Shown: piece by piece, positions 1 through 64,000 of the stretch
How positions within the stretch are numbered: the stretch's first letter is position 1
How the letters are laid out: every line of letters begins with the position of its first letter
NCBI GenBank assembly: GCA_963733035.1
Contig: CAVTBU010000008.1
Coordinates: 320,001 to 384,000 of the forward strand
Source of the DNA: Pirellulales bacterium
GTDB taxonomy: Bacteria > Planctomycetota > Planctomycetia > Pirellulales > PALSA-1355
Reading direction: 5' to 3'
DNA: 64,000 nucleotides
Position numbers and translations under genes: made by a program
Notes under the pieces: model-generated
Databases searched by the model: none
Told to the model about the DNA's origin: nothing
What the model saw: the letters and a program-made list of their open reading frames with translations, nothing else

Positions 1-611
1 TTGGCGCGTATCAAGACGATGGAAACGTCGTCCAGCTTCAATTTCGTCGAGCCGTCATCGTTGATCCACTCAGCCTCGGCCATAATGAAATGGCCGTTAT
101 CCGGCTGGTCGGGCCATTCTTCCGCCCAGCCGTACAATCGCCTTCCATCCTCAAGATTCAAAACGATGTACCGTTGCCCTTCGCAATGGAAGGCGCTGTA
201 CCATTCGCCGGGATAAGCTGTTCGCTTTGTCCAAACCCATCCGGTCGGCAGTTCGCCCTCGGGAATTTTCTCAAAATTCCACCGTCGTGAACTGAGGAAT
301 CCGTGGATGGTGTTGTTGTTCGCGAGCGAAGCAATCGCAAGCCCGAACAAGAGGGCAATTAACAGCGACCAGCCGAGCGCCACGTCGGTGGTCCAGTCGC
401 CGAGAATGAACGTCACCTGCCCCAGCCAAAAAAGAAGCTGACGAACGATTGCCGTGAGCACCTGAATTATGGCGCTGAACACCAGCGCCTGAACCGTGCG
501 CTCGAATTGGTCCCGTCTCGGGTGAGCCGTGAGTCCGTAGAAGACCCATGCCGCGAGAAACCCCGGCATGAGGGCCAGAACGATGGCGATGATGTCCTTG
601 GAAGGAAGCAT
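1..611 (-). CDS. DUF6338-like membrane protein (3'-truncated by window edge; absent from the ORF track)
   Basis: Own translation from ATG 611: MLPSKDIIAIVLALMPGFLAAWVFYGLTAHPRRDQFERTVQALVF...KRTAYPGEWYSAF...LEDGRRLYGWAEEWPDQPDNGHF. The frame stays open to the window edge. Family recalled from motifs. Confidence 0.75.
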   Translation of the reverse strand, partial: MLPSKDIIAIVLALMPGFLAAWVFYGLTAHPRRDQFERTVQALVFSAIIQVLTAIVRQLLFWLGQVTFILGDWTTDVALGWSLLIALLFGLAIASLANNNTIHGFLSSRRWNFEKIPEGELPTGWVWTKRTAYPGEWYSAFHCEGQRYIVLNLEDGRRLYGWAEEWPDQPDNGHFIMAEAEWINDDGSTKLKLDDVSIVLIRA

Positions 612-926
612 TTGCGCAGCCTCAAGTGCCTGTTCACTTGTCCATTAAAGCTAGCAAATTCCCCGATGGGAGGGAAGGCCGATTTTTCGGCCACCCTTGG
701 TTGGCCAATTTGCCGCAACTCTGCTACAGTCCCCACCCCTCGCAACGAACGCAACCAAGGGGCCACGGATGGCACCGCACCCGCTCGAATCTCAGTACGG
801 ATTGACGGCGCTCGAATTGCTGGACGCCATCGGCAGTAGGTTCCGGCTGAAAGATCGGCACTACTCCAAAGATTCGGAACTGAGATTCAGCGAGCCGCAA
901 GAGGCGGCCGGCGAAAAGTTGTTGTT

Positions 927-1715
927 CTAAGGGGCAGTCGGCACAGCGCTTGGGTCGGGTGCGTGCGTCCGCCAATAATCCAAACAGTAAGGATTGATGA
1001 TGGTGATGGGGCCACCGCCGTTGTCGTTTAGGTCCGGGTACATTTGCGTGTATTTGTACGAACTGGAATCAAAGCTAGTCGTGACGTTCTGTCCACGACC
1101 AAAGCTGCCACCAGCACTACCGCTTGTGCTATTCCCCATTGAATAGTAACTGCCTCCAAAGCCACCAGCACTACCGCCAGTAGTGTTGCCATAGCCAAGA
1201 TAGCCGCCATTTCCGCCGAATCCGCCCGTACCAACGCCTACTTGGCGGGTGTTGCTTTTGGCAGACGAGCCGGCCACGTCCATCGTGGTCATGTCGCCAC
1301 GCTCTCTCAGGTATTCCTCATGTCGTACTTTTGCGTCGGCGACTTGTTGCTTGTTGTATGCCAATGCCCAAGCCCGGAATTCGGCATCGGTGCACGTTGC
1401 GAAGTCGATGCCTTTGACAACAACAACCGGTGCAACGATCCGATCCGAGACGGTGACGCCATTGGATAGGATGATTTCCTTGGCGTTGGCGGCAACGGCC
1501 ATCATCACGACCAGTGCGGCTCCAATCAGCCTCAAGAACGGTAAGCGACGTGCGAGACGCAACGTCGCGTGCTGCTCGGGTGTGGGTGATACATGCAAGA
1601 CGCGCGGATTTCCATAATTGGCGTCTCGCACAACGACATGGGCCACACCATCGAAATACGTGATGATGTCTGTTGCCCCAATGCCGCAAGATGCTAACTC
1701 GTGTGTGTGAATCAT
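927..1715 (-). CDS. Hypothetical Gly-rich membrane/exported protein
   Basis: ATG 1715 overlaps the HTH gene stop (ATGA). It has a hydrophobic segment LIGAALVVMMAVAANA and a Gly/Ser-rich tract. Confidence 0.65.
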   Translation of the reverse strand: MIHTHELASCGIGATDIITYFDGVAHVVVRDANYGNPRVLHVSPTPEQHATLRLARRLPFLRLIGAALVVMMAVAANAKEIILSNGVTVSDRIVAPVVVVKGIDFATCTDAEFRAWALAYNKQQVADAKVRHEEYLRERGDMTTMDVAGSSAKSNTRQVGVGTGGFGGNGGYLGYGNTTGGSAGGFGGSYYSMGNSTSGSAGGSFGRGQNVTTSFDSSSYKYTQMYPDLNDNGGGPITIINPYCLDYWRTHAPDPSAVPTAP

Positions 1716-1906
1716 GGTTGTTTGCCCTTCAATTCGAGTTTGAAGAAATCGCACAATTTCTGCGCAGCGTTGAGACTCAATCCCCTAGTCCCTACGCGAA
1801 AACGTTGGATTGTTCCTTGGTCAATTCCAGTCTGGCGGGCAAGGTCCAAATCGTTTCCATGTTCCTTGACCTTGCGACGTAAGGTCTGTTCGATTTGCTT
1901 GGTCAT
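1712..1906 (-). CDS. Small XRE/Cro-type helix-turn-helix regulator (64 aa)
   Basis: MTKQIEQTLRRKVKEHGNDLDLARQTGIDQGTIQRFRVGTRGLSLNAAQKLCDFF, with an AGGAGA RBS upstream. Confidence 0.8.
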   Translation of the reverse strand: MTKQIEQTLRRKVKEHGNDLDLARQTGIDQGTIQRFRVGTRGLSLNAAQKLCDFFKLELKGKQP

Positions 1907-1924
1907 TGGGCTTCTCCTATTTGA

Positions 1925-1994
1925 ATTATGGCATTCTGCCATACCTGCGACAAGCCCTATCCTATGGAATATAGCCATATGGCACAATTCCAAT
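1925..1994 (-). promoter_or_regulatory. Sigma70-like promoter with three TATGG-N7-CCATA operator-like sites
   Basis: Minus strand TTGTCG-N17-CATAAT (1953-1925). Inverted-repeat sites at 1927-1943 and 1963-1979, plus a degenerate one at 1978-1994. Confidence 0.6.
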
Positions 1995-2126
1995 GTCTGG
2001 CGGGTCCGATTGTGCCTAGCGGTCAAAGCAAGTGATATGGCCGATCTTGATGGAATCAAGGTTGCTTCGGTGTAATTCCAAGCAAGGCTAGAAGTAGGTC
2101 AAGACTTCCAACTTGGAGCTACTTCA

Positions 2127-2423
2127 ATGACAGACTGGCAAGACATGAAAGTAGGGGAACTCGCGGACGTGATAGGCGTCCCGGCCTGCAAGGTCTATAC
2201 CGCCTTGCTCCAACTGAGAAACCAACAGCGAGCCCAAGCAATGCAGAGTTGGGAACTGGTCGCCGCATTCGAGCGACATGGCGTGCCGAAGCAAGACCAC
2301 CGCGCCCTTACACTGCTTATCAGGCTGGGGAAAGCCTCACGTCGTTTGCAGGCGCGACGTGCTGAGTTTCAGTCTTGCCTAAACGAAATCTGGGGAATCA
2401 TAACCAAGCGTGAAAAGTGCTAG
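2127..2423 (+). CDS. Hypothetical protein, possible N-terminal HTH
   Basis: 98-aa ORF with GGAG upstream; MKVGELADVIGVPACKVY resembles an HTH. Confidence 0.5.
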   Translation: MTDWQDMKVGELADVIGVPACKVYTALLQLRNQQRAQAMQSWELVAAFERHGVPKQDHRALTLLIRLGKASRRLQARRAEFQSCLNEIWGIITKREKC

Positions 2424-2432
2424 AATTCAAGT

Positions 2433-2609
2433 ATGGATGAAGACCAGCAAGCCGAACTAGAAATGCACCTTGCCGCCGGAACCGACATTCCGACCGCCTT
2501 CGCGGCTGTCCAAGGCGACGAACCGCCGCAAGGGCGGGGCCGATTCGTGGCAACCACAATCGGCGTGATAGTGGCCTTGCTTTTTATGATTCTCTGGCTC
2601 TGCGCATGA
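2433..2609 (+). CDS. Small single-TM hypothetical protein (58 aa)
   Basis: Own translation MDEDQQAELEMHLAAGTDIPTAFAAVQGDEPPQGRGRFVATTIGVIVALLFMILWLCA; starts 9 bp after the previous stop. Confidence 0.5.
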   Translation: MDEDQQAELEMHLAAGTDIPTAFAAVQGDEPPQGRGRFVATTIGVIVALLFMILWLCA

Positions 2610-2685
2610 AAAACCCCAACTGGCCGAAGCCAGTTGGGGGCAATCATGGTGCAACAAACCATGCTTGTGCGACTGTTGCACAGCG

Positions 2686-3707
2686 CTATTCGATCTTGAA
2701 ACCGAATTGTGCCGCCTGTCTACCTCGGAAGGTGTCCAAGGGCCGGTCGTGTCGGGATTCGTCTCAAAGATTTCAGACTTTTGAACGTAATCGGTACTGC
2801 CGATGGTTTGGGCTGAGCCTTCCCCGGTCGTCGTGCCGCTCTTTGCTAGTAGCTTCACGTCTAGCGGGCTCGCGTCCGTTTGTCGGCAAACTGTGTTGAC
2901 CGTGACAGCAAAAACTTGACTGACGTTGACCAAGTTTTGATGGTCATACAAGTCGATGTCGCTGGCGGCGCCCGTCACGTAATCCGTGTCATCGTTAGCC
3001 GGGTTGTCATCGACGAGCGCATAGTTGTCGGTCCCGGTGCTCGGCGTACAGTCAACCGCACCATCCCCATTTGGAAAGGTGGTCTGAACCTTAAACGACC
3101 CAAGAAAGTCGTTGTTCGTCGCGCCGCTTTCGTCCAAAACGTAGAAGTCATCAAAATGAAACTGCACCCCAAGGATATTTGATCCCACGATGCGAATGGC
3201 ATTTGTATAGGCGTTGCTCGCGGGCTGGGTGTCGATGCCCGTGGCCGACAGCAGGGTTATGCCGTTTACACGCAATTCGTACTCGCCGGCCGAGTTGTCC
3301 ACCTTGACGCGCAACTCAACTGTTGCCCAAGTATCGACGGGCAAGACTTGGCCGCTAGTCGTGGCAAGATGCGTGGTGTCGAAATAGATCGACCATTCCC
3401 CGCTTGTTTGTCGCCGCAGATTGATTCCGACGTTGGAACCGTCGAGAAACTCGCAGATTCGTGACTCCGCAGCGATTGCGAATGCCGCTTTGAATCCGAA
3501 GCCACAGATTAGTGTTTGTGTCGCTGGAAGCGAGACACCACAAAAGTTAGCCGGGTCAAGGCTGACGGCTTTCCCGCTAATGCGACCATCACGCACACGC
3601 ATGAAGCTAGAGATACTGCCATCGGTCCATTTACGTGCCATACCGCTAGGCGTGACGTTATTCGTTGCACCATAGGCGTCAAAGCCGTCAATGAAGATGA
3701 TCGACAC
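2686..3707 (-). CDS. Phage structural/tail-like protein with ConA/LamG-like beta-sandwich (apparent frameshift near 2716)
   Basis: MSIIFIDGFDAY start; W.TVELRVKV...YELRVNG and FDDFYV motifs. An alternate frame gives the natural-looking end (NPDTTGPWTPSEVD)AAQFGFKIE*. Confidence 0.6.
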
Positions 3708-3812
3708 AGTTTAGGATTCCTTCCTTGGTTGGGGCTTGGCCGGTGGAGCCGCACACAAGACTTCGATGTAAACTATTTCTTTTTCTGACATGGTGATTCC
3801 ATTGTTGTGTAG

Positions 3813-3853
3813 AAATAAAAAGCGTCGGGGCACTGGGTGCGGTACCCCGACGC
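3813..3853 (-). terminator. Intrinsic terminator
   Basis: GCGTCGGGG/CCCCGACGC stem followed by TTTTTATTT on the minus strand. Confidence 0.6.
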
Positions 3854-3896
3854 ACTGTCGGGCTGCGAGGATTCACCCCGACAAGTTTCGCAACGG

Positions 3897-4673
3897 CTAG
3901 GCCGTTGTCTCTCCGCTGATTTCTTCGGGCTCAGCTTCGGGCTGTTCGATTGTCTCGCGTACTTCAGCGGCGGCTAGCTTCAGTTTCTCCGACTGTTCGG
4001 CCAGCGCATCCGACCTTTCCGTGAGCACGGCTGTGCGCTCAGCTTCAAAGGCAGCATTCGCTTTCCAGAATCGTTCCGTGTCGCCTGTCTCAGTGAGCGT
4101 CCGCAGTTCGCGGCGATAATTCTCCAACCACGGTTGACAAACCGGGTCGGGGTTTGTGCTGAGCCTCGCTATCCAAGCCTGTCCATACAGCTTCGCATCG
4201 ACTACTTCTGTCGAGTTCAACTTGGCTTGGTGAGCCTCTTTCCCCGCGAGTTGGACATCGAAGGCGTCTGCTGACTTAATGGCCATTTCCAATCGCATCT
4301 TGATGCCGGCATGTTCGCGGGGCGGTCGGTTGGCCAACTCGCGTTCCAAGAAATCCACTCTGGCGCGGTAGGGGTTGTCTGTCTCGGATCGTTGAGTTGA
4401 GCCTTGGCCGCCCCCGTCCGTTTTGATCTTTTCTCGCAACGGACGGGCATCCTTTACAAAATCGGTATTGCGAAGTAGCTCGGAGGGTGTCAACTCGCGG
4501 CCAATGGTCGCAAGGGCTCTGGCTTGCGTAGCCTCGACAATTGCATTCGTCTCACGCTGCATTTCACTCTGTTGTGCGCGCGCTTTGTCGCCTGGCTTGT
4601 TCTTGTCGAATTTGTAGGTTCGGCGTTGGCCGCCGATATACGAAACGAATGAATCACGATTCACGGTGTACAT
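3897..4673 (-). CDS. Hypothetical alpha-helical protein
   Basis: 258-aa ORF, Ala/Glu/Lys-rich with an acidic tail; no recognisable family. Confidence 0.75.
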   Translation of the reverse strand: MYTVNRDSFVSYIGGQRRTYKFDKNKPGDKARAQQSEMQRETNAIVEATQARALATIGRELTPSELLRNTDFVKDARPLREKIKTDGGGQGSTQRSETDNPYRARVDFLERELANRPPREHAGIKMRLEMAIKSADAFDVQLAGKEAHQAKLNSTEVVDAKLYGQAWIARLSTNPDPVCQPWLENYRRELRTLTETGDTERFWKANAAFEAERTAVLTERSDALAEQSEKLKLAAAEVRETIEQPEAEPEEISGETTA

Positions 4674-5476
4674 GGTTTTCCTCGATAGGGTAGTGTATCA
4701 GCCAACGCGCCTTCCGCTGGTACAGGCCGGCGTCGCGCATAGTCTTGGTCAAGAATGCTTAGGGTGCCATCCCACGATTCGGATTCGATTCCCGGCGCAA
4801 TGCTCCAATGGTTGACGCAATCACGGGCGTCTAGTGGTACATCGACGCCATCAAGATACTTGTGGGACTCGGATGGGTTGTGCTGGTGTAGGAACCAGAC
4901 ACGTTGCCAGAGCGATTCGAGCCCGGCATCTAGCTGCACGACAGGCGCGATCGACGCACAAGCGATAACCTCGCAACTTGGCGCGAGTGTGTGTGCATGA
5001 ATTTGATTTGCCACGTCTACCTTGATCATGGCTTCATGGAGATATGATAAATGCGTCCAACTCAAATCATGCGGGATGCGAACGATTTCTAGTTCGCTTC
5101 GTAGGATCGCAGCCCGCCCGATTCTCGGCTCTAAGTAATCGTTGAATCGACCGCGAATCGCGGCTAGGCCGAACCCGATTCGCTTGCGAATTGGAACGTG
5201 ACGCTTGGCAAGATCGGCTTGCCAAGTCGCTCGCCAGTATCTCCGCTCACGTTCCCAAGCAAACCTTCCGTCGGCAGTTCGTTTGCCATTGCACTTGGAC
5301 AGAGGCCCAAGCGTGCGAGGGTCAACTTGCTGGCAGCCGGGGAATCGTCGCGGCCAACGTGCAAGGTCGGCGAAATAGATGCGTCGGATTATCTTTGGCG
5401 TGCTTGGCTTCTGACCACGAGAATCTGGCGGGTCATCAATCTGGACAAGGCACAACGTCATCGGCGGCCCAGTCAT
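4661..5476 (-). CDS. Hypothetical protein
   Basis: 271-aa ORF overlapping the next gene in the same-strand operon. Confidence 0.6.
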   Translation of the reverse strand: MTGPPMTLCLVQIDDPPDSRGQKPSTPKIIRRIYFADLARWPRRFPGCQQVDPRTLGPLSKCNGKRTADGRFAWERERRYWRATWQADLAKRHVPIRKRIGFGLAAIRGRFNDYLEPRIGRAAILRSELEIVRIPHDLSWTHLSYLHEAMIKVDVANQIHAHTLAPSCEVIACASIAPVVQLDAGLESLWQRVWFLHQHNPSESHKYLDGVDVPLDARDCVNHWSIAPGIESESWDGTLSILDQDYARRRPVPAEGALADTLPYRGKPCTP

Positions 5477-5682
5477 AGGACCGGGCGAGCGGTATGGTAC
5501 TACAGCCGTCTAGCAAGGGGCCGGGGCGCACAGAATCGCAGGGGCTTGCCGTCGTAGAGATACTGCCATGTACTCATTTGCTTTCCTTGACGGCTTGTGC
5601 CTTTTGCTGAGCGGCTTTGCGTTCGGCTTCGCGGGCTCGCTCATTGGCTGCTGCATTGGCCCTTGCAATTTCTATCTCTCGT

Positions 5683-6239
5683 TTAGTAGGCATCGGAATA
5701 CCTCGCTTGACTGGCCGCGAGCGCGTCGCGGGCTTCGATGGTCTTACGTCGGCACGCTTCGACGCTGGGCCGCCAGCCGGGCGGTAAACCTATAGGCGGG
5801 GGCGTTGGTGCGGGCATGTTGCGAGTGCTCTTGAAAAGCCCCGGTTGCCATTTCTGCAAGCTTGTCAATCGCGCCGCTCTGGCGAATGACGATGGCCTCG
5901 AACGCACTTCGCAGAATCGATACGCAACTCGCGGCAACGTCCAAAGCGCCAGCCGCCTTAGCAGCGCGGATACAGCGACCTAAAGCATCGTCGGCCATTG
6001 GACTAGCCTCGCAAGTAATTGAGGCGAGCGGCCATGTCGCGGACGGCCAAGTCGTGGCTTGATCCGGCGGCACTGGTTAACTGGTTGAGGCAGTCAGTCA
6101 CCGGATCGTCGCTTGTCGGTGATGCGTCAATCAGAGCGAGCAATTGGAGTACGAGCATCGGGTATGCGGACTCCACGCTCCCGGCCGGGGATGCGCCTTG
6201 TGCATATCGCTGATACAGTTTAGTTGGGGCGTTTGCCAT
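5683..6239 (-). CDS. Hypothetical protein, apparently split by frameshifts
   Basis: MANAPTKLYQ... continues through successive overlapping frames (6003-6320, 5744-6073, 5683-5937); true end uncertain. Confidence 0.4.
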
Positions 6240-6316
6240 CGAAAACCTTTCAAGGAATGACGCGAAGTGTGAATGGCGGCCCGTTGCGTCGGATCGGTGC
6301 CGCTTATTTAAGAACG

Positions 6317-6613
6317 TCACGAGTGGGGAAATCTGGGCAGACTAAAGCCACTCGTGACGTGAGCCACACCACCCCCACGTCGGCTTTGGATGGTTGCCGT
6401 GCTACCGGCCGGCTCGGCAAGGCGGTCGTTACGCCTTGCTGCTTCGTTCGCGGGGATAGAGGGAGATCGTAGAGAGACACGCAAAGGCGTTGTGCTGTAA
6501 GCAGAATCTTTTAATGCTGCATCCTGACACGATTCGCAGATTCCTTCCCTTGTGTAAACTTTCAATTCGTTCGTTTTGCACACTGGGCAAAGGTCATCGG
6601 GCTTCACTGTCAT
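6317..6613 (-). CDS. Small CxxC...CxxC zinc-finger protein
   Basis: CPVC...CESC; start uncertain (possible ATGA coupling at 6597 with an indel). Confidence 0.45.
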   Translation of the reverse strand: MTVKPDDLCPVCKTNELKVYTREGICESCQDAALKDSAYSTTPLRVSLRSPSIPANEAARRNDRLAEPAGSTATIQSRRGGGVAHVTSGFSLPRFPHS

Positions 6614-7223
6614 ACCTCTTGAGGATCGCTTTCAATCGTTTTTTCACGTCGGCCTCTGTGAGCCCGAGATGCAAAGCCACGTCAGCCGGGGAGCCGCCAT
6701 GCTCGCATAGGCGGATAATTTGTTTGTCGGTTTCATCTTGGCAGGCGTGGTTGAGTGAGTCGCGCACTTCCAAGAGCGTTGTCGGATCGGCGACTTCGGA
6801 GCAGACGGTAAACTCATTCAGCGTGGTTGTGTCTGGCGGAAAATCATCCTCAATACCATCGAGCTTTCGACGTTTGAGCGTACGGGCAGAGTAGCCGCGC
6901 GGAACTGGCCACGCGGTTCGTCGAATTGCTGACTTTACGCACGTTGCGATATAGGCGTCTGGATTCTCGTGCTTTTTTCCGAGTAGAGCGTGTGCCGCTT
7001 CAACGACGGCAAGCGTTGCCTCGCCGTTCAACTCGTCGGCAAGGTATCGGCGGTCGGGATTCAGTCGCAGAAATTTTCGGACCTGCCCCAGAGCGGCCGT
7101 ACCATTGTCGAGGATAATTTTTTCGATCCATCTTTTCTCGGCGGCCGTTAGTGCAGCGAGAGCGTCATTGTCTTTGTTCTTCAGGTGGACAGCCCCGGTG
7201 CGGGGCGGGCGTAGATCATGCAT
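6594..7223 (-). CDS. Sigma-70-like factor (region 2 + region 4), element-encoded
   Basis: Region-2-like ADELNGEATLAVVEAA...YIATCVKSAIRR and region-4-like DKQIIRLCEHGGSPADVALHLGLTEADVKKRL; start approximate. Confidence 0.65.
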   Translation of the reverse strand: MHDLRPPRTGAVHLKNKDNDALAALTAAEKRWIEKIILDNGTAALGQVRKFLRLNPDRRYLADELNGEATLAVVEAAHALLGKKHENPDAYIATCVKSAIRRTAWPVPRGYSARTLKRRKLDGIEDDFPPDTTTLNEFTVCSEVADPTTLLEVRDSLNHACQDETDKQIIRLCEHGGSPADVALHLGLTEADVKKRLKAILKRYDSEAR

Positions 7224-7231
7224 GGTGTGAT

Positions 7232-7489
7232 TCACGGGAGAGGAGGGGCGGGCGGGTTCGCCTTTGACCGCTGAGAAGCAATCGAGACGCCATTGGTCGA
7301 GCGACCTTGGGCGGCAGCGAGACGTTGAGCTACTACGCGGTCGTGATCTTCGCGCGTGTGCAAGGTGCCGATCGGAAAAAGGCCATGCTTTGACTCGAAT
7401 CCGTAGAGAATCCAATGTTCCATCACGCCATCCGGGCGGGTGATGGTCTTGTCTGGATAGACCCAGGGCGGGGGATTGCGTTTGGACAT
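7232..7489 (-). CDS. Hypothetical protein (85 aa)
   Basis: MSKRNPPPWVYPDKTITRPDGVMEHWILYGF..., ending just before the sigma-like gene. Confidence 0.4.
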   Translation of the reverse strand: MSKRNPPPWVYPDKTITRPDGVMEHWILYGFESKHGLFPIGTLHTREDHDRVVAQRLAAAQGRSTNGVSIASQRSKANPPAPPLP

Positions 7490-7577
7490 GAGGCGAGCGA
7501 GGGGAGGGACGCGAGAGTGTGCGCAGTAAAGCGACAGTAAAGCATACGGCAAAAACCACCTTTTCTTCACCGCGTGG

Positions 7578-7627
7578 CAAAGAAAACGACCCGCCAGAGT
7601 CAAAGAACCATGACTCTTGGCGGGTCG
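7578..7627 (-). terminator. Probable intrinsic terminator
   Basis: CGACCCGCCA-GAGTCA/TGACTC-T-TGGCGGGTCG stem, then TTTTCTTT on the minus strand. Confidence 0.55.
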
Positions 7628-7659
7628 GGTGGATGCGTCACCGCGTCGATGCGGCTGGG

Positions 7660-8037
7660 CTAGTTGGCCGAAGGTATGCCAGCCCAGAAGCGGCCGTCGT
7701 GGTCGCCCGGAACAAAGATCAAGGCAAACGTGCGTCCTGGGTTGTGCCACGTTGCAGGGTCACAATGGAATTGGAGTCCGTTCGCTTTGGCAAATTCCTC
7801 ACATACTCGCAATCGGTCGGCGGTGACTGAGTATGGCTGTGCAACGAGACACGGCACGCCGCTATAGAGGTTAGTCGATCCCCAATGGTCGAGTAGCCCA
7901 CCACTCAACTGCCGCGAGATGTATTCCTCCACGGCTTCCACGTGCAAGTCTTGTGATTTTCGCACGGCTTGTTTGACGAACGTCGGAAACTTGGCTTCAT
8001 GGCCAGATTTGATCGGTGCAAAACATGGATGGCTCAT
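7660..8037 (-). CDS. Hypothetical phage-like protein
   Basis: 125-aa ORF with LDHWG...QPY...WHNPG motifs and an ATGA-coupled start. Confidence 0.65.
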   Translation of the reverse strand: MSHPCFAPIKSGHEAKFPTFVKQAVRKSQDLHVEAVEEYISRQLSGGLLDHWGSTNLYSGVPCLVAQPYSVTADRLRVCEEFAKANGLQFHCDPATWHNPGRTFALIFVPGDHDGRFWAGIPSAN

Positions 8038-8126
8038 AACTTCTCAAACTCCAAGGGACTATTGCTTGCCATCCATGTTGAAAGTGTGCTCCATACAATC
8101 GAACGTATTGCCGTTGCTGAACTCAT
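8034..8126 (-). CDS. 30-aa microprotein
   Basis: ATGA overlaps with the neighbours on both sides; MSSATAIRSIVWSTLSTWMASNSPLEFEKL. Confidence 0.45.
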   Translation of the reverse strand: MSSATAIRSIVWSTLSTWMASNSPLEFEKL

Positions 8127-10197
8127 GCGGCTGCCCCTTTCAAAAGGAAACCTGGGATGGTCTTAGTTTTGGAACCACGATTCGGTACTTGCCCGGCGAC
8201 AATATCTTCAAAAGGCAAAAGTGAACTCACCCGTTCTCTGCCAAGTTGTGACCGGACAGCAAGCGAACTCAACGTAAGCCCCTTGGGGTGTGCGGCGAGT
8301 ATCGCACGAATGGCCGTGATGTCTTTGTCATCCTCGCTCGCTTTCACTTCGGCGATTTCCTCTTGGTCACTGACAAGAGTTGGAATCCAGACACGCCCCC
8401 CTTCGTCAGAAAGTGACCGTTCCTCGATGTCAAGGTGATGCTCGCTTGCATGACCAGCACTGCCACCCAAAGTCATCCATAGTTTGTGTGGCTTGTTGGG
8501 AACGAATTTCGCGCGTCTGTTGAGCAGAATCCATTGCCGTGCGAATTCGCTGAAGCCCGACATTGCAAGGTCTTCGAGCGCCAACGCTTTCCCTGTTTGG
8601 CAGCCCCTTTGACGCTGTGATGTGCGATGGCCAGTTGAGCGCCGTGCTCTTGCATGACGAGTTTATTGCGCAATAGTTGGCCTTGCGCGAACACGTTGCT
8701 CGGGTCGCCCTCCCCGATGCAAAGATAGAACGGATCAATAATCAAAAACTCAATTCGATGACGCTCCAATGTCCGGGTAAGTTTGGCGAGAGACGATGGA
8801 TCATTAGCTTGTGGTAAATCTTCTGACCATTTAAGCGCGTCCAAATCACACGCTTCAAGTGTGTGACGCCAACCGATACGAATGGCCGTCTCTTGTAGTG
8901 TCTGGATGCCAGACTCGCCGCTCATAACCAAAGTTCGGCAGTGTTGGTTGACCGGGAAGTGACCCAGGAAAGGCGACTTCGACGCGAGCGAGATTGCAAG
9001 GTCTAGTAGAACTGAAGTTTTCATCGCCTTGCTTGCGCCACCAGCAACGAGTGGCTGCCTCGCGACAAGCACCTCGGGGATTAACCATTCAACGTCATAG
9101 TCGCCAGTCGCCAGTTCCCAAGATGAAATGACTTTGAATGTGTCGTCAGCGTCGGCGGCGTTGCTGGTAGTGGGCGGTTGCCAGCCATCCTGCCGTGCGA
9201 GGTAGAACAGCGTGGCAACCTTCGCGCCATCGTCTCTCCCGAAAGACTTCCAACGATTCTTGGTTTCGCCGGGCTTGTACTTGGCTGAACTCTTGGACAA
9301 ATCGTCCCACAACGGTAGGTATTTCTCTGTGCCATCACCGGCATCGTGGAGAGCGGAACCGATGCGAAGCCAATCGTGGCAATCGTCGAAACGCTTTGGG
9401 TGTAGTGCGGCAGCAGCCAAATAGATTTGTTGTGGCGTGTGGGAAGTCGAGGATAGCGAGTCGTACCAGTCTTCCTGTGGCTGGGCTGTTGGCAAATGGG
9501 CTGTTGGCAGCATGGCCACAAGCGTCTCGCGTGTAAGCGTCTCGCGAGTCGCGGGGCACGATATGATGGTTGACTGCCGGTGTGGACGATCTGGCGTGTT
9601 TGGCCCTTTCCGATTCCAGTTGCCGGTGCGTTCTCGCATTAGCTGACTCAGTGTCCACACTGAGTCGTCTACCGTGACCTCGGGTATGCTGAATTTGTCT
9701 CGAATGTGAAAGACAAATGCTTTGACAAGCTGGTTGTCTGCTACTGGCAGGTCACAGGCGAAGTAGGCTTGCACCCCGGAACCGCTATCGACAATCAGCG
9801 GCTCGGGGAACCCATGTTCCCGGCAGTATTGGATTGCCGCGTCGGCAACCGCTTTGGCAGCAGCACGTTCGCCGTCCGTGGCCGATACGCCTTTCGGTCG
9901 CACGGGGTCGAAGTCGAGCGGGAGGGTGCGAATTCTGACGATATGCTTGTCGCTGGTGCAAGCACCGATCCTGGCAGAATCATATCGGTTGGTGATGGGC
10001 ACCGAATCGTCAATCTGGTTGACCGTCCAGTGGACCCCACCACCCGCGAAGTCGCTCACGTCGTCTATCAGGCGGGCGGAGTCGCGGTAGAAGCCACTGA
10101 GGCGATTCCCCGCCATGTCATAGGGGCGGATTTCTACCGGGCCGGTCGGGTGTAGAAACTGGTGAGCGAGACGGACATCATCTGCTGGTGTGTTCAT
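8123..10197 (-). CDS. Primase-like/PriCT-2/AAA_25 (RepA-type) helicase fusion (apparent frameshift near 8588)
   Basis: N-terminal LDFD...DSGSGVQAYF; PriCT-2-like DWLRIGSALH...WDDLSKSSAKY...RWKSF; Walker A GASKAMKTS, Walker B IIDP, IAHH. The C-terminus continues in frame 8123-8584. Confidence 0.85.
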
Positions 10198-11004
10198 CAA
10201 AAATTCCTTACTTGTTCGACGCGGGTGGGTTGGTTTTGGAGTGAAACCAACCGAAACCAACCCCCTTGAAAATATGTGATATTTCCCGAGAGATTTGCAT
10301 GTTTGGGTTAGTGTGTAATTAGGTCTGTCTATAGGGAAAAACGCCAAGACGTTTTTCCCCGCCGACAGACACTTGACGAGAGGGGGTTTGAGGTTGGCGG
10401 AGTCTGCTAAAAACACACCCAACCAACCTAGAACCCCCTGCTGTATTGATTACGAGTCAATTTCGGGCAGCATTTTGAGAAACTTCCCGAGAGCGCCAAG
10501 AATCCTCCGACCACCCGCCAGCCGACGCGGCAATAAGCCCCTCCAATGGGACAACGGTCGTTATCGCCCAAGACTGCCAAGGCGGCCTCGCGGTTACAGA
10601 CCGAACCACACCTGTACATTAGTACATTCACTCACAACCCGCAAACACGCCACAATCGACAAATTCGTCACAGTCACCCCAACCAGCTCAGCCGGCAAAC
10701 TCAGCACAATCGACAAACATGCCACAACCGCCCCGCGCGGCCGGTCAGCGAGGGGTGGCGGTTGTCGGCGGTTGTCAGTACCACGGCGAAGCCGTGGAAA
10801 TCCCCTAGAAAACAAGGGGTTTTGAGACATAAGACCACGGATTCTGTATCCGTGTGTTGTTCTGGCAGTCGGCGTCGGGCAGTCAGCGTCGGGCGGGCGA
10901 GGGTGGGGTGGGGTCAAATGTCGGGGCAATGCCCACTATGCCGGTCGTAGCGACGGCCCTGCCCTATCCCGACTGGCTGGGGGATTTTGAAGACCGGACC
11001 ACCG

Positions 11005-11025
11005 CGTGGATAAGTATTGTCCACA
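11005..11025. promoter_or_regulatory. Inverted pair of DnaA-box-like 9-mers
   Basis: CGTGGATAA-GTA-TTGTCCACA; each has one mismatch to TTATCCACA. Confidence 0.5.
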
Positions 11026-11161
11026 AAACGCTTTAGGATGGCCTAGGACGCTTCGGCGCGAATAGTGGTGTCATTCGACCTACCTGCCACTCGCCCACCA
11101 TCCTGGACGCTCACAGGCGGCCCGTGCGGCGAATGCAGCCCCTATTCGCCGCACGTCGGCA

Positions 11162-11289
11162 GGTCTGCGGGCGGGCGGGTCTGCGGGCGGGCGGGTCTGC
11201 GGGCGGGCGGGTCTGCGGGTCGGCAGGTCTGCGGGCGGGCAGGTCTGCGGGCGGGCAGGTCTGCGGGCGGGCAGGTCTGCGGGTCGGCA
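11162..11289 (+). repeat. Eight tandem 16-bp repeats (GGTCTGCGGGCGGGCR / GGTCTGCGGGTCGGCA)
   Basis: Counted directly; organised as two 64-bp blocks of 3+1 units. Confidence 0.95.
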
Positions 11290-11446
11290 CAACCGGACCC
11301 TGTCGGCAAAAGAATCGGCTGCAAGCGCCAGATTCTCAAAATGCGGGTCGCTCTCATTTCGTCTCCATTATGTACCGCTAATCGAGTTACCGACCCGCCG
11401 GCCGCCTTGCGGGCCGCCTCTCACTTCCCCGAATCGAAAGCTGACG

Positions 11447-11890
11447 ATGTCACTTTGTAGAACCTGCGGCGAACCGCTCCGAACCACGGGTTCGGAGTGC
11501 GAAGATTGCATTTCCAATCGACGTGACGCTCGCCCCGCCCGCCGGCCCACCCCCGACGCCTCCGATCCACTCGGCGGCCAGCGGCGAGCGGTCTATGAAA
11601 TTCTGATTGCCAAAGGTGTCCAAAACCCGATCACAATTTGCGATGAAGTTTTTGAAAAACTCGCACGCGATCTACCAGAAATGCTGAAAGCCCGTGCGCT
11701 TCAGGCGGCCGGGCTGGCGGAACGCGAGCCCCGCACGGACAACACTACCGGGCATCAGGGCGTTGACCGGCACAGAGGGAAATTCCGGGCACGGGTCTGG
11801 CGTGGTGGTCGATGCGTTTGGCAACGGTCCAGCATCGACCTAGACCGGGCGGTAGCCGCGAGGGCGAAGTATCTGGCGGACCACCCATGA
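11447..11890 (+). CDS. Zn-finger + AP2-like DNA-binding protein
   Basis: CRTC...CEDC at the N-terminus; C-terminal DNTTGHQGVDRHRGKFRARV...DLDRAVAARAK is typical of phage AP2 domains. Confidence 0.7.
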   Translation: MSLCRTCGEPLRTTGSECEDCISNRRDARPARRPTPDASDPLGGQRRAVYEILIAKGVQNPITICDEVFEKLARDLPEMLKARALQAAGLAEREPRTDNTTGHQGVDRHRGKFRARVWRGGRCVWQRSSIDLDRAVAARAKYLADHP

Positions 11891-12106
11891 CGACATACAC
11901 GACCGCCGAAGTCGCCGGAATCTTGAAGGTGTCGCCGGACACGGTACGCGGCAAGATACTGTCGCGGCCAGCTTCAAGCGTTGAACTTGGCCGAGCCCGG
12001 CCATCGCCCGCAGTATCGCGTCACAGCCGAACAACTGGTAGCGTACCAGCGGCGGGCTACGGTCCTATTGCCTATCGCAATGGGACGACCGCGACGGTCA
12101 GCTTGA
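11887..12106 (+). CDS. HTH_17 excisionase-like protein (apparent frameshift near 11961)
   Basis: MTTYTTAEVAGILKVSPDTVRGKIL plus alternate frame RGQLQALNLAEPGHRPQYRVTAEQLVAY; ATGA-coupled, convergent on the integrase. Confidence 0.75.
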
Positions 12107-13336
12107 CCATTCGACCGGGGCGAAGCCGTCGCGGTCGTGTCGCTTCAGCTTTTCCTCGCCGATATACCAGCGGCGGACAAATGAACTGACTTCAACCAGC
12201 CGCTCAGCATACACACGCTGACGATACAGCCCCGGCATGGTCGAATCTTTGTGCCCCATGATATGGTTTGTGGCCGGCTGGTTGCCCGCTGCTGCCGCGA
12301 CCGTGGCAAACGTCCGCCGAAGCCCGTAGAAGCTGGTCGTGCCCTTCTTATATATGCCCAACTCAACTAGCAACTCTCGAAACGCTTCTGAAATGTGGTT
12401 GAAGCATTCGTCTTGATCGACCCATGCGCTGCCATCGGGGCGTAAGAATACAAGGTCACTGTCGCTCTTGGGACGAACCGCGACCGCTGCCTTGATGGTT
12501 TCCACGACTTCAGGCCAGAGCGGGGCGTGCCGTTCGGTGCCAGTCTTGAAACGTGGCTTGTGGTGCCAGCCGGCTTTAAGGTCCAACTCGCCGAATTGTA
12601 GGGTTCCGCAGTCGGCGTTGCTGAAGGCACACGACAACCCCAGCAAGATCATGGCCCCGAGTCCCGGGTCAGCCGCCTTGACCATTGCTTGAATTTCGTC
12701 AGCCGTGAAGTCTCGGGCACCGCGAGCTAGATTCAGCCGATGGAATTGCAGCCGGCCGGGCGGGGCTAATGCCTGTTGGTATCGAAGCGGCTTTTCAGTC
12801 AGCCCGTTTTCGACGATGTACGCAAACAGCATGGTTGCCCGGTTCAAGTGTCCCTTTTGCGTGGTCGGGTTGAGTAGACCACGTTTCTTGCGTGGCAGTC
12901 TGCGCTTCGGGTCTTTGGCCAGCCGCCTAGCTTTTCCCTTTTCGATGGCCCCGGCCATTCGCTGGAAGTCAGCCGCTTCAAGTGAAGCAAGCGGGGTGTT
13001 CTCATTGACACCCATCGTGAGCAATTCACACGTTCGCTTGTAATCGCTCAGACTTCGTGGGGTCAGCTTCCCGCCATCGACGCGAGCCTGTTTGAAGTCG
13101 AGAAAATGATTGATCGCTTCGCCCAGCGTATAGCCGCCGATAGGCTGTTGCTCGCGGCCGGCGTGAAGTCCGTCGCGCTGCTTCACGTATTCATCAAGCG
13201 CGGCTTGCCAGTCGGGCCATCGTCCGAAGTAGTGAATCTTGCCCCGTATCTTTTTGCAGTAGCGACCATCAACACGGAGGGACAACGGGAAGTCTTTGTA
13301 CGGTGGGTCTGGTAGGTCAGTGGCGCTCTTGAACAT
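12098..13336 (-). CDS. Tyrosine recombinase/phage integrase
   Basis: Arm-binding-like N-terminus; KT, YGLRRTFAT, IMGH and GLY motifs; adjacent to a tRNA. Confidence 0.92.
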   Translation of the reverse strand: MFKSATDLPDPPYKDFPLSLRVDGRYCKKIRGKIHYFGRWPDWQAALDEYVKQRDGLHAGREQQPIGGYTLGEAINHFLDFKQARVDGGKLTPRSLSDYKRTCELLTMGVNENTPLASLEAADFQRMAGAIEKGKARRLAKDPKRRLPRKKRGLLNPTTQKGHLNRATMLFAYIVENGLTEKPLRYQQALAPPGRLQFHRLNLARGARDFTADEIQAMVKAADPGLGAMILLGLSCAFSNADCGTLQFGELDLKAGWHHKPRFKTGTERHAPLWPEVVETIKAAVAVRPKSDSDLVFLRPDGSAWVDQDECFNHISEAFRELLVELGIYKKGTTSFYGLRRTFATVAAAAGNQPATNHIMGHKDSTMPGLYRQRVYAERLVEVSSFVRRWYIGEEKLKRHDRDGFAPVEWSS

Positions 13337-13439
13337 GGCGGTTGGCTCCGAGTTGCGTTGGTCTATGCAACTCTATGCCCGTTTCGGACCGCTGGTTGTC
13401 AAAACGGTTGTCAGATGCCAAAAACGGCCGCCAGAAACG

Positions 13440-13467
13440 AAAAAAGCCAGTGGCGTAAACCACTGGC
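13440..13467 (-). terminator. Terminator after tRNA-Phe
   Basis: GCCAGTGG/CCACTGGC stem plus T6 on the minus strand. Confidence 0.7.
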
Positions 13468-13487
13468 ATCATTCAACTTAGGCGAAG

Positions 13488-13560
<73 letters not shown>

Positions 13561-14801
13561 AGGGGCTAGGCCGCTGGCATGCTTGCCTGGGTCGGCTCCT
13601 TGCATCAAGACAAGTTCCTCATCTTAATCCTCGATCGGTGGACTGCAAGCCGAATCGAACGGTAGGCCCCCAGAGATGGATCGTGCCTGGAGTGTGACAA
13701 TGCAGGTGGGGCGACAGCCCGGAAATGATGCTTCAGCGGGTGCCAGATTCCCCCTGGAGCACGTCTGTGACAAATTGCGCCGGAGTGGAACGAAATCTGT
13801 CCCTGTGCAAGGAATCGTATCGAAGACGACGCGATGACTCGGCGCCACCTTCTGACTTTGTCGCCATCATTTCGCGCGCGGCCAATACTCAGGCAGCGCC
13901 AATGACCATACGATCACGCTGGTGGCCTCAGGCACCAACTACGTCCGGTAAACCAACCAAGTAGAAATGGAACGAGATTCCAGCATCGACGACGTGCCGA
14001 ATTACATTACATGGCGCGCCTGTGTCCGAACTAGCAACGGCGCCGTCTAAAACTCCACCGACCTGGCGCTATTACAATCTGTCGGCGTTGAAATGGAACG
14101 GCATTTCACCACGGTGGATACAGAAGCCGAACGGAGCTCTGTGCCCCGAGAGCGCAAACCGCGCGTGGTTGAGAAACCGAAACGACTAATTGCACAAAAA
14201 TGGACGGCCGGCCCCCAGCTACTCTCTTCGCTGGGGACCGGCCGAGCCAGGGACGTCGCCTTGTATACCGGATCGCAGGTGGAAGCACCTTCCTAGAGCG
14301 TACGAAGCTGCAGCCTCATTTGCAAGCATATTCACGCCTGCTCGAATGCGTGCATTGCGCGACGTCTCCAAACGCATAGACAATCCCCCCCAACCTGCGC
14401 CTGCGTGCGTCCAAACGATCCCGGCTCCCGTCGACTAATCCGGCCCGCCGAGAACCGTGGGGAACGTTCTGAGAGAATCACTGTTTTCGGCGTCGATTCG
14501 GGGATATTTGGCCATGCGAGTGCGCGGAACTCGGAACAATTTGGCCCGAGCATGTCGACTCGGCCGGCAGTTGCGCGAAACGCGCCCCGCCCGCCGAATC
14601 CGCGGCGAACGGCGGCAACCCCTCTACCGAATCGGCCGCCGTCGACTGAGCAATGAGCCGAGTTCAAAAACTTGGTCGTCACTCCCGCAGCGATCGCATA
14701 CCCGCCAGCCCGCGGCGGCAATCGCGGTGGAGCGCCGAGCCACCTATAATTTAACGTCGTGATATTCCCCCGACGACGGACAGCCGCGCTGGCTTTGCAC
14801 C

Positions 14802-15992
14802 ATGCAACACACGCCCCTCTATCTAGACAACCATGCGACGACGCGAGTCGACCCGCGGGTCCTCGGGGCCATGTTGCCCTATTTCAGTGAGCACTACGGC
14901 AATCCGGCCAGCACGAGCCACAGCTTTGGCTGGGATGCCAAGGAGGCAGTCGACCGGGCCCGCGCAGCCCTCGCCGTGGGCATCGGCGCCAAGGAACGCG
15001 AAATCGTCTTCACCAGCGGAGCGACCGAGAGCAACAACCTGGCCATCCGAGGCGTCTGCGAGAGGCAAAGTCGCCGCGGAAATCACCTGATTACCGTCCG
15101 AACCGAGCACCGGGCAGTGCTCGATCCAATAGAACGACAGTCGCGCCGCGGGTTCGAGGTGACGACGCTAGACGTCAAACCTGCGGACAGTGAGAGGGCA
15201 GGGGAACTCGACCTCAATCGACTCGAGGACGCGCTGCGAGACGATACGCTGTTGGTCTCGGTGATGCTGGCCAACAACGAAATCGGCGTCCTCCAGCCGC
15301 TCGCCGAGGTCGCCGCCATCTGCAAGCGCCGCGGCGCACTTCTCCACTGCGATGCCACACAGGCCGTCGGCCGCATGCCCGTCGACGTGCATCGGCTCGG
15401 CGTCGACTTGATGAGTTTCACCGGCCACAAGATCTACGGCCCCAAGGGCATCGGCGCGCTATGGGTTCGTCGCAGCTCACCGCACGTGCGGCTCGAACCG
15501 CAAATCGCTGGCGGCGGCCACGAAGGGGGCTTCCGCAGTGGTACGCTCAACGTCCCCGGCATTGTCGGATTCGCCAAGGCATTGGAAATCTGCCTGGAAG
15601 AAATGCCGACCGAGCAGCCACGACTGCACGCCCTCCGCGGTCGCCTATATGGCGGCCTGACCACGGCCCTCGAGGGTGTGACTCTCAACGGCCCGGCGCT
15701 CGACCCCGGTCTGCGGCTGGCTGGCAACTTGAACGTGAGCTTTGCCTTCGTCGACGGCGAGGCCTTGCTGATGAATCTGAAGGACATCGCCGTCAGCTCA
15801 GGCAGCGCCTGCACCTCCGCCAACCCCGAACCGAGCCATGTGCTACGAGGCCTGGGCCTATCCGACGCCGCCGTCCGCAGCAGCCTCCGCTTTGGCCTGG
15901 GGCGATTCAACACGGACGAAGACGTCGATCGGGCGGTGCTGCTGGTCTCAGAGGTCGTCGAGCGGCTGCGAAAACTTAGCAGCATGGCATAG
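14802..15992 (+). CDS. iscS: Cysteine desulfurase IscS/NifS
   Basis: YLDNHATT, FTSGATESNN, GHKIYGPKG (PLP Lys), RSGTLN and SSGSAC motifs. Confidence 0.95.
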   Translation: MQHTPLYLDNHATTRVDPRVLGAMLPYFSEHYGNPASTSHSFGWDAKEAVDRARAALAVGIGAKEREIVFTSGATESNNLAIRGVCERQSRRGNHLITVRTEHRAVLDPIERQSRRGFEVTTLDVKPADSERAGELDLNRLEDALRDDTLLVSVMLANNEIGVLQPLAEVAAICKRRGALLHCDATQAVGRMPVDVHRLGVDLMSFTGHKIYGPKGIGALWVRRSSPHVRLEPQIAGGGHEGGFRSGTLNVPGIVGFAKALEICLEEMPTEQPRLHALRGRLYGGLTTALEGVTLNGPALDPGLRLAGNLNVSFAFVDGEALLMNLKDIAVSSGSACTSANPEPSHVLRGLGLSDAAVRSSLRFGLGRFNTDEDVDRAVLLVSEVVERLRKLSSMA

Positions 15993-16167
15993 CACAGGCT
16001 GAAGAATGCCCAAAACCGAGGATTCCGCCTATGGAAAATCCGTCGAAACACCTTTCCTTCGCCCATCCGATCGTATAATTTACACAGTCTGGATTGCGAA
16101 AATTCCGATCCGGTTCCTAGAGTCGCCGGAATCCACTTTTCCACTCAACGAATACGAGAGCGAAACC

Positions 16168-16500
16168 ATGGGCATCATTCTCAGTGAACGGGCCGCCACC
16201 GAGGTCAAGAAGGTCCTGCAAGACCAGAACCAGCCCGAGACCACCTGCCTTCGCGTACGCGTCGTCGGCGGCGGTTGCAGCGGCTTTTCTTACGACCTGC
16301 GATTCGACGACAGCTACGATGAATCGGCCGACTCGAAGTACGAGCAGCACGGCGTGACCGTGGTGGTCGACAAGAAAAGCGCCCTCTATCTGGACGGCAC
16401 GACGGTCGACTTTTACGACGGGCTCGAGAAGCGCGGCTTTACGTTCGACAACCCCAACGCCGTCAAGACCTGCGGCTGCGGCAGCTCGTTCCAGGCCTAG
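16168..16500 (+). CDS. iscA: Fe-S assembly A-type carrier (HesB/IscA family)
   Basis: GGGCSGFSY and CGCGSSF motifs. Confidence 0.92.
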
Positions 16501-16596
16501 TTCACGGCATGGCTAGCGGCCATTTGTCTCCGGGCTTTGCGAGGGCAGATTAGCTCAAGCCCGATGCAGACCGCAGTCGATGAATTAGCGTCCATC

Positions 16597-16628
16597 AAAA
16601 AGCACCGTGCACCGCGCGGTGCTTTTTT
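16597..16628 (+). terminator. Intrinsic (possibly bidirectional) terminator
   Basis: AAAAAGCACCGTGC-ACC-GCGCGGTGCTTTTTT. Confidence 0.75.
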
Positions 16629-16756
16629 GTTGCGGACAGTTCAAGCCGAAACGACGGGGCCTGGCAGCAATAGCTCCACGAAGCGTTCGATTCGTTGCAA
16701 ACCGCAAGGTTCTTGGACACCGCCGGCGATGTGAAAAAAATCCTGGCAGACAGCAC

Positions 16757-16784
16757 TTGTGTGACGGCAGGTGATCGCTAAAAT
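16757..16784 (+). promoter_or_regulatory. Putative rrn promoter P1
   Basis: TTGTGT-N16-TAAAAT. Confidence 0.45.
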
Positions 16785-17007
16785 CAAATTTCACGTGAGG
16801 CGGGTATCGGGATAGCGAGCCGCGGCCAGGTTTGGGCGTGGCTCTGTTCTTTTCCCCCTCAGGGTGCGAACCCTGGCCCGCCTGCGGACGTAAACGAGGA
16901 GTTGGGCAGTCTACCGACTGGTAGCCGTCAGGCGATGGGCACCTGAGAGAATTTACCTCCCGGGACCGTCGGACCAGCGAAAGTCAAAAGGCACGACTTT
17001 TGTCCCC

Positions 17008-17035
17008 TTGACGGGGCACCAAAGACGAGTAAGAT
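17008..17035 (+). promoter_or_regulatory. Putative rrn promoter P2
   Basis: TTGACG-N16-TAAGAT. Confidence 0.6.
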
Positions 17036-17206
17036 TGCCTGTTTCCGGCACAACGCGAAGAGACAACCGGCAGTTCGCTGGTTTCGTCGCGGACATGCAA
17101 GGAGGAGTGGCCAGGGGCCGGCTTCAACGGGGCGTTGGATTCGGCCTCTGTCCACTGACAGAGTGGAGTACAGTCAGGCGAGGCATCGCAGGCCTGGGTT
17201 CCAGTC

Positions 17207-17218
17207 GATCTTTGACAA
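17207..17218 (+). promoter_or_regulatory. BoxA-like antitermination site
   Basis: GATCTTTGACAA in the rRNA leader. Confidence 0.6.
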
Positions 17219-17530
17219 TTTGGTTGTTGCAAGAGTGGCATCTTGTATTGAATTGAACAATGCCGGGTCGGTCGCACTGCAAAGTGTGACTGATCTAATT
17301 TGTTCTCCAAGGCTCTTAGCGTGATCAGATGAGACGCGCCAGTCCGCACCACGGGCTGGGGCATCGAGTTTGGGCACAAAAGAATCGAGCGTTACTCTAA
17401 AAAATCTGGCCGACCGTCGAGAGACGATCGGCGCGGATCTGTAGTTGGAAGCCATATGCGATTCAAAGCTTCTGGCGTCGGCTGGTGTTCTTCGGAGCAC
17501 CTGTCGCACGTGAGAGGGTTGGATTTATGT

Positions 17531-20456
<2,926 letters not shown>

Positions 20457-20614
20457 ACATATATCCAACGCTCTTTCTCTACAGTCTGAGCATCGCTGGA
20501 TTCAGGTTCGAGTTAATCGAACCAGCCAAGAGCCCTTGTGTTCATGCAAGGCCACTCAAGCAACAACCATACACAATCCCTCGCGGGCCTCACTGTCGGT
20601 CCGCGAGGGGTTCT

Positions 20615-20723
20615 TTCCGGTGAACATATCTGAAAGGTCACACCCGTTCCCATACCGAACACGGCAGTTAAGCTTTCAGAGCCGATGGTAGTACCACAAG
20701 TGCGAGAGTAGGTATCGCCGGAT
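20615..20723 (+). rRNA. rrf: 5S ribosomal RNA (short, about 109 nt)
   Basis: CACCCGTTCCCATACCGAACACGGCAGTTAAG...GAGAGTAGGT. Confidence 0.95.
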
Positions 20724-20735
20724 TTTTTACAACGA

Positions 20736-20772
20736 AGCCCTGGCGGATCCGTCGCGATCCGCCAGGGTTTTT
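20736..20772 (+). terminator. rrn terminator
   Basis: CCCTGGCGGATC/GATCCGCCAGGG stem plus T tract. Confidence 0.85.
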
Positions 20773-21198
20773 TGCTGCGCGGCCCGGCCTATTTGCCGCG
20801 CTGGCCACGTGCCGATGGCGTCACCGCGGCCCCTCCATCCATCGGCCATTTTGTATACTAGAAAAAACTTGATGTAGTTGTGTCTCTTAATTAGATTTGA
20901 GGCCACAACAATTACTTCGGCGAACAGCAAAACCAGCCACCGCGATGGCTGGGGCCTAATAGCTGTTCTCGCCTACCGTTGAGATTCGCTCGTGAACGCA
21001 GGCTGAACACGAACGCAACTTTCAACCGGGTCCTCACTCGCCCAGTCGATTGGCCCGCTCTCGCACTTCGCTCGTTCGTTGTTTCCAAATTCCCGCAACG
21101 AAGCGCGGTTTCAATGATCAAATGGGCTATTCATGCTGCGATTAGAGCGAGCGGCTGACCTTGTCCCTGATCAAACTGGCCGATTGCCACAAACAAGG

Positions 21199-22495
21199 TG
21201 ACCTGCCCCTGATTTTTGGTCCACGGGCTATGAGAGTATCGGTTGGGGAACGGGTAACGTGACTTCTTCTTGTTTTCGCGTGTGCTGCTGGAGCGGAGGC
21301 GCAGCCGCAGCGGAAGCAGCACACGCGGCGGCGAACGACGCCGGGGTCTGGTAGCCGAGACTGCTGTGCGGCCGCTCGTGGTTGTGCTCCTGCAATCGCC
21401 GCCGCGCGAACCATCGCGCTTCAGCTAGGTTGGCGAACTCCTCGCAGTTCAACAGTTCATCGCGCAGCCGGCTGAAGAACGACTCGGCGTAGCCGTTCTC
21501 CCAGGGACTGGCTGGTTCGATATACAGCATCTCCAATCCTGCTCGTTCGCCGTGACGACGGATCGCCTGGGCAATGAACTCCGGACCGTTATCGCTGCGG
21601 ATGTGCCGCGGCACCCCACGCATCAGGAACAGACTCGTCAGCACGTCGACCACGCGATCAGCCGTAATGCCACGATCGACCTCCAAGGCCAAGCACTCGC
21701 GTGTGTATTCGTCGGTGATCGCAAGCCACTTCAACGGTTGTCCTGTCATCGTCCGATCGTGGATGAAGTCCCACGTCCACACGTGATCCGGATGCTCCGC
21801 GCGGCGCCGCACGCAACTGTTGCCGCTGTGGCCCAAACGCCGCTTTTTATGGGTCTTTCTCGGCACCTTGAAGCCCTCGCGTCGCCACAAGCGATAGATC
21901 TTCTTCACGTTCACGTGCCATCCTCGCTGACGCAGCTTGGCCCAGATGAAGCGGTAACCGTAACGCGGATACTCACACACCAGCTCGTGCATGCACGCCA
22001 CCAGACGCTGCTCGCCGGCAGTGTCTTGCCGCGCACAATAACGTTGTGTGCTTCGTGCCACGCCCAATGCTCTGCACGCCCGACGCTCGGATACACGGCA
22101 GCGATCCTGAACATGGCGAACCGCCGCCCGCCGCCGCGTCGGGCTCAGTAGTTTCCCTCCAAGGCTTCCTTCAAGATCGCCTTGTCGAGCTCGGCCTCGG
22201 CCAGCAGCTTCTTCAGCCGCTTGTTCTCGCCTTCCAGCTCCTTCAGCCGCTTGGCCTCCTCGGCCTTCATCCCGCCGTACTGGTTCCGCCACCGATGGTA
22301 CGTCTGCTCGCTGATCTCCAGAGCCTGGCACACCTGGCCAATCGTCTTGTCCGCCGACAGCATCGCGTCCGCTTCACGCAGCTTCCGAATAATCTGCTCC
22401 GGCTTGTGCTTCTTGCCTTTCATCGAGAGTCTCCTTGCCCAACAGGGCGTTAGGATCTCTCATACCACATGGACCAGTTTTCGGGGAGCAGGCCA
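21199..22495 (-). mobile_element. IS3-family insertion sequence, copy 1 (1297 bp)
   Basis: TG...CA ends with imperfect IRs (TGACCTGCCCCTGA.../TGGCCTGCTCCCCGA...); 4-bp target duplication AAGG. Confidence 0.95.
21228..22423 (-). CDS. IS3 transposase OrfAB (programmed -1 frameshift)
   Basis: OrfA 22145-22423 (HTH); OrfB DDE motifs (WTWDF, SDNGPEF, NGYAESF); slippery GGGAAAC at 22157-22151. Confidence 0.93.
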
Positions 22496-22561
22496 AAGGA
22501 ATTTGCCAAGGCGACATCACGACTGACTTCAACAGCACGTCAACCTTTAAGGACTCTCCGC

Positions 22562-23131
22562 ATGCCCATCATTCACCGCTGTCTTTTCGCCGCCGCCTTA
22601 TTCGGATCGATCAGTTGGTCCGCGCCGGTAGCGGCCGAGATAATCGACTTCGGCTCGAGCTTTCAGCCGCTACCCTACGTCGAGGATGGTTTGACGTTTG
22701 CCAATCTCGGTACAAGTCCGGCAATCGTGGCAAGTGGCGGAGGTGACGCGTACCTGACTGCTGGAACGAATACTGACCCGATTCGCGTGCGAGCAACCGC
22801 TGCCGCACCATTCGACCTCGTATCGTTCGACATAAATAGTATCTTTCAAACGTGGCGCGTCGAGACTTCGCTGGGCGCTGTCTTGAACGTGACTGGTCCA
22901 GCCACGGTGGACTTCACATCGCAAAGCGGCTTCCAAGGTATCACGTACTTCGAGATTATCCACGATCCCGCGGAAGCAAACGGAACGATCTCCGTCGACA
23001 ACGTCGTGATCAACTACGTACCCGAACCGGACTCCTGGTGGCTGGTTTTGATCGGCGGAACTTGGCTGGTCGGCTGGCGGCTCCAACGCCGTCATAGCGA
23101 GCCACGCCAAAACATCGCTGCGCAACTTTAG
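22562..23131 (+). CDS. PEP-CTERM exported protein
   Basis: Signal peptide; VPEP followed by a TM segment and a basic tail. Confidence 0.85.
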   Translation: MPIIHRCLFAAALFGSISWSAPVAAEIIDFGSSFQPLPYVEDGLTFANLGTSPAIVASGGGDAYLTAGTNTDPIRVRATAAAPFDLVSFDINSIFQTWRVETSLGAVLNVTGPATVDFTSQSGFQGITYFEIIHDPAEANGTISVDNVVINYVPEPDSWWLVLIGGTWLVGWRLQRRHSEPRQNIAAQL

Positions 23132-23189
23132 TCGCGGTTAAATCCCGAATTGAATCCCGGTTGTCCGCGTAGCCCAGTTCGATATTGCC

Positions 23190-24736
23190 TTAGGTTATGC
23201 CGAGCAGGCTGCACGCTTCCGCATGCCCAGGCGCCTCTCTGCCATATTCGCTCGCCGTAACGTGCGCAAGCGAAACCAAATGACGCCAGCGGAAGGCGGG
23301 TCGCGTACGGGCGAATTCTTCGGTGGTCGTACGATAATACTTTTCGGCGTGCAGCGCGCCGTCTTCACTCACGGCGTACTTCAATAACAGATCCATCACC
23401 GGCCGAGCGTCGTGACCCAGCTCACCGTAACGGTTCACCACGTTGCACGCCTGGGCCTGCAAATTGTCGCGAATCGCCGCATTGAGTTCCCCCAGCAGCG
23501 CTTCGCGGTCCGTGATCGTGAGCCGCTTCCAAGGCATATCGATTGGCAACGGCGGCAGATTCAAATAGTCGCCACCCCCTTGCATCCGATCACGCGCCAC
23601 CTGATAGGCCCCCAAGATCAGACAGGCAAACAGGTTGCGGGGGCTTCCCACCGACGCCATGTTCCGCCAGGCATTGGCCGAATCGCTGGCGTGCACGCCT
23701 ACCGAGTCGCCGTGCACGCTGCCAATCGGTTTGCCGGGCCATTCCTGACGGGCGGTGCGCCCCGTGTCGCGCAGCACCAATTGATTTGCAGCCAGCGCCA
23801 TCGCCTCGCCAATCGCGGCCGGCCCAAATCCTTCCGCCAGCGCGGCGGCCACCGCGTCTGCCGCCTGTTCAGGCGTCGAGCCAAAGATTGTCTGGCTCAT
23901 CGCATCAACCCAGGCATCGTCGGCCGCGCGATCGCCCGGGGTGCGTCCCGCCAGCCCGTGCGAGTCGAATGCCCCGGTCAGCACCTTACCCGTCTGGGCG
24001 CCGGTTGTTCCGCGACACAGTACCGCACCGATTGCCGCAGGAGCGTATGAGCGTGCTCCTCACCCACCAGGCTCAATAGCTCCCAAGCGCGATGCGGTAA
24101 CACCGTGCGATGCACCTGGGTGTCTTCTTGCACGGTGCACAGCAATTCATCAAAAGCCTCACGCGGCCCATTTTTGGCGATCGCGGCAAACGTGCGCTCG
24201 GCGAGTTCCACGTCCTTGGCATTCACCGCCGCGCGCAGCATTTCAGCGTGATTTTCGCCGGAGCTCAGCGCCGCGGGCTGCACGGGATGCAAAACTTCGC
24301 TCGCTCGTCCGCCATGCTCGCCAATGCGGTTGGTGTTGCGATAGAGCACCTTGAGAATCGGCAGCGCTTGCCGCGGTCCGCTCAATTCTTGCGACATCTG
24401 CCATGCCGGCGCGAGCGCCATCAGCGTGTGATAGCCAATATAGTCCTCACCGCCAAAGGTGCGGGCATTCGCCAGTGCCGCGGCCGCCACTAGCGATCGT
24501 AATTTCGTGCCGCGATTGAGCTCCTCGACGATCGTCGGCAACAGCTTCTCAAGGGGCGTCTCCTGCATCAAGACGACCAGCGGTTCGAGCGGTCCGAACG
24601 AGAGCGAATCCGCTTCGCCCGTCTCGCTTGCCCTGGCCAGCCCCATATCGCCGGCAAGTTGAGCGCCGACGCTGACTGCCAGCATTCCCTGTCCGACCGT
24701 GGAAAGAAACTTGCGACGCGTGCGTGCAGTTGTCAT
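23190..24736 (-). CDS. Tat-signal hypothetical protein (apparent frameshift near 23995)
   Basis: TRRKFL motif; two abutting frames; HTLMAL and DGALHAEKYY motifs. Confidence 0.7.
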
Positions 24737-25216
24737 GGCCGCCTCCTGGTATGAGAAGTTTGACCGGCAGCTATTGTAGCAGGCCGCGGCTCGGCCGCCT
24801 CACATTTGGCTCGCACGCTGGGCATTTACATCGGGGTCGCTTCTGAGTGGGTCCCCACCCATTCAGTGGGGAGGCCCTGTTGCTCGAGGCGCTAGTCGGC
24901 TCTCAACCCTGCATCGAATTAAGCAGCTTGCCCATGCTAATGCGGTCTTCGACGGCGTAGGCCAAATTCCGGTAGAAGTGGACTGTGGCGGCATTCGACG
25001 CCAACAGCTGCAGGCTGACCTTGGGGCATCCGAACTGCCGAAGTCCATGCTCGACGTGCGCCACTCAGGGCCGTGCCGATCCCTTGTCGTCGCACCTTGG
25101 AACTAACCGCGACCTAGTAGACCCAACCGCGATGTCCGTCGTACTCGCGAAACGAGCGAATCTCAAGCGGTGTCACGGCTGCACCCATTTTTGACGCCCG
25201 CTATCCCAGCGTTTCG

Positions 25217-26266
25217 TCAAGCCGGCACGGCCACGCCGAGCTTTTCCGCCAATTGCACCAGTGCGTTCCAGTTCCCCTCGTCGAGCGGGATGCCTTCGGT
25301 GCTGCGTTGGGCGAAGTTGCGGCGCTCGGGGTCGCCGGGAAGCAGGATCTCTTCCACGCCTTCGATCCGTGGACAATCGCGGACGAACTCGGCCAAGCCG
25401 GCAATCTCCCGGGCAAAGTGCTCGCGGCCGCCCACGTGCCCCGGATCGATGAGCATCATGAAGACGCAGTTGCCGTTTTGCGTGATGGGCGTTTCGCGAA
25501 TGCAAACGCCGCCCGACAGAGCACCGGCGAAGATCTCGACCATCAGCCCCAGGCCAAACCCCTTATACGCCTGATCGCCTCCCATGGGGCGAATCGTGCC
25601 GGGTGGAGTCCCGTAAAGTAGATTCGGATCGTTCGTCGGTTTACCTTCGCTGTCGAGCAGCCAGCCATCCGGGCAGAGTTGGCCCGCGATACGCTTGACG
25701 CGCACCTTCCCCTCCGCCGTGGCGCTGGTGCCAAAATCGAGCACGATCGGCCCTCCGGGCGCGGGAGCCCCAATGGCCAACGGGTTCGTGCCGAGTCGTG
25801 GTGCCTTGCCGCCGGGGGGCGCAACGCGCCGCGCATGTCCGTGCGTGTTGACCATCACCATCGAGACCAGCCCGGCCTCGGCAGCCATCTCACAGTACTC
25901 GCCCAAGCGCCCAATGTGACTGCAATGGATGAGGGTACCAATTGCCAAGCCCGACTCGCGGGCCATGTCGATCAGTGTGCGCGTGAGACGCTGGGCCTGT
26001 GATTGTCCGAACCCCCAGTGGGCATCACCCACGAAGATCGTGGGAGTACGGCGAATGGCCGTCAACTCGGCGCCGGGGACGACCTCACCCTTGCGACAGG
26101 TGTCGAGATAGCTGGGGATGCGCATCACTCCGTGCGAGTCGTGGCCGCGCAGGTTGGCGTCGACCAGGCTGTGGCCCACCAGGGCTGCCTCCTCAGTTCC
26201 TAGGCCGCCGGCCGCAAGCAATTCGATGGCGAACGATTCCAGAACCTGGGGAGCAACGGTGGGCAT
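25217..26266 (-). CDS. Ldh_2 family (malate/L-lactate/sulfolactate-type) oxidoreductase
   Basis: GHDSHGV, HIGRLGEY, GTNPLA, YKGFGL and LPGDPE motifs. Confidence 0.92.
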   Translation of the reverse strand: MPTVAPQVLESFAIELLAAGGLGTEEAALVGHSLVDANLRGHDSHGVMRIPSYLDTCRKGEVVPGAELTAIRRTPTIFVGDAHWGFGQSQAQRLTRTLIDMARESGLAIGTLIHCSHIGRLGEYCEMAAEAGLVSMVMVNTHGHARRVAPPGGKAPRLGTNPLAIGAPAPGGPIVLDFGTSATAEGKVRVKRIAGQLCPDGWLLDSEGKPTNDPNLLYGTPPGTIRPMGGDQAYKGFGLGLMVEIFAGALSGGVCIRETPITQNGNCVFMMLIDPGHVGGREHFAREIAGLAEFVRDCPRIEGVEEILLPGDPERRNFAQRSTEGIPLDEGNWNALVQLAEKLGVAVPA

Positions 26267-26332
26267 CGGGTTGCCTTCTTGGGCCGGGAGTGAACGGATG
26301 TCGCACCGGCCGCGGGCGTCGGACACGGGGCG

Positions 26333-27487
26333 CTAGCTGACTTCCACAAGCGCGGCCGCTACGTGCACGCTTCGATCGCGTCCGCCGGCCTTTGCGCGAT
26401 ACAATGCGCGGTCGATTTCGCGAATGAATTGGCGCCGCGAATCGTTCTGCGTGGGCACAATTGTGCCAGATCCGACGCTCACTGTCACGTAGGGGCTCAG
26501 GCAGGAGTCGGGGTGCGGAATCCGCAGGTCCTTTACGCAAAGTCGAATCGTTTCGGCGATTCTCGCGGCATCGCGATCGCCCGTGTTTGGGAGCACCGCG
26601 GCAAACTCCTCACCGCCAAAACGCGCCACAAAGTCACCGGGTCGCCGCAACGCCTCGTGAATCGCCTGGGCAATCGTGTTCAAGCAGCGATCGCCGGCGG
26701 CATGCCCGATCGCGTCGTTGTACTGCTTGAAGTAGTCCACGTCGAGAATGATGATCGACAGGGGCAGTTGCGTGCGCTCGTGTCGTTTCCATTCCTGTTC
26801 AGAGACCTGATCGAAATACCGGCGGTTGGGAATGGCGGTGACTGGGTCGGTGGTCGCCTCGAGCGCGAGGTATTGGTTCGCCTCGCGAAGCGATTGCTGC
26901 GTGCGAAACTCGAAGTTGCGCGATACCCACACCATCACCGACACAATCGCCAGGAACGCCAGAAAGCCGGTGTAGCTCAGAATCTCGTCCGCAAACGGTG
27001 TCAGTTCGGTCGGTGGCAGCCAGCCGTTGTGTTGTGCGATCACCAATCCCGTCACGGACACCGCGCTGGCTGCCGTCCAGAATCCGCCCGACCGCGTGCC
27101 CGACAACATCAGCGCGAACACCGGCACGACGGCATACCAGGGGGTAATCGGTGAGCGAATGCCGGCCGAGTAGACCGCCAACGCGTTGAACACACCCCAC
27201 GCCACGAGGCACAGGGTATTTCCACAGAAGGACAGTGCCTCGGTAGCCCTCAACGTTAACAAGTTGGCGAAGACCAGGGGGACGGACCAAATCAGAATTT
27301 GGCCGCAGGTGGGCGCGCCTAGGAGGATTGCGAGCAGCGCGAACGGCGGCCCCCAGACCGCCAGCGAGAAGTGAAAGATCACCAATCGGCGAGCTTCGCG
27401 CAGCCGCATGCCGTCCCGCCGCAAGCGTGACGGAATGAACAGGACGTCGCTCAGGCGAATGATCCACTCCAAAAAATGACTCGCCAC
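26333..27487 (-). CDS. Membrane-bound diguanylate cyclase
   Basis: Several TM helices; DVDYFKQYND, RPGD I-site, GGEEF. GTG start at 27487 chosen from the RBS. Confidence 0.9.
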   Translation of the reverse strand: MASHFLEWIIRLSDVLFIPSRLRRDGMRLREARRLVIFHFSLAVWGPPFALLAILLGAPTCGQILIWSVPLVFANLLTLRATEALSFCGNTLCLVAWGVFNALAVYSAGIRSPITPWYAVVPVFALMLSGTRSGGFWTAASAVSVTGLVIAQHNGWLPPTELTPFADEILSYTGFLAFLAIVSVMVWVSRNFEFRTQQSLREANQYLALEATTDPVTAIPNRRYFDQVSEQEWKRHERTQLPLSIIILDVDYFKQYNDAIGHAAGDRCLNTIAQAIHEALRRPGDFVARFGGEEFAAVLPNTGDRDAARIAETIRLCVKDLRIPHPDSCLSPYVTVSVGSGTIVPTQNDSRRQFIREIDRALYRAKAGGRDRSVHVAAALVEVS

Positions 27488-27799
27488 CCGTCGGCTCTCC
27501 CCTACTACTCGCCGGAACAATGTCGCTAGTAAGTATTTAGCATTCTGGCAGCGACTCGGTTGTGAGTCGCGGGCGCAACCGCGGTCATCCAGGGTCGGAA
27601 TGCCGCAATGCGGCTTTCCTGCGGGCGATTTTTCAGCGGATTTTAGGGCGCATCGCGTCGTTCGAGTCGTAGCGGTCGTCCGGAACACGATCGAGGCCGT
27701 GTTGGCATGTATCGTTCGTCCAAATGAGGACCTGCTGGCGCCGCAAGCTAGGTTTGTCGATGGAGGTTGCCTGTTGAACCGCTTGGCCGGAGAAAACCG

Positions 27800-28387
27800 A
27801 TGCAATTGACTTGGCCCATTCGCCACCGCCGCTTTCCAGTGGTATTTTCGTGTCTGATCGGGGCGATCCTGTGCCACGCTGCGGCCCGCGCAGACCAGTG
27901 GTTCGAACTCGACGGCAAGGCATTGTCGACGTTCGAGATCGAAGGCTCCACGCTGCCCACGACAATCAAACAACTCAAGGATCGCTTTCCTGCCGCTGAA
28001 ATCGAACCTGAGCGAGTCGACCAGTCGGTCGGACTCACGTGTTATCTGGTGAAAAACCTGCCGTCAGTCGACGCCGCGCGGTTTTATTTCTGCGACGGAA
28101 ATCTCTACCAGTTCGAAGCGCAATACAATCTTGATCGCGTTGAAAAACTGGGTGGCACGCGCTCGGTCGTTCAGAAACTTGTCGATACCTGGGGGCCGGT
28201 CGACCATGCGGGCGAGCGTCGATGGACCTGGATGCGGAATATGTACTCGCGCCGGGCCGATTTCTATGCCTGGCCCGAATTCGCCAAGCTGACGATTACC
28301 GACACGTCCTGGATGCCGATCGTAAACCGCCGGATTCTGCAGGCCGAGGCAAAACAGCCGATGAATCTGGGGTTCGAGTCTCGCTAG
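27800..28387 (+). CDS. Exported hypothetical protein
   Basis: Signal-peptide-like N-terminus ending in ARA. Confidence 0.7.
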   Translation: MQLTWPIRHRRFPVVFSCLIGAILCHAAARADQWFELDGKALSTFEIEGSTLPTTIKQLKDRFPAAEIEPERVDQSVGLTCYLVKNLPSVDAARFYFCDGNLYQFEAQYNLDRVEKLGGTRSVVQKLVDTWGPVDHAGERRWTWMRNMYSRRADFYAWPEFAKLTITDTSWMPIVNRRILQAEAKQPMNLGFESR

Positions 28388-28794
28388 CATGCCTAGCCCG
28401 ACCGATTGCCATTGCCGGCGGGCGGCGGCGTGCTATACTTGGGGGGTAAAGTTGTAGCGAGAGCGGCCGAGTTTTAGGGCCGTTTTTAATCGCTCGGCCG
28501 TTTTCGGCCGAAGCTGACCGCGCCAGACGCGGACGCGATTTGGTCTCGTCACACTTTAGTGGTAGACGAGATCTTCTTTTCCACCATGCCGCACTTCGGG
28601 CTTGAGGTCTATCCCCATAGCCTGCACACCGCGGCCAATGCCTGCGAATGGCGACTTGGTAGAGCTTTGGCGTGCGCGCTTTTTTGAGCTGGCGCCCCGG
28701 CTCGGTCTCCGTTCCGGCCCGACAAGACACTCGGCTTCGGGCTTCAAGTCCGCCGCCGCGGTCTAGTTCCTCATGCAGTAGGAAGTGTTTGTAG

Positions 28795-30174
28795 ATGAAG
28801 TTTGCAGAAATGGGATTGAGCGAAGCATTGTTGAAAGCCGTCGAACACGAGGGCTATACAACGCCGACGCCGATCCAACAACAGGCGATCGGTCACGTGC
28901 TGGCGGGTCGCGACGTGCTGGGGGTCGCCCAAACCGGCACCGGAAAGACGGCGGCCTTTGCGCTGCCAATTCTGGACCGCCTGGCCGCCAGCGGCGTCAA
29001 CAACCAGCGCGGCCGCAAGGCCCGCGTGCTGGTGCTATCGCCCACGCGTGAACTGGCCACGCAAATTGCCGCTAGTTTTTCCGTCTACGGCCGGCATACC
29101 CGGCTACGACAGACGGTGATCTATGGCGGCGTAAGCCAGAACCCGCAAGCCAGGGCCGTCCGCGATGGAGTCGACATTATTGTCGCCACCCCCGGACGTT
29201 TGATGGACCTGATGAGCCAGGGGCTGGTCACCTTGTCTGGTGTCGAGATTCTCGTCGTCGACGAGGCGGACCGGATGCTCGACATGGGATTCATTCGCGA
29301 CATTCGGAAGATCGTGGCCAAGCTTCCCACGAAGCGACAAACGCTGCTCTTCTCGGCTACCATGCCCGCGGATATCCGCCAATTGGCTGACAGCATCTTG
29401 AACAAACCGGTGCGCGTGCAAGTGGCGGCCAAGAATGCCGCGGCTGATACCGTCGAGCAAGCCGTCTATTTCGTCCAAAAGCGAAACAAGCCGACCTTGC
29501 TCAAACACGTAATCGAAACGTACGAGATGACCCGCGTGATCGTGTTCACACGCACCAAACACGGTGCCGACAAAGTGGCTCGTAGCCTGTCGAAGACCGG
29601 TATCCGTGCCGAGGCGATTCACGGCAACAAGTCGCAGAACGCGCGGCAACGCTCGCTCTCGAATTTCAAATCGAGCAGGCCCCCAGTGCTGGTTGCCACG
29701 GACGTCGCGGCCCGCGGGCTCGATATCGACGAAGTATCGCATGTCGTGAACTTCGATCTACCCGACGTGGCGGAAACGTACGTGCACCGCATTGGTCGCA
29801 CGGGCCGCGCCGGAGCGAGCGGCGTGGCCGTTTCGTTTTGCGATCACGACGAGCGGGAATGCTTACGCGACATCGAGAAACTGCTTGGCAAGAAGACGCC
29901 CGTTCTTGACGACCACCCGCAGTACCCGGAGGCAACGCTCCTTCTACAGTCTGCCAATGGGCAGAGCGGCCGCAAGCCGAAGGGTCGTGGGCCTCGCCCC
30001 GAACGCAAGCCACATGCCGATGGGCCCGTCGACGGACGCCACCGTTCGCGGCGGCGGCGGTTCGCCAAGTCCGGTGCCAAGGCCAACTTCGCCGCGGGCG
30101 CCGCGCCGGCAACCACCGTGACGACCAAGGCCAAGAAAACGAAGAAGCCCGCCAGCCACACGACGATGTGGTAA
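28795..30174 (+). CDS. rhlE: DEAD-box RNA helicase (RhlE-like)
   Basis: Q motif, [31 protein letters not shown] and a basic tail. Confidence 0.93.
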
Positions 30175-30297
30175 GCCGGACCGATCGCCAATCACCATAA
30201 TCGTGCCCCGATCGGCTCGTTCGATCGGGGCACGTGTCGTTTGCATCGGACATTCCCCCAACCATAGCCCGCCGGTGATACGTTGATGTCGCTTTGT

Positions 30298-32664
30298 CTA
30301 GCGAGCGTCAGCTTTTCGCAGAGCACCAACATCCACCCGCGGGCGTTGCGGTAACATAAGGGCCGCATGGCAATAAAACGGATACACGCTCCACTCGACA
30401 ACGGCGATCAGGTCAGCCCAGCCGTCCCCGTCGAAGTCACCAACCCAGGGATGCGGGCCGTGTGCGGTGATGTTGATCGGTTCGCCGAACAGTCGCATCG
30501 TTTGCGGCGCGGCGAAAATCGGATCGGTTTTCGAGCCCACGTTTTTGAGCAGATACATGCTGCCGCCATCAAGAATACCCGAGGGTCCGCCAGCGCAGCT
30601 GTAGATCAAATCCAACAGGCCGTCCCGGTCCCAATCGACCGCGCAAAAGCTTTCAGTCCAGTGCGCTTTCCGATTAACAATCCGATCGTCGATCGGTCGA
30701 CCGTCCTGGAGCTTCAATTCCTGGTCTCGCTTCAGGCGCAATTTGCCGTCTTGGTGGCGATACTGCACGAACAACGTGGCGTGCCGCACGGAGCCGTCTT
30801 GCGTCACCAGGTCAACCAGGCCGTCCCCGTTGAAATCGGCAAATGCCGGACCGGTGCGCCACAGGAACGGTCGTTCTTTCTCCAACGGATAGACGCCGTT
30901 GTTGGATTTTGGATCGGCGGCGCGCGTCGCCGACAATTGCCTCAATTCCTCTGAGTCTGGGTAGCTGTCGCACACAATTTGTGAGCGCTCGCCAAACTCG
31001 GGACAGCCGGGCTTGCCGATGTTCCTGTACCAAAAAATGCGGTTAGTCTCGTTCCCCATCATCAGGTCCCGCAAGCCGTCGCCGTCCCAATCGACGAAGT
31101 CGGGCATCGGGTAACCCATGTTGTGCCAACTGTCGGGCGGACCCAACAGTTCATTTCGCAGCAAGCGAATTGGTTCTCCGGCGACCAGGATCTTTTGTGG
31201 CTCGGCATAGGCCGGCGCGGCCGACGTACCTTCGTTGATCACGACGCGAGGCCAACCATACCCACCACCGACCAGCAGATCGAGATCGCCGTCGTCATCC
31301 CAGTCCACCGCGCAAGGTCGCGCCTGATCGCTCAGCGACATGATCGCGCAAACCGAACCGGCGCGTCCGATTCGCTCAAAACGCGGCGACTCGACCTCCA
31401 TGGGTTGATAACGAAATACGGAGATCTCCTGCGCCGAGTCATGTTGGATAAGCAATCCTTGGTCGTCAACCCGACGGTAGGAAGCGATGGTGCTGACCTC
31501 TTCAACTTCGAAGCCCGCTAGGCGATTTTTCTCGCCGAATTGCAGGGGATCACGTCCGAGATTCCGAAGCCAAACGAGTTGACCGTTGTCGTCGCGAGTC
31601 ACTGCGTCGAGCACCTCGTCGCCGTCGAGGTCCAGAAAACAAGGCTCGTCACCGATGCCGAGCGGCGTTTCCGCGGCGGGTTCGAACGGCCAACCCGTTC
31701 TCGACTGATTGACAATCAACCGCCCTTCGACAACCAGATCGAGTTTTCCGTCGCGATTCAGGTCCACGGCGCGGCATGCCCGCCAGGCGCTCCCGGAGAT
31801 TGGAAACTCCAGCGACGATTCAAAAACGGGCATGCCCGACACTTCGACGCGACCGCTATGTAAGTAAAAGGCAACGCGGCCGCGATGCGCACAAGCGACG
31901 TCCAGTCGGCCGTCACCGTTGAAATCAGCAAATGCCGTCGAAACGTAGTTCGGGTACTGGCGAAAATAGTCGGGCTTTGCCGTCGCGCCGGCTGCCAGTC
32001 GCAATCGAGTCAGCTCGCCAAATTCAAGCCAACCTCGGTCGTCCGCTCGCGGAGATGATGACGCGGCTCTAGCCAAACCAGGCGGCATCCCTGGGTAGAC
32101 CATCAATCCGCCCCAGGGGCGTTCCGGCTGATGTGCATAGTCCCATGCACCGGCGAGGTCGAGTTGCCCGTCGCCGTCGAGATCGTGCAAGCCAATTCCG
32201 TAGTGCAAGGTGATCGGCCGCGGCTCACCGGCATTGAACCGCAACAGGTCGCCGGTGCCAATCGGGGGTACGCAGGGCCGAGGTTTCCAAGCCGGTCGTT
32301 TGGCGGCGGCGCGAAAGCGAATCTCAAACGTTCGCGCTTTCGGGTCATGCGCAACCCATTGCACGCGTCCCCGATCACCAAACGAGAATTGGTCGTCAAG
32401 CGACGATGGAACGCGCTTCGCGGTCGTTGCATCGAAGACCTCGACCGAATTCGGATCGAGGACTCCCACTACGCCGGCCTGCCGCAGTAACGCGCCGAAG
32501 TCAATCTCGGGGTCGAGTGGCGTGTTGGGCCAACGCAACTCGTCCGCTACCTCGATCCCAATGCAATAGCAGCCCTGTGCACTGTCGTCGAATTCGCGCG
32601 CCGCGGTCGATGAAACCCAACCAGACAGCAACAATGCGGCCGCCAACGCCCCGGGCACTCGCAT
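30298..32664 (-). CDS. FG-GAP/VCBS repeat exported protein
   Basis: Many D-(W/F/L)-(D/N)-xDGxxD repeats; signal peptide. Confidence 0.88.
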   Translation of the reverse strand: MRVPGALAAALLLSGWVSSTAAREFDDSAQGCYCIGIEVADELRWPNTPLDPEIDFGALLRQAGVVGVLDPNSVEVFDATTAKRVPSSLDDQFSFGDRGRVQWVAHDPKARTFEIRFRAAAKRPAWKPRPCVPPIGTGDLLRFNAGEPRPITLHYGIGLHDLDGDGQLDLAGAWDYAHQPERPWGGLMVYPGMPPGLARAASSSPRADDRGWLEFGELTRLRLAAGATAKPDYFRQYPNYVSTAFADFNGDGRLDVACAHRGRVAFYLHSGRVEVSGMPVFESSLEFPISGSAWRACRAVDLNRDGKLDLVVEGRLIVNQSRTGWPFEPAAETPLGIGDEPCFLDLDGDEVLDAVTRDDNGQLVWLRNLGRDPLQFGEKNRLAGFEVEEVSTIASYRRVDDQGLLIQHDSAQEISVFRYQPMEVESPRFERIGRAGSVCAIMSLSDQARPCAVDWDDDGDLDLLVGGGYGWPRVVINEGTSAAPAYAEPQKILVAGEPIRLLRNELLGPPDSWHNMGYPMPDFVDWDGDGLRDLMMGNETNRIFWYRNIGKPGCPEFGERSQIVCDSYPDSEELRQLSATRAADPKSNNGVYPLEKERPFLWRTGPAFADFNGDGLVDLVTQDGSVRHATLFVQYRHQDGKLRLKRDQELKLQDGRPIDDRIVNRKAHWTESFCAVDWDRDGLLDLIYSCAGGPSGILDGGSMYLLKNVGSKTDPIFAAPQTMRLFGEPINITAHGPHPWVGDFDGDGWADLIAVVEWSVYPFYCHAALMLPQRPRVDVGALRKADAR

Positions 32665-33425
32665 CAGGATTCCTCGCGTGGATCCGGCGAACTCAACAAA
32701 TGCCGATTCTATCACGAGGTAGGTTCAACGAGCCACCGCCGAACCGTGCCAAACCGGGCCGGCATCCCCGGTGCGGGGTGTCGTCCACTAGCACAATGCG
32801 GCGAGTAGCTCATCGGCTAGGGAATCGCTCGCGCCACTCGGAGATTCGTTCGATAGGTCCTCCCGACCCGGACTGTCACTCGACGCGTCGGATAGTCCGG
32901 AATCCGCGTCCCCCGATCTCGCTGGCCGCCCGATTCCAGTACATCAAGTCCGCATCACGAGCCGCCGACAGCCGGCCGTTTCGGTTTACTGGCCGTTGAA
33001 CAAGCGCGGGCACCGGGCCAGTCGTCGCCGTCAAATCGGGCTAGACGAAACTGGCCGCGGTGCTCGCCGCCGGTGCGTCAGCGCTCTCCAGCGACGATAT
33101 CACGAATCGTCGCACACTGACGACCTGTGAGAATGTTTGCTTGGACTTTGTGGAAACGGTCGGAGAACTAAGCGTCTGCTTAACTGCAACCGACACATCG
33201 TCGCCGGGATGGCGATCAGCCGGGTGCGTCAAGCAACAAATCCATTTTTCACACCGCCCTATGAAGTACCTCATTGTTTTGTCTAGCAGCGTTCGGTTGT
33301 TTGTCCCCCGCGTGCCACACGCACCTCTTCAGCTCCACTGGATGACCGGTTAACTGGTCACGCGCTTCGCGATTCGTATGGCACGGCGGGGGCCACCGTG
33401 GGGACACCGCCACGGAATTTAAATA

Positions 33426-34542
33426 TTAGCGACGACCAAATCGCCGCGTGCCGGCAACGCTCATTGGCATCGCGGCGCCTCCGCCGTCACCTTCGCCACC
33501 ACCGTGAAAATCGGCGAAGGGAGGATGATGGTGGCCATGTCCGAAGCCAAAGTCTCGTTGATTGCCCAGGTCGAGCGTCGTCGTACCGCCCACGTTGGCC
33601 GTGTCAGCGACGGTTGCCGTGTCGTCTACATTCTTGCTCGTCACGAATAGATTGCCCTCGATGTCGCCGTCGTGCGTAAAGGTATTGCTGCCGTCTCCCA
33701 TTAGGACGTGAACGTTGCCTGAGACCACGGCGTCGGTGGTGAGTTGCACCGTGTCGTCGCCGGCACCGCCGTTGTAAAGGAGGTTGCCGTTGATTGTGCC
33801 CGCGTCGATGAGCTGGTTGTTACCGCCACCGAGCATGGCATTGACCAAGCGGCCGATCTGCGCCAGCCTGCAGCTGCAGGGTATCGTCGCCGGACCCGCC
33901 GCGCGTCATCAGCACGCCGTCGATCTGGCCCGTGATCGTCAACTGATTATTACCGTCTCCCAAGTTGATGCCGGCGCCTCTGGCAATGGTCGCCGTCGCG
34001 CTGACTTCCACAGTGTCGTCACCGGCGCCGGCGTTGACGAACAAACCGCGTCCGATGGTCCCGTCGATAAACAAGGAATCGTCGCCGTCGCCAAGGTTTG
34101 CGAAGACGCTCTGCGTGACGGCCGTTGTATCGGCAATCGTAACGCTATCGTTTCCCGATCCGCCTACGTATTTCACGCTTTTGGCAACCGTGCCATCCGA
34201 GAGCGTGAACGAGTTGGTCCCGTCTCCCAGATCGACCATGACACGATCGACTGTGCCAGCCCCCAGATCGATTGCCAGCGAGTTGTCTGGCGCGCCACTG
34301 GCATCGTCGAGTTTTACCTTGATATTTCCGGTGATGCCGGTAGCAGTTTGCACTAGTACCCCGTTATCGTAGATATCAAACGTGCCCGCGCTGTCGGTCG
34401 CCGTAACCTCAACGGCGCCGTCGGCGGTGCCGGTCAGCGACAAATCACTGCCATTAATGGCCACCGAAACCGTGAGAAGCTGCCGGGCTTCAAGCGTTTC
34501 GCATCCCCAAAAACCCCTTCGCTGTGCCAATTTTCTCGACAT
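33426..34542 (-). CDS. Planctomycete extracellular (LEPRxLL-type) beta-repeat protein (apparent frameshift near 33860)
   Basis: ETLEARQLL motif and repeated xLGDGxN / GGxGDD units. Confidence 0.8.
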
Positions 34543-34795
34543 TGTCCACCTCCAGGTAGTCTCGTTCCGACCCCGCCTCTCTCACTATGGGGAGAATTGG
34601 GCAACAAAAAGTCACACTTTTATTTGATGAAAATCGCATGAGCAATTTTTACGCGGGGAGGTAGGAAAGCCCCGATCGAAGCATCTTTCTTGTTTGCCGC
34701 CCCAGCAGTATCATGGAACATGGCCGCGGAACAGATCGCACACCTCACACGGCGGCCGTGCATCCACTCTTCACCTCTGAAGACGGTGCCGAGTC

Positions 34796-35446
34796 ATGAT
34801 GAACGACCGTAGCGTCGCAACAAGCGGCGCCCGACATAGCGACGTCGAACGACTGCTCCACGCGGCACAAGCTGGCGATGCGGAGCCAGTTGGACGTTTG
34901 TTGTCCCTCTATCGCAACTATCTGCTGGTGTTAGCCACCACGCAATTCGATCGACGCCTGCGCCGGCGTTTGAATCCCTCGGATCTGGTGCAAGATGCGA
35001 TGCTGGCGGCGCATCGCGACTTCAAACAATTCAATGGCCAAGGAGAGCGCCAGTTTCTCGCCTGGTTGCGGCAAATCCTCATCAACTGTCTGCATCGCGC
35101 GGTCGAGACGCATTTGAAAACCAAGATGCGCGACATGCGCTGCGAAATCTCGCTCGATCAAGTCAATGCCGCGCTCGACCGCTCGGCCGTGAATCTCGCC
35201 GACATCTTGGCCGACGACGCGCCGTCGCCCAGCGCCCCACTGCACGCCAAGGAACGCGCGGTGGATGTCGCGAATCAACTTGCGCAGCTCCGCCCTCGCT
35301 ATCGAGAAGTCATCATCATGCGAAATCTGCAAGGGCTCTCGTTCGACGAAATCGCCGAACGCTTGGATCGCAATCCAGGTGCCGTGCGGATGTTGTGGTT
35401 GCGGGCCATCGGCCGTTTGAAACAAGCCGCCCAAGCGGACGTCTAA
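34796..35446 (+). CDS. ECF sigma-70 factor
   Basis: SDLVQD, FLAWLRQIL and region 4 LSFDEIAERLDRNPGAVRMLWLRA. Confidence 0.93.
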   Translation: MMNDRSVATSGARHSDVERLLHAAQAGDAEPVGRLLSLYRNYLLVLATTQFDRRLRRRLNPSDLVQDAMLAAHRDFKQFNGQGERQFLAWLRQILINCLHRAVETHLKTKMRDMRCEISLDQVNAALDRSAVNLADILADDAPSPSAPLHAKERAVDVANQLAQLRPRYREVIIMRNLQGLSFDEIAERLDRNPGAVRMLWLRAIGRLKQAAQADV

Positions 35447-35447
35447 A

Positions 35448-38392
35448 ATGCTCGAATCAAAGCCTAGCCGTTGCGATTTCTCCGAGAGCGTCCATTCTTC
35501 GACCTTGGCCGCCTTGACGCGCGAGCAACAGCACCGCTTGAGCGAAATCCTCGACGACTACCTGCGGGCGTTGGACACCGGCGTTCCGCCGGCTCCCGAA
35601 GACTTGTTGACCGCGCACCCGGACCTGGCCACCGTGCTCGAACCCTACTTGGAGAGTCTGGTGGGCCTGCACGACGTCGCCGCGGCCTTTGGCGGCGGCG
35701 CGTCCAACTCGGTAGCCCCGACGGCTGCGAGCAACGAGAAGCGCCTCGGCGACTATGTGTTGCTGAACGAAATCGGTCGCGGCGGCATGGGAATCGTCTA
35801 CGAAGCTCGACAGGTATCCCTTTCGCGGCGAGTGGCCCTCAAGGTATTGCCGTTTGCCGCCGTGCTCGATGCTCGCCAGATCGCCCGCTTCAAGAACGAG
35901 GCCCAGGCGGCGGCCCAATTGCAGCATCCCAATATCGTGCCGGTATATGCGGTCGGGATGGAACGAGGCGTCCACTACTACGCCATGCAGTTCATCGACG
36001 GACAGCCGCTCGATCGGGCGATCGCTCAGTTGCGAACGATTGCCGACAATCCACCGACAGGTTCTTCTCCGGTCACGGAATTGCACCACCAGGACGCCAC
36101 GCCCGACGCCAACCAATCGACAATCAGCTGGCATCGGGAGAATTCGTTTCTGTCTACGAAGTGGACGTCGCGGCGGGAGTACTTCGAGACCGTCATGCGG
36201 CTGGGCATTCAAGCGGGCGATGCATTGCATGCGGCACACAGCTACGGAGTGGTGCACCGCGACATTAAGCCCTCGAATCTCCTTCTCGATGGAACCGGCA
36301 AGCTGTGGGTAACCGACTTCGGATTGGCCCGCTTTCAAACCGATCTCAGTTTGACGCAAACCGGCGATGTCGTTGGCACGCGACAATACATGAGCCCCGA
36401 GCAGGCGCTGAGGACAGGCGGCGCTGGTCGATCAACGTACGGACGTCTATTCACTGGGCGCCACGCTGTATGAGCTGTTAACTCTTCGTCCGGCGTTCGA
36501 AGCCGACAATGGCACCACGCTCCTGCGCCGCATCGACCAGCAGGAACCGACGCAGATCCGCAAGTTGCAGCCACAGGTGCCTGTCGATTTGGAGACCGTC
36601 GTGGCCAAGGCCATGGCCCGCGAACGTGACGAACGCTACCTGACGGCTCAGGAGTTGGCCGACGACCTGCGACGGCTGCTCGAGGGTCGACCGCCCGTGG
36701 CGCAGCGGCCGACGCTACTCGATCGCTGCACGAAACTGGCTCGGCGCCATCGACGGGCCGTCGTGCTGAGCATGGCCGCCGCCACCGTGGCAATCGTCGC
36801 CCTGTCGATCGGCATGCTGCTGATCAGTCAGGCCAAAACCCGAGCCGAGCACGACTACGCCCGGGCCGAAAGCTATTTGCGTCAGGCACAGGACACGGTC
36901 GATCTTTTCGGATCGCGCTTTGCCGAGCGACTGGGACAAGTACCCGGTGCCGAGCAGGTACGCCGCGAGGTGCTGGCCGAAACGCTGGCTTACTACCAGA
37001 AGTTTGTCGAGCAAGCCGGCGACAATCCCGAGCTGCGGGCCGATCTGGCCACGACCTATGGCAAAATCGGTTCGCTGAACGACCAGATGGGAATGTCGGC
37101 AGAGGCGATTGCCGCGCATCAAAATGCCGTCGATTTGTCGCGTCAGCTCGCTGACGAGCAGCCAAAATCGATTGAATACCGCGGACAATTGGCCGTGGCC
37201 GAGAATAATCTGGCATTGGCTCTCGGTCACGCGCGTCGCGGCGATGAGGCACGCCGTGCGCTCGCGAGCGCGATTGACCTGCAAGAAGAGCTGCTTGCCG
37301 AACGTCCGAACGTACCGCGGCATCGTATTGAATTGGCCCTCTCGCACAACAATCTCGGCGCCCAACTGCGGGACACCAATGACGCGGAACAGGCGGCGGC
37401 CGAATTTCACGAGGCGATTCGCCTGGGCGAAGAGGTAACCAAGGCGCATCCTGACAACACCACCGCAGCACGCAATCTCGCGGCCGCTTTCAACAATCTC
37501 GCAGCGCTCGACCGCGGAACGAACCAGGCCGAATCGATCTCCTTGTATCGCCGGGCGGCCGATTTGCAACGCCGCGCCGTCGATGCACATCCCGGTGAAC
37601 TCAAGTACCAAAGTGAGCTGGCGACAACGCTCAACAATCTTGGGGCGGCGCAGGCTCGTGGCAATCAATTGTCTGAAGCCACCGCTACCTATCGCCACGC
37701 AATCGACATCGAAAAGGACGTCCTGCGGATCGTTCCACTTGATCGCAAATTCCGTCGCGACCTGGCAGTGACATACAACAACCTGGGTCTGACGCACGCC
37801 AGGCTGCACCAACCAGAAGCGGCACAAACCTGCTTTCACAATGCATTGGGATTTCAACAGCAGCTCGTTGCCGAACAGCCGGGCGACTTGGATATGCAGA
37901 GCAGTCTGGGTGGATTGCACAACAATCTGGGTATTGTGCTCGAAGGCTGGGGCCGCCACCAGCCGGCCGCCGACAGCTTTGCCAAGGCGATCGAGCATCA
38001 ACGGGCGGCCTTCGACGGTGCGCCAGGCGTCGAGCGCTATCGCACTTTTCTCAGCAAACATTACTATAATTACGGCCGCGCGCTGCGATCGCTCGGCCAG
38101 GCGGATGCGGCTTTGGACGCCGCGCTGCGCCGCAAGGAGTTGTGGCCCGACGATCCACAACGGTTGTTGTCCGTTGCCGAGGAATTGGCGCTTGCCGGTA
38201 AACTAGCGCGTTCCAGTGGAGTCGCCCAAGGCGATGGTCGCCAAGTGCGACCGTGCAACGATTGCGACGCTCCGCAAGGCGGTTGCTGCCGGGCTCGACA
38301 CGACCGCTTACGACCATCGCGAGGCATTCACCGACCTCAAGAATCACCCAGACTTTGCCAAGCTGGCATTTGTTGATGCAACCAGGGAGTAG
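35448..38392 (+). CDS. Ser/Thr protein kinase with TM segment and TPR repeats (apparent frameshifts near 36411 and 38230)
   Basis: GRGGMG, VALK, HRDIKPSN, DFG, YMSPEQ; NNLG TPR repeats; alternate frames restore DVYSLGATLYE and the C-terminus. Confidence 0.9.
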
Positions 38393-38396
38393 CGTC

Positions 38397-39866
38397 ATGA
38401 GTGTTCGCCCATCGAAACAAAGCAGGACCGCCACCCGCAAGGCGAATCGTCGTTTGGCGCTCGAACCTCTGGGCATGCGTGTCGTATTGTCAGCCGCTGG
38501 GATCGGCCCTCCGCCAATCGATACGGATTTTGCAGAGGTCACCGCGCGTGAGATCGACCGCACTTTCATCGCCATCGACAATTCAGTCCAGCTGAACGCC
38601 GTGTCGGGTCTTGCCGGCAATGCCAGTGGCGAATATGTCGTTGGGGACGTCGATCTGTCGCACTACCCGGGCGACCGTCACGAGTCGTTGGCCCCTACGT
38701 ATGGCAATCCTGGCCTGCCGTACCAATCCCTCGAATCGTTCTCGCTCGCAGCATCGCAAGCGCTGGCCGCGGCCGGAGCCTTTGGCACAAATCTGGTGCT
38801 CGGTCCGTCGTCCGTTTTGACGATTGTGATTGGCGCTCCGTCGAGCCCGCTGGCGCAACCGTTGGTCTACGACAATGATGCCCCCGCCATGCCGCACAAT
38901 TGGCAGTCAACTCCGTCGGCGGGCGGCCCGTTCGCAAGCTACGCTGCTCCACCATCAACGCCCGACCGCATCGTACCAGTGCAGCCCCAGACGGCCGACG
39001 TACGTGCGGCGGCACCGCCCGTCGATACATCGCGACTCGTCGGATGGCTACCCAGTTTCATCCAGACGGCAACCGTCCAAGTCAGTGCCGCCAACGCCAG
39101 CAGCAGTACTTGGTCCGCCATGACGTCTCCGTTTGACAGTTCCTACGACACCCCGGCGCAGTCCAAGACCACGCTCGTTCCAAATCGCTGGGAGACACTC
39201 GAAACCGATGAGGAAGGAGGCCTCATCGAACTTGAAGAACCGTTGGCCCAACAGCGCAATTGGCGACTGCAGGAAGATCGCAATGCCGGTGATCAGGCGT
39301 CGGAGGAACCTGCTAGTCCGGCCGACCTGAAGACACTCCTCGAGCAATTGTGGTCAGGCTGGGGCAAGGCCTGGGATGCGTTCGGCAACCTGGCTCAAAC
39401 CAGACAAGCGGCTGAATCGGCCGCTGCTTCGAACGAGGCAGTCGCAACCGCTACCGAAATCGCCGCCAAGGGAATCGACGTCGAACTTATGGACGGGATG
39501 ATCGAATTGGCGGCTGAAGGTCCGACCGGCACCGTATCGACCCAAGCGCATGTGGCGGAGATGCCCGCTGGCGACGGCGGTAAGGTTCGCATGGACGCCG
39601 GCCTGGCGTTGTATCAGGAGTTCGAATTGGCCACGGCGCCCGATGCGGTGCCGCCCGCGACTGCCGCCAACGTTCAGCCTCGGGATGGAGAATCGTCCCC
39701 TGAGAAGAGCGCCAAAGCAGAGGACACCGAACAGCGTCCACGCTCGGCTGCCTTGGTCGGCGCGGGACTGTTGGCGAGTATTCCGTTCTCTCTACATCGC
39801 ATTCGGCGGCAGGATGACGATGACGCGCAGCGCCGTTTGCGGCTTAACCTCGAGCGGCTCGACTAA
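38397..39866 (+). CDS. Exported low-complexity protein with LEP-type motif and C-terminal anchor
   Basis: RRLALEPLGMRVVLSA; Ala/Pro-rich; hydrophobic then Arg-rich C-terminus. Confidence 0.7.
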   Translation: MSVRPSKQSRTATRKANRRLALEPLGMRVVLSAAGIGPPPIDTDFAEVTAREIDRTFIAIDNSVQLNAVSGLAGNASGEYVVGDVDLSHYPGDRHESLAPTYGNPGLPYQSLESFSLAASQALAAAGAFGTNLVLGPSSVLTIVIGAPSSPLAQPLVYDNDAPAMPHNWQSTPSAGGPFASYAAPPSTPDRIVPVQPQTADVRAAAPPVDTSRLVGWLPSFIQTATVQVSAANASSSTWSAMTSPFDSSYDTPAQSKTTLVPNRWETLETDEEGGLIELEEPLAQQRNWRLQEDRNAGDQASEEPASPADLKTLLEQLWSGWGKAWDAFGNLAQTRQAAESAAASNEAVATATEIAAKGIDVELMDGMIELAAEGPTGTVSTQAHVAEMPAGDGGKVRMDAGLALYQEFELATAPDAVPPATAANVQPRDGESSPEKSAKAEDTEQRPRSAALVGAGLLASIPFSLHRIRRQDDDDAQRRLRLNLERLD

Positions 39867-40052
39867 CAGCCGCAAGCTCTGTCGTGCGACGAAACTCCGC
39901 ACCGAACGATTCCCGCTGCGCGGCGGGCACATCCGGACTACTACGTCGTCTTGCCGGCCGTGAGGTACGCAGTTTTCCGCGAGGCCGCCAAAACAGGCCA
40001 CGATTCACGCCGCGATCGCCCGTGATGGAGCTGTGAGTATCGTGGTCTTACA

Positions 40053-41063
40053 ATGAAACGGCCTGGTTCACGCACGCCTCACCTGGGAGACACCGTCGTG
40101 ACGGAAATCAATCGCCGCGAGTTTGTGGGCTATTCACTAGGAATCAGTGCGACGGTTGCTGTCGGCCTCAAGCCGGCGGTTGCCGACGACGCCGTGACGC
40201 GATCCGGCGACACCGCTTCGCCAACGTATGTGGCCTTTACCGAGAGCTTTCAAAGCTGGCCGATTCCCGAAGTGTGCCGAAAGTTCAAGGACATCGGCCT
40301 CGACGGCCTCGACCTGACCGTCCGGCCTGGCGGCCACATCGAGCCGGCCGACGCGGCGAAGAAGCTGCCACAGGCCGTCAAGGCCGCACGCGACGAGGGT
40401 GTTCGAATCGCAATGCTCTCGACCGCGATTGTCGATGCCGATCCGACGGCGGAAGAACTCGTGGCCACGGCCGGAGCCCTGGGCATCGACCGGATCAAAC
40501 TCGGCTACTATCGCTATACCCAGTTCGGCAAACTCGCCCGACAGATTGACGCCGCCAAGACCCGACTTGCCGGCGTCGCCCGGATGGCTGCCCGCCATGG
40601 CGTGCTTCCATGCGTACACATTCACTCCGGCGACACGATTCCCAGCGGCGGCGCGGTGGCTTATCTGCTGCTCAAGGATTTCGCTCCTCACGACCTAGGA
40701 GCCTATGTCGATCCAATGCACATGACCGTTGAAGGAGGCAACGACGGCTGGCGCCAGGGGCTCGATCTGTTGGCTCCCTGGATCGCAATATCCTCGCTCA
40801 AAAACTGCCAATGGATCACTACAGGACGCGACAAGAGCGGCCAGATGCGTTGGAAGTTTCAGAAGTGCCCACTGGCCGACGGCATTGCAAACCTCCCGGA
40901 CTACCTCGCTCGTGTACGCGAGCTCGGTTACCGTGGCCTGTTCACGCTGCACAGCGAATACTGCGATGGCAACAGCTGGAAAATCCTGAGCCCCGACGAG
41001 TGTCTGGAGCAAACGCGGCGAGATCTGGAGTTTGTGAAGGGGCTTGACGCGGCTTCGACATGA
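40053..41063 (+). CDS. Sugar phosphate isomerase/epimerase (xylose-isomerase-like TIM barrel), Tat signal
   Basis: NRREFV, DLTVRPGGH, DPMH and HSEY motifs; start may be GTG 40098. Confidence 0.85.
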   Translation: MKRPGSRTPHLGDTVVTEINRREFVGYSLGISATVAVGLKPAVADDAVTRSGDTASPTYVAFTESFQSWPIPEVCRKFKDIGLDGLDLTVRPGGHIEPADAAKKLPQAVKAARDEGVRIAMLSTAIVDADPTAEELVATAGALGIDRIKLGYYRYTQFGKLARQIDAAKTRLAGVARMAARHGVLPCVHIHSGDTIPSGGAVAYLLLKDFAPHDLGAYVDPMHMTVEGGNDGWRQGLDLLAPWIAISSLKNCQWITTGRDKSGQMRWKFQKCPLADGIANLPDYLARVRELGYRGLFTLHSEYCDGNSWKILSPDECLEQTRRDLEFVKGLDAAST

Positions 41064-41186
41064 ACTCCGCCGGCAAGGTTTGCGCCGCGGAACGTTGAAT
41101 AGCACGTCACACGTCCCGCACCGGGAGCCGGTCGGCTCACTTCCTCTAAATGCTTGCCACGACGCAGTCTCGCGACGGTGCCACCG

Positions 41187-44100
41187 TTATTCATCACGCA
41201 CGCCGCTAAAGATCGTGACCAAGGCGGTTCCAGTCTCGTGCGCGGCCAGCCGCAGTCCGTCGGCGTACGTGTGCGGCACGTTGACCATCTCGCTGTTGGG
41301 GGCACTCATGGCTGCCAGACTGCGACCGTCGGCAGTGAATCTCAGCTTCAGAAACCTTCCCGTCGGAACGGTAAGCGCTGCAACCTCCTGGCCGCTGGCG
41401 ATGTTCCAAAGAAAAACCCGACGATCGCCGCAGCAGGTGGCCAAAGTCTTGCCGTCGGAGGAAAACGTGGCTTGGTGCACCGTTTCCGGGTGACGCAAGC
41501 TGGCATGAGTTCGGCCGGAAACATCGCGGACTTCAACAACAAATGAACCGACCGAGTAGGCCACCAACTTGGCATCATTGGAAATTGCCAACGAGTGGTC
41601 GGTCGATGCGAGTTTGCGCAGTCGCGGCACCCGGCTGCTGCACGACCCAACTCGCTTCACCCGAATGGCTCCGATCGACCAGCAGGCTTCGATCGTCGCT
41701 AGAAAGCTGGTAGATCGAAGGACGAAACGGAATGTCGCCCGTCGCGCTGGCTCGTGGCAGCCAGTACCATTGGCGTCCGCTAGCGGTATCGGTGAAGTTC
41801 GTTCCATTTTCATGCTCTGAGATCAAGTAACGCCCCAAAAGCCTCAATGCGTATGTCTTGCGGTCCGGTAGCCGATGGGTCCGGACGGACTTCCAGTTTT
41901 CCACGTCCCATTCATCGACGCTTGCAGCGTCCGTCACGCTGGCTCCAAACAGAACTGGTCGGTCCGCAAGAAAATGCAGATCGCGGACGATGTTCTTCAC
42001 CGTTAAGGTGCCGCGCAGTTCGCCGTCGCTCACGCGAAAAACTTGCACCACCTCCGGTTGAGCGAGAATTGCCAGGTACCGCCCGTCCCGCGAGAAGGTC
42101 AGGGGCGCGTAGGAGATTTCCTGAGCCGGAATGCACAATTCGGCGGAAATGGTCTTTCGATCGGATGGCTCTTGGTTCCAAAGCTTCACGGTGCCATCAA
42201 AACTGGCGCTGGCCAGTTGATCCCCCAGTGGTGAAAAGGCCAACGTCTGCACTCGTCCGGTATGTCCGGAGAGAGTTTGCAAGGATATGTTTTGGTCCGT
42301 ATTCCACAGTCGAATGACCCCATCGGCACCGCCAGACGCAAAAACTGCACCATCGGGAGAGAATGCCACGGCGTCCACGTTGCCCGATGGGCCTGGCAAC
42401 ACGACCCGTCTTGCTCCACTCAATTCGGTCCGCATCACAAAGTCACGAAGCCCGAAGCAAACCTGACCGCCAGGTGAAACAGCCACGGACCAAACATTAT
42501 CATACGATTGGACGGTCTCCGGCTGCGACACTCCGGCATCCGCGGCGGATGCCTTACCGGCCTTCCCCGTTCTAAGTAAGATTCGACCGTCCGGCGACCA
42601 GGCCATTCCGTTCACGTCTCCCGGAACATCAATCAGGCGCGACACTTGGCGCGCCTTCAGGTCCCAAATCTGAATGTGCGGCCCGCGCCCACCGGCCGCT
42701 AGACGCGTTGCGTCCGTCGGGCAAAACGCCAGGCAGTGCACCTCGTTGAGATCCCCCTCCAGCGTGGCGACTAGGTCCAGGGTTTTGGCATCCCAGAGTC
42801 TTATCCGGCGATCACAACTTGCGCTAGCCAGCAATTGTCCGTCGGGCGAATAAGCCAGCATGTTGACGCAACTGTCGTGCGCCTTGAAGGTACGCCGCAA
42901 TCGACCGTTGTCTGCGTCCCAAAGCCGGATCGTGCCGTCGTCGCCGCCGGAGAGCACCCTTTTTCCGTCGGGAGAGAATACCACCGCATATACTTCACCA
43001 GCATGTCCGCTAAGCGTCAGCCGTTCGCCGTGCAGCCGCCGCATCAGCAAGTACCATTCAAATCCCCGCAATCGTGCTTCCGGTGCGCCGGTCCGGTAAT
43101 AGTCCAGATTCTGTCTGGCCAGAATCAGTTCCCCCTGGTCAATGGCAAGGCTAGCGGAATGCATACGAGAGGCATACAAGAATTGATTGGCTACTGCCGT
43201 TTGCCGCTCCGACTCAAGCGCGCTACGGCGCGCTTGCCGACTCGCGTCGCGGAGGTTCGCGATATAGACGGCCGTCATTACGATCATCGCCAGTGCCGCG
43301 GCATTACTGACGGCTAAAAGTCCGGCCAGCGCGGGTCGGCGGCGCATCCATTTAAGCATTCGCCGTCCGCTGCTGGCAGGCCGAGCTGTGGTGGGCATCC
43401 CCGCTAGATATCGACGCAGGTCGGCAGCCAACGCACCTGCCGTCGAATACCGCTTGTGAGGACTCTTCTCCAGACACTTCAAACAGATCGCTTCCAGATC
43501 CCTCGGCACGCTCAACCCCAAGCGGCGGAGACGAACCGGTTCATCGTTGATCACATGGTGCAGCGTCTGTATGTCGTTCTCGCCCGAGAAAACCGGCTGG
43601 TGGCACAGCAGCTCATACAGGATCGTTCCCAAACCGTAAATGTCGGTCGCAGGACTGATCTGTCGCGTATTGCCGGCGGCCTGCTCCGGGGCCATGTACG
43701 CAGGGGTACCGACAAACGCGCCGCTCCGCGTTTCAAACTGTGCCACCTCGTCGAGTTTCGCCAGCCCGAAGTCGATCAACTTCGGGTGATAGGCTGCCAG
43801 ATTGGCGCGGTCCGGCTCGCCCGCGATCGTCGGTTCGAGCAGCACGTTCGCGGGCTTCAGGTCGCGATGCAGCACGCCACGCTGATGGGCAAACTCCACG
43901 GCATCGGCCAGCGCAGCGGTGAAAGCGGCGGCAACCCGCCCGTCCAGCGGCGTGGGATGCTCCTGCAGCCAAGCGGCCAGCGAATTGCCCGGCACATATT
44001 CGTTGGCAATCCAAATCCGCAATCCGGTCTCGCCCAGTTCGTGAACGCCAACAATATGCGGATGCTCTAATCGGGCTGCTGCCTTCGCCTCGCGTAGGAA

Positions 44101-44475
44101 TCGCTCGCGAAGCTCTCTCGAGAGGATCGCTTCGGGCCGCTGCACCTTGAGCGCGACGTCACGAGCCAAATGTTCGTCTCGCGCGAGATATACGATACCG
44201 AAGCCGCCTCGCCCCAACTCTCGCACGACTTTGAACCGACCGATGAATTCGGGTACGTCGCTATTGAGTGGCCGTGCATGCGGCCAGATTTCTTCCAGCA
44301 GCAGCACGCACTCCTGCGCTTCGGAAAGCCGATGGCGGTCAGGCTCGGACATGGTCGATGACTGCTCGTCCGGATGAACGGTAGACGGATCGCCCCCTGC
44401 CAGCCGGGTTTCAAATTCGGCCAGCAGGGCGGCTAGTTCATCGTCGTTGCGATCACTCTCGATCATGCACGTCAC
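41187..44475 (-). CDS. Ser/Thr protein kinase with TM segment and WD40 repeats (apparent frameshift near 41640)
   Basis: GRGGFG, HRDLKPAN, DFG, YMAPEQ; GH...FSPDG...WD repeats. Confidence 0.9.
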
Positions 44476-45100
44476 TGTTCAGCAAAAGCTGCCGCAAGCG
44501 TTCGACTCCCCGAAACCACAATTTACGTACCGCCTCGGGTGATCGCCGCATCCTCGCACCCACCTCGGCAAACGAGAGGTGGTCGCGGCTGCGTAACACG
44601 ATCGCCGTTTTTTGATCTTTGGGCAGTTGATCCAGTGCCCTTTCAACTTCGCTTTGCCTCTCCGCTTTCGATAGCAAGGAGCGCGGCGATGCCGCCTCGT
44701 CTAACAGCCGAGTCGATGCCACCTCGAGCGCTTCGAGCGGTACCTCGCGCGTCATTCGTCGCTTGGCTGCCTGGCCAAAACGGCGTTGCGCACTGACCGC
44801 GTTCCACAACAGAATTTGCCGCAGCCACGCCAAAAGTTCCTCAAATTGGTCGCCGCGGAAACTTGCGAAACCGCGATGGGCATCGAGGGACGTCTCCTGC
44901 ACAAGATCCGATGGCGCGCACTTTACCCGCAATTGCGCCGATATCTCCCGCGTTGCCACTTCATGAAGGTAAACCTGGCAAGCCTGAAGCAAGCAACCCA
45001 AAGCCGCAGCATCGCCTTGCTTGGCCTCGCGAATCCAAGCCTCGACTTGCTCGGGGTTCGGCCCGTCCGTCGCGTTTCGTGACAGGTGCACGGTCGTCAC
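44453..45100 (-). CDS. ECF sigma-70 factor
   Basis: SDLVQET, LLAWLRQIL and LSFAEVGARMRRSPEAVRKLWFRG. Confidence 0.92.
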   Translation of the reverse strand: MTTVHLSRNATDGPNPEQVEAWIREAKQGDAAALGCLLQACQVYLHEVATREISAQLRVKCAPSDLVQETSLDAHRGFASFRGDQFEELLAWLRQILLWNAVSAQRRFGQAAKRRMTREVPLEALEVASTRLLDEAASPRSLLSKAERQSEVERALDQLPKDQKTAIVLRSRDHLSFAEVGARMRRSPEAVRKLWFRGVERLRQLLLNSDVHDRE

Positions 45101-45636
45101 CTAACTAGCCGCAAAATCAAACAAAAGCGGACGCTCACCACGCCGCCACCCTACCCACTAAGGTCGGTAAGCCCCCTGAATCAATGAGATTGTGAACTAG
45201 TTAGCTGGTATTTTCAAGAAATGCAAAAGTTTGACTTTCCTGTGGCCCAAAAAAGAGCGACTCGGCACATGCAGCAGAACTGACAATGGATAGAAAACAT
45301 CCATTCAAAGAAAGACACCCGAAAAGCTCGCGCCTCAAGACAATGGCATGACACAGGGTGTCATAGCCTCAATTCCGTCCGGCAGGCTGGTTCAGATCCA
45401 CAGTCAGAAAATAGAATCCGCCGCGGAAAGAGCGCAAACCACCAACTTGGTCACAAAGTCGACTTCGGCTAGATCTCCCAACAGGTCCCGCAGGCATGGC
45501 ACTGAAAATAATCCGTGCGGCCTTGGTCCGCGGGACCCACCGAGTAATACTGCATCGCCGACTCCGCGCATTTTGGACAGTCATAAACCGGGCGCTCCGA
45601 GTTTACGCGCCGGCGCCAATCACTTGCGTCCCCCGG

Positions 45637-46933
45637 TGACCTGCCCCTGATTTTTGGTCCACGGGCTATGAGAGTATCGGTTGGGGAACGGGTAACGTGA
45701 CTTCTTCTTGTTTTCGCGTGTGCTGCTGGAGCGGAGGCGCAGCCGCAGCGGAAGCAGCACACGCGGCGGCGAACGACGCCGGGGTCTGGTAGCCGAGACT
45801 GCTGTGCGGCCGCTCGTGGTTGTGCTCCTGCAATCGCCGCCGCGCGAACCATCGCGCTTCAGCTAGGTTGGCGAACTCCTCGCAGTTCAACAGTTCATCG
45901 CGCAGCCGGCTGAAGAACGACTCGGCGTAGCCGTTCTCCCAGGGACTGGCTGGTTCGATATACAGCATCTCCAATCCTGCTCGTTCGCCGTGACGACGGA
46001 TCGCCTGGGCAATGAACTCCGGACCGTTATCGCTGCGGATGTGCCGCGGCACCCCACGCATCAGGAACAGACTCGTCAGCACGTCGACCACGCGATCAGC
46101 CGTAATGCCACGATCGACCTCCAAGGCCAAGCACTCGCGTGTGTATTCGTCGGTGATCGCAAGCCACTTCAACGGTTGTCCTGTCATCGTCCGATCGTGG
46201 ATGAAGTCCCACGTCCACACGTGATCCGGATGCTCCGCACGGCGCCGCACGCAACTGTTGCCGCTGTGGCCCAAACGCCGCTTTTTATGGGTCTTTCTCG
46301 GCACCTTGAAGCCCTCGCGTCGCCACAAGCGATAGATCTTCTTCACGTTCACGTGCCATCCTCGCTGACGCAGCTTGGCCCAGATGAAGCGGTAACCGTA
46401 ACGCGGATACTCACACACCAGCTCGTGCATGCACGCCACCAGACGCTGCTCGCCGGCAGTGTCTTGCCGCGCACAATAACGTTGTGTGCTTCGTGCCACG
46501 CCCAATGCTCTGCACGCCCGACGCTCGGATACACGGCAGCGATCCTGAACATGGCGAACCGCCGCCCGCCGCCGCGTCGGGCTCAGTAGTTTCCCTCCAA
46601 GGCTTCCTTCAAGATCGCCTTGTCGAGCTCGGCCTCGGCCAGCAGCTTCTTCAGCCGCTTGTTCTCGCCTTCCAGCTCCTTCAGCCGCTTGGCCTCCTCG
46701 GCCTTCATCCCGCCGTACTGGTTCCGCCACCGATGGTACGTCTGCTCGCTGATCTCCAGAGCCTGGCACACCTGGCCAATCGTCTTGTCCGCCGACAGCA
46801 TCGCGTCCGCTTCACGCAGCTTCCGAATAATCTGCTCCGGCTTGTGCTTCTTGCCTTTCATCGAGAGTCTCCTTGCCCAACAGGGCGTTAGGATCTCTCA
46901 TACCACATGGACCAGTTTTCGGGGAGCAGGCCA
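45637..46933 (-). mobile_element. IS3-family insertion sequence, copy 2 (1297 bp)
   Basis: Same ends as copy 1; 4-bp target duplication CCGG. Confidence 0.95.
45666..46861 (-). CDS. IS3 transposase OrfAB (programmed -1 frameshift)
   Basis: Protein sequences identical to copy 1 in the ORF track. Confidence 0.93.
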
Positions 46934-47052
46934 CCGGGGCTCGTGCCGCTGGCGAGTTGTGAAACACCAATCCGTCGGACATGCGCCGAGCATCGCGGCT
47001 CGAGGTTCGCAAAAGATCGTCTTGCTTCATTTTGCGTGCCCTTTCGAGATCC

Positions 47053-47316
47053 CTAAGATCGTCGCCTGCGTGCACGTTTGTCAGGCGGAGTGCCGTGGTC
47101 AGCGGTCGTACTCTGCCCGCTGTCAGAGTTTCCGTGCCCTAACTCGCGCCGCTCGTGATCGGTCAATCGTTCAAGCACTTCCTGGCGATAGATTGGGACG
47201 TCGCGCGGAGCGGTGATGCCCAGGCGAATGAATTGCCCGCTGAAGTCCAAGACCGTAACGACAATGTCGCCTCCAATCAGAATCCTTTCGTTTTCCTTCC
47301 GAGTCAAAACCAACAT
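47053..47316 (-). CDS. csrA: Carbon storage regulator CsrA family
   Basis: MLVLTRKENERILIGGDIVVTVL...IRLGITAPRDVPIYRQEV. Confidence 0.93.
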   Translation of the reverse strand: MLVLTRKENERILIGGDIVVTVLDFSGQFIRLGITAPRDVPIYRQEVLERLTDHERRELGHGNSDSGQSTTADHGTPPDKRARRRRS

Positions 47317-47434
47317 CGTTTTGTTCCTAACGCTCGGCTCCGTTGAAGGCTACCGGAAAAATCACGTTAACCTTGGTCCTTGCGTCTATAGCCTGGGGAA
47401 CCCGAATACTAATTCGACGCTTGGATTTGGCACT

Positions 47435-47737
47435 TCAACCCGTTGCCGTCGAGGAGCCGGTTTGGTCAGAAGCGTTTGTTACTCTCAAACGATTCTCGAT
47501 TTGGCCCACACCCGGAGTATGGGATGCTAGCTCCTGTGCCACCTGTTTCAGGTGGAATGTGGGTACTATCCCTGAAAGTATGGTCACGCCATCGCAAACC
47601 TCGCATTTGACACCCCGCAGAAATGGATATCCGCTCCGGCGCAGTCGATTGGCAATCAGGTTCGCCGGATCTTCTCGGGGCGGATCGATTCGCCGGATCG
47701 GTTCGTCTTGGTGGCTGTTCGTGAAGCGTGACATCAC
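47435..47737 (-). CDS. BON domain protein
   Basis: GVTILSGIVPTFHLKQVAQELASHTPGVGQIENRLRV. Confidence 0.85.
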   Translation of the reverse strand: MMSRFTNSHQDEPIRRIDPPREDPANLIANRLRRSGYPFLRGVKCEVCDGVTILSGIVPTFHLKQVAQELASHTPGVGQIENRLRVTNASDQTGSSTATG

Positions 47738-48352
47738 ACTGGCCTCCTAAAGTTGCATATCAACAGGATGATTACTTTTTCGTAATGTACATCAGCTTGT
47801 GCCGCTTTGCAATCACGTAAATGCATCGACACTCATTTCTGCAAAACAACTTGCGTCGATATGGTGGTATCGAAAACTCACACGTTGGGTGATGTAAATA
47901 TCAGTTTTGTGCGAGCTCACGCCGCACTCCGGGAATCACCGGTGCGTCGAACTCCACGGGCGCGAAAGAGTGATCGTCGACGAGTATTGTCGGAAGGAAT
48001 GACCGTAAACCCGTGCACCACAACGCGAATTACTGTGCAACTGCTCGGGCGATTGCTCGTAAATCCGGATCGCGGACAGTCCTGTCCCGGCCGAACGTGT
48101 CGACGCCGTAGCGGCCGTTGGATTGCATTCCAGCCGATTTCGGGTGCCTCTGACTTCGCAATTGATGGACAGAAGAACGTGCCCGAGTATCAGTTCAATC
48201 AAAGAAGCGTTGCTCGTTCCGCTTCAGCGCCTCACGGATGCACTGGATCGCTTTCGGTCCCATCCCATGCCAGCTTCAAGAGATCCGCCCGTGATTGAAT
48301 CCCGCCGACTCCAACCGCACATCTGTGCCGTCGGAAGTAGGAGCGTCGGCCG

Positions 48353-49186
48353 TCACTCCTTAATCGCAATCCAAATCTCGAGGCCCCCCAGGCCGGTTGT
48401 CGGATTGAACTGCACCCCATAATACTCAATCGTTGGTGCTTCGACGGCCTCGTATCCCGAGTGGGGAAACCATTGGCTCCAAATCGCGCTGAACGTGCCG
48501 CGAATTCCTGCGACGTGGCCCGGGTGCGAGAAGATCGCATACAACTGCTCTGGTACGCGCAGGCTGCAAAAGCCGCTGGGCTGCTGTTCCGAGTCCTTTA
48601 CCTCGACCCCACTCAGGTAGTCGAAATTGCTCTCTCGGTCGAAGTTGTAGCACACGCCATAGGCCGCCTCTCCAAGTTGTCCGGGAATGTTTCCCAGGTA
48701 AGGATGGAACCGCTGCCACTGGTCGGGAATCCCCACCGGCGCCTGGCATGGGTAACGCTCGACGATTCCGGCAATCAGCAACGGCCCGCGAGTCTCGATG
48801 CGCGGAGGAGTCAGTTCGGTAGCAGGTGTCGAGTTCATGGGAATGGTCTCCACAAGTTGAATATCCTTGAGGTGTCCCCGAGCCCGGACTTGCTGGGGAG
48901 TCATGTCGAACTGGTCGCGGAACGCGCGCGAAAACGCCTCGTGCGAACCGTATCCGGCCTGGAGAGCAACCGTCAGGATGTCGTCAGCCCCCTCGGCCAG
49001 CCGCTGGGCCGCATCGCTCAGCCGTCGGCCCCGCACATACCGCATCAGCGACATCCCTGCCGTCGCGGCAAACGCTCGCGTCAGATGGAAGCTGGAAACA
49101 TGGCACTCCCTGGCGATCGCCTCCAGCGTGATCGGCTGTCGCGAGTGGCTTTCGACGAACCAAATTGCCTTCCGAACCGGATCCAT
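48353..49186 (-). CDS. AraC-family regulator with GyrI-like effector domain
   Basis: Rob-like HTH (GYGSHEAFSRAF) and C-terminal IWSQWFP...EIWIAI. Confidence 0.92.
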   Translation of the reverse strand: MDPVRKAIWFVESHSRQPITLEAIARECHVSSFHLTRAFAATAGMSLMRYVRGRRLSDAAQRLAEGADDILTVALQAGYGSHEAFSRAFRDQFDMTPQQVRARGHLKDIQLVETIPMNSTPATELTPPRIETRGPLLIAGIVERYPCQAPVGIPDQWQRFHPYLGNIPGQLGEAAYGVCYNFDRESNFDYLSGVEVKDSEQQPSGFCSLRVPEQLYAIFSHPGHVAGIRGTFSAIWSQWFPHSGYEAVEAPTIEYYGVQFNPTTGLGGLEIWIAIKE

Positions 49187-49462
49187 ACGTGCACCTCAAA
49201 AACCAATCCCGGCACTCTACCGTCAACGCAATTCGGCCGCTTGACAGTTCTTGCTATCTTGCCGGAAATCGAACCAGCAGACGATCTGCCCGGCGCCCAT
49301 CCACCGGAATGTTGAAACCACTCCGGCCGTGAGCAACGTCCCACCACAAACTTAGCAGACTGGCGCGTTGCAATTCGCATTTAGCCGGTCGTATCATAGG
49401 ACTCGTCGCCTGCCGATCGGCGACCCTACGGCTCGCTCGCTGTTTTGAAAGGATGACCCGCC

Positions 49463-51757
49463 ATGAAACGCATCGCCTCGCTCAGCCTGCTGGTCTGCTG
49501 GCTGGCGGCTTCGCCCCTCGCGGCCGCGGCCAAAGATTCTCTACCGGTCGTCACCGAGCTCGAATGGCAGCCGCTAGCCGCGCAGGTGCGGCGGGTGGTG
49601 CAGGCCCTGGATCGGGTCGGCTCGCCACTCAGTAATACGCAACAAGCGGCCATCGATCGGGCGCTCTCTGAATCCGATCCGTCAAAAGCCGTCGCGGCCG
49701 TGCAAAAGGTGCTCGATCCCTTGTGCCTGGTCGGTGTGAACGTCAATCCCGAAAGCCGCGTGAAGGTGGCGCCGGGCGAAGCCCCGCCGACGCTGGTCCA
49801 GCAAGGGCACCGCGTGTTTCTCGTCAAAGTGCACAACGAAGCCGGTGTCACGGCCGCGCTGCGGGTTTCGAGTCCCAATGCCGAGCCGCTGGTCAAACGT
49901 TCGACCGGGAGCCCCGACCCCGAGGTCACGATCAAACCGAACGAAGTCGGAGAGCGGTGGCTCGACGTGTCGATGCTCGACGGACAGCCGCTCAACAAAA
50001 CGCTCTCGGGCCTGCCGCTCGAGTATCGCCTGATTGAGCTCTATAGTCGCGACGTCGGCCGCCGCGAAGCCAAGCTGTTGTTCGACGTGGGGCAGGGCAC
50101 CCAAGACCTCGGTTTCCGCAACGAGGTGAACATCCTGTTCCGTTGCGAGCCGGCCGTGGAAGTGAAACTCGAGATCCTGGACGACGACGAACAGCCCACG
50201 ACCGCCCATTTTGTGATTCGCGACGGCCAAAATTGCGTTTATCCTTCGATGGCCCGGCGTTTGGCGCCCGACTTTTTCTTCCACGAACAGATCTATCGCC
50301 ACAGCGGAGAAAGCGTAATGCTGCCACCGGGCGAGTATACCGTGACGTACGGACGTGGACCCGAATATCGCGTCCTCACCCGCGAGATCTCCGTGCCCGA
50401 CTCCGTCTCGCATAAAGAGACGTTTCGTCTGCGGCGATGGATCAAGCTCGCCGATCACGGCTGGTACTCGGGCGACCATCACATCCACGCGGCCGGCTGT
50501 GCCCACTACGAGTCGCCGGCCGAGGGCGTACAGCCGGTTGACATGATGCGGCACATTCTGGGCGAAGATCTGAACGTCGGTTGCGTGCTATCGTGGGGGC
50601 CATGCTGGTACTTCCAGAAGCAATACTTCGAGGGAAAGGTCCACGAGCTGTCGCAGCCCGGCAACCTGATGCGCTACGACGTCGAGGTTTCCGGCTTCCC
50701 CAGCTCGCACTGTGGTCACTTGTGCCTGCTCAGGCTGAGCGAAGACGACTATCCCGGTACCACGCGAATCGAAGAGTGGCCAAGCTGGGACCTGCCGGTT
50801 TTGAAGTGGGGGAAAGAACAGGGGGGCGTCGTTGGCTTTTCACATAGCGGTTGGGGGTTGCAGGTGCCGGCCACCAGCCTGCCGACGTACGACATGCCGA
50901 ATTTCGACGGTATCGGCGCGAACGAATACATCGTCGATGTCGTGCACGGCGTCTGCGACTTTATCTCCGCAGTCGATACGCCCGCCGTTTGGGAACTCAA
51001 CATCTGGTACCACACCCTCAACTGTGGCTACGACTGCCGAATCAGCGGCGAAACGGATTTCCCTTGCATTTACGGCGACAAAGTTGGGCTAGGTCGAGCT
51101 TACGTCAAGCTGCCCAAGGACCAGCCGCTCGACTACGACCGCTGGGTCATGCAGCTCAAAGACGGCGCCAGCTACTGCACCGATGGTCTCAGCCACTTGT
51201 TTGACTTTTCCGTCAACGGACTGGGCGTCGGCGAGAAAGGGGAGCCGGGCCAGCCGAGCCTGCTACAGATCAAGTCCGGTGATCGGCTGGCGATCATCGT
51301 GCAAGCGGCGGCGCTTCTGGCCGACAAACCAAACGAGGAGATTCGCAAAACGCCGCTCGACCAGAAACCATACTGGCACGTCGAACGGGCCCGTATCGGC
51401 AACACCAACAAGGTGCCTGTCGAACTCATCGTTAACGGCCAGGCCGTCGAACGACAGGAGTTGGTGGCCGACGGCGAAATCCGCGAGTTGAAGTTCGACT
51501 ACCAGCCCGACTGCTCCAGTTGGGTGGCAATTCGCGTCTTCCCCAGTTCGCACACGAACCCCGTGTTCGTCGAACTGGATGGCCAACCGATTCGAGCCAG
51601 CAAAAAGAGCGCCCAATGGTGTCTCGACGCCGTTGACGTCTGCTGGAAACAGAAGGTCAAGCGTATTCGTCCCGAGGAACAGCCGGCCGCGGCCGAAGCG
51701 TTCGACGGGGCTCGCAAGGCCTATTCCAAAATCTTGTCCGAAGCGAAGAATGACTGA
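49463..51757 (+). CDS. CehA/McbA-like PHP metallohydrolase, exported
   Basis: Signal peptide; WYSGDHHIH, SGETDFPC and HTNPVFV motifs. Confidence 0.8.
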   Translation: MKRIASLSLLVCWLAASPLAAAAKDSLPVVTELEWQPLAAQVRRVVQALDRVGSPLSNTQQAAIDRALSESDPSKAVAAVQKVLDPLCLVGVNVNPESRVKVAPGEAPPTLVQQGHRVFLVKVHNEAGVTAALRVSSPNAEPLVKRSTGSPDPEVTIKPNEVGERWLDVSMLDGQPLNKTLSGLPLEYRLIELYSRDVGRREAKLLFDVGQGTQDLGFRNEVNILFRCEPAVEVKLEILDDDEQPTTAHFVIRDGQNCVYPSMARRLAPDFFFHEQIYRHSGESVMLPPGEYTVTYGRGPEYRVLTREISVPDSVSHKETFRLRRWIKLADHGWYSGDHHIHAAGCAHYESPAEGVQPVDMMRHILGEDLNVGCVLSWGPCWYFQKQYFEGKVHELSQPGNLMRYDVEVSGFPSSHCGHLCLLRLSEDDYPGTTRIEEWPSWDLPVLKWGKEQGGVVGFSHSGWGLQVPATSLPTYDMPNFDGIGANEYIVDVVHGVCDFISAVDTPAVWELNIWYHTLNCGYDCRISGETDFPCIYGDKVGLGRAYVKLPKDQPLDYDRWVMQLKDGASYCTDGLSHLFDFSVNGLGVGEKGEPGQPSLLQIKSGDRLAIIVQAAALLADKPNEEIRKTPLDQKPYWHVERARIGNTNKVPVELIVNGQAVERQELVADGEIRELKFDYQPDCSSWVAIRVFPSSHTNPVFVELDGQPIRASKKSAQWCLDAVDVCWKQKVKRIRPEEQPAAAEAFDGARKAYSKILSEAKND

Positions 51758-51938
51758 TGGGCTCGGGCGGTGCCGGTCGTTCCGGTCTTGCCGGTCCTGA
51801 ACCGCAGGTTATAGCTCCTGCGCGGCACGTCCCGCCGGACGCGAGGCATTGCGGCCCGCCAGCCGATATCGGTAAGGAGGCACCTACCCGATGCGGCCAA
51901 CGCCGCGACACGCAACTTTCCAGTTACGACCGAACCCA

Positions 51939-52448
51939 ATGACACCTATGCTCTCACGAGTTGCAATCGCCGTCGCATGCGTCCTTTGCCTGATGAAGTA
52001 TCCAAGCCTCCACGCGGCTGGTTTGGACCCGGAAACGAACATCGACGGCTTTGACCCCGCGGCTGAGTCGTTCCGAGTCAACGAAGCTCGTCGATTGAAT
52101 CAAATCTCGCGGCAGCTTGATTTGAACTACCGCATGATTTGGGAGCACGGCTTCAATCCGGCCAACCCGCCGGTTCGACAACCGATCGGGTATGAGTCGA
52201 AGCAGGTGTCACCCAACAGATGGATCTATCGACCCGTATATCCCGAGCAAGTCACGCCGCAGCCAGAAAGCGGACCCGAGTTGTTGCCGTTGCCCAGCGC
52301 AGCGGCTCCGCCGACGGTCCAGCCAAAACCTGCAGCCCAAGCGCCGGGTCCGGCAGACGCCCAGTCGGGCGATCGCATCGTGCGCCCAAATCCCTTGCGC
52401 CCGAATTCAGCGCCGCAGCCGTTGCCGCGTGGGCCACGCGAATTCTAA
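51939..52448 (+). CDS. Exported Pro-rich hypothetical protein
   Basis: Signal-like N-terminus; VRQPIG...NRWIYRPVY; GPREF end. Confidence 0.65.
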   Translation: MTPMLSRVAIAVACVLCLMKYPSLHAAGLDPETNIDGFDPAAESFRVNEARRLNQISRQLDLNYRMIWEHGFNPANPPVRQPIGYESKQVSPNRWIYRPVYPEQVTPQPESGPELLPLPSAAAPPTVQPKPAAQAPGPADAQSGDRIVRPNPLRPNSAPQPLPRGPREF

Positions 52449-52489
52449 GACAATCGCCCGCTGGCTCGCCCTCTCGAAGGACCTGCCGA

Positions 52490-54288
52490 CTACGTCTTTG
52501 TCTTGATCCCCTCCAGCGGACCGGCGTCTGGTGCCCCCGTCGCGTCTTGCTTTTCGCTCGCGGCTGGCGCAGGCTTGGGATCGGCGGCTTTATCGGTCGC
52601 GGTCGCCCCGGCGGCATCTCCCTCGGGGGCATCGGGCTTGGCATCGACATCCATGGTCTTGCCGACGCCCTCAATAAATTGGTAACCAGAGTAGATGGGC
52701 AAGTGCCGGTAGTAAACTTCAAGCATGTAGATGGAGAGGCAGGTCATATATAGGCGACCGTTCCATCCGCCCCACTTGTCTCCCACGTTGTCCCAACTAC
52801 CCGCTTCGGGGCCTTCCTTGACTTGCTTCTCGGGGACGATCTGGCGCATATTTTTATTCCAGTCGTCCCAAATCGTACCTTCCATATGATGAGCGGCCTG
52901 GGTGGCATAGTACCAGTAGTAGACGTCGTGGTCGACGCCCAGGTCGTACGCGATGGGATTGTTCTGAACCAGCGAGGAAATGCCGTCGACGAGTCTGGGA
53001 TCGTCCTGCCTCCAGCCCAGGTATTGGCGGCACAATAGCCCCTCGGCGCAAACCGCCTTGGACTCCTGCTTGTCGAGCAGATAACCGTAGCGGCGCCCGT
53101 CATCGATCTGCGCGGCGTCCAAATAGTCGCTGACACGGTTCAACACGTCCCGGGGCACGCTCAGCTTGGCCATCCTCGCGCTTTTGTAGCGCCATCACAA
53201 ACCAGCCAGTTACCGACGTATCCGAACCCCGTCGCGGACTGTATCGCCAACCACCCTCCTGCTGGTCCTGGGCCTGCACCGCAAAGGCGATAGCCCGTTC
53301 CGCCGGCGCGAAGCTGCGAGTCGCCGGTCATGCCATAGAGCTCGCAGAGGGCGATGGTGCCTTGCGCATGGGTATAAAGCATTTGGGTTTCCAGTCCCAT
53401 CCGGCCGCTAAACAAACCATCGGCGCGTTGCATCTTTAACAAAGCTTCCCATCCATGGGCCACGACTTTGGAATACTTTCCCTCACGGTGCGTCTCGCCG
53501 TGCCCCTGAAACGCTAGCAGCGCCATGGCCGTGGCGGCCGGCACGTTCTCCGATGCGGCTTCGCCTTCGTACGGGCCCTGCAAGCTCCAACTGCCGTCCT
53601 TTTTCTGTTGTTTGGCCAACCACGCCAGTCCAGCTTCGACGGCCTTTTCGGTCGCCGCCGTGCCGCCATAACGTTTCAAAAGCGCGTTGCGAGTGCCCGC
53701 TTGGCGCCCTTTGAGCGCCATGCCGATCGGGGCCATTTGAATCGTGGTGGTCGCGGCAGGCGCCGTGGGTCGAACCGCCAGTTCCATCGGCGCTAGCTCC
53801 GGGGGCACCGCCAAGGGGTCTTCGACAGGCGTCAAATCCGGCGGCGTGATGATTTGTTCCGGCAGCATCTCCAGTTCGGTTGACTCGCTTTCCAATACCG
53901 AGGCGTCGTCCATCTGTTCGCCCAAATCCTCGGCATAAGTGACTTCCACCTGCAAATTGTTGGACCGCGCACGCACGCTAAACGCGAGTAAACCCAACAC
54001 GATCAAGAGCAGCATGTGAAAGACGGTGCTGACAAGCCAAGCCGGAGCATTCCGCAGGATCTCCCTGAGATCCGTATCCTCCTCGTCCTCCAGGTCCTCC
54101 TCGTCGTCCGCGTCCGGCAGGTCCCCTGCCGTGCGCGGCTTTAGCAGAATCGGGCGATTCGAATATGCGCCGCCAGGACCTCGCGGCGTGCCTGGGTAGG
54201 TCGGGCCCGCAGGCAGCGGGCGACTACCGCCCGCGCCGGAACGCGGCGGCATGCTTTGGCCAGGTCGATAGTCCTCAGGCACGGCCAT
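52490..54288 (-). CDS. Prenyltransferase/squalene oxidase repeat membrane protein (apparent frameshifts near 53305 and 53180)
   Basis: AWLVSTVFH TM; GLAWLAKQQKKDGSW; intermediate frame GGWRY...DTSVTGW; YYWYYATQ; LEVYYRHLP. Confidence 0.85.
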
Positions 54289-54681
54289 ATTAATCGCTCC
54301 ACCCTTTCTGGCCCCCTGGCGCGCATGGCAAGCGCCCCGCCGCCGGCATGCGGCCGGAATGGCCATCGGATGGCAATAAAGAGATGCTACTTCTCCAAGA
54401 ATATCCCAACTTGGAGTTTAGCAACTACAAACTTACGGCGCCAAGCAAGATGACGCGCCAGCCAACGATCCCTGCGGCGATTTGAGTGCCGAACCGACGC
54501 GACGTGTCCCCGCCCGAGCCAATTTAGCCGATTTTGACGAGCAATCCGGCCGCACGCCCAGGTCGATCGCCCCTCTTCCAAGCGTCCGGCCCTCGACGGA
54601 ATCACGCAGTGGCGTTACAATCAGGTTTTGGCAACGCGAGTGGGCGTTGGACAGCTAGCCTGCCGAAAAACAAATACACAT

Positions 54682-54752
<71 letters not shown>

Positions 54753-54755
<3 letters not shown>

Positions 54756-54798
54756 TTCACATAACCCCCGGGTCGCAAGCGCGGCCGCGGGGGTTTTG
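54753..54798 (+). repeat. Repeat R1: tRNA 3' end plus terminator-like hairpin
   Basis: CTATTCACATAACCCCCGGGTCGC-AAGC-GCGGCCGCGGGGGTTTTG. Confidence 0.8.
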
Positions 54799-54860
54799 TC
54801 TGCTTATATAAGAAGGGGATCTGTTGATCGCCGCGCGCTGCAACGAAAGGCCACGGTGGA

Positions 54861-56280
54861 TCACCGCCGCCCCCTTGTGGCATTTCCGTCTGAAGTGCGT
54901 GGAGATCCAGGCGGAATTGGAGCTTGTCGGATCTGCGAGTATTGGTCGACAAACGCCTTGACTTCTCGGTAGAACTTCTCGGGTTCCTCGTTCATGGGAT
55001 TGTGGGCGCTGTGGTCGAAGATAACGATGCGCTTGTCTGTGGCGGGAGTGCCCAGCACATCGTACGCGTTCTGCGCCAACTCGACCGGCGTTGCTCCGTC
55101 GTGTTTGCCCCACAACAAAAGAGTTGGGACGGTAATCTTGTGCATGTCGGGCGTGTAGTCGGTTGCGAGCGAGTTGCGAAATACTCGCTTGCTGTGCATT
55201 AGGTTAATACGCTCAGTCAGGAAGCTGGCGCGAAAAAAGATAGTGCAGCTCGCCACGGAAGTCGGTCCGTTCCGGCGCCTGGCCAAAATCGTAACCGCCG
55301 GCCGGGCCGATGTACTTATCCCAGAGTTGAGTTTCATACCAGTTTTCTCGTCGAACGTGGTGTGCTGCGTATTCGCGGGCTTCGTCCCAAATTTGACGTT
55401 CCTCCTGATTCCCTCCTCTGTCGATTCGCTGTTCGGCCCGCTCTTTGAGCCACGCGATCGAAAGCTTCCAGCAGAGCGGCTCGTTATGGGCACCGTCGAC
55501 TTCAATCCAACCGGCGACCTGGCCCTCGCCTGCTGCGTCGATGAGATACCTGGTGCCCAGTTCGCCGCCGGCGCTATGGCCCATGAGGAAGAGAGCTTTC
55601 GGGCGATATTGCTGTTGGCAAAGGCGCACTACCTGGCGCAGGTCATCAACGCAGTCGTCGACGGTTGCCACGGCGTCGGCCGGCGTGCCGGTCGAATTCC
55701 CAGATGCCCTTTGGTCCCAATAGACGATGGCGAATTCTTGTTCCAGCCTCCTAAACCCTCCGCTCAGGTGCTTCTCGATCGCATTGCCGCCCGGGCCGCC
55801 ATGCAGAAAAAGTAGCATGATTCCGGTGTCGGCATTGCCCTTAACCCAGAGGGGCATCCGCGCCCAACCATGCTGGACAACTTTGAAGTCGTCGAAATGC
55901 CCGGCAGGACGAGATTGGTGCCGCCAGATGAGACCGCACACGAGCACCGCGGCGAGCGCGACAACCGCAGCGCAATACAAGACCTTGCGATTGACCACTT
56001 GGAAGAGGCCGTAGATGACAAGGCCAGCGACAAAGTATGCCACCATTGAAAAATAGACATGGTTGTAAAGGTCATTTACCGGATCGTTCCACAAGTGTTG
56101 AGAGAGCTGGAACGAGAAAAAGAACGGCAATTCGAGCGGTACAAGTGTGACTCGAACGGGAAGTGCAAGTTCCGCGCCAAACCATGCGCGCAGTGCGATC
56201 ATAAGCAGACCTAGCAGCGATGCGACGCCGCCCGCCAGCATGAGCCGCAGGATATGGCCACGGACTTTGAACTTCGTCAT
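54861..56280 (-). CDS. Membrane-anchored alpha/beta hydrolase (apparent frameshift near 55230)
   Basis: N-terminal TM helices; HGGPGG, WDQR, GHSAGG nucleophile elbow, WGKHD and SAHNP motifs. Confidence 0.85.
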
Positions 56281-56488
56281 GCGCTCGACCTGATCAGATG
56301 AATTCGCAGCGCGTTCCTTTTGCATTCGTCATTCCCAGCAGATTCTTGGATGTGGTTTCCAGGGACCTCGGCCCTGGCATTCCCCAACACCCCAGAGCAG
56401 GACGGCATGGTCTGGTTGACTTCACCTCGGGCAGCCAGGGTAAAATGGGCGGGGATTCACTGACGGTTTTTGGCTGGTATTCGGGATA

Positions 56489-56603
56489 ATGAAGCGCCGT
56501 AGATAATCGGCGTTTTGGAGAGCGCTCGAAGGGAGTGCGGCCCGCTCTACTCTCAAATAACTCCCGGGTCGCGAAATGCGGTCGCGGGTCGCGGGGGTTT
56601 TTT
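56489..56603 (+). repeat. Repeat R2 (diverged copy of R1 plus upstream block shared with R3)
   Basis: AGCGCTCGAAGGGAGTGCGGCCCGCTCTACTC...ATAACTCCCGGGTCGC...GCGGGGGTTTTTT. Confidence 0.75.
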
Positions 56604-56717
56604 GGAGACATTTCGGGTCCGTGAGGATCAGCAACCGCCAATTTCCGCCTAAACTCCACTCGTAGAATGTCGCAACGACGTAAACGGCCCCTTGTGTCCG
56701 TTCGAAAGGGGAAAACG

Positions 56718-57164
56718 ATGGATACAAAGGCTTTGCCCCTCGGGACTCTTGCGCTATCCATTTTGCTCATCGCGCAGGCCGTCGCGGCGGATGATCCATT
56801 GACCCACCTTGCGGGGACCTGGAAGGTCGTGGGCGCAACCGTGGACGCCAATCCGATCAATGATCCGCAGATCACGGGGGCAAAGCTGACGTTCAGTGGC
56901 GACAGTTTGTTGATGGAACCAGGCGACGGCAGTCAGGACGAACGCCACCGGATCAAGCTGGATGCCGACTCCGATCCGCTGTCGTATCACTCCGAACGCG
57001 TCCAACCGGCTGACCGCCCGCAAAACGGCTGGACGATCTTTGAGGTTAAAGGCGATCGGCTTCGTATGGCCTTTTTCGATGCGCTCAGAGGCCGTCCCAA
57101 GTCCTTCGAGCCCCAGCCGAAGCTTGTGGTTCTCGAACTGAGGAAGGTTCCTAGCGACCCGTAA
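56718..57164 (+). CDS. TIGR03067-like planctomycete exported domain protein
   Basis: Signal peptide; LAGTWKVV, IFEVKGDRLRMA and RPKSFEP motifs. Confidence 0.8.
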   Translation: MDTKALPLGTLALSILLIAQAVAADDPLTHLAGTWKVVGATVDANPINDPQITGAKLTFSGDSLLMEPGDGSQDERHRIKLDADSDPLSYHSERVQPADRPQNGWTIFEVKGDRLRMAFFDALRGRPKSFEPQPKLVVLELRKVPSDP

Positions 57165-57273
57165 ACGCCGCTGGTCGCCGCGGACAATCGACGGGTTTGT
57201 GACCGGTCGCGACTGTCGCGGCGCGGATCGACGGGGCCCGACAGCCTCGTCTCCCTCGCACTAGCTAGGACTT

Positions 57274-57380
57274 ATGAAGTCGTTTCGATCACCCGGATTC
57301 TAGACAGCGCTTGAAGCGAGTGCCGGCCCACTCTATTCGCATAACCCCCGGGTCGCCCTGATCGCGGCTACAGGGTTCTT
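57274..57380 (+). repeat. Repeat R3
   Basis: AGCGCTTGAAGCGAGTGCCGGCCCACTCTATTCGCATAACCCCCGGGTCGC; 23/24 identical to 54753-54776. Confidence 0.8.
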
Positions 57381-57601
57381 GTTGTACTTTACGGCTCACT
57401 GGCTCGAGCAAGCCTGAAAAGTGCACGAAATAAACTTCCCGCGTGCGTGGGCATCGAGTCAATCGTACGGTTCCCACAACTCGGTGTAATCATTGACGCA
57501 AATGACGGCAATCGCGGACCAAACCATCCACAGGTTGCCGGCCGAACTTTGCCTGGGTTAAGAAGTCACTCGGAAGGTTGAAGCGTTTCGCGGGCTTGCC
57601 T

Positions 57602-59179
57602 TCAATTGGGCCGGCTCATGTGTATCAGCCAGTCCTCGTTCAATTCAACGTGCTTGATTGCGTAGCGGCGGTAGGTGTAGGTCAGGTGCAACCGGCCGTC
57701 GGTCGATTGGATGATCGAAGGGTAAGAGTACTCACCCGGATTCGACTCCAACCGCAGTGGCTTCTCCCAGGTTCGGCCTTCGTCGATTGATCTGGTGATC
57801 GACAGCGGCGTACGGCTGGTCTGCGAGTCGTTATAGACCAACACCAGGTGGCCATTGGTCAACCGCGTCATGGTGATGCCGGAGTCAGGGTTCTCCAGTG
57901 GCGTGTCAACCGCCCTGTTCCAGGTCAGCCCACCGTCGGAGGATTCCACCTGGGTGATGTGCCGGGCGTGGCGCAGCAGCGCTAAGATCGAATTGTCGCA
58001 ACGCTGGACCACGGCCGGCTGGCTGCCACCGTCGGTGAAGCCGGCCCGTTGCCAAGTCGAGGTGTCGCTGGGCAGTCGCAAGAAGTGGGAGCCCTCGACC
58101 TTACCCTGCAGACCTTCCACTGGCAGCAGCAGCGTCTTGTCAGCCAACACAATCGGTGGATTGCGCGGCACACACCACAACTCCTCGTCGAACATCGGGC
58201 GGTCTTCGCTCCAGGTCACGCCCTGATCGGTCGAAGTTCTCGCAAACAGCCGACAACGGTCCCAACCGCCGCCTCGCCGCATCGGCCGCGTTCCTTCCAT
58301 CCGGCACCAGACGATCCACAGTCGCTCGGTCGTGTCGCGAAAAATAACGCCGTTGCCCGGCGGGGCCACGGCGTTCTGCAGCAACACCTGTGGCGTGCTC
58401 CAGCGTTTATCGTCGGGCCGCTTTCGAGCCAGAAAGATCGCCTGATCGTCGGCGCTCTCATAGCTGCCGCCGTACCATAGGCACAGCAGGTCGCCGTTAG
58501 CCGCCTCGCAGATTGTCGAGCAGTGGTGTGCCGGCGCCAGCGGAATGCTTTCAAAGACCTGCTCGGCCGCAAACCAAATCGAACCGTAGGGGTTGTCGGA
58601 TTTTGGAGCTGAGCCAGGCTTGTCGAGTGGCGTGCCCTCGACGGGCATCGTGGACGTGGCGAGCGGTCGTTTGGCCAGGACGCTTTCGATGGCGGCGGCG
58701 AACCCGCGCCGCGCCGCGCCGTCTTGCAGTCCACCGTGGTAGACCAAAACGCCGCGTCGGTCGAGCAGATAGACCTCCGGTACAAAACGAGCGCCGAAGT
58801 GTTTCACCGTTTTCCCCTCTGGGTCGCGATAGAGCGGAAAGATCGTGCCCCGCGCCTGGGCAAACGCCCGTAGCTCGTCGCCGTTCTCCTCCGGGTTGGG
58901 GCAGACACCCACGAATAGCACGCCGCGGAGGCGGTGCTTGCGATAGAGCTGATTGAGGTCGGCCATAACCGAATCGGTCGTTTCACTCCGGCTCGACAGA
59001 AAGACCACCGCCGTGGCAGGACGCTCCGCGTAGTTGTCCATCACGATCTGTGGACCAAGCACCGATGTCAGTGTGACCGGGCCCGCCGCGGAGCCAGGCT
59101 CCAACGCCCGAGCCGTGACGGGGCCGAGGGTCAGCAATGCCGCGCCAGCGCAAACAATGTGTCGCAAGGTGTCGTTCAT
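57602..59179 (-). CDS. Redoxin-like domain + BNR/sialidase-like domain fusion
   Basis: FPLYRDPEG...FVPEVYLLD...YHG; Asp boxes STDQGVTW, SSDGGLTW, SIDEGRTW; EYSYPS. Confidence 0.85.
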   Translation of the reverse strand: MNDTLRHIVCAGAALLTLGPVTARALEPGSAAGPVTLTSVLGPQIVMDNYAERPATAVVFLSSRSETTDSVMADLNQLYRKHRLRGVLFVGVCPNPEENGDELRAFAQARGTIFPLYRDPEGKTVKHFGARFVPEVYLLDRRGVLVYHGGLQDGAARRGFAAAIESVLAKRPLATSTMPVEGTPLDKPGSAPKSDNPYGSIWFAAEQVFESIPLAPAHHCSTICEAANGDLLCLWYGGSYESADDQAIFLARKRPDDKRWSTPQVLLQNAVAPPGNGVIFRDTTERLWIVWCRMEGTRPMRRGGGWDRCRLFARTSTDQGVTWSEDRPMFDEELWCVPRNPPIVLADKTLLLPVEGLQGKVEGSHFLRLPSDTSTWQRAGFTDGGSQPAVVQRCDNSILALLRHARHITQVESSDGGLTWNRAVDTPLENPDSGITMTRLTNGHLVLVYNDSQTSRTPLSITRSIDEGRTWEKPLRLESNPGEYSYPSIIQSTDGRLHLTYTYRRYAIKHVELNEDWLIHMSRPN

Positions 59180-59380
59180 GGAGTGGTTCCAAGGGCGGAT
59201 CAGTCGGTGTTGGGAGTTCAGCGGCCGGCGAGGGAAACGTCGAATAACCTGCACTATATCTGCCGGTCCCGCGTGTCTCAATGCACGCCCACCGCTGCCG
59301 CTAAATCTGGGTCCGGCCGAGCTTCCCATACGCCGAGTGCGCCGGATTGGACAGGCCACAAGTCATGCCATCAATGCTGG

Positions 59381-61102
59381 TCACTGGTCTTGCTTCAGCG
59401 ATGCTTCGACGCGGTCTAGCCGACAATTCAGCCGGTTGAAAGCAAACAGCGCGAGTCCGAGAAAGCACGCGTAGAGCACGCCGATCTTCGCCGGCCAAAT
59501 CGACGCGGCGCCCACGACGCCCGTGAATGTCATCAGGTCGACCATGCGCGCGCAAATGCGCATCGAGTCCGTGCTTGAAGGAAGCCCAACTTGCGGGTTG
59601 CGAAGTGCATACCACACATTGAGCACGGCAACACTACAAATGAGGATTCCGATTGGTGCAAACAGCGTGATCCGCGCCGACGACCAGGAATACTGATCGA
59701 CCGCCTTCGCATCATACAGGCCTAGCAGCACTCCCGCCTGAGCAGACGCTCCCCACGCCATGATGAAGACCAGCAGGAATACGCTGTAGACGAACGAGAG
59801 TCCCCGCCGCCTCGCTTGAACTCCATCGTGATATCGCGTGGCCTGGAACAAGGCGAATACGTACAGCAATCCCAATAGCACGCCGACGGTGATGAAATTC
59901 TCGCGAGCCATCAAGTAGACAGCAAGAAACACGCCCAGGGCCAGCGCACTCGTCTCGCACCATCGTCGATACATTGAGAGTCCGCTGTTTTGGCCCGCCT
60001 CGCGATTCTCGTCGACTTGGCGGGTCGCCCAATACAGGACAACCACGTAAGCCAAGCCCAAGTTAAATCCAGATTGGAGCTCCCACATCTTCCACCAGTC
60101 GACCAGGTTCGGCGCATACGAATAGCCCAAGCACCAGAGAGCCGCCAGCGAAAAGCCCGCGCCAAAACCCACTCCAATCACCAATCCGGCAAACAGCGTA
60201 TACCGATCTCGCCCGATGGCCGCGACCAGTAACGCGCCAATCCACCAGCCGACGACAATCGCGTTTTGCGAATTGGTGTAAACGGTCCTCCCCAGGTGGC
60301 GTCCAAGATCTCCGGCAAGACCGAGCTGGTCGTTCGGAAAGAACAACCACCGGGAAATGAGCAGCAAGAGTACGATCATTGCTGCAACGGCGCCGAGGGA
60401 TATCCCGCGAGCGGTCCAGCCGCTCCGCAAGCCTCCTGCGTTGGCATACCAAGCCAATACGCCAAGCGACGCACTGGCGAACCAGGCAACAATCATATTT
60501 CGTTGCGCGTTTGCGGCCGAGGCCGCGTCGACCACGCCGTCGACTTCGGGAACGTACACGCCGAGGTGCCAATTCGGAAAAAATAGCCACGGCCACGTTT
60601 GCACCGCGAGCCGCGCGAGGATCGCAAGGCCCACCGGAATCAACAATCGGGCCAGCCAGACGCCAAGCGACTTCTTGCCGGCCAGCGCCCAGCCCAGGGC
60701 AATTCCACCGAAACCGCCCCAGCCGATGCCGCACATCGCAAACCACGCATAGCCGAGCCAGGGAGCGATGGGCACGACATCATCGCTTACGTTGAACGTG
60801 CCGCGAATCCACGAAACGTATTGCCCATAGCCGAGCTCGCCGCCCAGCGCGATTCCCAGCCCTAGCCACAACGGAACGCCGCGCGCGTCGATGCCTTTGC
60901 GCCAGCAGATGTACCACCACCAGACGCCCCAGGTCATCCCGGGCACAATTGCACCCTCGATGCCGCCCCAGCCGCTCGTGCCGCGAATCGCCCAGGTGAT
61001 CGCGCCCATGCTCGCAAAGATCAACATCGTGAGCAGAACCTCACCGATCGAAATGCGATTGGCACGATATCGTTGATACGTCTGCGCGTCGGCGATATTC
61101 AC
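59381..61102 (-). CDS. Polytopic membrane protein of unknown function
   Basis: 573 aa with many TM segments; WAIRG, GGELGYGQY and WWKMWE motifs. Confidence 0.8.
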   Translation of the reverse strand: MNIADAQTYQRYRANRISIGEVLLTMLIFASMGAITWAIRGTSGWGGIEGAIVPGMTWGVWWWYICWRKGIDARGVPLWLGLGIALGGELGYGQYVSWIRGTFNVSDDVVPIAPWLGYAWFAMCGIGWGGFGGIALGWALAGKKSLGVWLARLLIPVGLAILARLAVQTWPWLFFPNWHLGVYVPEVDGVVDAASAANAQRNMIVAWFASASLGVLAWYANAGGLRSGWTARGISLGAVAAMIVLLLLISRWLFFPNDQLGLAGDLGRHLGRTVYTNSQNAIVVGWWIGALLVAAIGRDRYTLFAGLVIGVGFGAGFSLAALWCLGYSYAPNLVDWWKMWELQSGFNLGLAYVVVLYWATRQVDENREAGQNSGLSMYRRWCETSALALGVFLAVYLMARENFITVGVLLGLLYVFALFQATRYHDGVQARRRGLSFVYSVFLLVFIMAWGASAQAGVLLGLYDAKAVDQYSWSSARITLFAPIGILICSVAVLNVWYALRNPQVGLPSSTDSMRICARMVDLMTFTGVVGAASIWPAKIGVLYACFLGLALFAFNRLNCRLDRVEASLKQDQ

Positions 61103-61659
61103 GATTGCGTCAGGTGACCGTCGAAAGATAAAAGTGCCTCGTCAACTACCGCGTCAATATCCCGACTTCGGCCACGTCCAAGCGCTGACTCCAAGGGAGC
61201 TGCGACTCGTCAATCGGATCCCATGTCAAACGCAGCGAGCTATCGGCGATCAATTCGGCCGGAACCGAAAACTCCTGGAACTGTCCAGTCTGCCGCGTCC
61301 AAATCATCGTCATCGACTCCGACGCATTGCCGCGACGACGCGTCGACTTGATGCGAGTCCAGATAGCCGGTATTTCGACTGCGTGTGCAGTCGGTTCAGC
61401 CGATGATACTCTGACGTGACGGCTGAATCCACGACCGCGTGACTCATATGCTCGCGATTACGAGTGCCACAGGAGCCGCGCGCCCATGCGATCGGTCGTC
61501 GATCGAGCGGCCGGGTACAAGTTAGGATCGAACGGCCTGCAACCTCGGCAGTCGCGCGCGTCGGAAGCCGGAGCGCCGCGCACGACCGAACTTGGCCGGT
61601 CGGCAGTCATCGCCGACCGGCCGGTGCGATCTTCCGCATGCATGCCACGTCCAGCCCCG

Positions 61660-62754
61660 TTACATCCGCCGCCGACGCCACCTCAAAACGCCCATGCCCA
61701 CCAGACCGGTCGCCAGCATGGCCAGCGTCGAGGGCTCCGGCACGCTGTGAAGCGGAGTATAGAACAGGCAATCCGCGGGCGAACCGTCTGGCAATGGCGC
61801 TGCTCCGATCCGGATAATCGACGGGTCGGCAGTCGTCACCGAGTTGTCCCAATTCGTCCCCACACCAGGCGTGGCGCCATGGTAGCTTCCATTCTCCCCC
61901 TGGAAGACGTAAAAGGCGCAGTCCGGCCCCACGGTTGCCAGGTCGCCATACGCGCCGCTGCCCGTCGCAATGTCGGTGATCGTCGGGACGCCCGTGTATC
62001 CGGGTCCCAAAACATATTGCGAAATCGTGCCGTCGTTGTTGTTGCTGTAGAGCGTGTCGCTCGTGGCCGTGGCGTTGAAGGCCAACCCGTCGGGATAGTG
62101 CGCGGTAGCGAAGGAATTGACGACTGAACCGGTGCTCGTGAGGATTGTGATCGTCTGGTTCGTCTGCCCAGTAATGGCGAGGTTTCCCGCCGGCCCCGAT
62201 ACCATTCCGTCGACCAGTGCGTTCGACGTGTAGATCAGCGTGTTCGTGCCACCTACCGGGTCGTAGATATAGACGTTGCTGTTGGAGCCACTATCCGTAT
62301 ACGCGATGCGTCCGTCGGGCATGGTCGTGATTCCGTATATCCCCGCGGCCGTTCCAGCCAATGTCTGCGCTGGGGCCGCCCAGTTGGATGGATCGAATCG
62401 CTGTAGCCCCGCGTTGGTCACCGCGTAGATGTAGCCGTCCAGGCCGTTGGTCATGCCCGTGCCGCTGGCCAAACCGGTGATCGTGTGCGTCGCGATCACG
62501 CCGTGTAGCGAAGTTCCTTGGTAAGTCGAGTTCTGCGTCGGGCTGTACTCGAGGATTGTGGCGCCGTTGCGCGAGAGCAGGTGATCGTTGCTGGTCCACG
62601 CCATTCCAGCGTAGGCCGAAGGGCCGGCATAAATCTCCTGGGTGAAGGCCGGGTCCAGGTACGGGAATTGATCGGCCAGCGCGCCAGTCGCAAGGATTGC
62701 ACTTACGAAACCGGCAAACAATCCAACGAAGGCCATACGAAATGCGCGTGTCAT
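61660..62754 (-). CDS. PEP-CTERM beta-propeller-like protein
   Basis: Signal peptide; VPEPSTLAML...RWRRRRM. Confidence 0.88.
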   Translation of the reverse strand: MTRAFRMAFVGLFAGFVSAILATGALADQFPYLDPAFTQEIYAGPSAYAGMAWTSNDHLLSRNGATILEYSPTQNSTYQGTSLHGVIATHTITGLASGTGMTNGLDGYIYAVTNAGLQRFDPSNWAAPAQTLAGTAAGIYGITTMPDGRIAYTDSGSNSNVYIYDPVGGTNTLIYTSNALVDGMVSGPAGNLAITGQTNQTITILTSTGSVVNSFATAHYPDGLAFNATATSDTLYSNNNDGTISQYVLGPGYTGVPTITDIATGSGAYGDLATVGPDCAFYVFQGENGSYHGATPGVGTNWDNSVTTADPSIIRIGAAPLPDGSPADCLFYTPLHSVPEPSTLAMLATGLVGMGVLRWRRRRM

Positions 62755-63115
62755 GAGCGAACTCCATCGAAACAGAGAAGAGGTCGGACAAGAAAGATCG
62801 GTCCAGGGGCGCGATTCAGGAAGGGCCGCCAACGCTCCGACTGGACGGCGCGATTATCCACTGGCGAATGACTAGCGCCTAGCTGGGCGTTTCAAATGGG
62901 CTGGTGGCAGATTCACCGAAGCAGGTCCACTCGCTTGCTGACAAGCGATCGTCAAGTTAGTTTGTACACAAAGTAATTTCGCGCTGAGCTGTAATGCAAA
63001 TCTCGAATTGGGCCGGGACCTTTGCCCGTGTCACGTCAAATGTATGGCAGCGCAAACGCCCGCGGCTAGAATGGCCCCAACTCCTCGATCCGATGTTCCT
63101 CGCTCCAGGTCACTC

Positions 63116-64000
63116 ATGTTGACAACGATCCAAATTCGAACCTTTGTTTTTGCCTGTCTCATGGCTGTCCTTTCGGCAGCAGGTGCCGTCGCACAGGAGA
63201 ACTGGACACGCTTCCGCGGCAGCGACGCCACGGGCGTCGTGCCAGACGATCCGCGGCTACCCGAAGTGTGGGATCAGGAAACGGGCGTCCTGTGGCAAAC
63301 CGACATCCCCGGTCGCGGCTGGGGCAGCCCGATCGTGTGGGGCGACCGCGTGTTCGTTTCGGCTGTGCATAGCGACGCCGACTACGAAGCCCCCAAGGCG
63401 GGCCTGTATCTCGGCCAAGGCCGGGGCGAACCGCCCGACTCGGTGCATCACTGGATGGTCTATTGCCTGAGCCTCGACTCGGGCGAGTTGCTCTGGAAGC
63501 ACGAGGCACACACCGGCAAGCCCGACGTGCCGCGGCATCCCAAAAACACCTATGCCGCCGAAACGCCGACGACCGATGGTCAACGGCTGTACGTGCTGTT
63601 TGGCGATGTCGGCCTCTATGCCTACGACTTTGACGGTAAGCCGCTTTGGACGCACAGCATCGAGCCCAAAAAGACTTTCTTCGGCTATGGCGCCGCCGCG
63701 TCTCCGGTCGTGCAGGACGATCAGGTGATCATGGTCTACGACAACCTCGAGGAGTCGTACATCGCCGCCTTCGATAGCGCCACCGGCGAGCCCCGTTGGA
63801 AAGTCCTCCGCGATGAGAAGAAGAGCTGGTCGACGCCGCTCGTGTGGCGGCACGACGGCCGCACCGAAATCGTCACCACTGGCGAGAAAGAGAACCGCTC
63901 GTACTCACCCGAAGGCGAACTGCTGTGGCATTTCGACGGCAAGATGTCGGTGCTGACCATCCCTTCGCCGCTAGCGGCCGACGGCTTGCTCTACATCACG
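63116..64000 (+). CDS. PQQ-binding-like beta-propeller protein (3'-truncated by window edge; absent from the ORF track)
   Basis: Own translation MLTTIQIRTF...QENWTRFRG...LWQTDIPGRGWGSPIVWGDRVFV. Confidence 0.88.
   Translation, partial: MLTTIQIRTFVFACLMAVLSAAGAVAQENWTRFRGSDATGVVPDDPRLPEVWDQETGVLWQTDIPGRGWGSPIVWGDRVFVSAVHSDADYEAPKAGLYLGQGRGEPPDSVHHWMVYCLSLDSGELLWKHEAHTGKPDVPRHPKNTYAAETPTTDGQRLYVLFGDVGLYAYDFDGKPLWTHSIEPKKTFFGYGAAASPVVQDDQVIMVYDNLEESYIAAFDSATGEPRWKVLRDEKKSWSTPLVWRHDGRTEIVTTGEKENRSYSPEGELLWHFDGKMSVLTIPSPLAADGLLYIT

Follow-up and report, generated by a model that had tools for sequence, protein, structure and literature searches.

A capsid-less integrative element of 15.9 kb lies at the start of the window, the 64,000-nucleotide stretch of Pirellulales DNA that was analyzed, and the family to which it belongs probably consists of satellites that exploit a single lineage of temperate siphoviruses. 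The element is integrated at the anticodon loop of a tRNA-Phe gene and carries its own replication gene. We consider it a likely parasite in phage particles, because it has no recognisable head or packaging genes and the family carries spare tail and packaging genes of that lineage. A literature search, with most subscription papers outside its coverage, returned no description of planctomycete satellites, and new here are the marker gene ORF258, a candidate helper lineage and the exchange of tail-tip genes.

Boundaries and integration site

A duplicate search over the 6.65-Mb genome found a perfect 44-bp twin of the 3' half of tRNA-Phe at C8:317568-317611 (E 2.6e-18). No other copy of this kind exists in the genome, and this one lies 2,433 bp ahead of the window start. 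Measured from att to att the element is 15,918 bp long, and the size of 13.5 kb given in the initial annotation was wrong, as the second att copy lies outside the window. Both att ends are intact, and the combination of an integrase with a second copy of the tRNA fragment at the opposite end identifies a tRNA-integrated mobile island. Its GC content is 56.2% versus 60.3% for the genome, the tRNA alone exceeded the gathering score in an Rfam scan, and the part outside the window holds small cargo ORFs only.

The initial annotation had proposed a phage satellite or a minimal integrative replicon, a reading for which it sought an att duplicate upstream and which it would have given up for a full head/tail module upstream, the mark of an ordinary prophage, or for the lack of an att duplicate together with syntenic conservation in relatives. 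The duplicate is present and no head or tail module was seen upstream. Three congeners are without this element at the tRNA-Phe site: in G002 there is no att duplicate, G003 carries a different island of 14.9 kb with a terminase, and in G001 the contig stops 1.5 kb beyond the tRNA. Neither of the refuting observations was made, and the proposal is supported.

Table 1. Features of the element inside the window, numbered from the first nucleotide of the window.
Feature	Position	Strand	Remarks
tRNA-Phe(GAA)	13487..13560	-	Integration target
att core, 44 bp	13486..13529	-	Starts at first base of tRNA-Phe anticodon loop
Tyrosine integrase, 412 aa	12098..13336	-	Open frame; PF00589 E 1.6e-12; phrog_1
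Excisionase-like HTH (HTH_17-like xis)	11887..12106	+	Convergent with integrase; frameshifted near 11960
147-aa ORF	11447..11890	+	C-terminal part matches HNH-endonuclease PHROGs; 49% to G024 sibling
Noncoding block, 1,249 bp	10198..11446		One weak 60-aa call only, codon-model caller
Primase-helicase	8123..10197	-	Primase-like N-domain, PriCT_2, AAA_25; frameshift at about 8587-8593
Two orphan ORFs, 125 aa and 85 aa	7232..8037	-
Sigma-70-like gene, 209 aa	6594..7223	-	TIGR02937 E 2e-4, below cut-off
78-aa ORF	6003..6239	-	Conserved in G024, 43%
o84, small family gene	5683..5998	-	Cluster of apparent indels
ORF271, family gene	4661..5476	-	91% to G024; dN/dS 0.14
ORF258, family marker, 258 aa	3897..4673	-	87% to G024; dN/dS 0.25
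phrog_2448 gene	2686..3707	-	ConA-like lectin fold by prediction, of tail-tip type; 64% identity with phage contig L359
o58, 58-aa family gene	2433..2609	+	Hydrophobic C-terminus
Divergent pair	1712..2423		HTH_3 gene 1712-1906 (-); 98-aa gene 2127-2423 (+)
Orphan cargo ORF, 262 aa	927..1715	-
Deletion scar	769..930	+	In-frame fusion of a 203-aa gene (first 28 codons) with an N6/N4 methylase (last 25 codons)
DUF6338 gene	1..611	-	Extends past window start; then DUF6173 and other small cargo to far att

Gene content and integrity of this copy

The inventory of the initial annotation, namely an integrase beside the tRNA, a convergent xis, a repeat-rich noncoding block of 1.25 kb, a primase-helicase, a sigma-like gene and one tail-like gene, with no recognisable capsid, portal or terminase, was borne out (Table 1). 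Homologs of the integrase at E<=1e-15 occur in 24 of 61 genomes, this genome included, and the 147-aa ORF is one that we take to be AP2-like. The noncoding block contains a hairpin (10323-10370), a 46-nt direct repeat (10635/10689) and a tandem array of a 16-bp unit, repeated 7.9 times at 11158-11283. Three of its sub-blocks are kept at 73-88% in the closest sibling, in genome G024, which has a different primase; that sibling is without the array, which was thus rejected as a set of conserved iterons, and the block is no more than a possible replication origin. Three ATGG-N7-CCA(T/A) repeats lie between the HTH_3 gene and the 98-aa gene. A single-sequence structure model of a 151-aa ORF in the far arm was unusable (pLDDT 49).

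No match to capsid, portal or terminase was obtained for 27 ORFs with Pfam and PHROGs or for 24 ORFs with NCBIfam, and none to a relaxase family for the 27 ORFs with Pfam. TerS was not matched in Pfam, PHROGs or NCBIfam, nor by the TerS-like profile of the family itself, and Sid, Ccm and TcaP were not recognisable among the element genes.

Frameshifts affect four of the 14 genes checked against homologs; the lectin gene is shifted about 10 codons before its end, and in o84 several indels crowd into a stretch of about 110 bp. Note that 24 of 129 conserved host genes are shifted relative to G003 (29 shifts in 54,247 aa), a rate that predicts about 1.6 shifts in the 9 kb checked, where four genes are hit. 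This copy may be damaged, and the assembly is itself indel-prone. The methylase cassette is truly deleted, both the 203-aa gene and the methylase being whole in the element of G014. The shift in the primase-helicase sits on GGGAAAG, presumably a slippery heptamer, and a programmed -1 frameshift was nevertheless rejected because the two halves form a single protein in 14 homologs and the genome contains the heptamer 705 times.

The ORF258 family and its candidate helper

The family core comprises ORF258, ORF271, o84 and o58, none of which was established in the phage loci searched from the candidate helper lineage. Of 401 genomes in the order, 16 have a match to the ORF258 profile, as do 173 clusters at 50% identity; the protein itself gave no usable match in Atlas, PDB, Pfam, PHROGs or NCBIfam, and scanning viral or metagenome contigs by pattern yielded no relatives. 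ORF258 and ORF271 are 85-88% identical in DNA to those of the G024 sibling, which belongs to another genus, and with dN/dS ratios of 0.14-0.26 purifying selection acts on the core genes across genera.

The complete elements examined, 13 in number, are head-less and span 11.9-16.7 kb, the att-bounded tRNA islands of this genome ranging from about 2 to 96 kb. A gene homologous to the virion or packaging operon of one siphovirus lineage was present in 10 of the 13, a share inflated by three elements that were chosen via lectin or integrase, in a family whose membership is defined by ORF258 or shared genes and several of whose members are kin or near copies. As the three others, the G024 sibling among them, are without such a gene, the lectin is dispensable. 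Profiles for capsid, scaffold, portal and terminase (merged into one profile), tube, chaperone and tail tip of the candidate helper matched none of 22 related elements, blastp of 374 element proteins against 130 proteins from helper regions was negative as well, and none of 107 further proteins matched head-and-packaging PHROGs. A tape measure protein (TMP) occurs in four of the 22 relatives, a TerS-like gene in five and a chaperone in none; this copy is without a TMP.

The candidate helpers are temperate siphoviruses, represented by prophages in G083, G131 and G194 and by phage contig L359, and their prophages encode sigma-like genes that match the one of the element (E 6e-11 to 2.5e-5). G194 carries an ORF258 element as well as its helper-type prophage. 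The lectin gene is 64% identical to the L359 gene located two places behind the tape measure, and phrog_2448 homologs are located in phage tail modules. In G083, G131a and G131b the lectin gene occupies the slot that follows the tape measure, in G194 and G131c a fibre-like gene does, and among the 22 elements five carry the lectin gene and three the fibre-like gene, never both. In the lectin tree the gene of this element pairs with that of L359 at 100/99, and the grouping of element lectins into one clade is rejected (p-AU 0.0001); a satellite-only clade, to which earlier comparisons had pointed, fell once L359 and L362 were added. Lectin genes were exchanged with the phage lineage on more than one occasion.

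A self-replicating genomic island with no dedicated helper, moved by vesicles, generalised transduction or transformation and given its phage genes by chance recombination, is a rather unlikely alternative. It would suit the free swapping of integrase and primase between family members, the restriction-modification and other defence-like genes at the cargo ends, the complete members that have no virion gene and the fact that no packaging gene was recognised in this element. The borrowed genes, however, match one phage lineage and mostly its virion and packaging operon, the size keeps to 12-17 kb, and the repeated exchange of lectins involves that same lineage.

That the element is a prophage of the G083/G131/L359 lineage, decayed by loss of the head genes and most of the tail genes, we regard as most improbable, and for the family this is largely refuted. 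The broken genes of this copy would fit, as would the homologs that the lectin, the sigma-like gene and the primase, tape-measure and TerS-like genes of the relatives have in the lineage. Yet the core profiles matched none of 80 IMG/VR loci of the lineage, which span <=21 kb around the capsid gene, and six prophage regions gave one core match only, a weak ORF258 score (E 0.016). Moreover, the att ends are intact, the core is under purifying selection across genera, and the layout recurs with different recombinases at tRNA-Phe, -Val, -Met, -Arg, -Ser, -Gly, -Asp and comM. The primase of the element is not of the phage type, and none of capsid, portal, terminase and tail tube was found in it.

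If the family are satellites of this lineage, infection by or induction of a helper-type phage would lead Int and Xis to excise the element, which the primase-helicase would then replicate. The core proteins might divert heads or the packaging motor of the helper, while the lectin-fold protein would either become part of the tail tip taken from the helper or act as a competitor of the version that the helper makes, and the sigma-like protein could time the late operon of the element. Packaging by the helper would complete this cycle; note that three helper regions, searched for a common packaging site, matched none of the noncoding DNA, and that no helper-type prophage is present in this genome, which is 92% complete.

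A very improbable alternative is an anti-phage island in which the tail-tip and tape-measure copies serve as decoys to ruin the tails of the helper and transfer is incidental. Precedents are PLE11, where Rta blocks helper tail assembly (PMC12987554), and Tai systems, described as interfering with tail assembly (PMC11364771). Against this, PADLOC returned one weak match only in 22 ORFs (E 0.008, an HTH gene), and the lectin gene has its full length and closely resembles the copy that a phage itself carries. A more far-reaching form of the satellite reading, possible but less likely than not, is an undescribed, phylum-level, ORF258-marked family that parasitises one large Pirellulales siphovirus lineage and repeatedly captures the tail-tip (receptor-binding) gene, and sometimes the tape measure, so that the satellite would set the host range of the particle. 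ORF258 serves as a marker for finding the family, and the G083/G131/L359 lineage offers a candidate helper for tests.

Comparison with known satellites

PICIs are about 15 kb in size, like this element, and the term PICI-like used in the initial annotation holds loosely, for the integrase, the primase-replicase and the tRNA site. The element has no match to TerS. AlpA, MerR and Stl gave no match either, the regulator-like genes present being an HTH_3 gene and the HTH_17-like xis, and no capsid-morphogenesis gene was recognised beside the unassigned ORF258. The element also has a tail gene, and the PICI model of SatelliteFinder forbids tail genes (PMC10085698); the main text of that paper does not contain the string 'planctomyc'. 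P4, with its core of Sid, Psu, Delta and alpha, differs as well, there being no match to Sid or Psu and only a sub-cut-off Ogr_Delta (E 0.007) in the far arm.

The EPIPs of Mycolicibacterium aichiense are similar in that they are tape-measure-bearing satellites reliant on a temperate helper, but all of them are described as having a serine integrase, a major capsid protein, TerS and a head-tail adaptor and stopper (PMC12822802), none of which was found here. The element lacks the own major capsid and head genes by which cf-PICIs and EPIPs are defined. Tycheposons of Prochlorococcus share a tRNA-targeting integrase, an excisionase and a primase/helicase and come as cargo or phage-parasite variants; helper-free spread by vesicles, generalised transduction or transformation is proposed for the former, whereas PICI-like ones have a major capsid protein or TerS (bioRxiv 10.1101/2020.12.28.424599). 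The present element has neither, but does have a tail-tip gene.

On the best reading, a satellite of this siphovirus lineage, the element would be closest in style to the Vibrio PLEs, and it is not a PICI by definition. PLE11 of Vibrio cholerae relies on capsid proteins from its helper and has its own versions of the tail parts TMP, TAC and BhuB, and its satellite-made tape measure and baseplate hub were shown by experiment (PMC12987554). Tail-tip adhesin swapping with a helper would, if true, extend this tail-part finding to host recognition. ICP1, the helper of the PLEs, is a lytic phage whose tail is contractile, whereas the candidate helper here is of the temperate siphovirus type; this copy has neither TMP nor TAC, and thus neither the tape measure shown to matter in PLEs nor the own TMP and chaperone of a PLE-like chimeric tail. 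In common with PLEs it is integrated, would replicate itself and has helper-type tail parts of its own, a tail-tip lectin in this copy and a TMP in some of its relatives.

Integration site and gene content

The 3' half of tRNA-Phe recurs as a perfect 44-bp copy, the sole one in the source genome (G000), and from its position the integrative element measures 15,918 bp, of which the first 2,433 bp precede the window. The upstream duplicate that the initial annotation had proposed to search for is thus present, and its extent of 13.5 kb has to be corrected. The start of the repeat coincides with the first base of the anticodon loop, a position that fits one of the known classes of crossover sites in tRNA genes. 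GC content is 56.2% versus 60.3% for the genome. Two congeners show synteny in the host genes on either side; at the same tRNA, one (G002) has no att duplicate, and in the other (G003) the site is taken by another island, which is 14.9 kb long and includes a terminase, so that for these relatives the alternative of genes conserved in synteny does not apply. The tRNA-Phe gene is an integration hotspot across relatives. The loci inspected there (L029, L043-L048, L068 and L036) include a 33-kb prophage-like, a 9.7-kb capsid-encoding and a 14.9-kb TerL island, among others. A second tRNA-Phe of G000 lies in a 44-tRNA-gene array (G000:C6:241456-268483), and a similar array in G032 adjoins a primase homolog.

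Coordinates of the element's features (window positions unless a contig is named; the window spans G000:C8:320001-384000)
Feature	Position	Strand	Remark
att copy of tRNA-Phe	C8:317568-317611		44 bp
Far-arm cargo	L001:17774-19660		before the window
Gene fusion	769-930		203-aa gene start joined to methylase end
Repeats	1928-1993		three ATGG-N7-CCA(T/A)
Lectin gene	2686-3707	minus	phrog_2448
ORF258	3897-4673		family marker
Integrase	12098-13336		
tRNA-Phe	13487-13560	minus	integration target

Library scans covering 22-27 ORFs of the element matched the integrase, a PriCT_2 plus AAA_25 primase-helicase, HTH_3, DUF6338, DUF6173 and phrog_2448, with weak scores for sigma-70, HTH_17 and Ogr_Delta. 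Capsid, portal, terminase, lysis and relaxase families did not score in these ORFs, in agreement with the earlier reading that no capsid, portal or terminase is recognisable; of the replicon and sigma factor also claimed, the primase-helicase stands, while the sigma-70 score is weak. In the entire G000 genome Phage_capsid, Phage_portal and Terminase_6N found no match. Its one TerL is on C9, where a small island (~212700-223200; L105, L106) combines it with a serine recombinase and DUF2213, without a capsid match. Besides a 151-aa orphan and DUF6173, the far arm encodes a zinc-finger ORF, to which the weak Ogr_Delta score belongs, and, behind DUF6338, short Pro-rich ORFs. The repeats separate two divergent small genes and appear operator-like; note that this motif, picked after being seen, has 254 sites in 6.65 Mb.

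In an alignment of the integrase with nine homologs, the position of the first catalytic arginine holds another residue in 10/10 (consensus LGINCGFGNxD). R262-x-K264 and R340 show no variation, and H362 and Y371 hardly any. Judged by sequence, the tyrosine-recombinase active site is atypical.

Four element genes (xis, primase-helicase, lectin gene and o84, a family core gene) are frameshifted. Host genes served as the control: relative to G003, 24 of 129 conserved ones are shifted, or roughly one frameshift in every 5.6 kb of conserved coding DNA. Since this rate predicts ~1.6 events in the 9 kb of element that could be checked, assembly error can account for much of the frameshifting, and 'broken gene' findings elsewhere in G000 should be read against it. 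The o84 indel cluster looks worse than this rate implies, and the gene fusion is a genuine lesion, both genes being whole in the G014 element. Chances that this copy is functional are about even.

The ORF258 family of elements

A single-sequence search with ORF258 found matches in 6/301 genomes; a profile found 21 loci in 16/401 genomes and scored 173 clusters in a 1.84-billion library. The resulting matrix holds 22 elements, 19 with ORF258 and 3 brought in via lectin or integrase; two ORF258 loci were omitted, G016:C86 because its called proteins equal those of the G013 locus and G067:C40 because the contig end truncates it. Both ends could be placed in 13 elements of 11.9-16.7 kb: att repeats mark them in 11 (tRNA-Phe, -Val, -Met, -Arg, -Ser, -Gly or -Asp), and the other 2 split comM.

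The closest sibling, G024:C16, belongs to another genus and sits at tRNA-Val with a different integrase and primase and without lectin. DNA identity across ORF258 and the core gene ORF271 is 85-88%, and dN/dS is 0.25, 0.14, 0.20 and 0.26 in four common genes. As dS of the two core genes (0.35-0.38) lies below that of iscS between congeners (1.22), the comparison points to recent movement between genera. The elements of G013:C39 (L163) and G016:C86 (L164), from two genera, have the same called proteins over the first 34 residues compared, reflecting either very recent transfer or mis-binning. G000:C8:70174-86986 is a second att-bounded island (16.7 kb, tRNA-Ser), which has an AAA_25-type helicase homolog but lacks ORF258. 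A tRNA-Met island in the congener G001:C32 (L037) has a related primase N-domain, an HTH and a gene resembling the core gene o58; it adjoins cas genes (PF09617), which suggests CRISPR-Cas cargo.

A candidate helper lineage and the lectin gene

Lectin homologs were matched in 7/301 genomes. Those of G083 and G131 sit inside complete prophages (major head, scaffold, portal, TerL, tape measure) of one siphovirus lineage, whose capsid is found in 7/401 genomes and 119 IMG/VR stretches. Element proteins matching these prophages include lectin, tail fibres, primase, sigma-like genes, tape measures (G016, G156, G095; fragments in G148), a 100-aa gene whose phage match adjoins portal/terminase genes, and a TerS-like protein without the weak HGGxSTG domain of the phage copy. 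Of the 13 complete elements, 10 have one or more homologs of virion- or packaging-operon genes, whereas G024, G001 and G194 have none. Behind the tape measure, the phages carry either a lectin gene (G083, G131a, G131b; 14/80 IMG/VR loci) or a fibre-like gene (G194, G131c; 5/80), and elements too have one or the other. The family core was matched in 0/80 of these loci and gave a single weak score in six prophage regions. Profiles of the helper capsid, scaffold, portal/terminase, tube, chaperone and large tail-tip protein matched 0/22 elements. Ten complete elements have 157 called proteins, of which 107 further ones gave no match to head-and-packaging PHROGs, the rest being partly scanned separately and partly skipped (integrases, resolvases, methylases and similar).

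Integration and gene inventory are demonstrated, and the element is probably a satellite of this lineage (G083/G131/L359). It would be excised, would replicate and would be packaged by the helper phage, with a putative role for ORF258 and with the lectin protein perhaps used in particles. The PICI model of SatelliteFinder requires TerS and bans tail genes (PMC10085698), so that the earlier PICI-like label holds for integrase and primase-helicase but fails on the absent TerS and the tail gene. Unlike the element, EPIPs have a capsid (PMC12822802) and PICI-like tycheposons a major capsid protein or TerS (bioRxiv 2020.12.28.424599). Closest to the proposed working mode is PLE11, whose virions contained its own tape measure and baseplate hub (PMC12987554). 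Literature searches found no description of planctomycete satellites.

The lectin model (mean pLDDT 61; 80-93 over residues 81-160) is a predicted ConA-like beta-sandwich. In structure it comes closest to generic lectins and lyases (Z 16-17), followed by the phage Douge baseplate (Z 15.6, rmsd 3.2, 176 aligned) and J-1 Dit CBM2 (Z 14.0); such a modelled fold is by itself insufficient to assign a role. The nearest relative is encoded two genes behind the tape measure by L359, a metagenome contig that represents a phage of the candidate helper lineage; 211/330 residues are identical and DNA identity is 66% over 849 bp, as against 44-45% identity to the copies of other elements. In Brevundimonas phage Fanboy, a homolog is found two genes after a 'tip attachment protein'. 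Incorporation of the lectin protein into particles is conceivable, though we lean somewhat against it. In an unrooted tree of 18 rows the G000 copy groups with L359 (100/99) and that of G047 with contig L362 (96/97), the latter two labels resting on gene context in short contigs. A single element-only clade, seen in trees without L359 and L362, was rejected (p-AU 0.0001). Lectin genes were exchanged between elements and phages more than once.

Follow-up and report, generated by a model that had tools for sequence, protein, structure and literature searches.

The tRNA-fMet gene of the Pirellulales genome studied here (G000) is followed, within the 64,000-nucleotide stretch of DNA that was analysed (the window), by two small gene units delimited by three copies of a tRNA trailer repeat, R1, R2 and R3 (Table 1). 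On balance, we lean towards reading these repeats as att-type junctions that record two site-specific insertion events, one after the other, by units without a recombinase, which would be most like the cis-mobilizable elements (CIMEs) among described elements. In the mechanism that we propose, the insertions would have taken place at the 3′ end and trailer of tRNA-fMet, each inserted unit bringing one gene, an insert-borne arm of about 70 nucleotides (X) and a duplicate of the trailer core with its hairpin. On this view the tRNA-proximal junction would be R1, the two units would meet at R2, and R3 would form the distal junction, beside the displaced original trailer; the units, CIME-like in structure, would have been stacked by accretion.

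Table 1 Features of the array behind tRNA-fMet in G000, in window positions
Feature	Positions	Strand	Basis
tRNA-fMet, anticodon CAT, intact; anchor of the array	54682..54755	+	ARAGORN 54681-54756; Rfam tRNA 54682-54755, 61 bits
R1, 24-base core (last 3 tRNA bases plus trailer); attL-like junction	54753..54776	+	Repeat comparison
R1 hairpin, followed by a T run; tRNA terminator	54759..54799	+	-30.1 kcal/mol, z -5.06; inverted repeat I19
Unit 1 cargo, membrane-anchored alpha/beta hydrolase in two frames (55213-56325, 54861-55505)	54861..56325	-	Pfam Hydrolase_4, ORF list
X block of R2, alpha type; closest to X of G006 (78%)	56484..56549	+	Covariance model 109.7 bits; alignments
R2, diverged core; junction of unit 1 and unit 2	56547..56572	+	Repeat comparison
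R2 hairpin, followed by a T run	56559..56605	+	-28.5 kcal/mol, z -4.27; terminator-like site
Unit 2 cargo, secreted TIGR03067-domain protein; alternative start 56667	56718..57164	+	NCBIfam TIGR03067
X block of R3	57270..57335	+	Covariance model 99.3 bits; alignment
R3, core, 23/24 identity to R1; attR-like distal junction	57333..57356	+	Repeat comparison
R3 hairpin, decayed	57339..57382	+	-16.5 kcal/mol, z -1.09

The initial annotation had reported a 24-bp sequence that starts in the last 3 nt of tRNA-fMet and recurs at 57333 and, in diverged form, at 56547-56572, together with a colinear block ahead of R2 and R3 that is absent at the tRNA and a related hairpin behind every copy. Repeat and genome searches bear out the first of these and alignments the second, while the third stands for the strong hairpins of R1 and R2 and falls short at R3. 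The 24-mers at R1 and R3 differ at a single position, and a 20-mer family has three copies, at 54757, 56553 (90%) and 57337 (95%). A 17-base core with up to three mismatches is matched three times in the window against 0.18 expected, a count reached in none of 100 shuffles. With up to two mismatches the entire genome of 6,645,485 bases contains the same three copies only, all forward, and the reversed control gave none. Since these are the only copies genome-wide and all lie at this locus, the core repeat does not belong to a dispersed REP or terminator family, the alternative that had been named at the outset. The overlap of R1 with the tRNA is confined to 3 bases, 8 of 13 further bases matching, and 22 bases of R3 are identical to the tRNA-Met trailer of 19 metagenome loci. 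In the remaining variable region (57.4 kb to 69.2 kb, partly past the window end) no extra repeats were found.

The X block precedes R2 and R3, and the tRNA lacks it; the two copies share 68% identity across 70 columns. Between families the identity of X is 41-68%, which exceeds the expectation for a neutral relic, so that some function of X appears to be still under selection; that function could differ from recombination, and this level of conservation speaks against reading the array as insertion relics. Across 15 X regions there are 28 occurrences of the motif GGTWAY/RTWACC, compared with 3.5 in shuffles (maximum 13 in 300 shuffles), and its copies lie at +10, +28 and +80, the last of which falls within the core. 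Because a 6-7-bp motif (GGGTWAT and its inverse) recurs at fixed positions and also in the core, X most likely serves the recombination site as an arm for protein binding, and the protein that it binds may be the recombinase. The motif copies of G000 itself are degenerate, the exact motif being absent from the R2 region and present in the R3 region in the core only; this too sits uneasily with the insertion-relic reading. The modules of G046 and G017 are better preserved. Three other identities were considered for X and set aside. A tRNA relic was rejected because a profile HMM of 15 blocks has no match to tRNA-fMet; a minus-strand protein start (M.R..L.S.S.GIPGNHP.FIT in G005 and G046) is broken by 1-base indels in G017, G019 and G014b; and an antiterminator in which X pairs with the 5′ side of the hairpin, as judged by eye, fits family f1 and fails for G094 and family f30.

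On the folding values in Table 1 the R3 hairpin is judged to be decayed, and the R1 hairpin is kept together with the tRNA in G019, G023, G016, G002, G005 and G022. Direct reading of the sequence places the hairpin between AAC and GTT borders, an arrangement also found in attC; the boxes differ from the attC R′′/R′ consensus, and the Rfam scans returned no attC family. As for the cargo, the unit 2 protein scores 51.5 bits against the TIGR03067 cut-off of 40.15, and in unit 1 the hydrolase is split over two frames. Positions 29-111 of the Hydrolase_4 profile map to the first of these frames and positions 182-238 to the second, and the gene is either a frameshifted pseudogene or the product of a homopolymer assembly error. 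The unit 2 protein recurs at E<=1e-8 in one of the 32 other genomes of the family, at a different locus. A foreign signal is not clear in either unit, since their G+C contents (57.4% and 60.2%) are near the genome value of 60.3%. The split hydrolase and the decayed R3 hairpin fit relics as well as they fit active cassettes.

Searches for a recombinase were negative throughout. Pfam finds none in 54757-57390, and the 16 matches to PF00589 in the whole genome include none between the tRNA and the point at which synteny resumes; G000 has 11 full-length tyrosine recombinases. A tblastn comparison of 16 recombinases, covering all six frames, gave nothing at E<0.1 either in the G000 interval or in 12 tRNA-to-X intervals totalling 22 kb. 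The integron integrase model TIGR02249 has no match above cut-off in the 92%-complete G000 genome (best 81 bits against 265), where no helper candidate could be linked to the units. An integrase-bearing element with the same end block, which the initial annotation had proposed as support, did not emerge: the samples of the family, the order and the class contained no element that joins X to a recombinase, and X itself was absent from viral contigs in three pattern scans and from plasmids and phages by blastn. A degenerate 21-base X pattern was matched at nine loci in genome contigs; the covariance model matched none of the eight on which it was run (L083-L090), which are therefore likely to be chance matches, and the ninth (L091) lay outside that run and was unused. 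Nor did the circular junction reads that had been hoped for turn up: four soil-metagenome DNA runs of one study (Logan contigs, depth about 2-5) contained no circular, empty-site or alternative junctions and no unit-bridging joints over 53500-58500. The absence of both an element that joins X to a recombinase and of circular or empty-site junctions counts against the insertion-relic reading. If the units were indeed inserted by site-specific recombination, as we suppose, the G000 copies would now be either inactive or mobilisable by a helper only. IMEX elements are recombinase-less, exploit the host XerCD at dif and integrate serially at one chromosomal site with the recombinase encoded elsewhere. 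The units here are likewise recombinase-less and serial at one site; they differ in that the target is a tRNA trailer. Exploitation of Xer and dif was rejected, the dif-like candidate on the G000 contig C7, located with a short motif as pattern, being unlike X and the core.

The spot behind tRNA-fMet is variable, since upstream of the tRNA synteny is kept in four of five relatives tested and downstream it resumes only at a distance from the tRNA, which is 14.5 kb for G000, 4.8 kb for G002 and 26.7 kb for G003. Complete X-core-hairpin modules are present in 7 of 33 family genomes and in 5 more genomes of the order (at least 12 genomes from four families), and one further X, without hairpin, in G276. 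Occurrence is patchy, with X in 13/151 genomes of the order sample and 4/151 of the class sample; these scans, like that of the 33 family genomes, are of overlapping sets. On contigs where it can be measured, the module lies 0.4-2.5 kb from tRNA-fMet; the X modules of G061 are on a contig other than the tRNA-bearing one, an observation at odds with the insertion-relic reading. That relatives would carry differing genes between the same repeats was anticipated correctly: the genes from tRNA to X are unlike in every genome and include the hydrolase, the TIGR03067 gene, a 23S_rRNA_IVP protein, a glyoxalase, DUF4440, HicB, WapI, DUF1186/SEC-C and proteins of no known family (Pfam was run on part of the ORFs, 83 of 202 of at least 65 aa, 34 of 69 and 43 of 64, picked by length and position). 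In every case a distinct gene lies about 0-130 bases from X, which would rarely be expected from random internal deletion of large islands and so also weighs against insertion relics.

In genus g3 an 81-aa gene directly follows the tRNA trailer in G023, G005, G019, G043 and G048, while in G046 it follows X and the core, with a 314-aa ORF and X inserted ahead of it, and the boundaries of the insertion fall at the trailer repeat. In addition, the trailer behind X matches that of the genome's own tRNA, with 15 of 15 bases in G094, and the form common to X and tRNA is CCCCGCAG in family f30 and CCCCCGGG in family f1. The proposal of serial insertion at the tRNA end thus gains from the locus-specific repeats, the variable spot and the g3 boundaries; of the accompanying mobilisation in trans there is no sign. 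That tRNA-fMet serves as an integration target is proven by the islands of two relatives. In G139 a 15-kb island with an integrase, a DUF3987 primase and an Eco57I-type RM gene lies behind tRNA-fMet and is bounded by a displaced tRNA 3′ fragment, then an f1-type trailer and hairpin; in G003 an integrase adjoins the tRNA, whose 3′ end is repeated over 44 bases at a distance of 11 kb. A displaced tRNA 3′ fragment is also present at metagenome locus L103, and in G094 a true integron-like array and an integron-integrase pseudogene adjoin X. Metagenome contigs carry analogous blocks, Y and Z, before the identical 22-base core; at L108 and L096 such blocks flank differing single large genes 3 kb behind tRNA-Met, the view of tRNA linkage for Y-type contigs reaching 5 kb. 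The Y and Z blocks have no Rfam match at E<=1. We also considered Y as a gene end and discarded this, the frame into the core TAA being open for only 13-97 codons, Arg-rich and without a conserved start.

CIMEs and their accretion in tandem where tRNA or housekeeping genes end (ICESt1/ICESt3-type elements, streptococcal tRNA-Lys islands) are described in PMC5704250. Our array has in common with them the units with att-type direct repeats, the lack of integration and transfer genes, the tandem arrangement at one target and the intact target gene. The array retains attL/attR-type repeats, lacks integration and transfer genes and holds one cargo gene per unit. Described CIMEs, however, span several kb, stem from ICEs or IMEs that have decayed, and have a known helper and known integrase-type att sites. 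The units here measure 0.8-1.8 kb with a single gene, their conserved arm is only about 70 nt, searches found neither parent element nor helper, and nearly all of the repeat belongs to the trailer and terminator instead of the gene. Islands in tRNA and tmRNA genes, as catalogued by Islander, are marked at their ends by a regenerated target and a displaced fragment (PMC4383910), and an intact tRNA at one end with a direct repeat at the other is found here as well; G139 and G003 carry such classical islands at the same tRNA. In contrast to these, the array contains no tyrosine integrase gene, shares only 3 bases with the tRNA in its repeat, lacks a displaced T-stem or anticodon fragment at its far end, and has X before its distal repeat. 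The crossovers listed in Table 1 of PMC4383910 lie in the T-stem or anticodon region, and a repeat with only 3 tRNA bases is therefore an argument against insertion relics. With integron gene cassettes and their attC sites (compare PMC4889954), the units share a small, promoter-less-looking one-gene layout with small accessory cargo and a following imperfectly palindromic site of about 115 nt. Unlike in integrons, there is no intI beside the array or above cut-off in the genome, the units point in different directions, conservation of the site extends beyond structure to its sequence, there are at most two modules, and the first site is a tRNA trailer instead of attI.

The resemblance to integrons can be taken further, in that the X-core-hairpin might be the recombination module of dedicated recombinase-less cassettes, which a recombinase encoded elsewhere captures and shuffles at the tRNA-fMet trailer in the role of attI. 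We regard this analogue of the integron as unlikely. It would suit the small units found across genomes (0.4-3 kb, one to three genes) with the conserved module at their end and the gene 0-130 bases ahead, the lack of a recombinase in all 12 intervals, the retention across families of an X with a repeated motif inside it, and the AAC and GTT around the hairpin. Cargo such as TA genes, an immunity protein, a glyoxalase, SnoaL/DUF4440 and proteins of no known family would also be at home in integron cassettes, and Y and Z before their identical core, with differing single large genes at L108 and L096, could be further examples. However, no genome in the scans of 33, 151 and 151 has more than two X modules, the minus-strand hydrolase and the plus-strand TIGR03067 gene are not co-oriented, and the same cargo was never seen at two array positions, bar one shared pair within family f30. 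The missing integron integrase and helper, the lack of circular junctions in four low-depth runs, and the degenerate motif copies and decayed R3 hairpin of G000 tell against it as well, and the integron-like gene-capture array put forward in the initial annotation is not upheld on these counts. More doubtful again is the broader proposition that X-core-hairpin is the site of an undescribed class of trans-captured single-gene cassettes at the initiator tRNA trailer across the order, with the sister modules Y and Z of other lineages relying on that same 22-base core.

Two explanations dispense with insertion at the repeats altogether. X could be a host non-coding element, either a small RNA or a 3′ or 5′ regulatory module, ending in a terminator that resembles the tRNA's, the repeats having arisen by local duplication and stayed similar through gene conversion, and the variable genes having arrived by unrelated routes. 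This would agree with an X that is kept across four families, invariably shares the orientation of the tRNA and leads each time into an intrinsic-terminator-like hairpin, right past which a plus-strand gene begins in several genomes. It is nevertheless improbable given the behaviour of X as RNA: at E<=10 Rfam matches X neither in the window, where the tRNA is the sole match, nor in 11 related loci; RNAalifold on 15 X sequences yields no consensus pairs; and the sole plausible closing helix, GCGGG/CCCGC, is paired at 65.7% compared with 64.6% in shuffles and thus shows no covariation. Three of five single-sequence folds were also no better than shuffles, and we rejected X as a structured RNA. 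The patchy distribution of X, the absence of a conserved promoter 5′ of it (by eye) and its travelling with the inserted gene in G046 point the same way. Alternatively, R2 and R3 might be degenerate tandem copies of the tRNA-fMet gene and its terminator, which we consider very improbable. X does contain short likenesses to a tRNA (GTTCGAA, CCCGCYCCA and GCGGG/CCCGC pairing), and G033 carries two tRNA-fMet copies 3 kb apart on one contig. Yet the HMM of 15 X blocks matches none of the 96 tRNAs of G000 at E<=1000, bar a chance tRNA-Asp at E 0.61, the Rfam tRNA model is silent on X, and X blocks are far closer to each other across families than to a tRNA.

Integrase-bearing islands classically land in tRNA genes. 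At this one, very small, one-gene, recombinase-less units with a conserved 70-nt arm gather, and they do so across several families, each time with different cargo. Should the X-core-hairpin prove to be the site of a trans-captured cassette class, it would constitute a second, tRNA-anchored gene-capture system beside integrons. If the units are relics, they offer a clean case of accretion at a tRNA trailer and a warning that island finders which need an integrase and a tRNA fragment overlook such inserts. If the units are still mobile, they would represent gene capture in a minimal form, within a phylum about whose mobile elements little is known, and the X-core-hairpin would serve as a marker both for accessory genes and for the recombinase.

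Three copies of a repeat follow the initiator tRNA-fMet gene of the source genome (G000), R1 at the tRNA end and R3 distal, as the initial annotation had described. A search with the 17-base core at three mismatches or fewer found three copies in the window against 0.18 expected, a number that none of 100 shuffles reached; over the whole 6.65-Mb assembly these three were the only copies, all forward, and the reversed core used as a control gave zero. Because the core has three copies genome-wide, all at the tRNA-fMet locus, and its reversed control none, the repeat does not belong to a dispersed REP or terminator family, the possibility that had been set against it. The claim that each copy runs into a hairpin stands at R1 (-30.1 kcal/mol, z -5.1) and R2 (-28.5 kcal/mol, z -4.3), both followed by a T run, and weakens at R3, where the hairpin is decayed (-16.5 kcal/mol, z -1.1). 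A shared upstream block was also borne out: a colinear stretch of about 70 bases, here called X, precedes R2 and R3 (68% identity between the two) and is absent at the tRNA.

Positions, in the window, of the tRNA-fMet repeats and of other features discussed
Feature	Position	Strand	Remark
tRNA-Met(CAT)	54682-54755		initiator type, intact
R1	54753-54776	forward	24 bases; begins within the last three tRNA bases
R2	56547-56572	forward	more diverged copy of R1
R3	57333-57356	forward	23/24 identical to R1
Conserved gene upstream of tRNA-fMet	52490-54366	minus	two ORFs, 227 and 401 aa
ORF with Phage_integrase match	12098-13336	minus	412 aa; adjoins tRNA-Phe
tRNA-Phe	13487-13560	minus

The two intervals each hold one gene, and neither Pfam, PF00589 over the genome nor tblastn found a recombinase in them, in agreement with the single-gene units first proposed. 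The gene of unit 1 (R1 to R2), on the minus strand, encodes an alpha/beta hydrolase that has a membrane part at its N-terminus; the Pfam match is divided between two overlapping frames. This break lies close to a homopolymer run. Comparison with relatives, where the conserved gene upstream of tRNA-fMet is an open frame of 595-679 aa, suggests that this gene too is split here, so that another frameshift or assembly error may lie nearby; in the hydrolase, a real frameshift therefore cannot be told from an assembly error. Unit 2 (R2 to R3) encodes a TIGR03067-domain protein, found in 1 of 32 other family genomes at E<=1e-8 and there at a different locus. Four of the five relatives tested share the gene upstream of the tRNA in syntenic position. 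Downstream synteny with same-genus genomes returns only at about position 389,200 of the contig, which lies 5 kb past the window end and leaves a gap of 14.5 kb behind the tRNA in G000, as against 4.8 kb in G002 and 26.7 kb in G003. tRNA-fMet is therefore followed by a variable spot, of which the two units are the first 2.6 kb, and no additional repeat copies were found in the remainder of this region in G000.

A covariance model of the X-core-hairpin module, built from five copies, located full modules in 7 of 33 family genomes with the source included (G000 and G014, two each; G005, G006, G017, G019 and G046) and in five genomes from three other families of the order (G112, G082, G094, G067 and, twice, G061); G276 has the X block without the hairpin. 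Any match to the model was obtained in only 13 of 151 order-sample and 4 of 151 class-sample genomes, several of these matches being the tRNA trailer alone, so the distribution is patchy. No genome in the family, order and class scans had more than two X modules. In the ten genomes with both on one contig, X lies 0.4-2.5 kb behind the tRNA in the same orientation; in G061 the tRNA is on a different contig. As had been anticipated, different genes lie between the same repeats at tRNA-fMet, and the content differs in every genome. By Pfam (83 of 202 ORFs submitted), G000 has the hydrolase and the TIGR03067 gene; G006 and G014 each have a 23S_rRNA_IVP four-helix protein, and G014 has a glyoxalase as well; G082 has WapI, HicB and DUF4440, and G067 has DUF1186/SEC-C; the other genomes have proteins of no known family. 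In family f30, one small-gene pair, a HicA-like gene and a 73-aa ORF (78-88% identical), occurs in two genera with X-type modules on its flanks (L071/L075 in G082, L072/L076 in G061). G061 also has a 635-aa large serine recombinase (L079, G061:C93:31000-45000, 2241-4145) some 750 bases away from an X module, with a deaminase, helicases and a type I restriction R subunit after it.

Within genus g3, an 81-aa gene begins 10-60 bases past the tRNA hairpin in G023, G005, G019, G043 and G048. In G046 its homologue (87% identical) begins right behind X-core, with a 314-aa ORF and X between the tRNA hairpin and this gene, and G005 has two paralogues, each behind a core-hairpin, one after the tRNA and the other after X. 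The 81-aa protein (start MTIEQIRSIYEGQPF; for example L017:580-822, L024:546-782 and L055:3705-3941), usually the first gene behind tRNA-fMet in g3, has no Pfam or NCBIfam match; it is present in G006 and was not found in G000. The simplest account would be that a gene together with X was inserted into the trailer, X being part of the insert and the core being duplicated at either end. The trailer and hairpin after X match the tRNA trailer of the same genome rather than a universal sequence, being of CCCCGCAG type in f30 and CCCCCGGG type in f1, and in G094 matching its own tRNA trailer over 15/15 bases and, over 46 bases, at 80%. This is how an attP/attB identity segment would be expected to look.

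Nineteen metagenome loci (L092-L110), which amount to 12 distinct sequences, carry the 22-base R3 form of the core unchanged. Among these sequences it stands directly after tRNA-Met(CAT) in three, after a displaced tRNA fragment that lies 140 bases past the tRNA in one, after a conserved block Y, which G017 also has, in five, after a block Z 3 kb behind tRNA-Met in two, and after another, different sequence in one. R3 may be the displaced original trailer, since it bears this widespread trailer form. At the Z-type loci a single large gene separates tRNA and Z, and it differs between them, encoding a Ser/Thr kinase at L108 and at L096 a DUF1254/DUF1214 protein. Y, which holds a 10-bp inverted repeat, and Z are conserved non-coding blocks without an Rfam match, and Pfam (43 of 64 ORFs submitted) found no integrase within 5 kb of the metagenome core loci.

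tRNA-fMet is a real integration target. A 15-kb island lies behind it in G139 (L078, G139:C121:2500-19500). Besides a 448-aa tyrosine integrase that adjoins the tRNA, the island's genes include a DUF3987/Toprim primase, an Eco57I-type RM gene and a HipA-like kinase; its far end is formed by a displaced piece of the tRNA (T loop to 3′ end) followed by an f1-type trailer and hairpin. In same-genus G003 (L020, G003:C10:157000-170000), a 425-aa integrase comes immediately after tRNA-fMet, of which the final 44 bases recur 11 kb away. Both are of the classical kind catalogued by Islander, whose islands have ends marked by a regenerated gene and a displaced fragment (PMC4383910). In contrast, the G000 repeat shares three bases with the tRNA and then 8 of the next 13, and X precedes it. 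In G094 (L073, G094:C1:3931960-3951959, about 2029-10100), a minus-strand tyrosine recombinase pseudogene in two frames, best matching the integron integrase TIGR02249 in NCBIfam (119 and 62 bits), lies about 420 bases behind an X module and is followed by some ten small plus-strand ORFs separated by imperfectly palindromic repeats of about 87 bases (GCGAAC...GTTCG; four full and several partial copies), which looks like a decayed chromosomal integron adjoining the tRNA-fMet spot. The integrase-like ORF beside tRNA-Phe has no displaced tRNA-Phe fragment within the window.

X has no Rfam match at E<=10 in the window or 11 related loci, and RNAalifold predicts zero pairs on 15 sequences. A possible closing helix that resembles the tRNA acceptor stem showed no covariation, with 65.7% of cells paired and 64.6% after shuffling; an HMM of 15 X blocks matched none of 96 G000 tRNAs, barring a chance hit to tRNA-Asp (E 0.61); and a minus-strand coding frame is interrupted by single-base indels. 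Across 15 X regions, 28 copies of GGTWAY or of its inverse were counted, where shuffled sequence gave 3.5 (maximum 13 of 300). Of the 15 regions, 10 have the forward form at +10 and 9 the inverse at +28; the inverse also lies within the core (ATAACC), and f30 has an extra forward copy at -12. By inspection, the motifs at +10 and +28 in the best-kept X copies make up two inverted arms, 10 bases each, on either side of 6 bases; in the G000 blocks the motifs are degenerate. Short motifs that recur at fixed positions in a sequence lacking RNA structure suggest that X is a protein-binding DNA site, and the protein may be a recombinase. A single dif-like site in G000 (contig C7 near 375105, minus strand), found with a short pattern, is unlike X or core.

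On balance we lean towards R1-R3 being junctions of two successive site-specific insertions of recombinase-less units at the tRNA-fMet 3′ end and trailer. Units without a recombinase of their own would have been inserted one after another and stacked by accretion, a structure like that of cis-mobilizable elements (CIMEs) as defined in PMC5704250. Three observations count against plain decay of large islands. Six-frame tblastn with 16 recombinase queries gave nothing below E 0.1 in 12 tRNA-to-X intervals (ten genomes and two metagenome contigs, 22 kb in total); G000 supplied eleven of the queries, G139 and G003 one integrase each, G094 two fragments and G061 its serine recombinase. The gene adjacent to X, within about 130 bases of it, differs every time, and X is conserved between families.

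Serial integration of such units, as initially proposed, is thus the best account, whereas mobilisation in trans into an integron-like array fares less well. A dedicated, active cassette system of that kind seems unlikely: arrays reach two modules at most, the units differ in orientation, G000 has no integron integrase over the family cut-off and its copies appear worn, four low-depth metagenome runs showed neither circle nor empty site, and searches of viral contigs, plasmids and phages brought up no helper. That X is a host non-coding element we consider slightly less likely still, and that R2 and R3 are degenerate copies of the tRNA highly improbable. In principle, the accretion of att-flanked units without a recombinase at a tRNA gene is already known. 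Undescribed in those parts of the CIME and Islander literature covered by a small check are a repeat lying almost wholly in the trailer and terminator, a conserved 70-nt arm and the motif it carries, units no larger than a single gene, and their recurrence across several families of a little-studied phylum.
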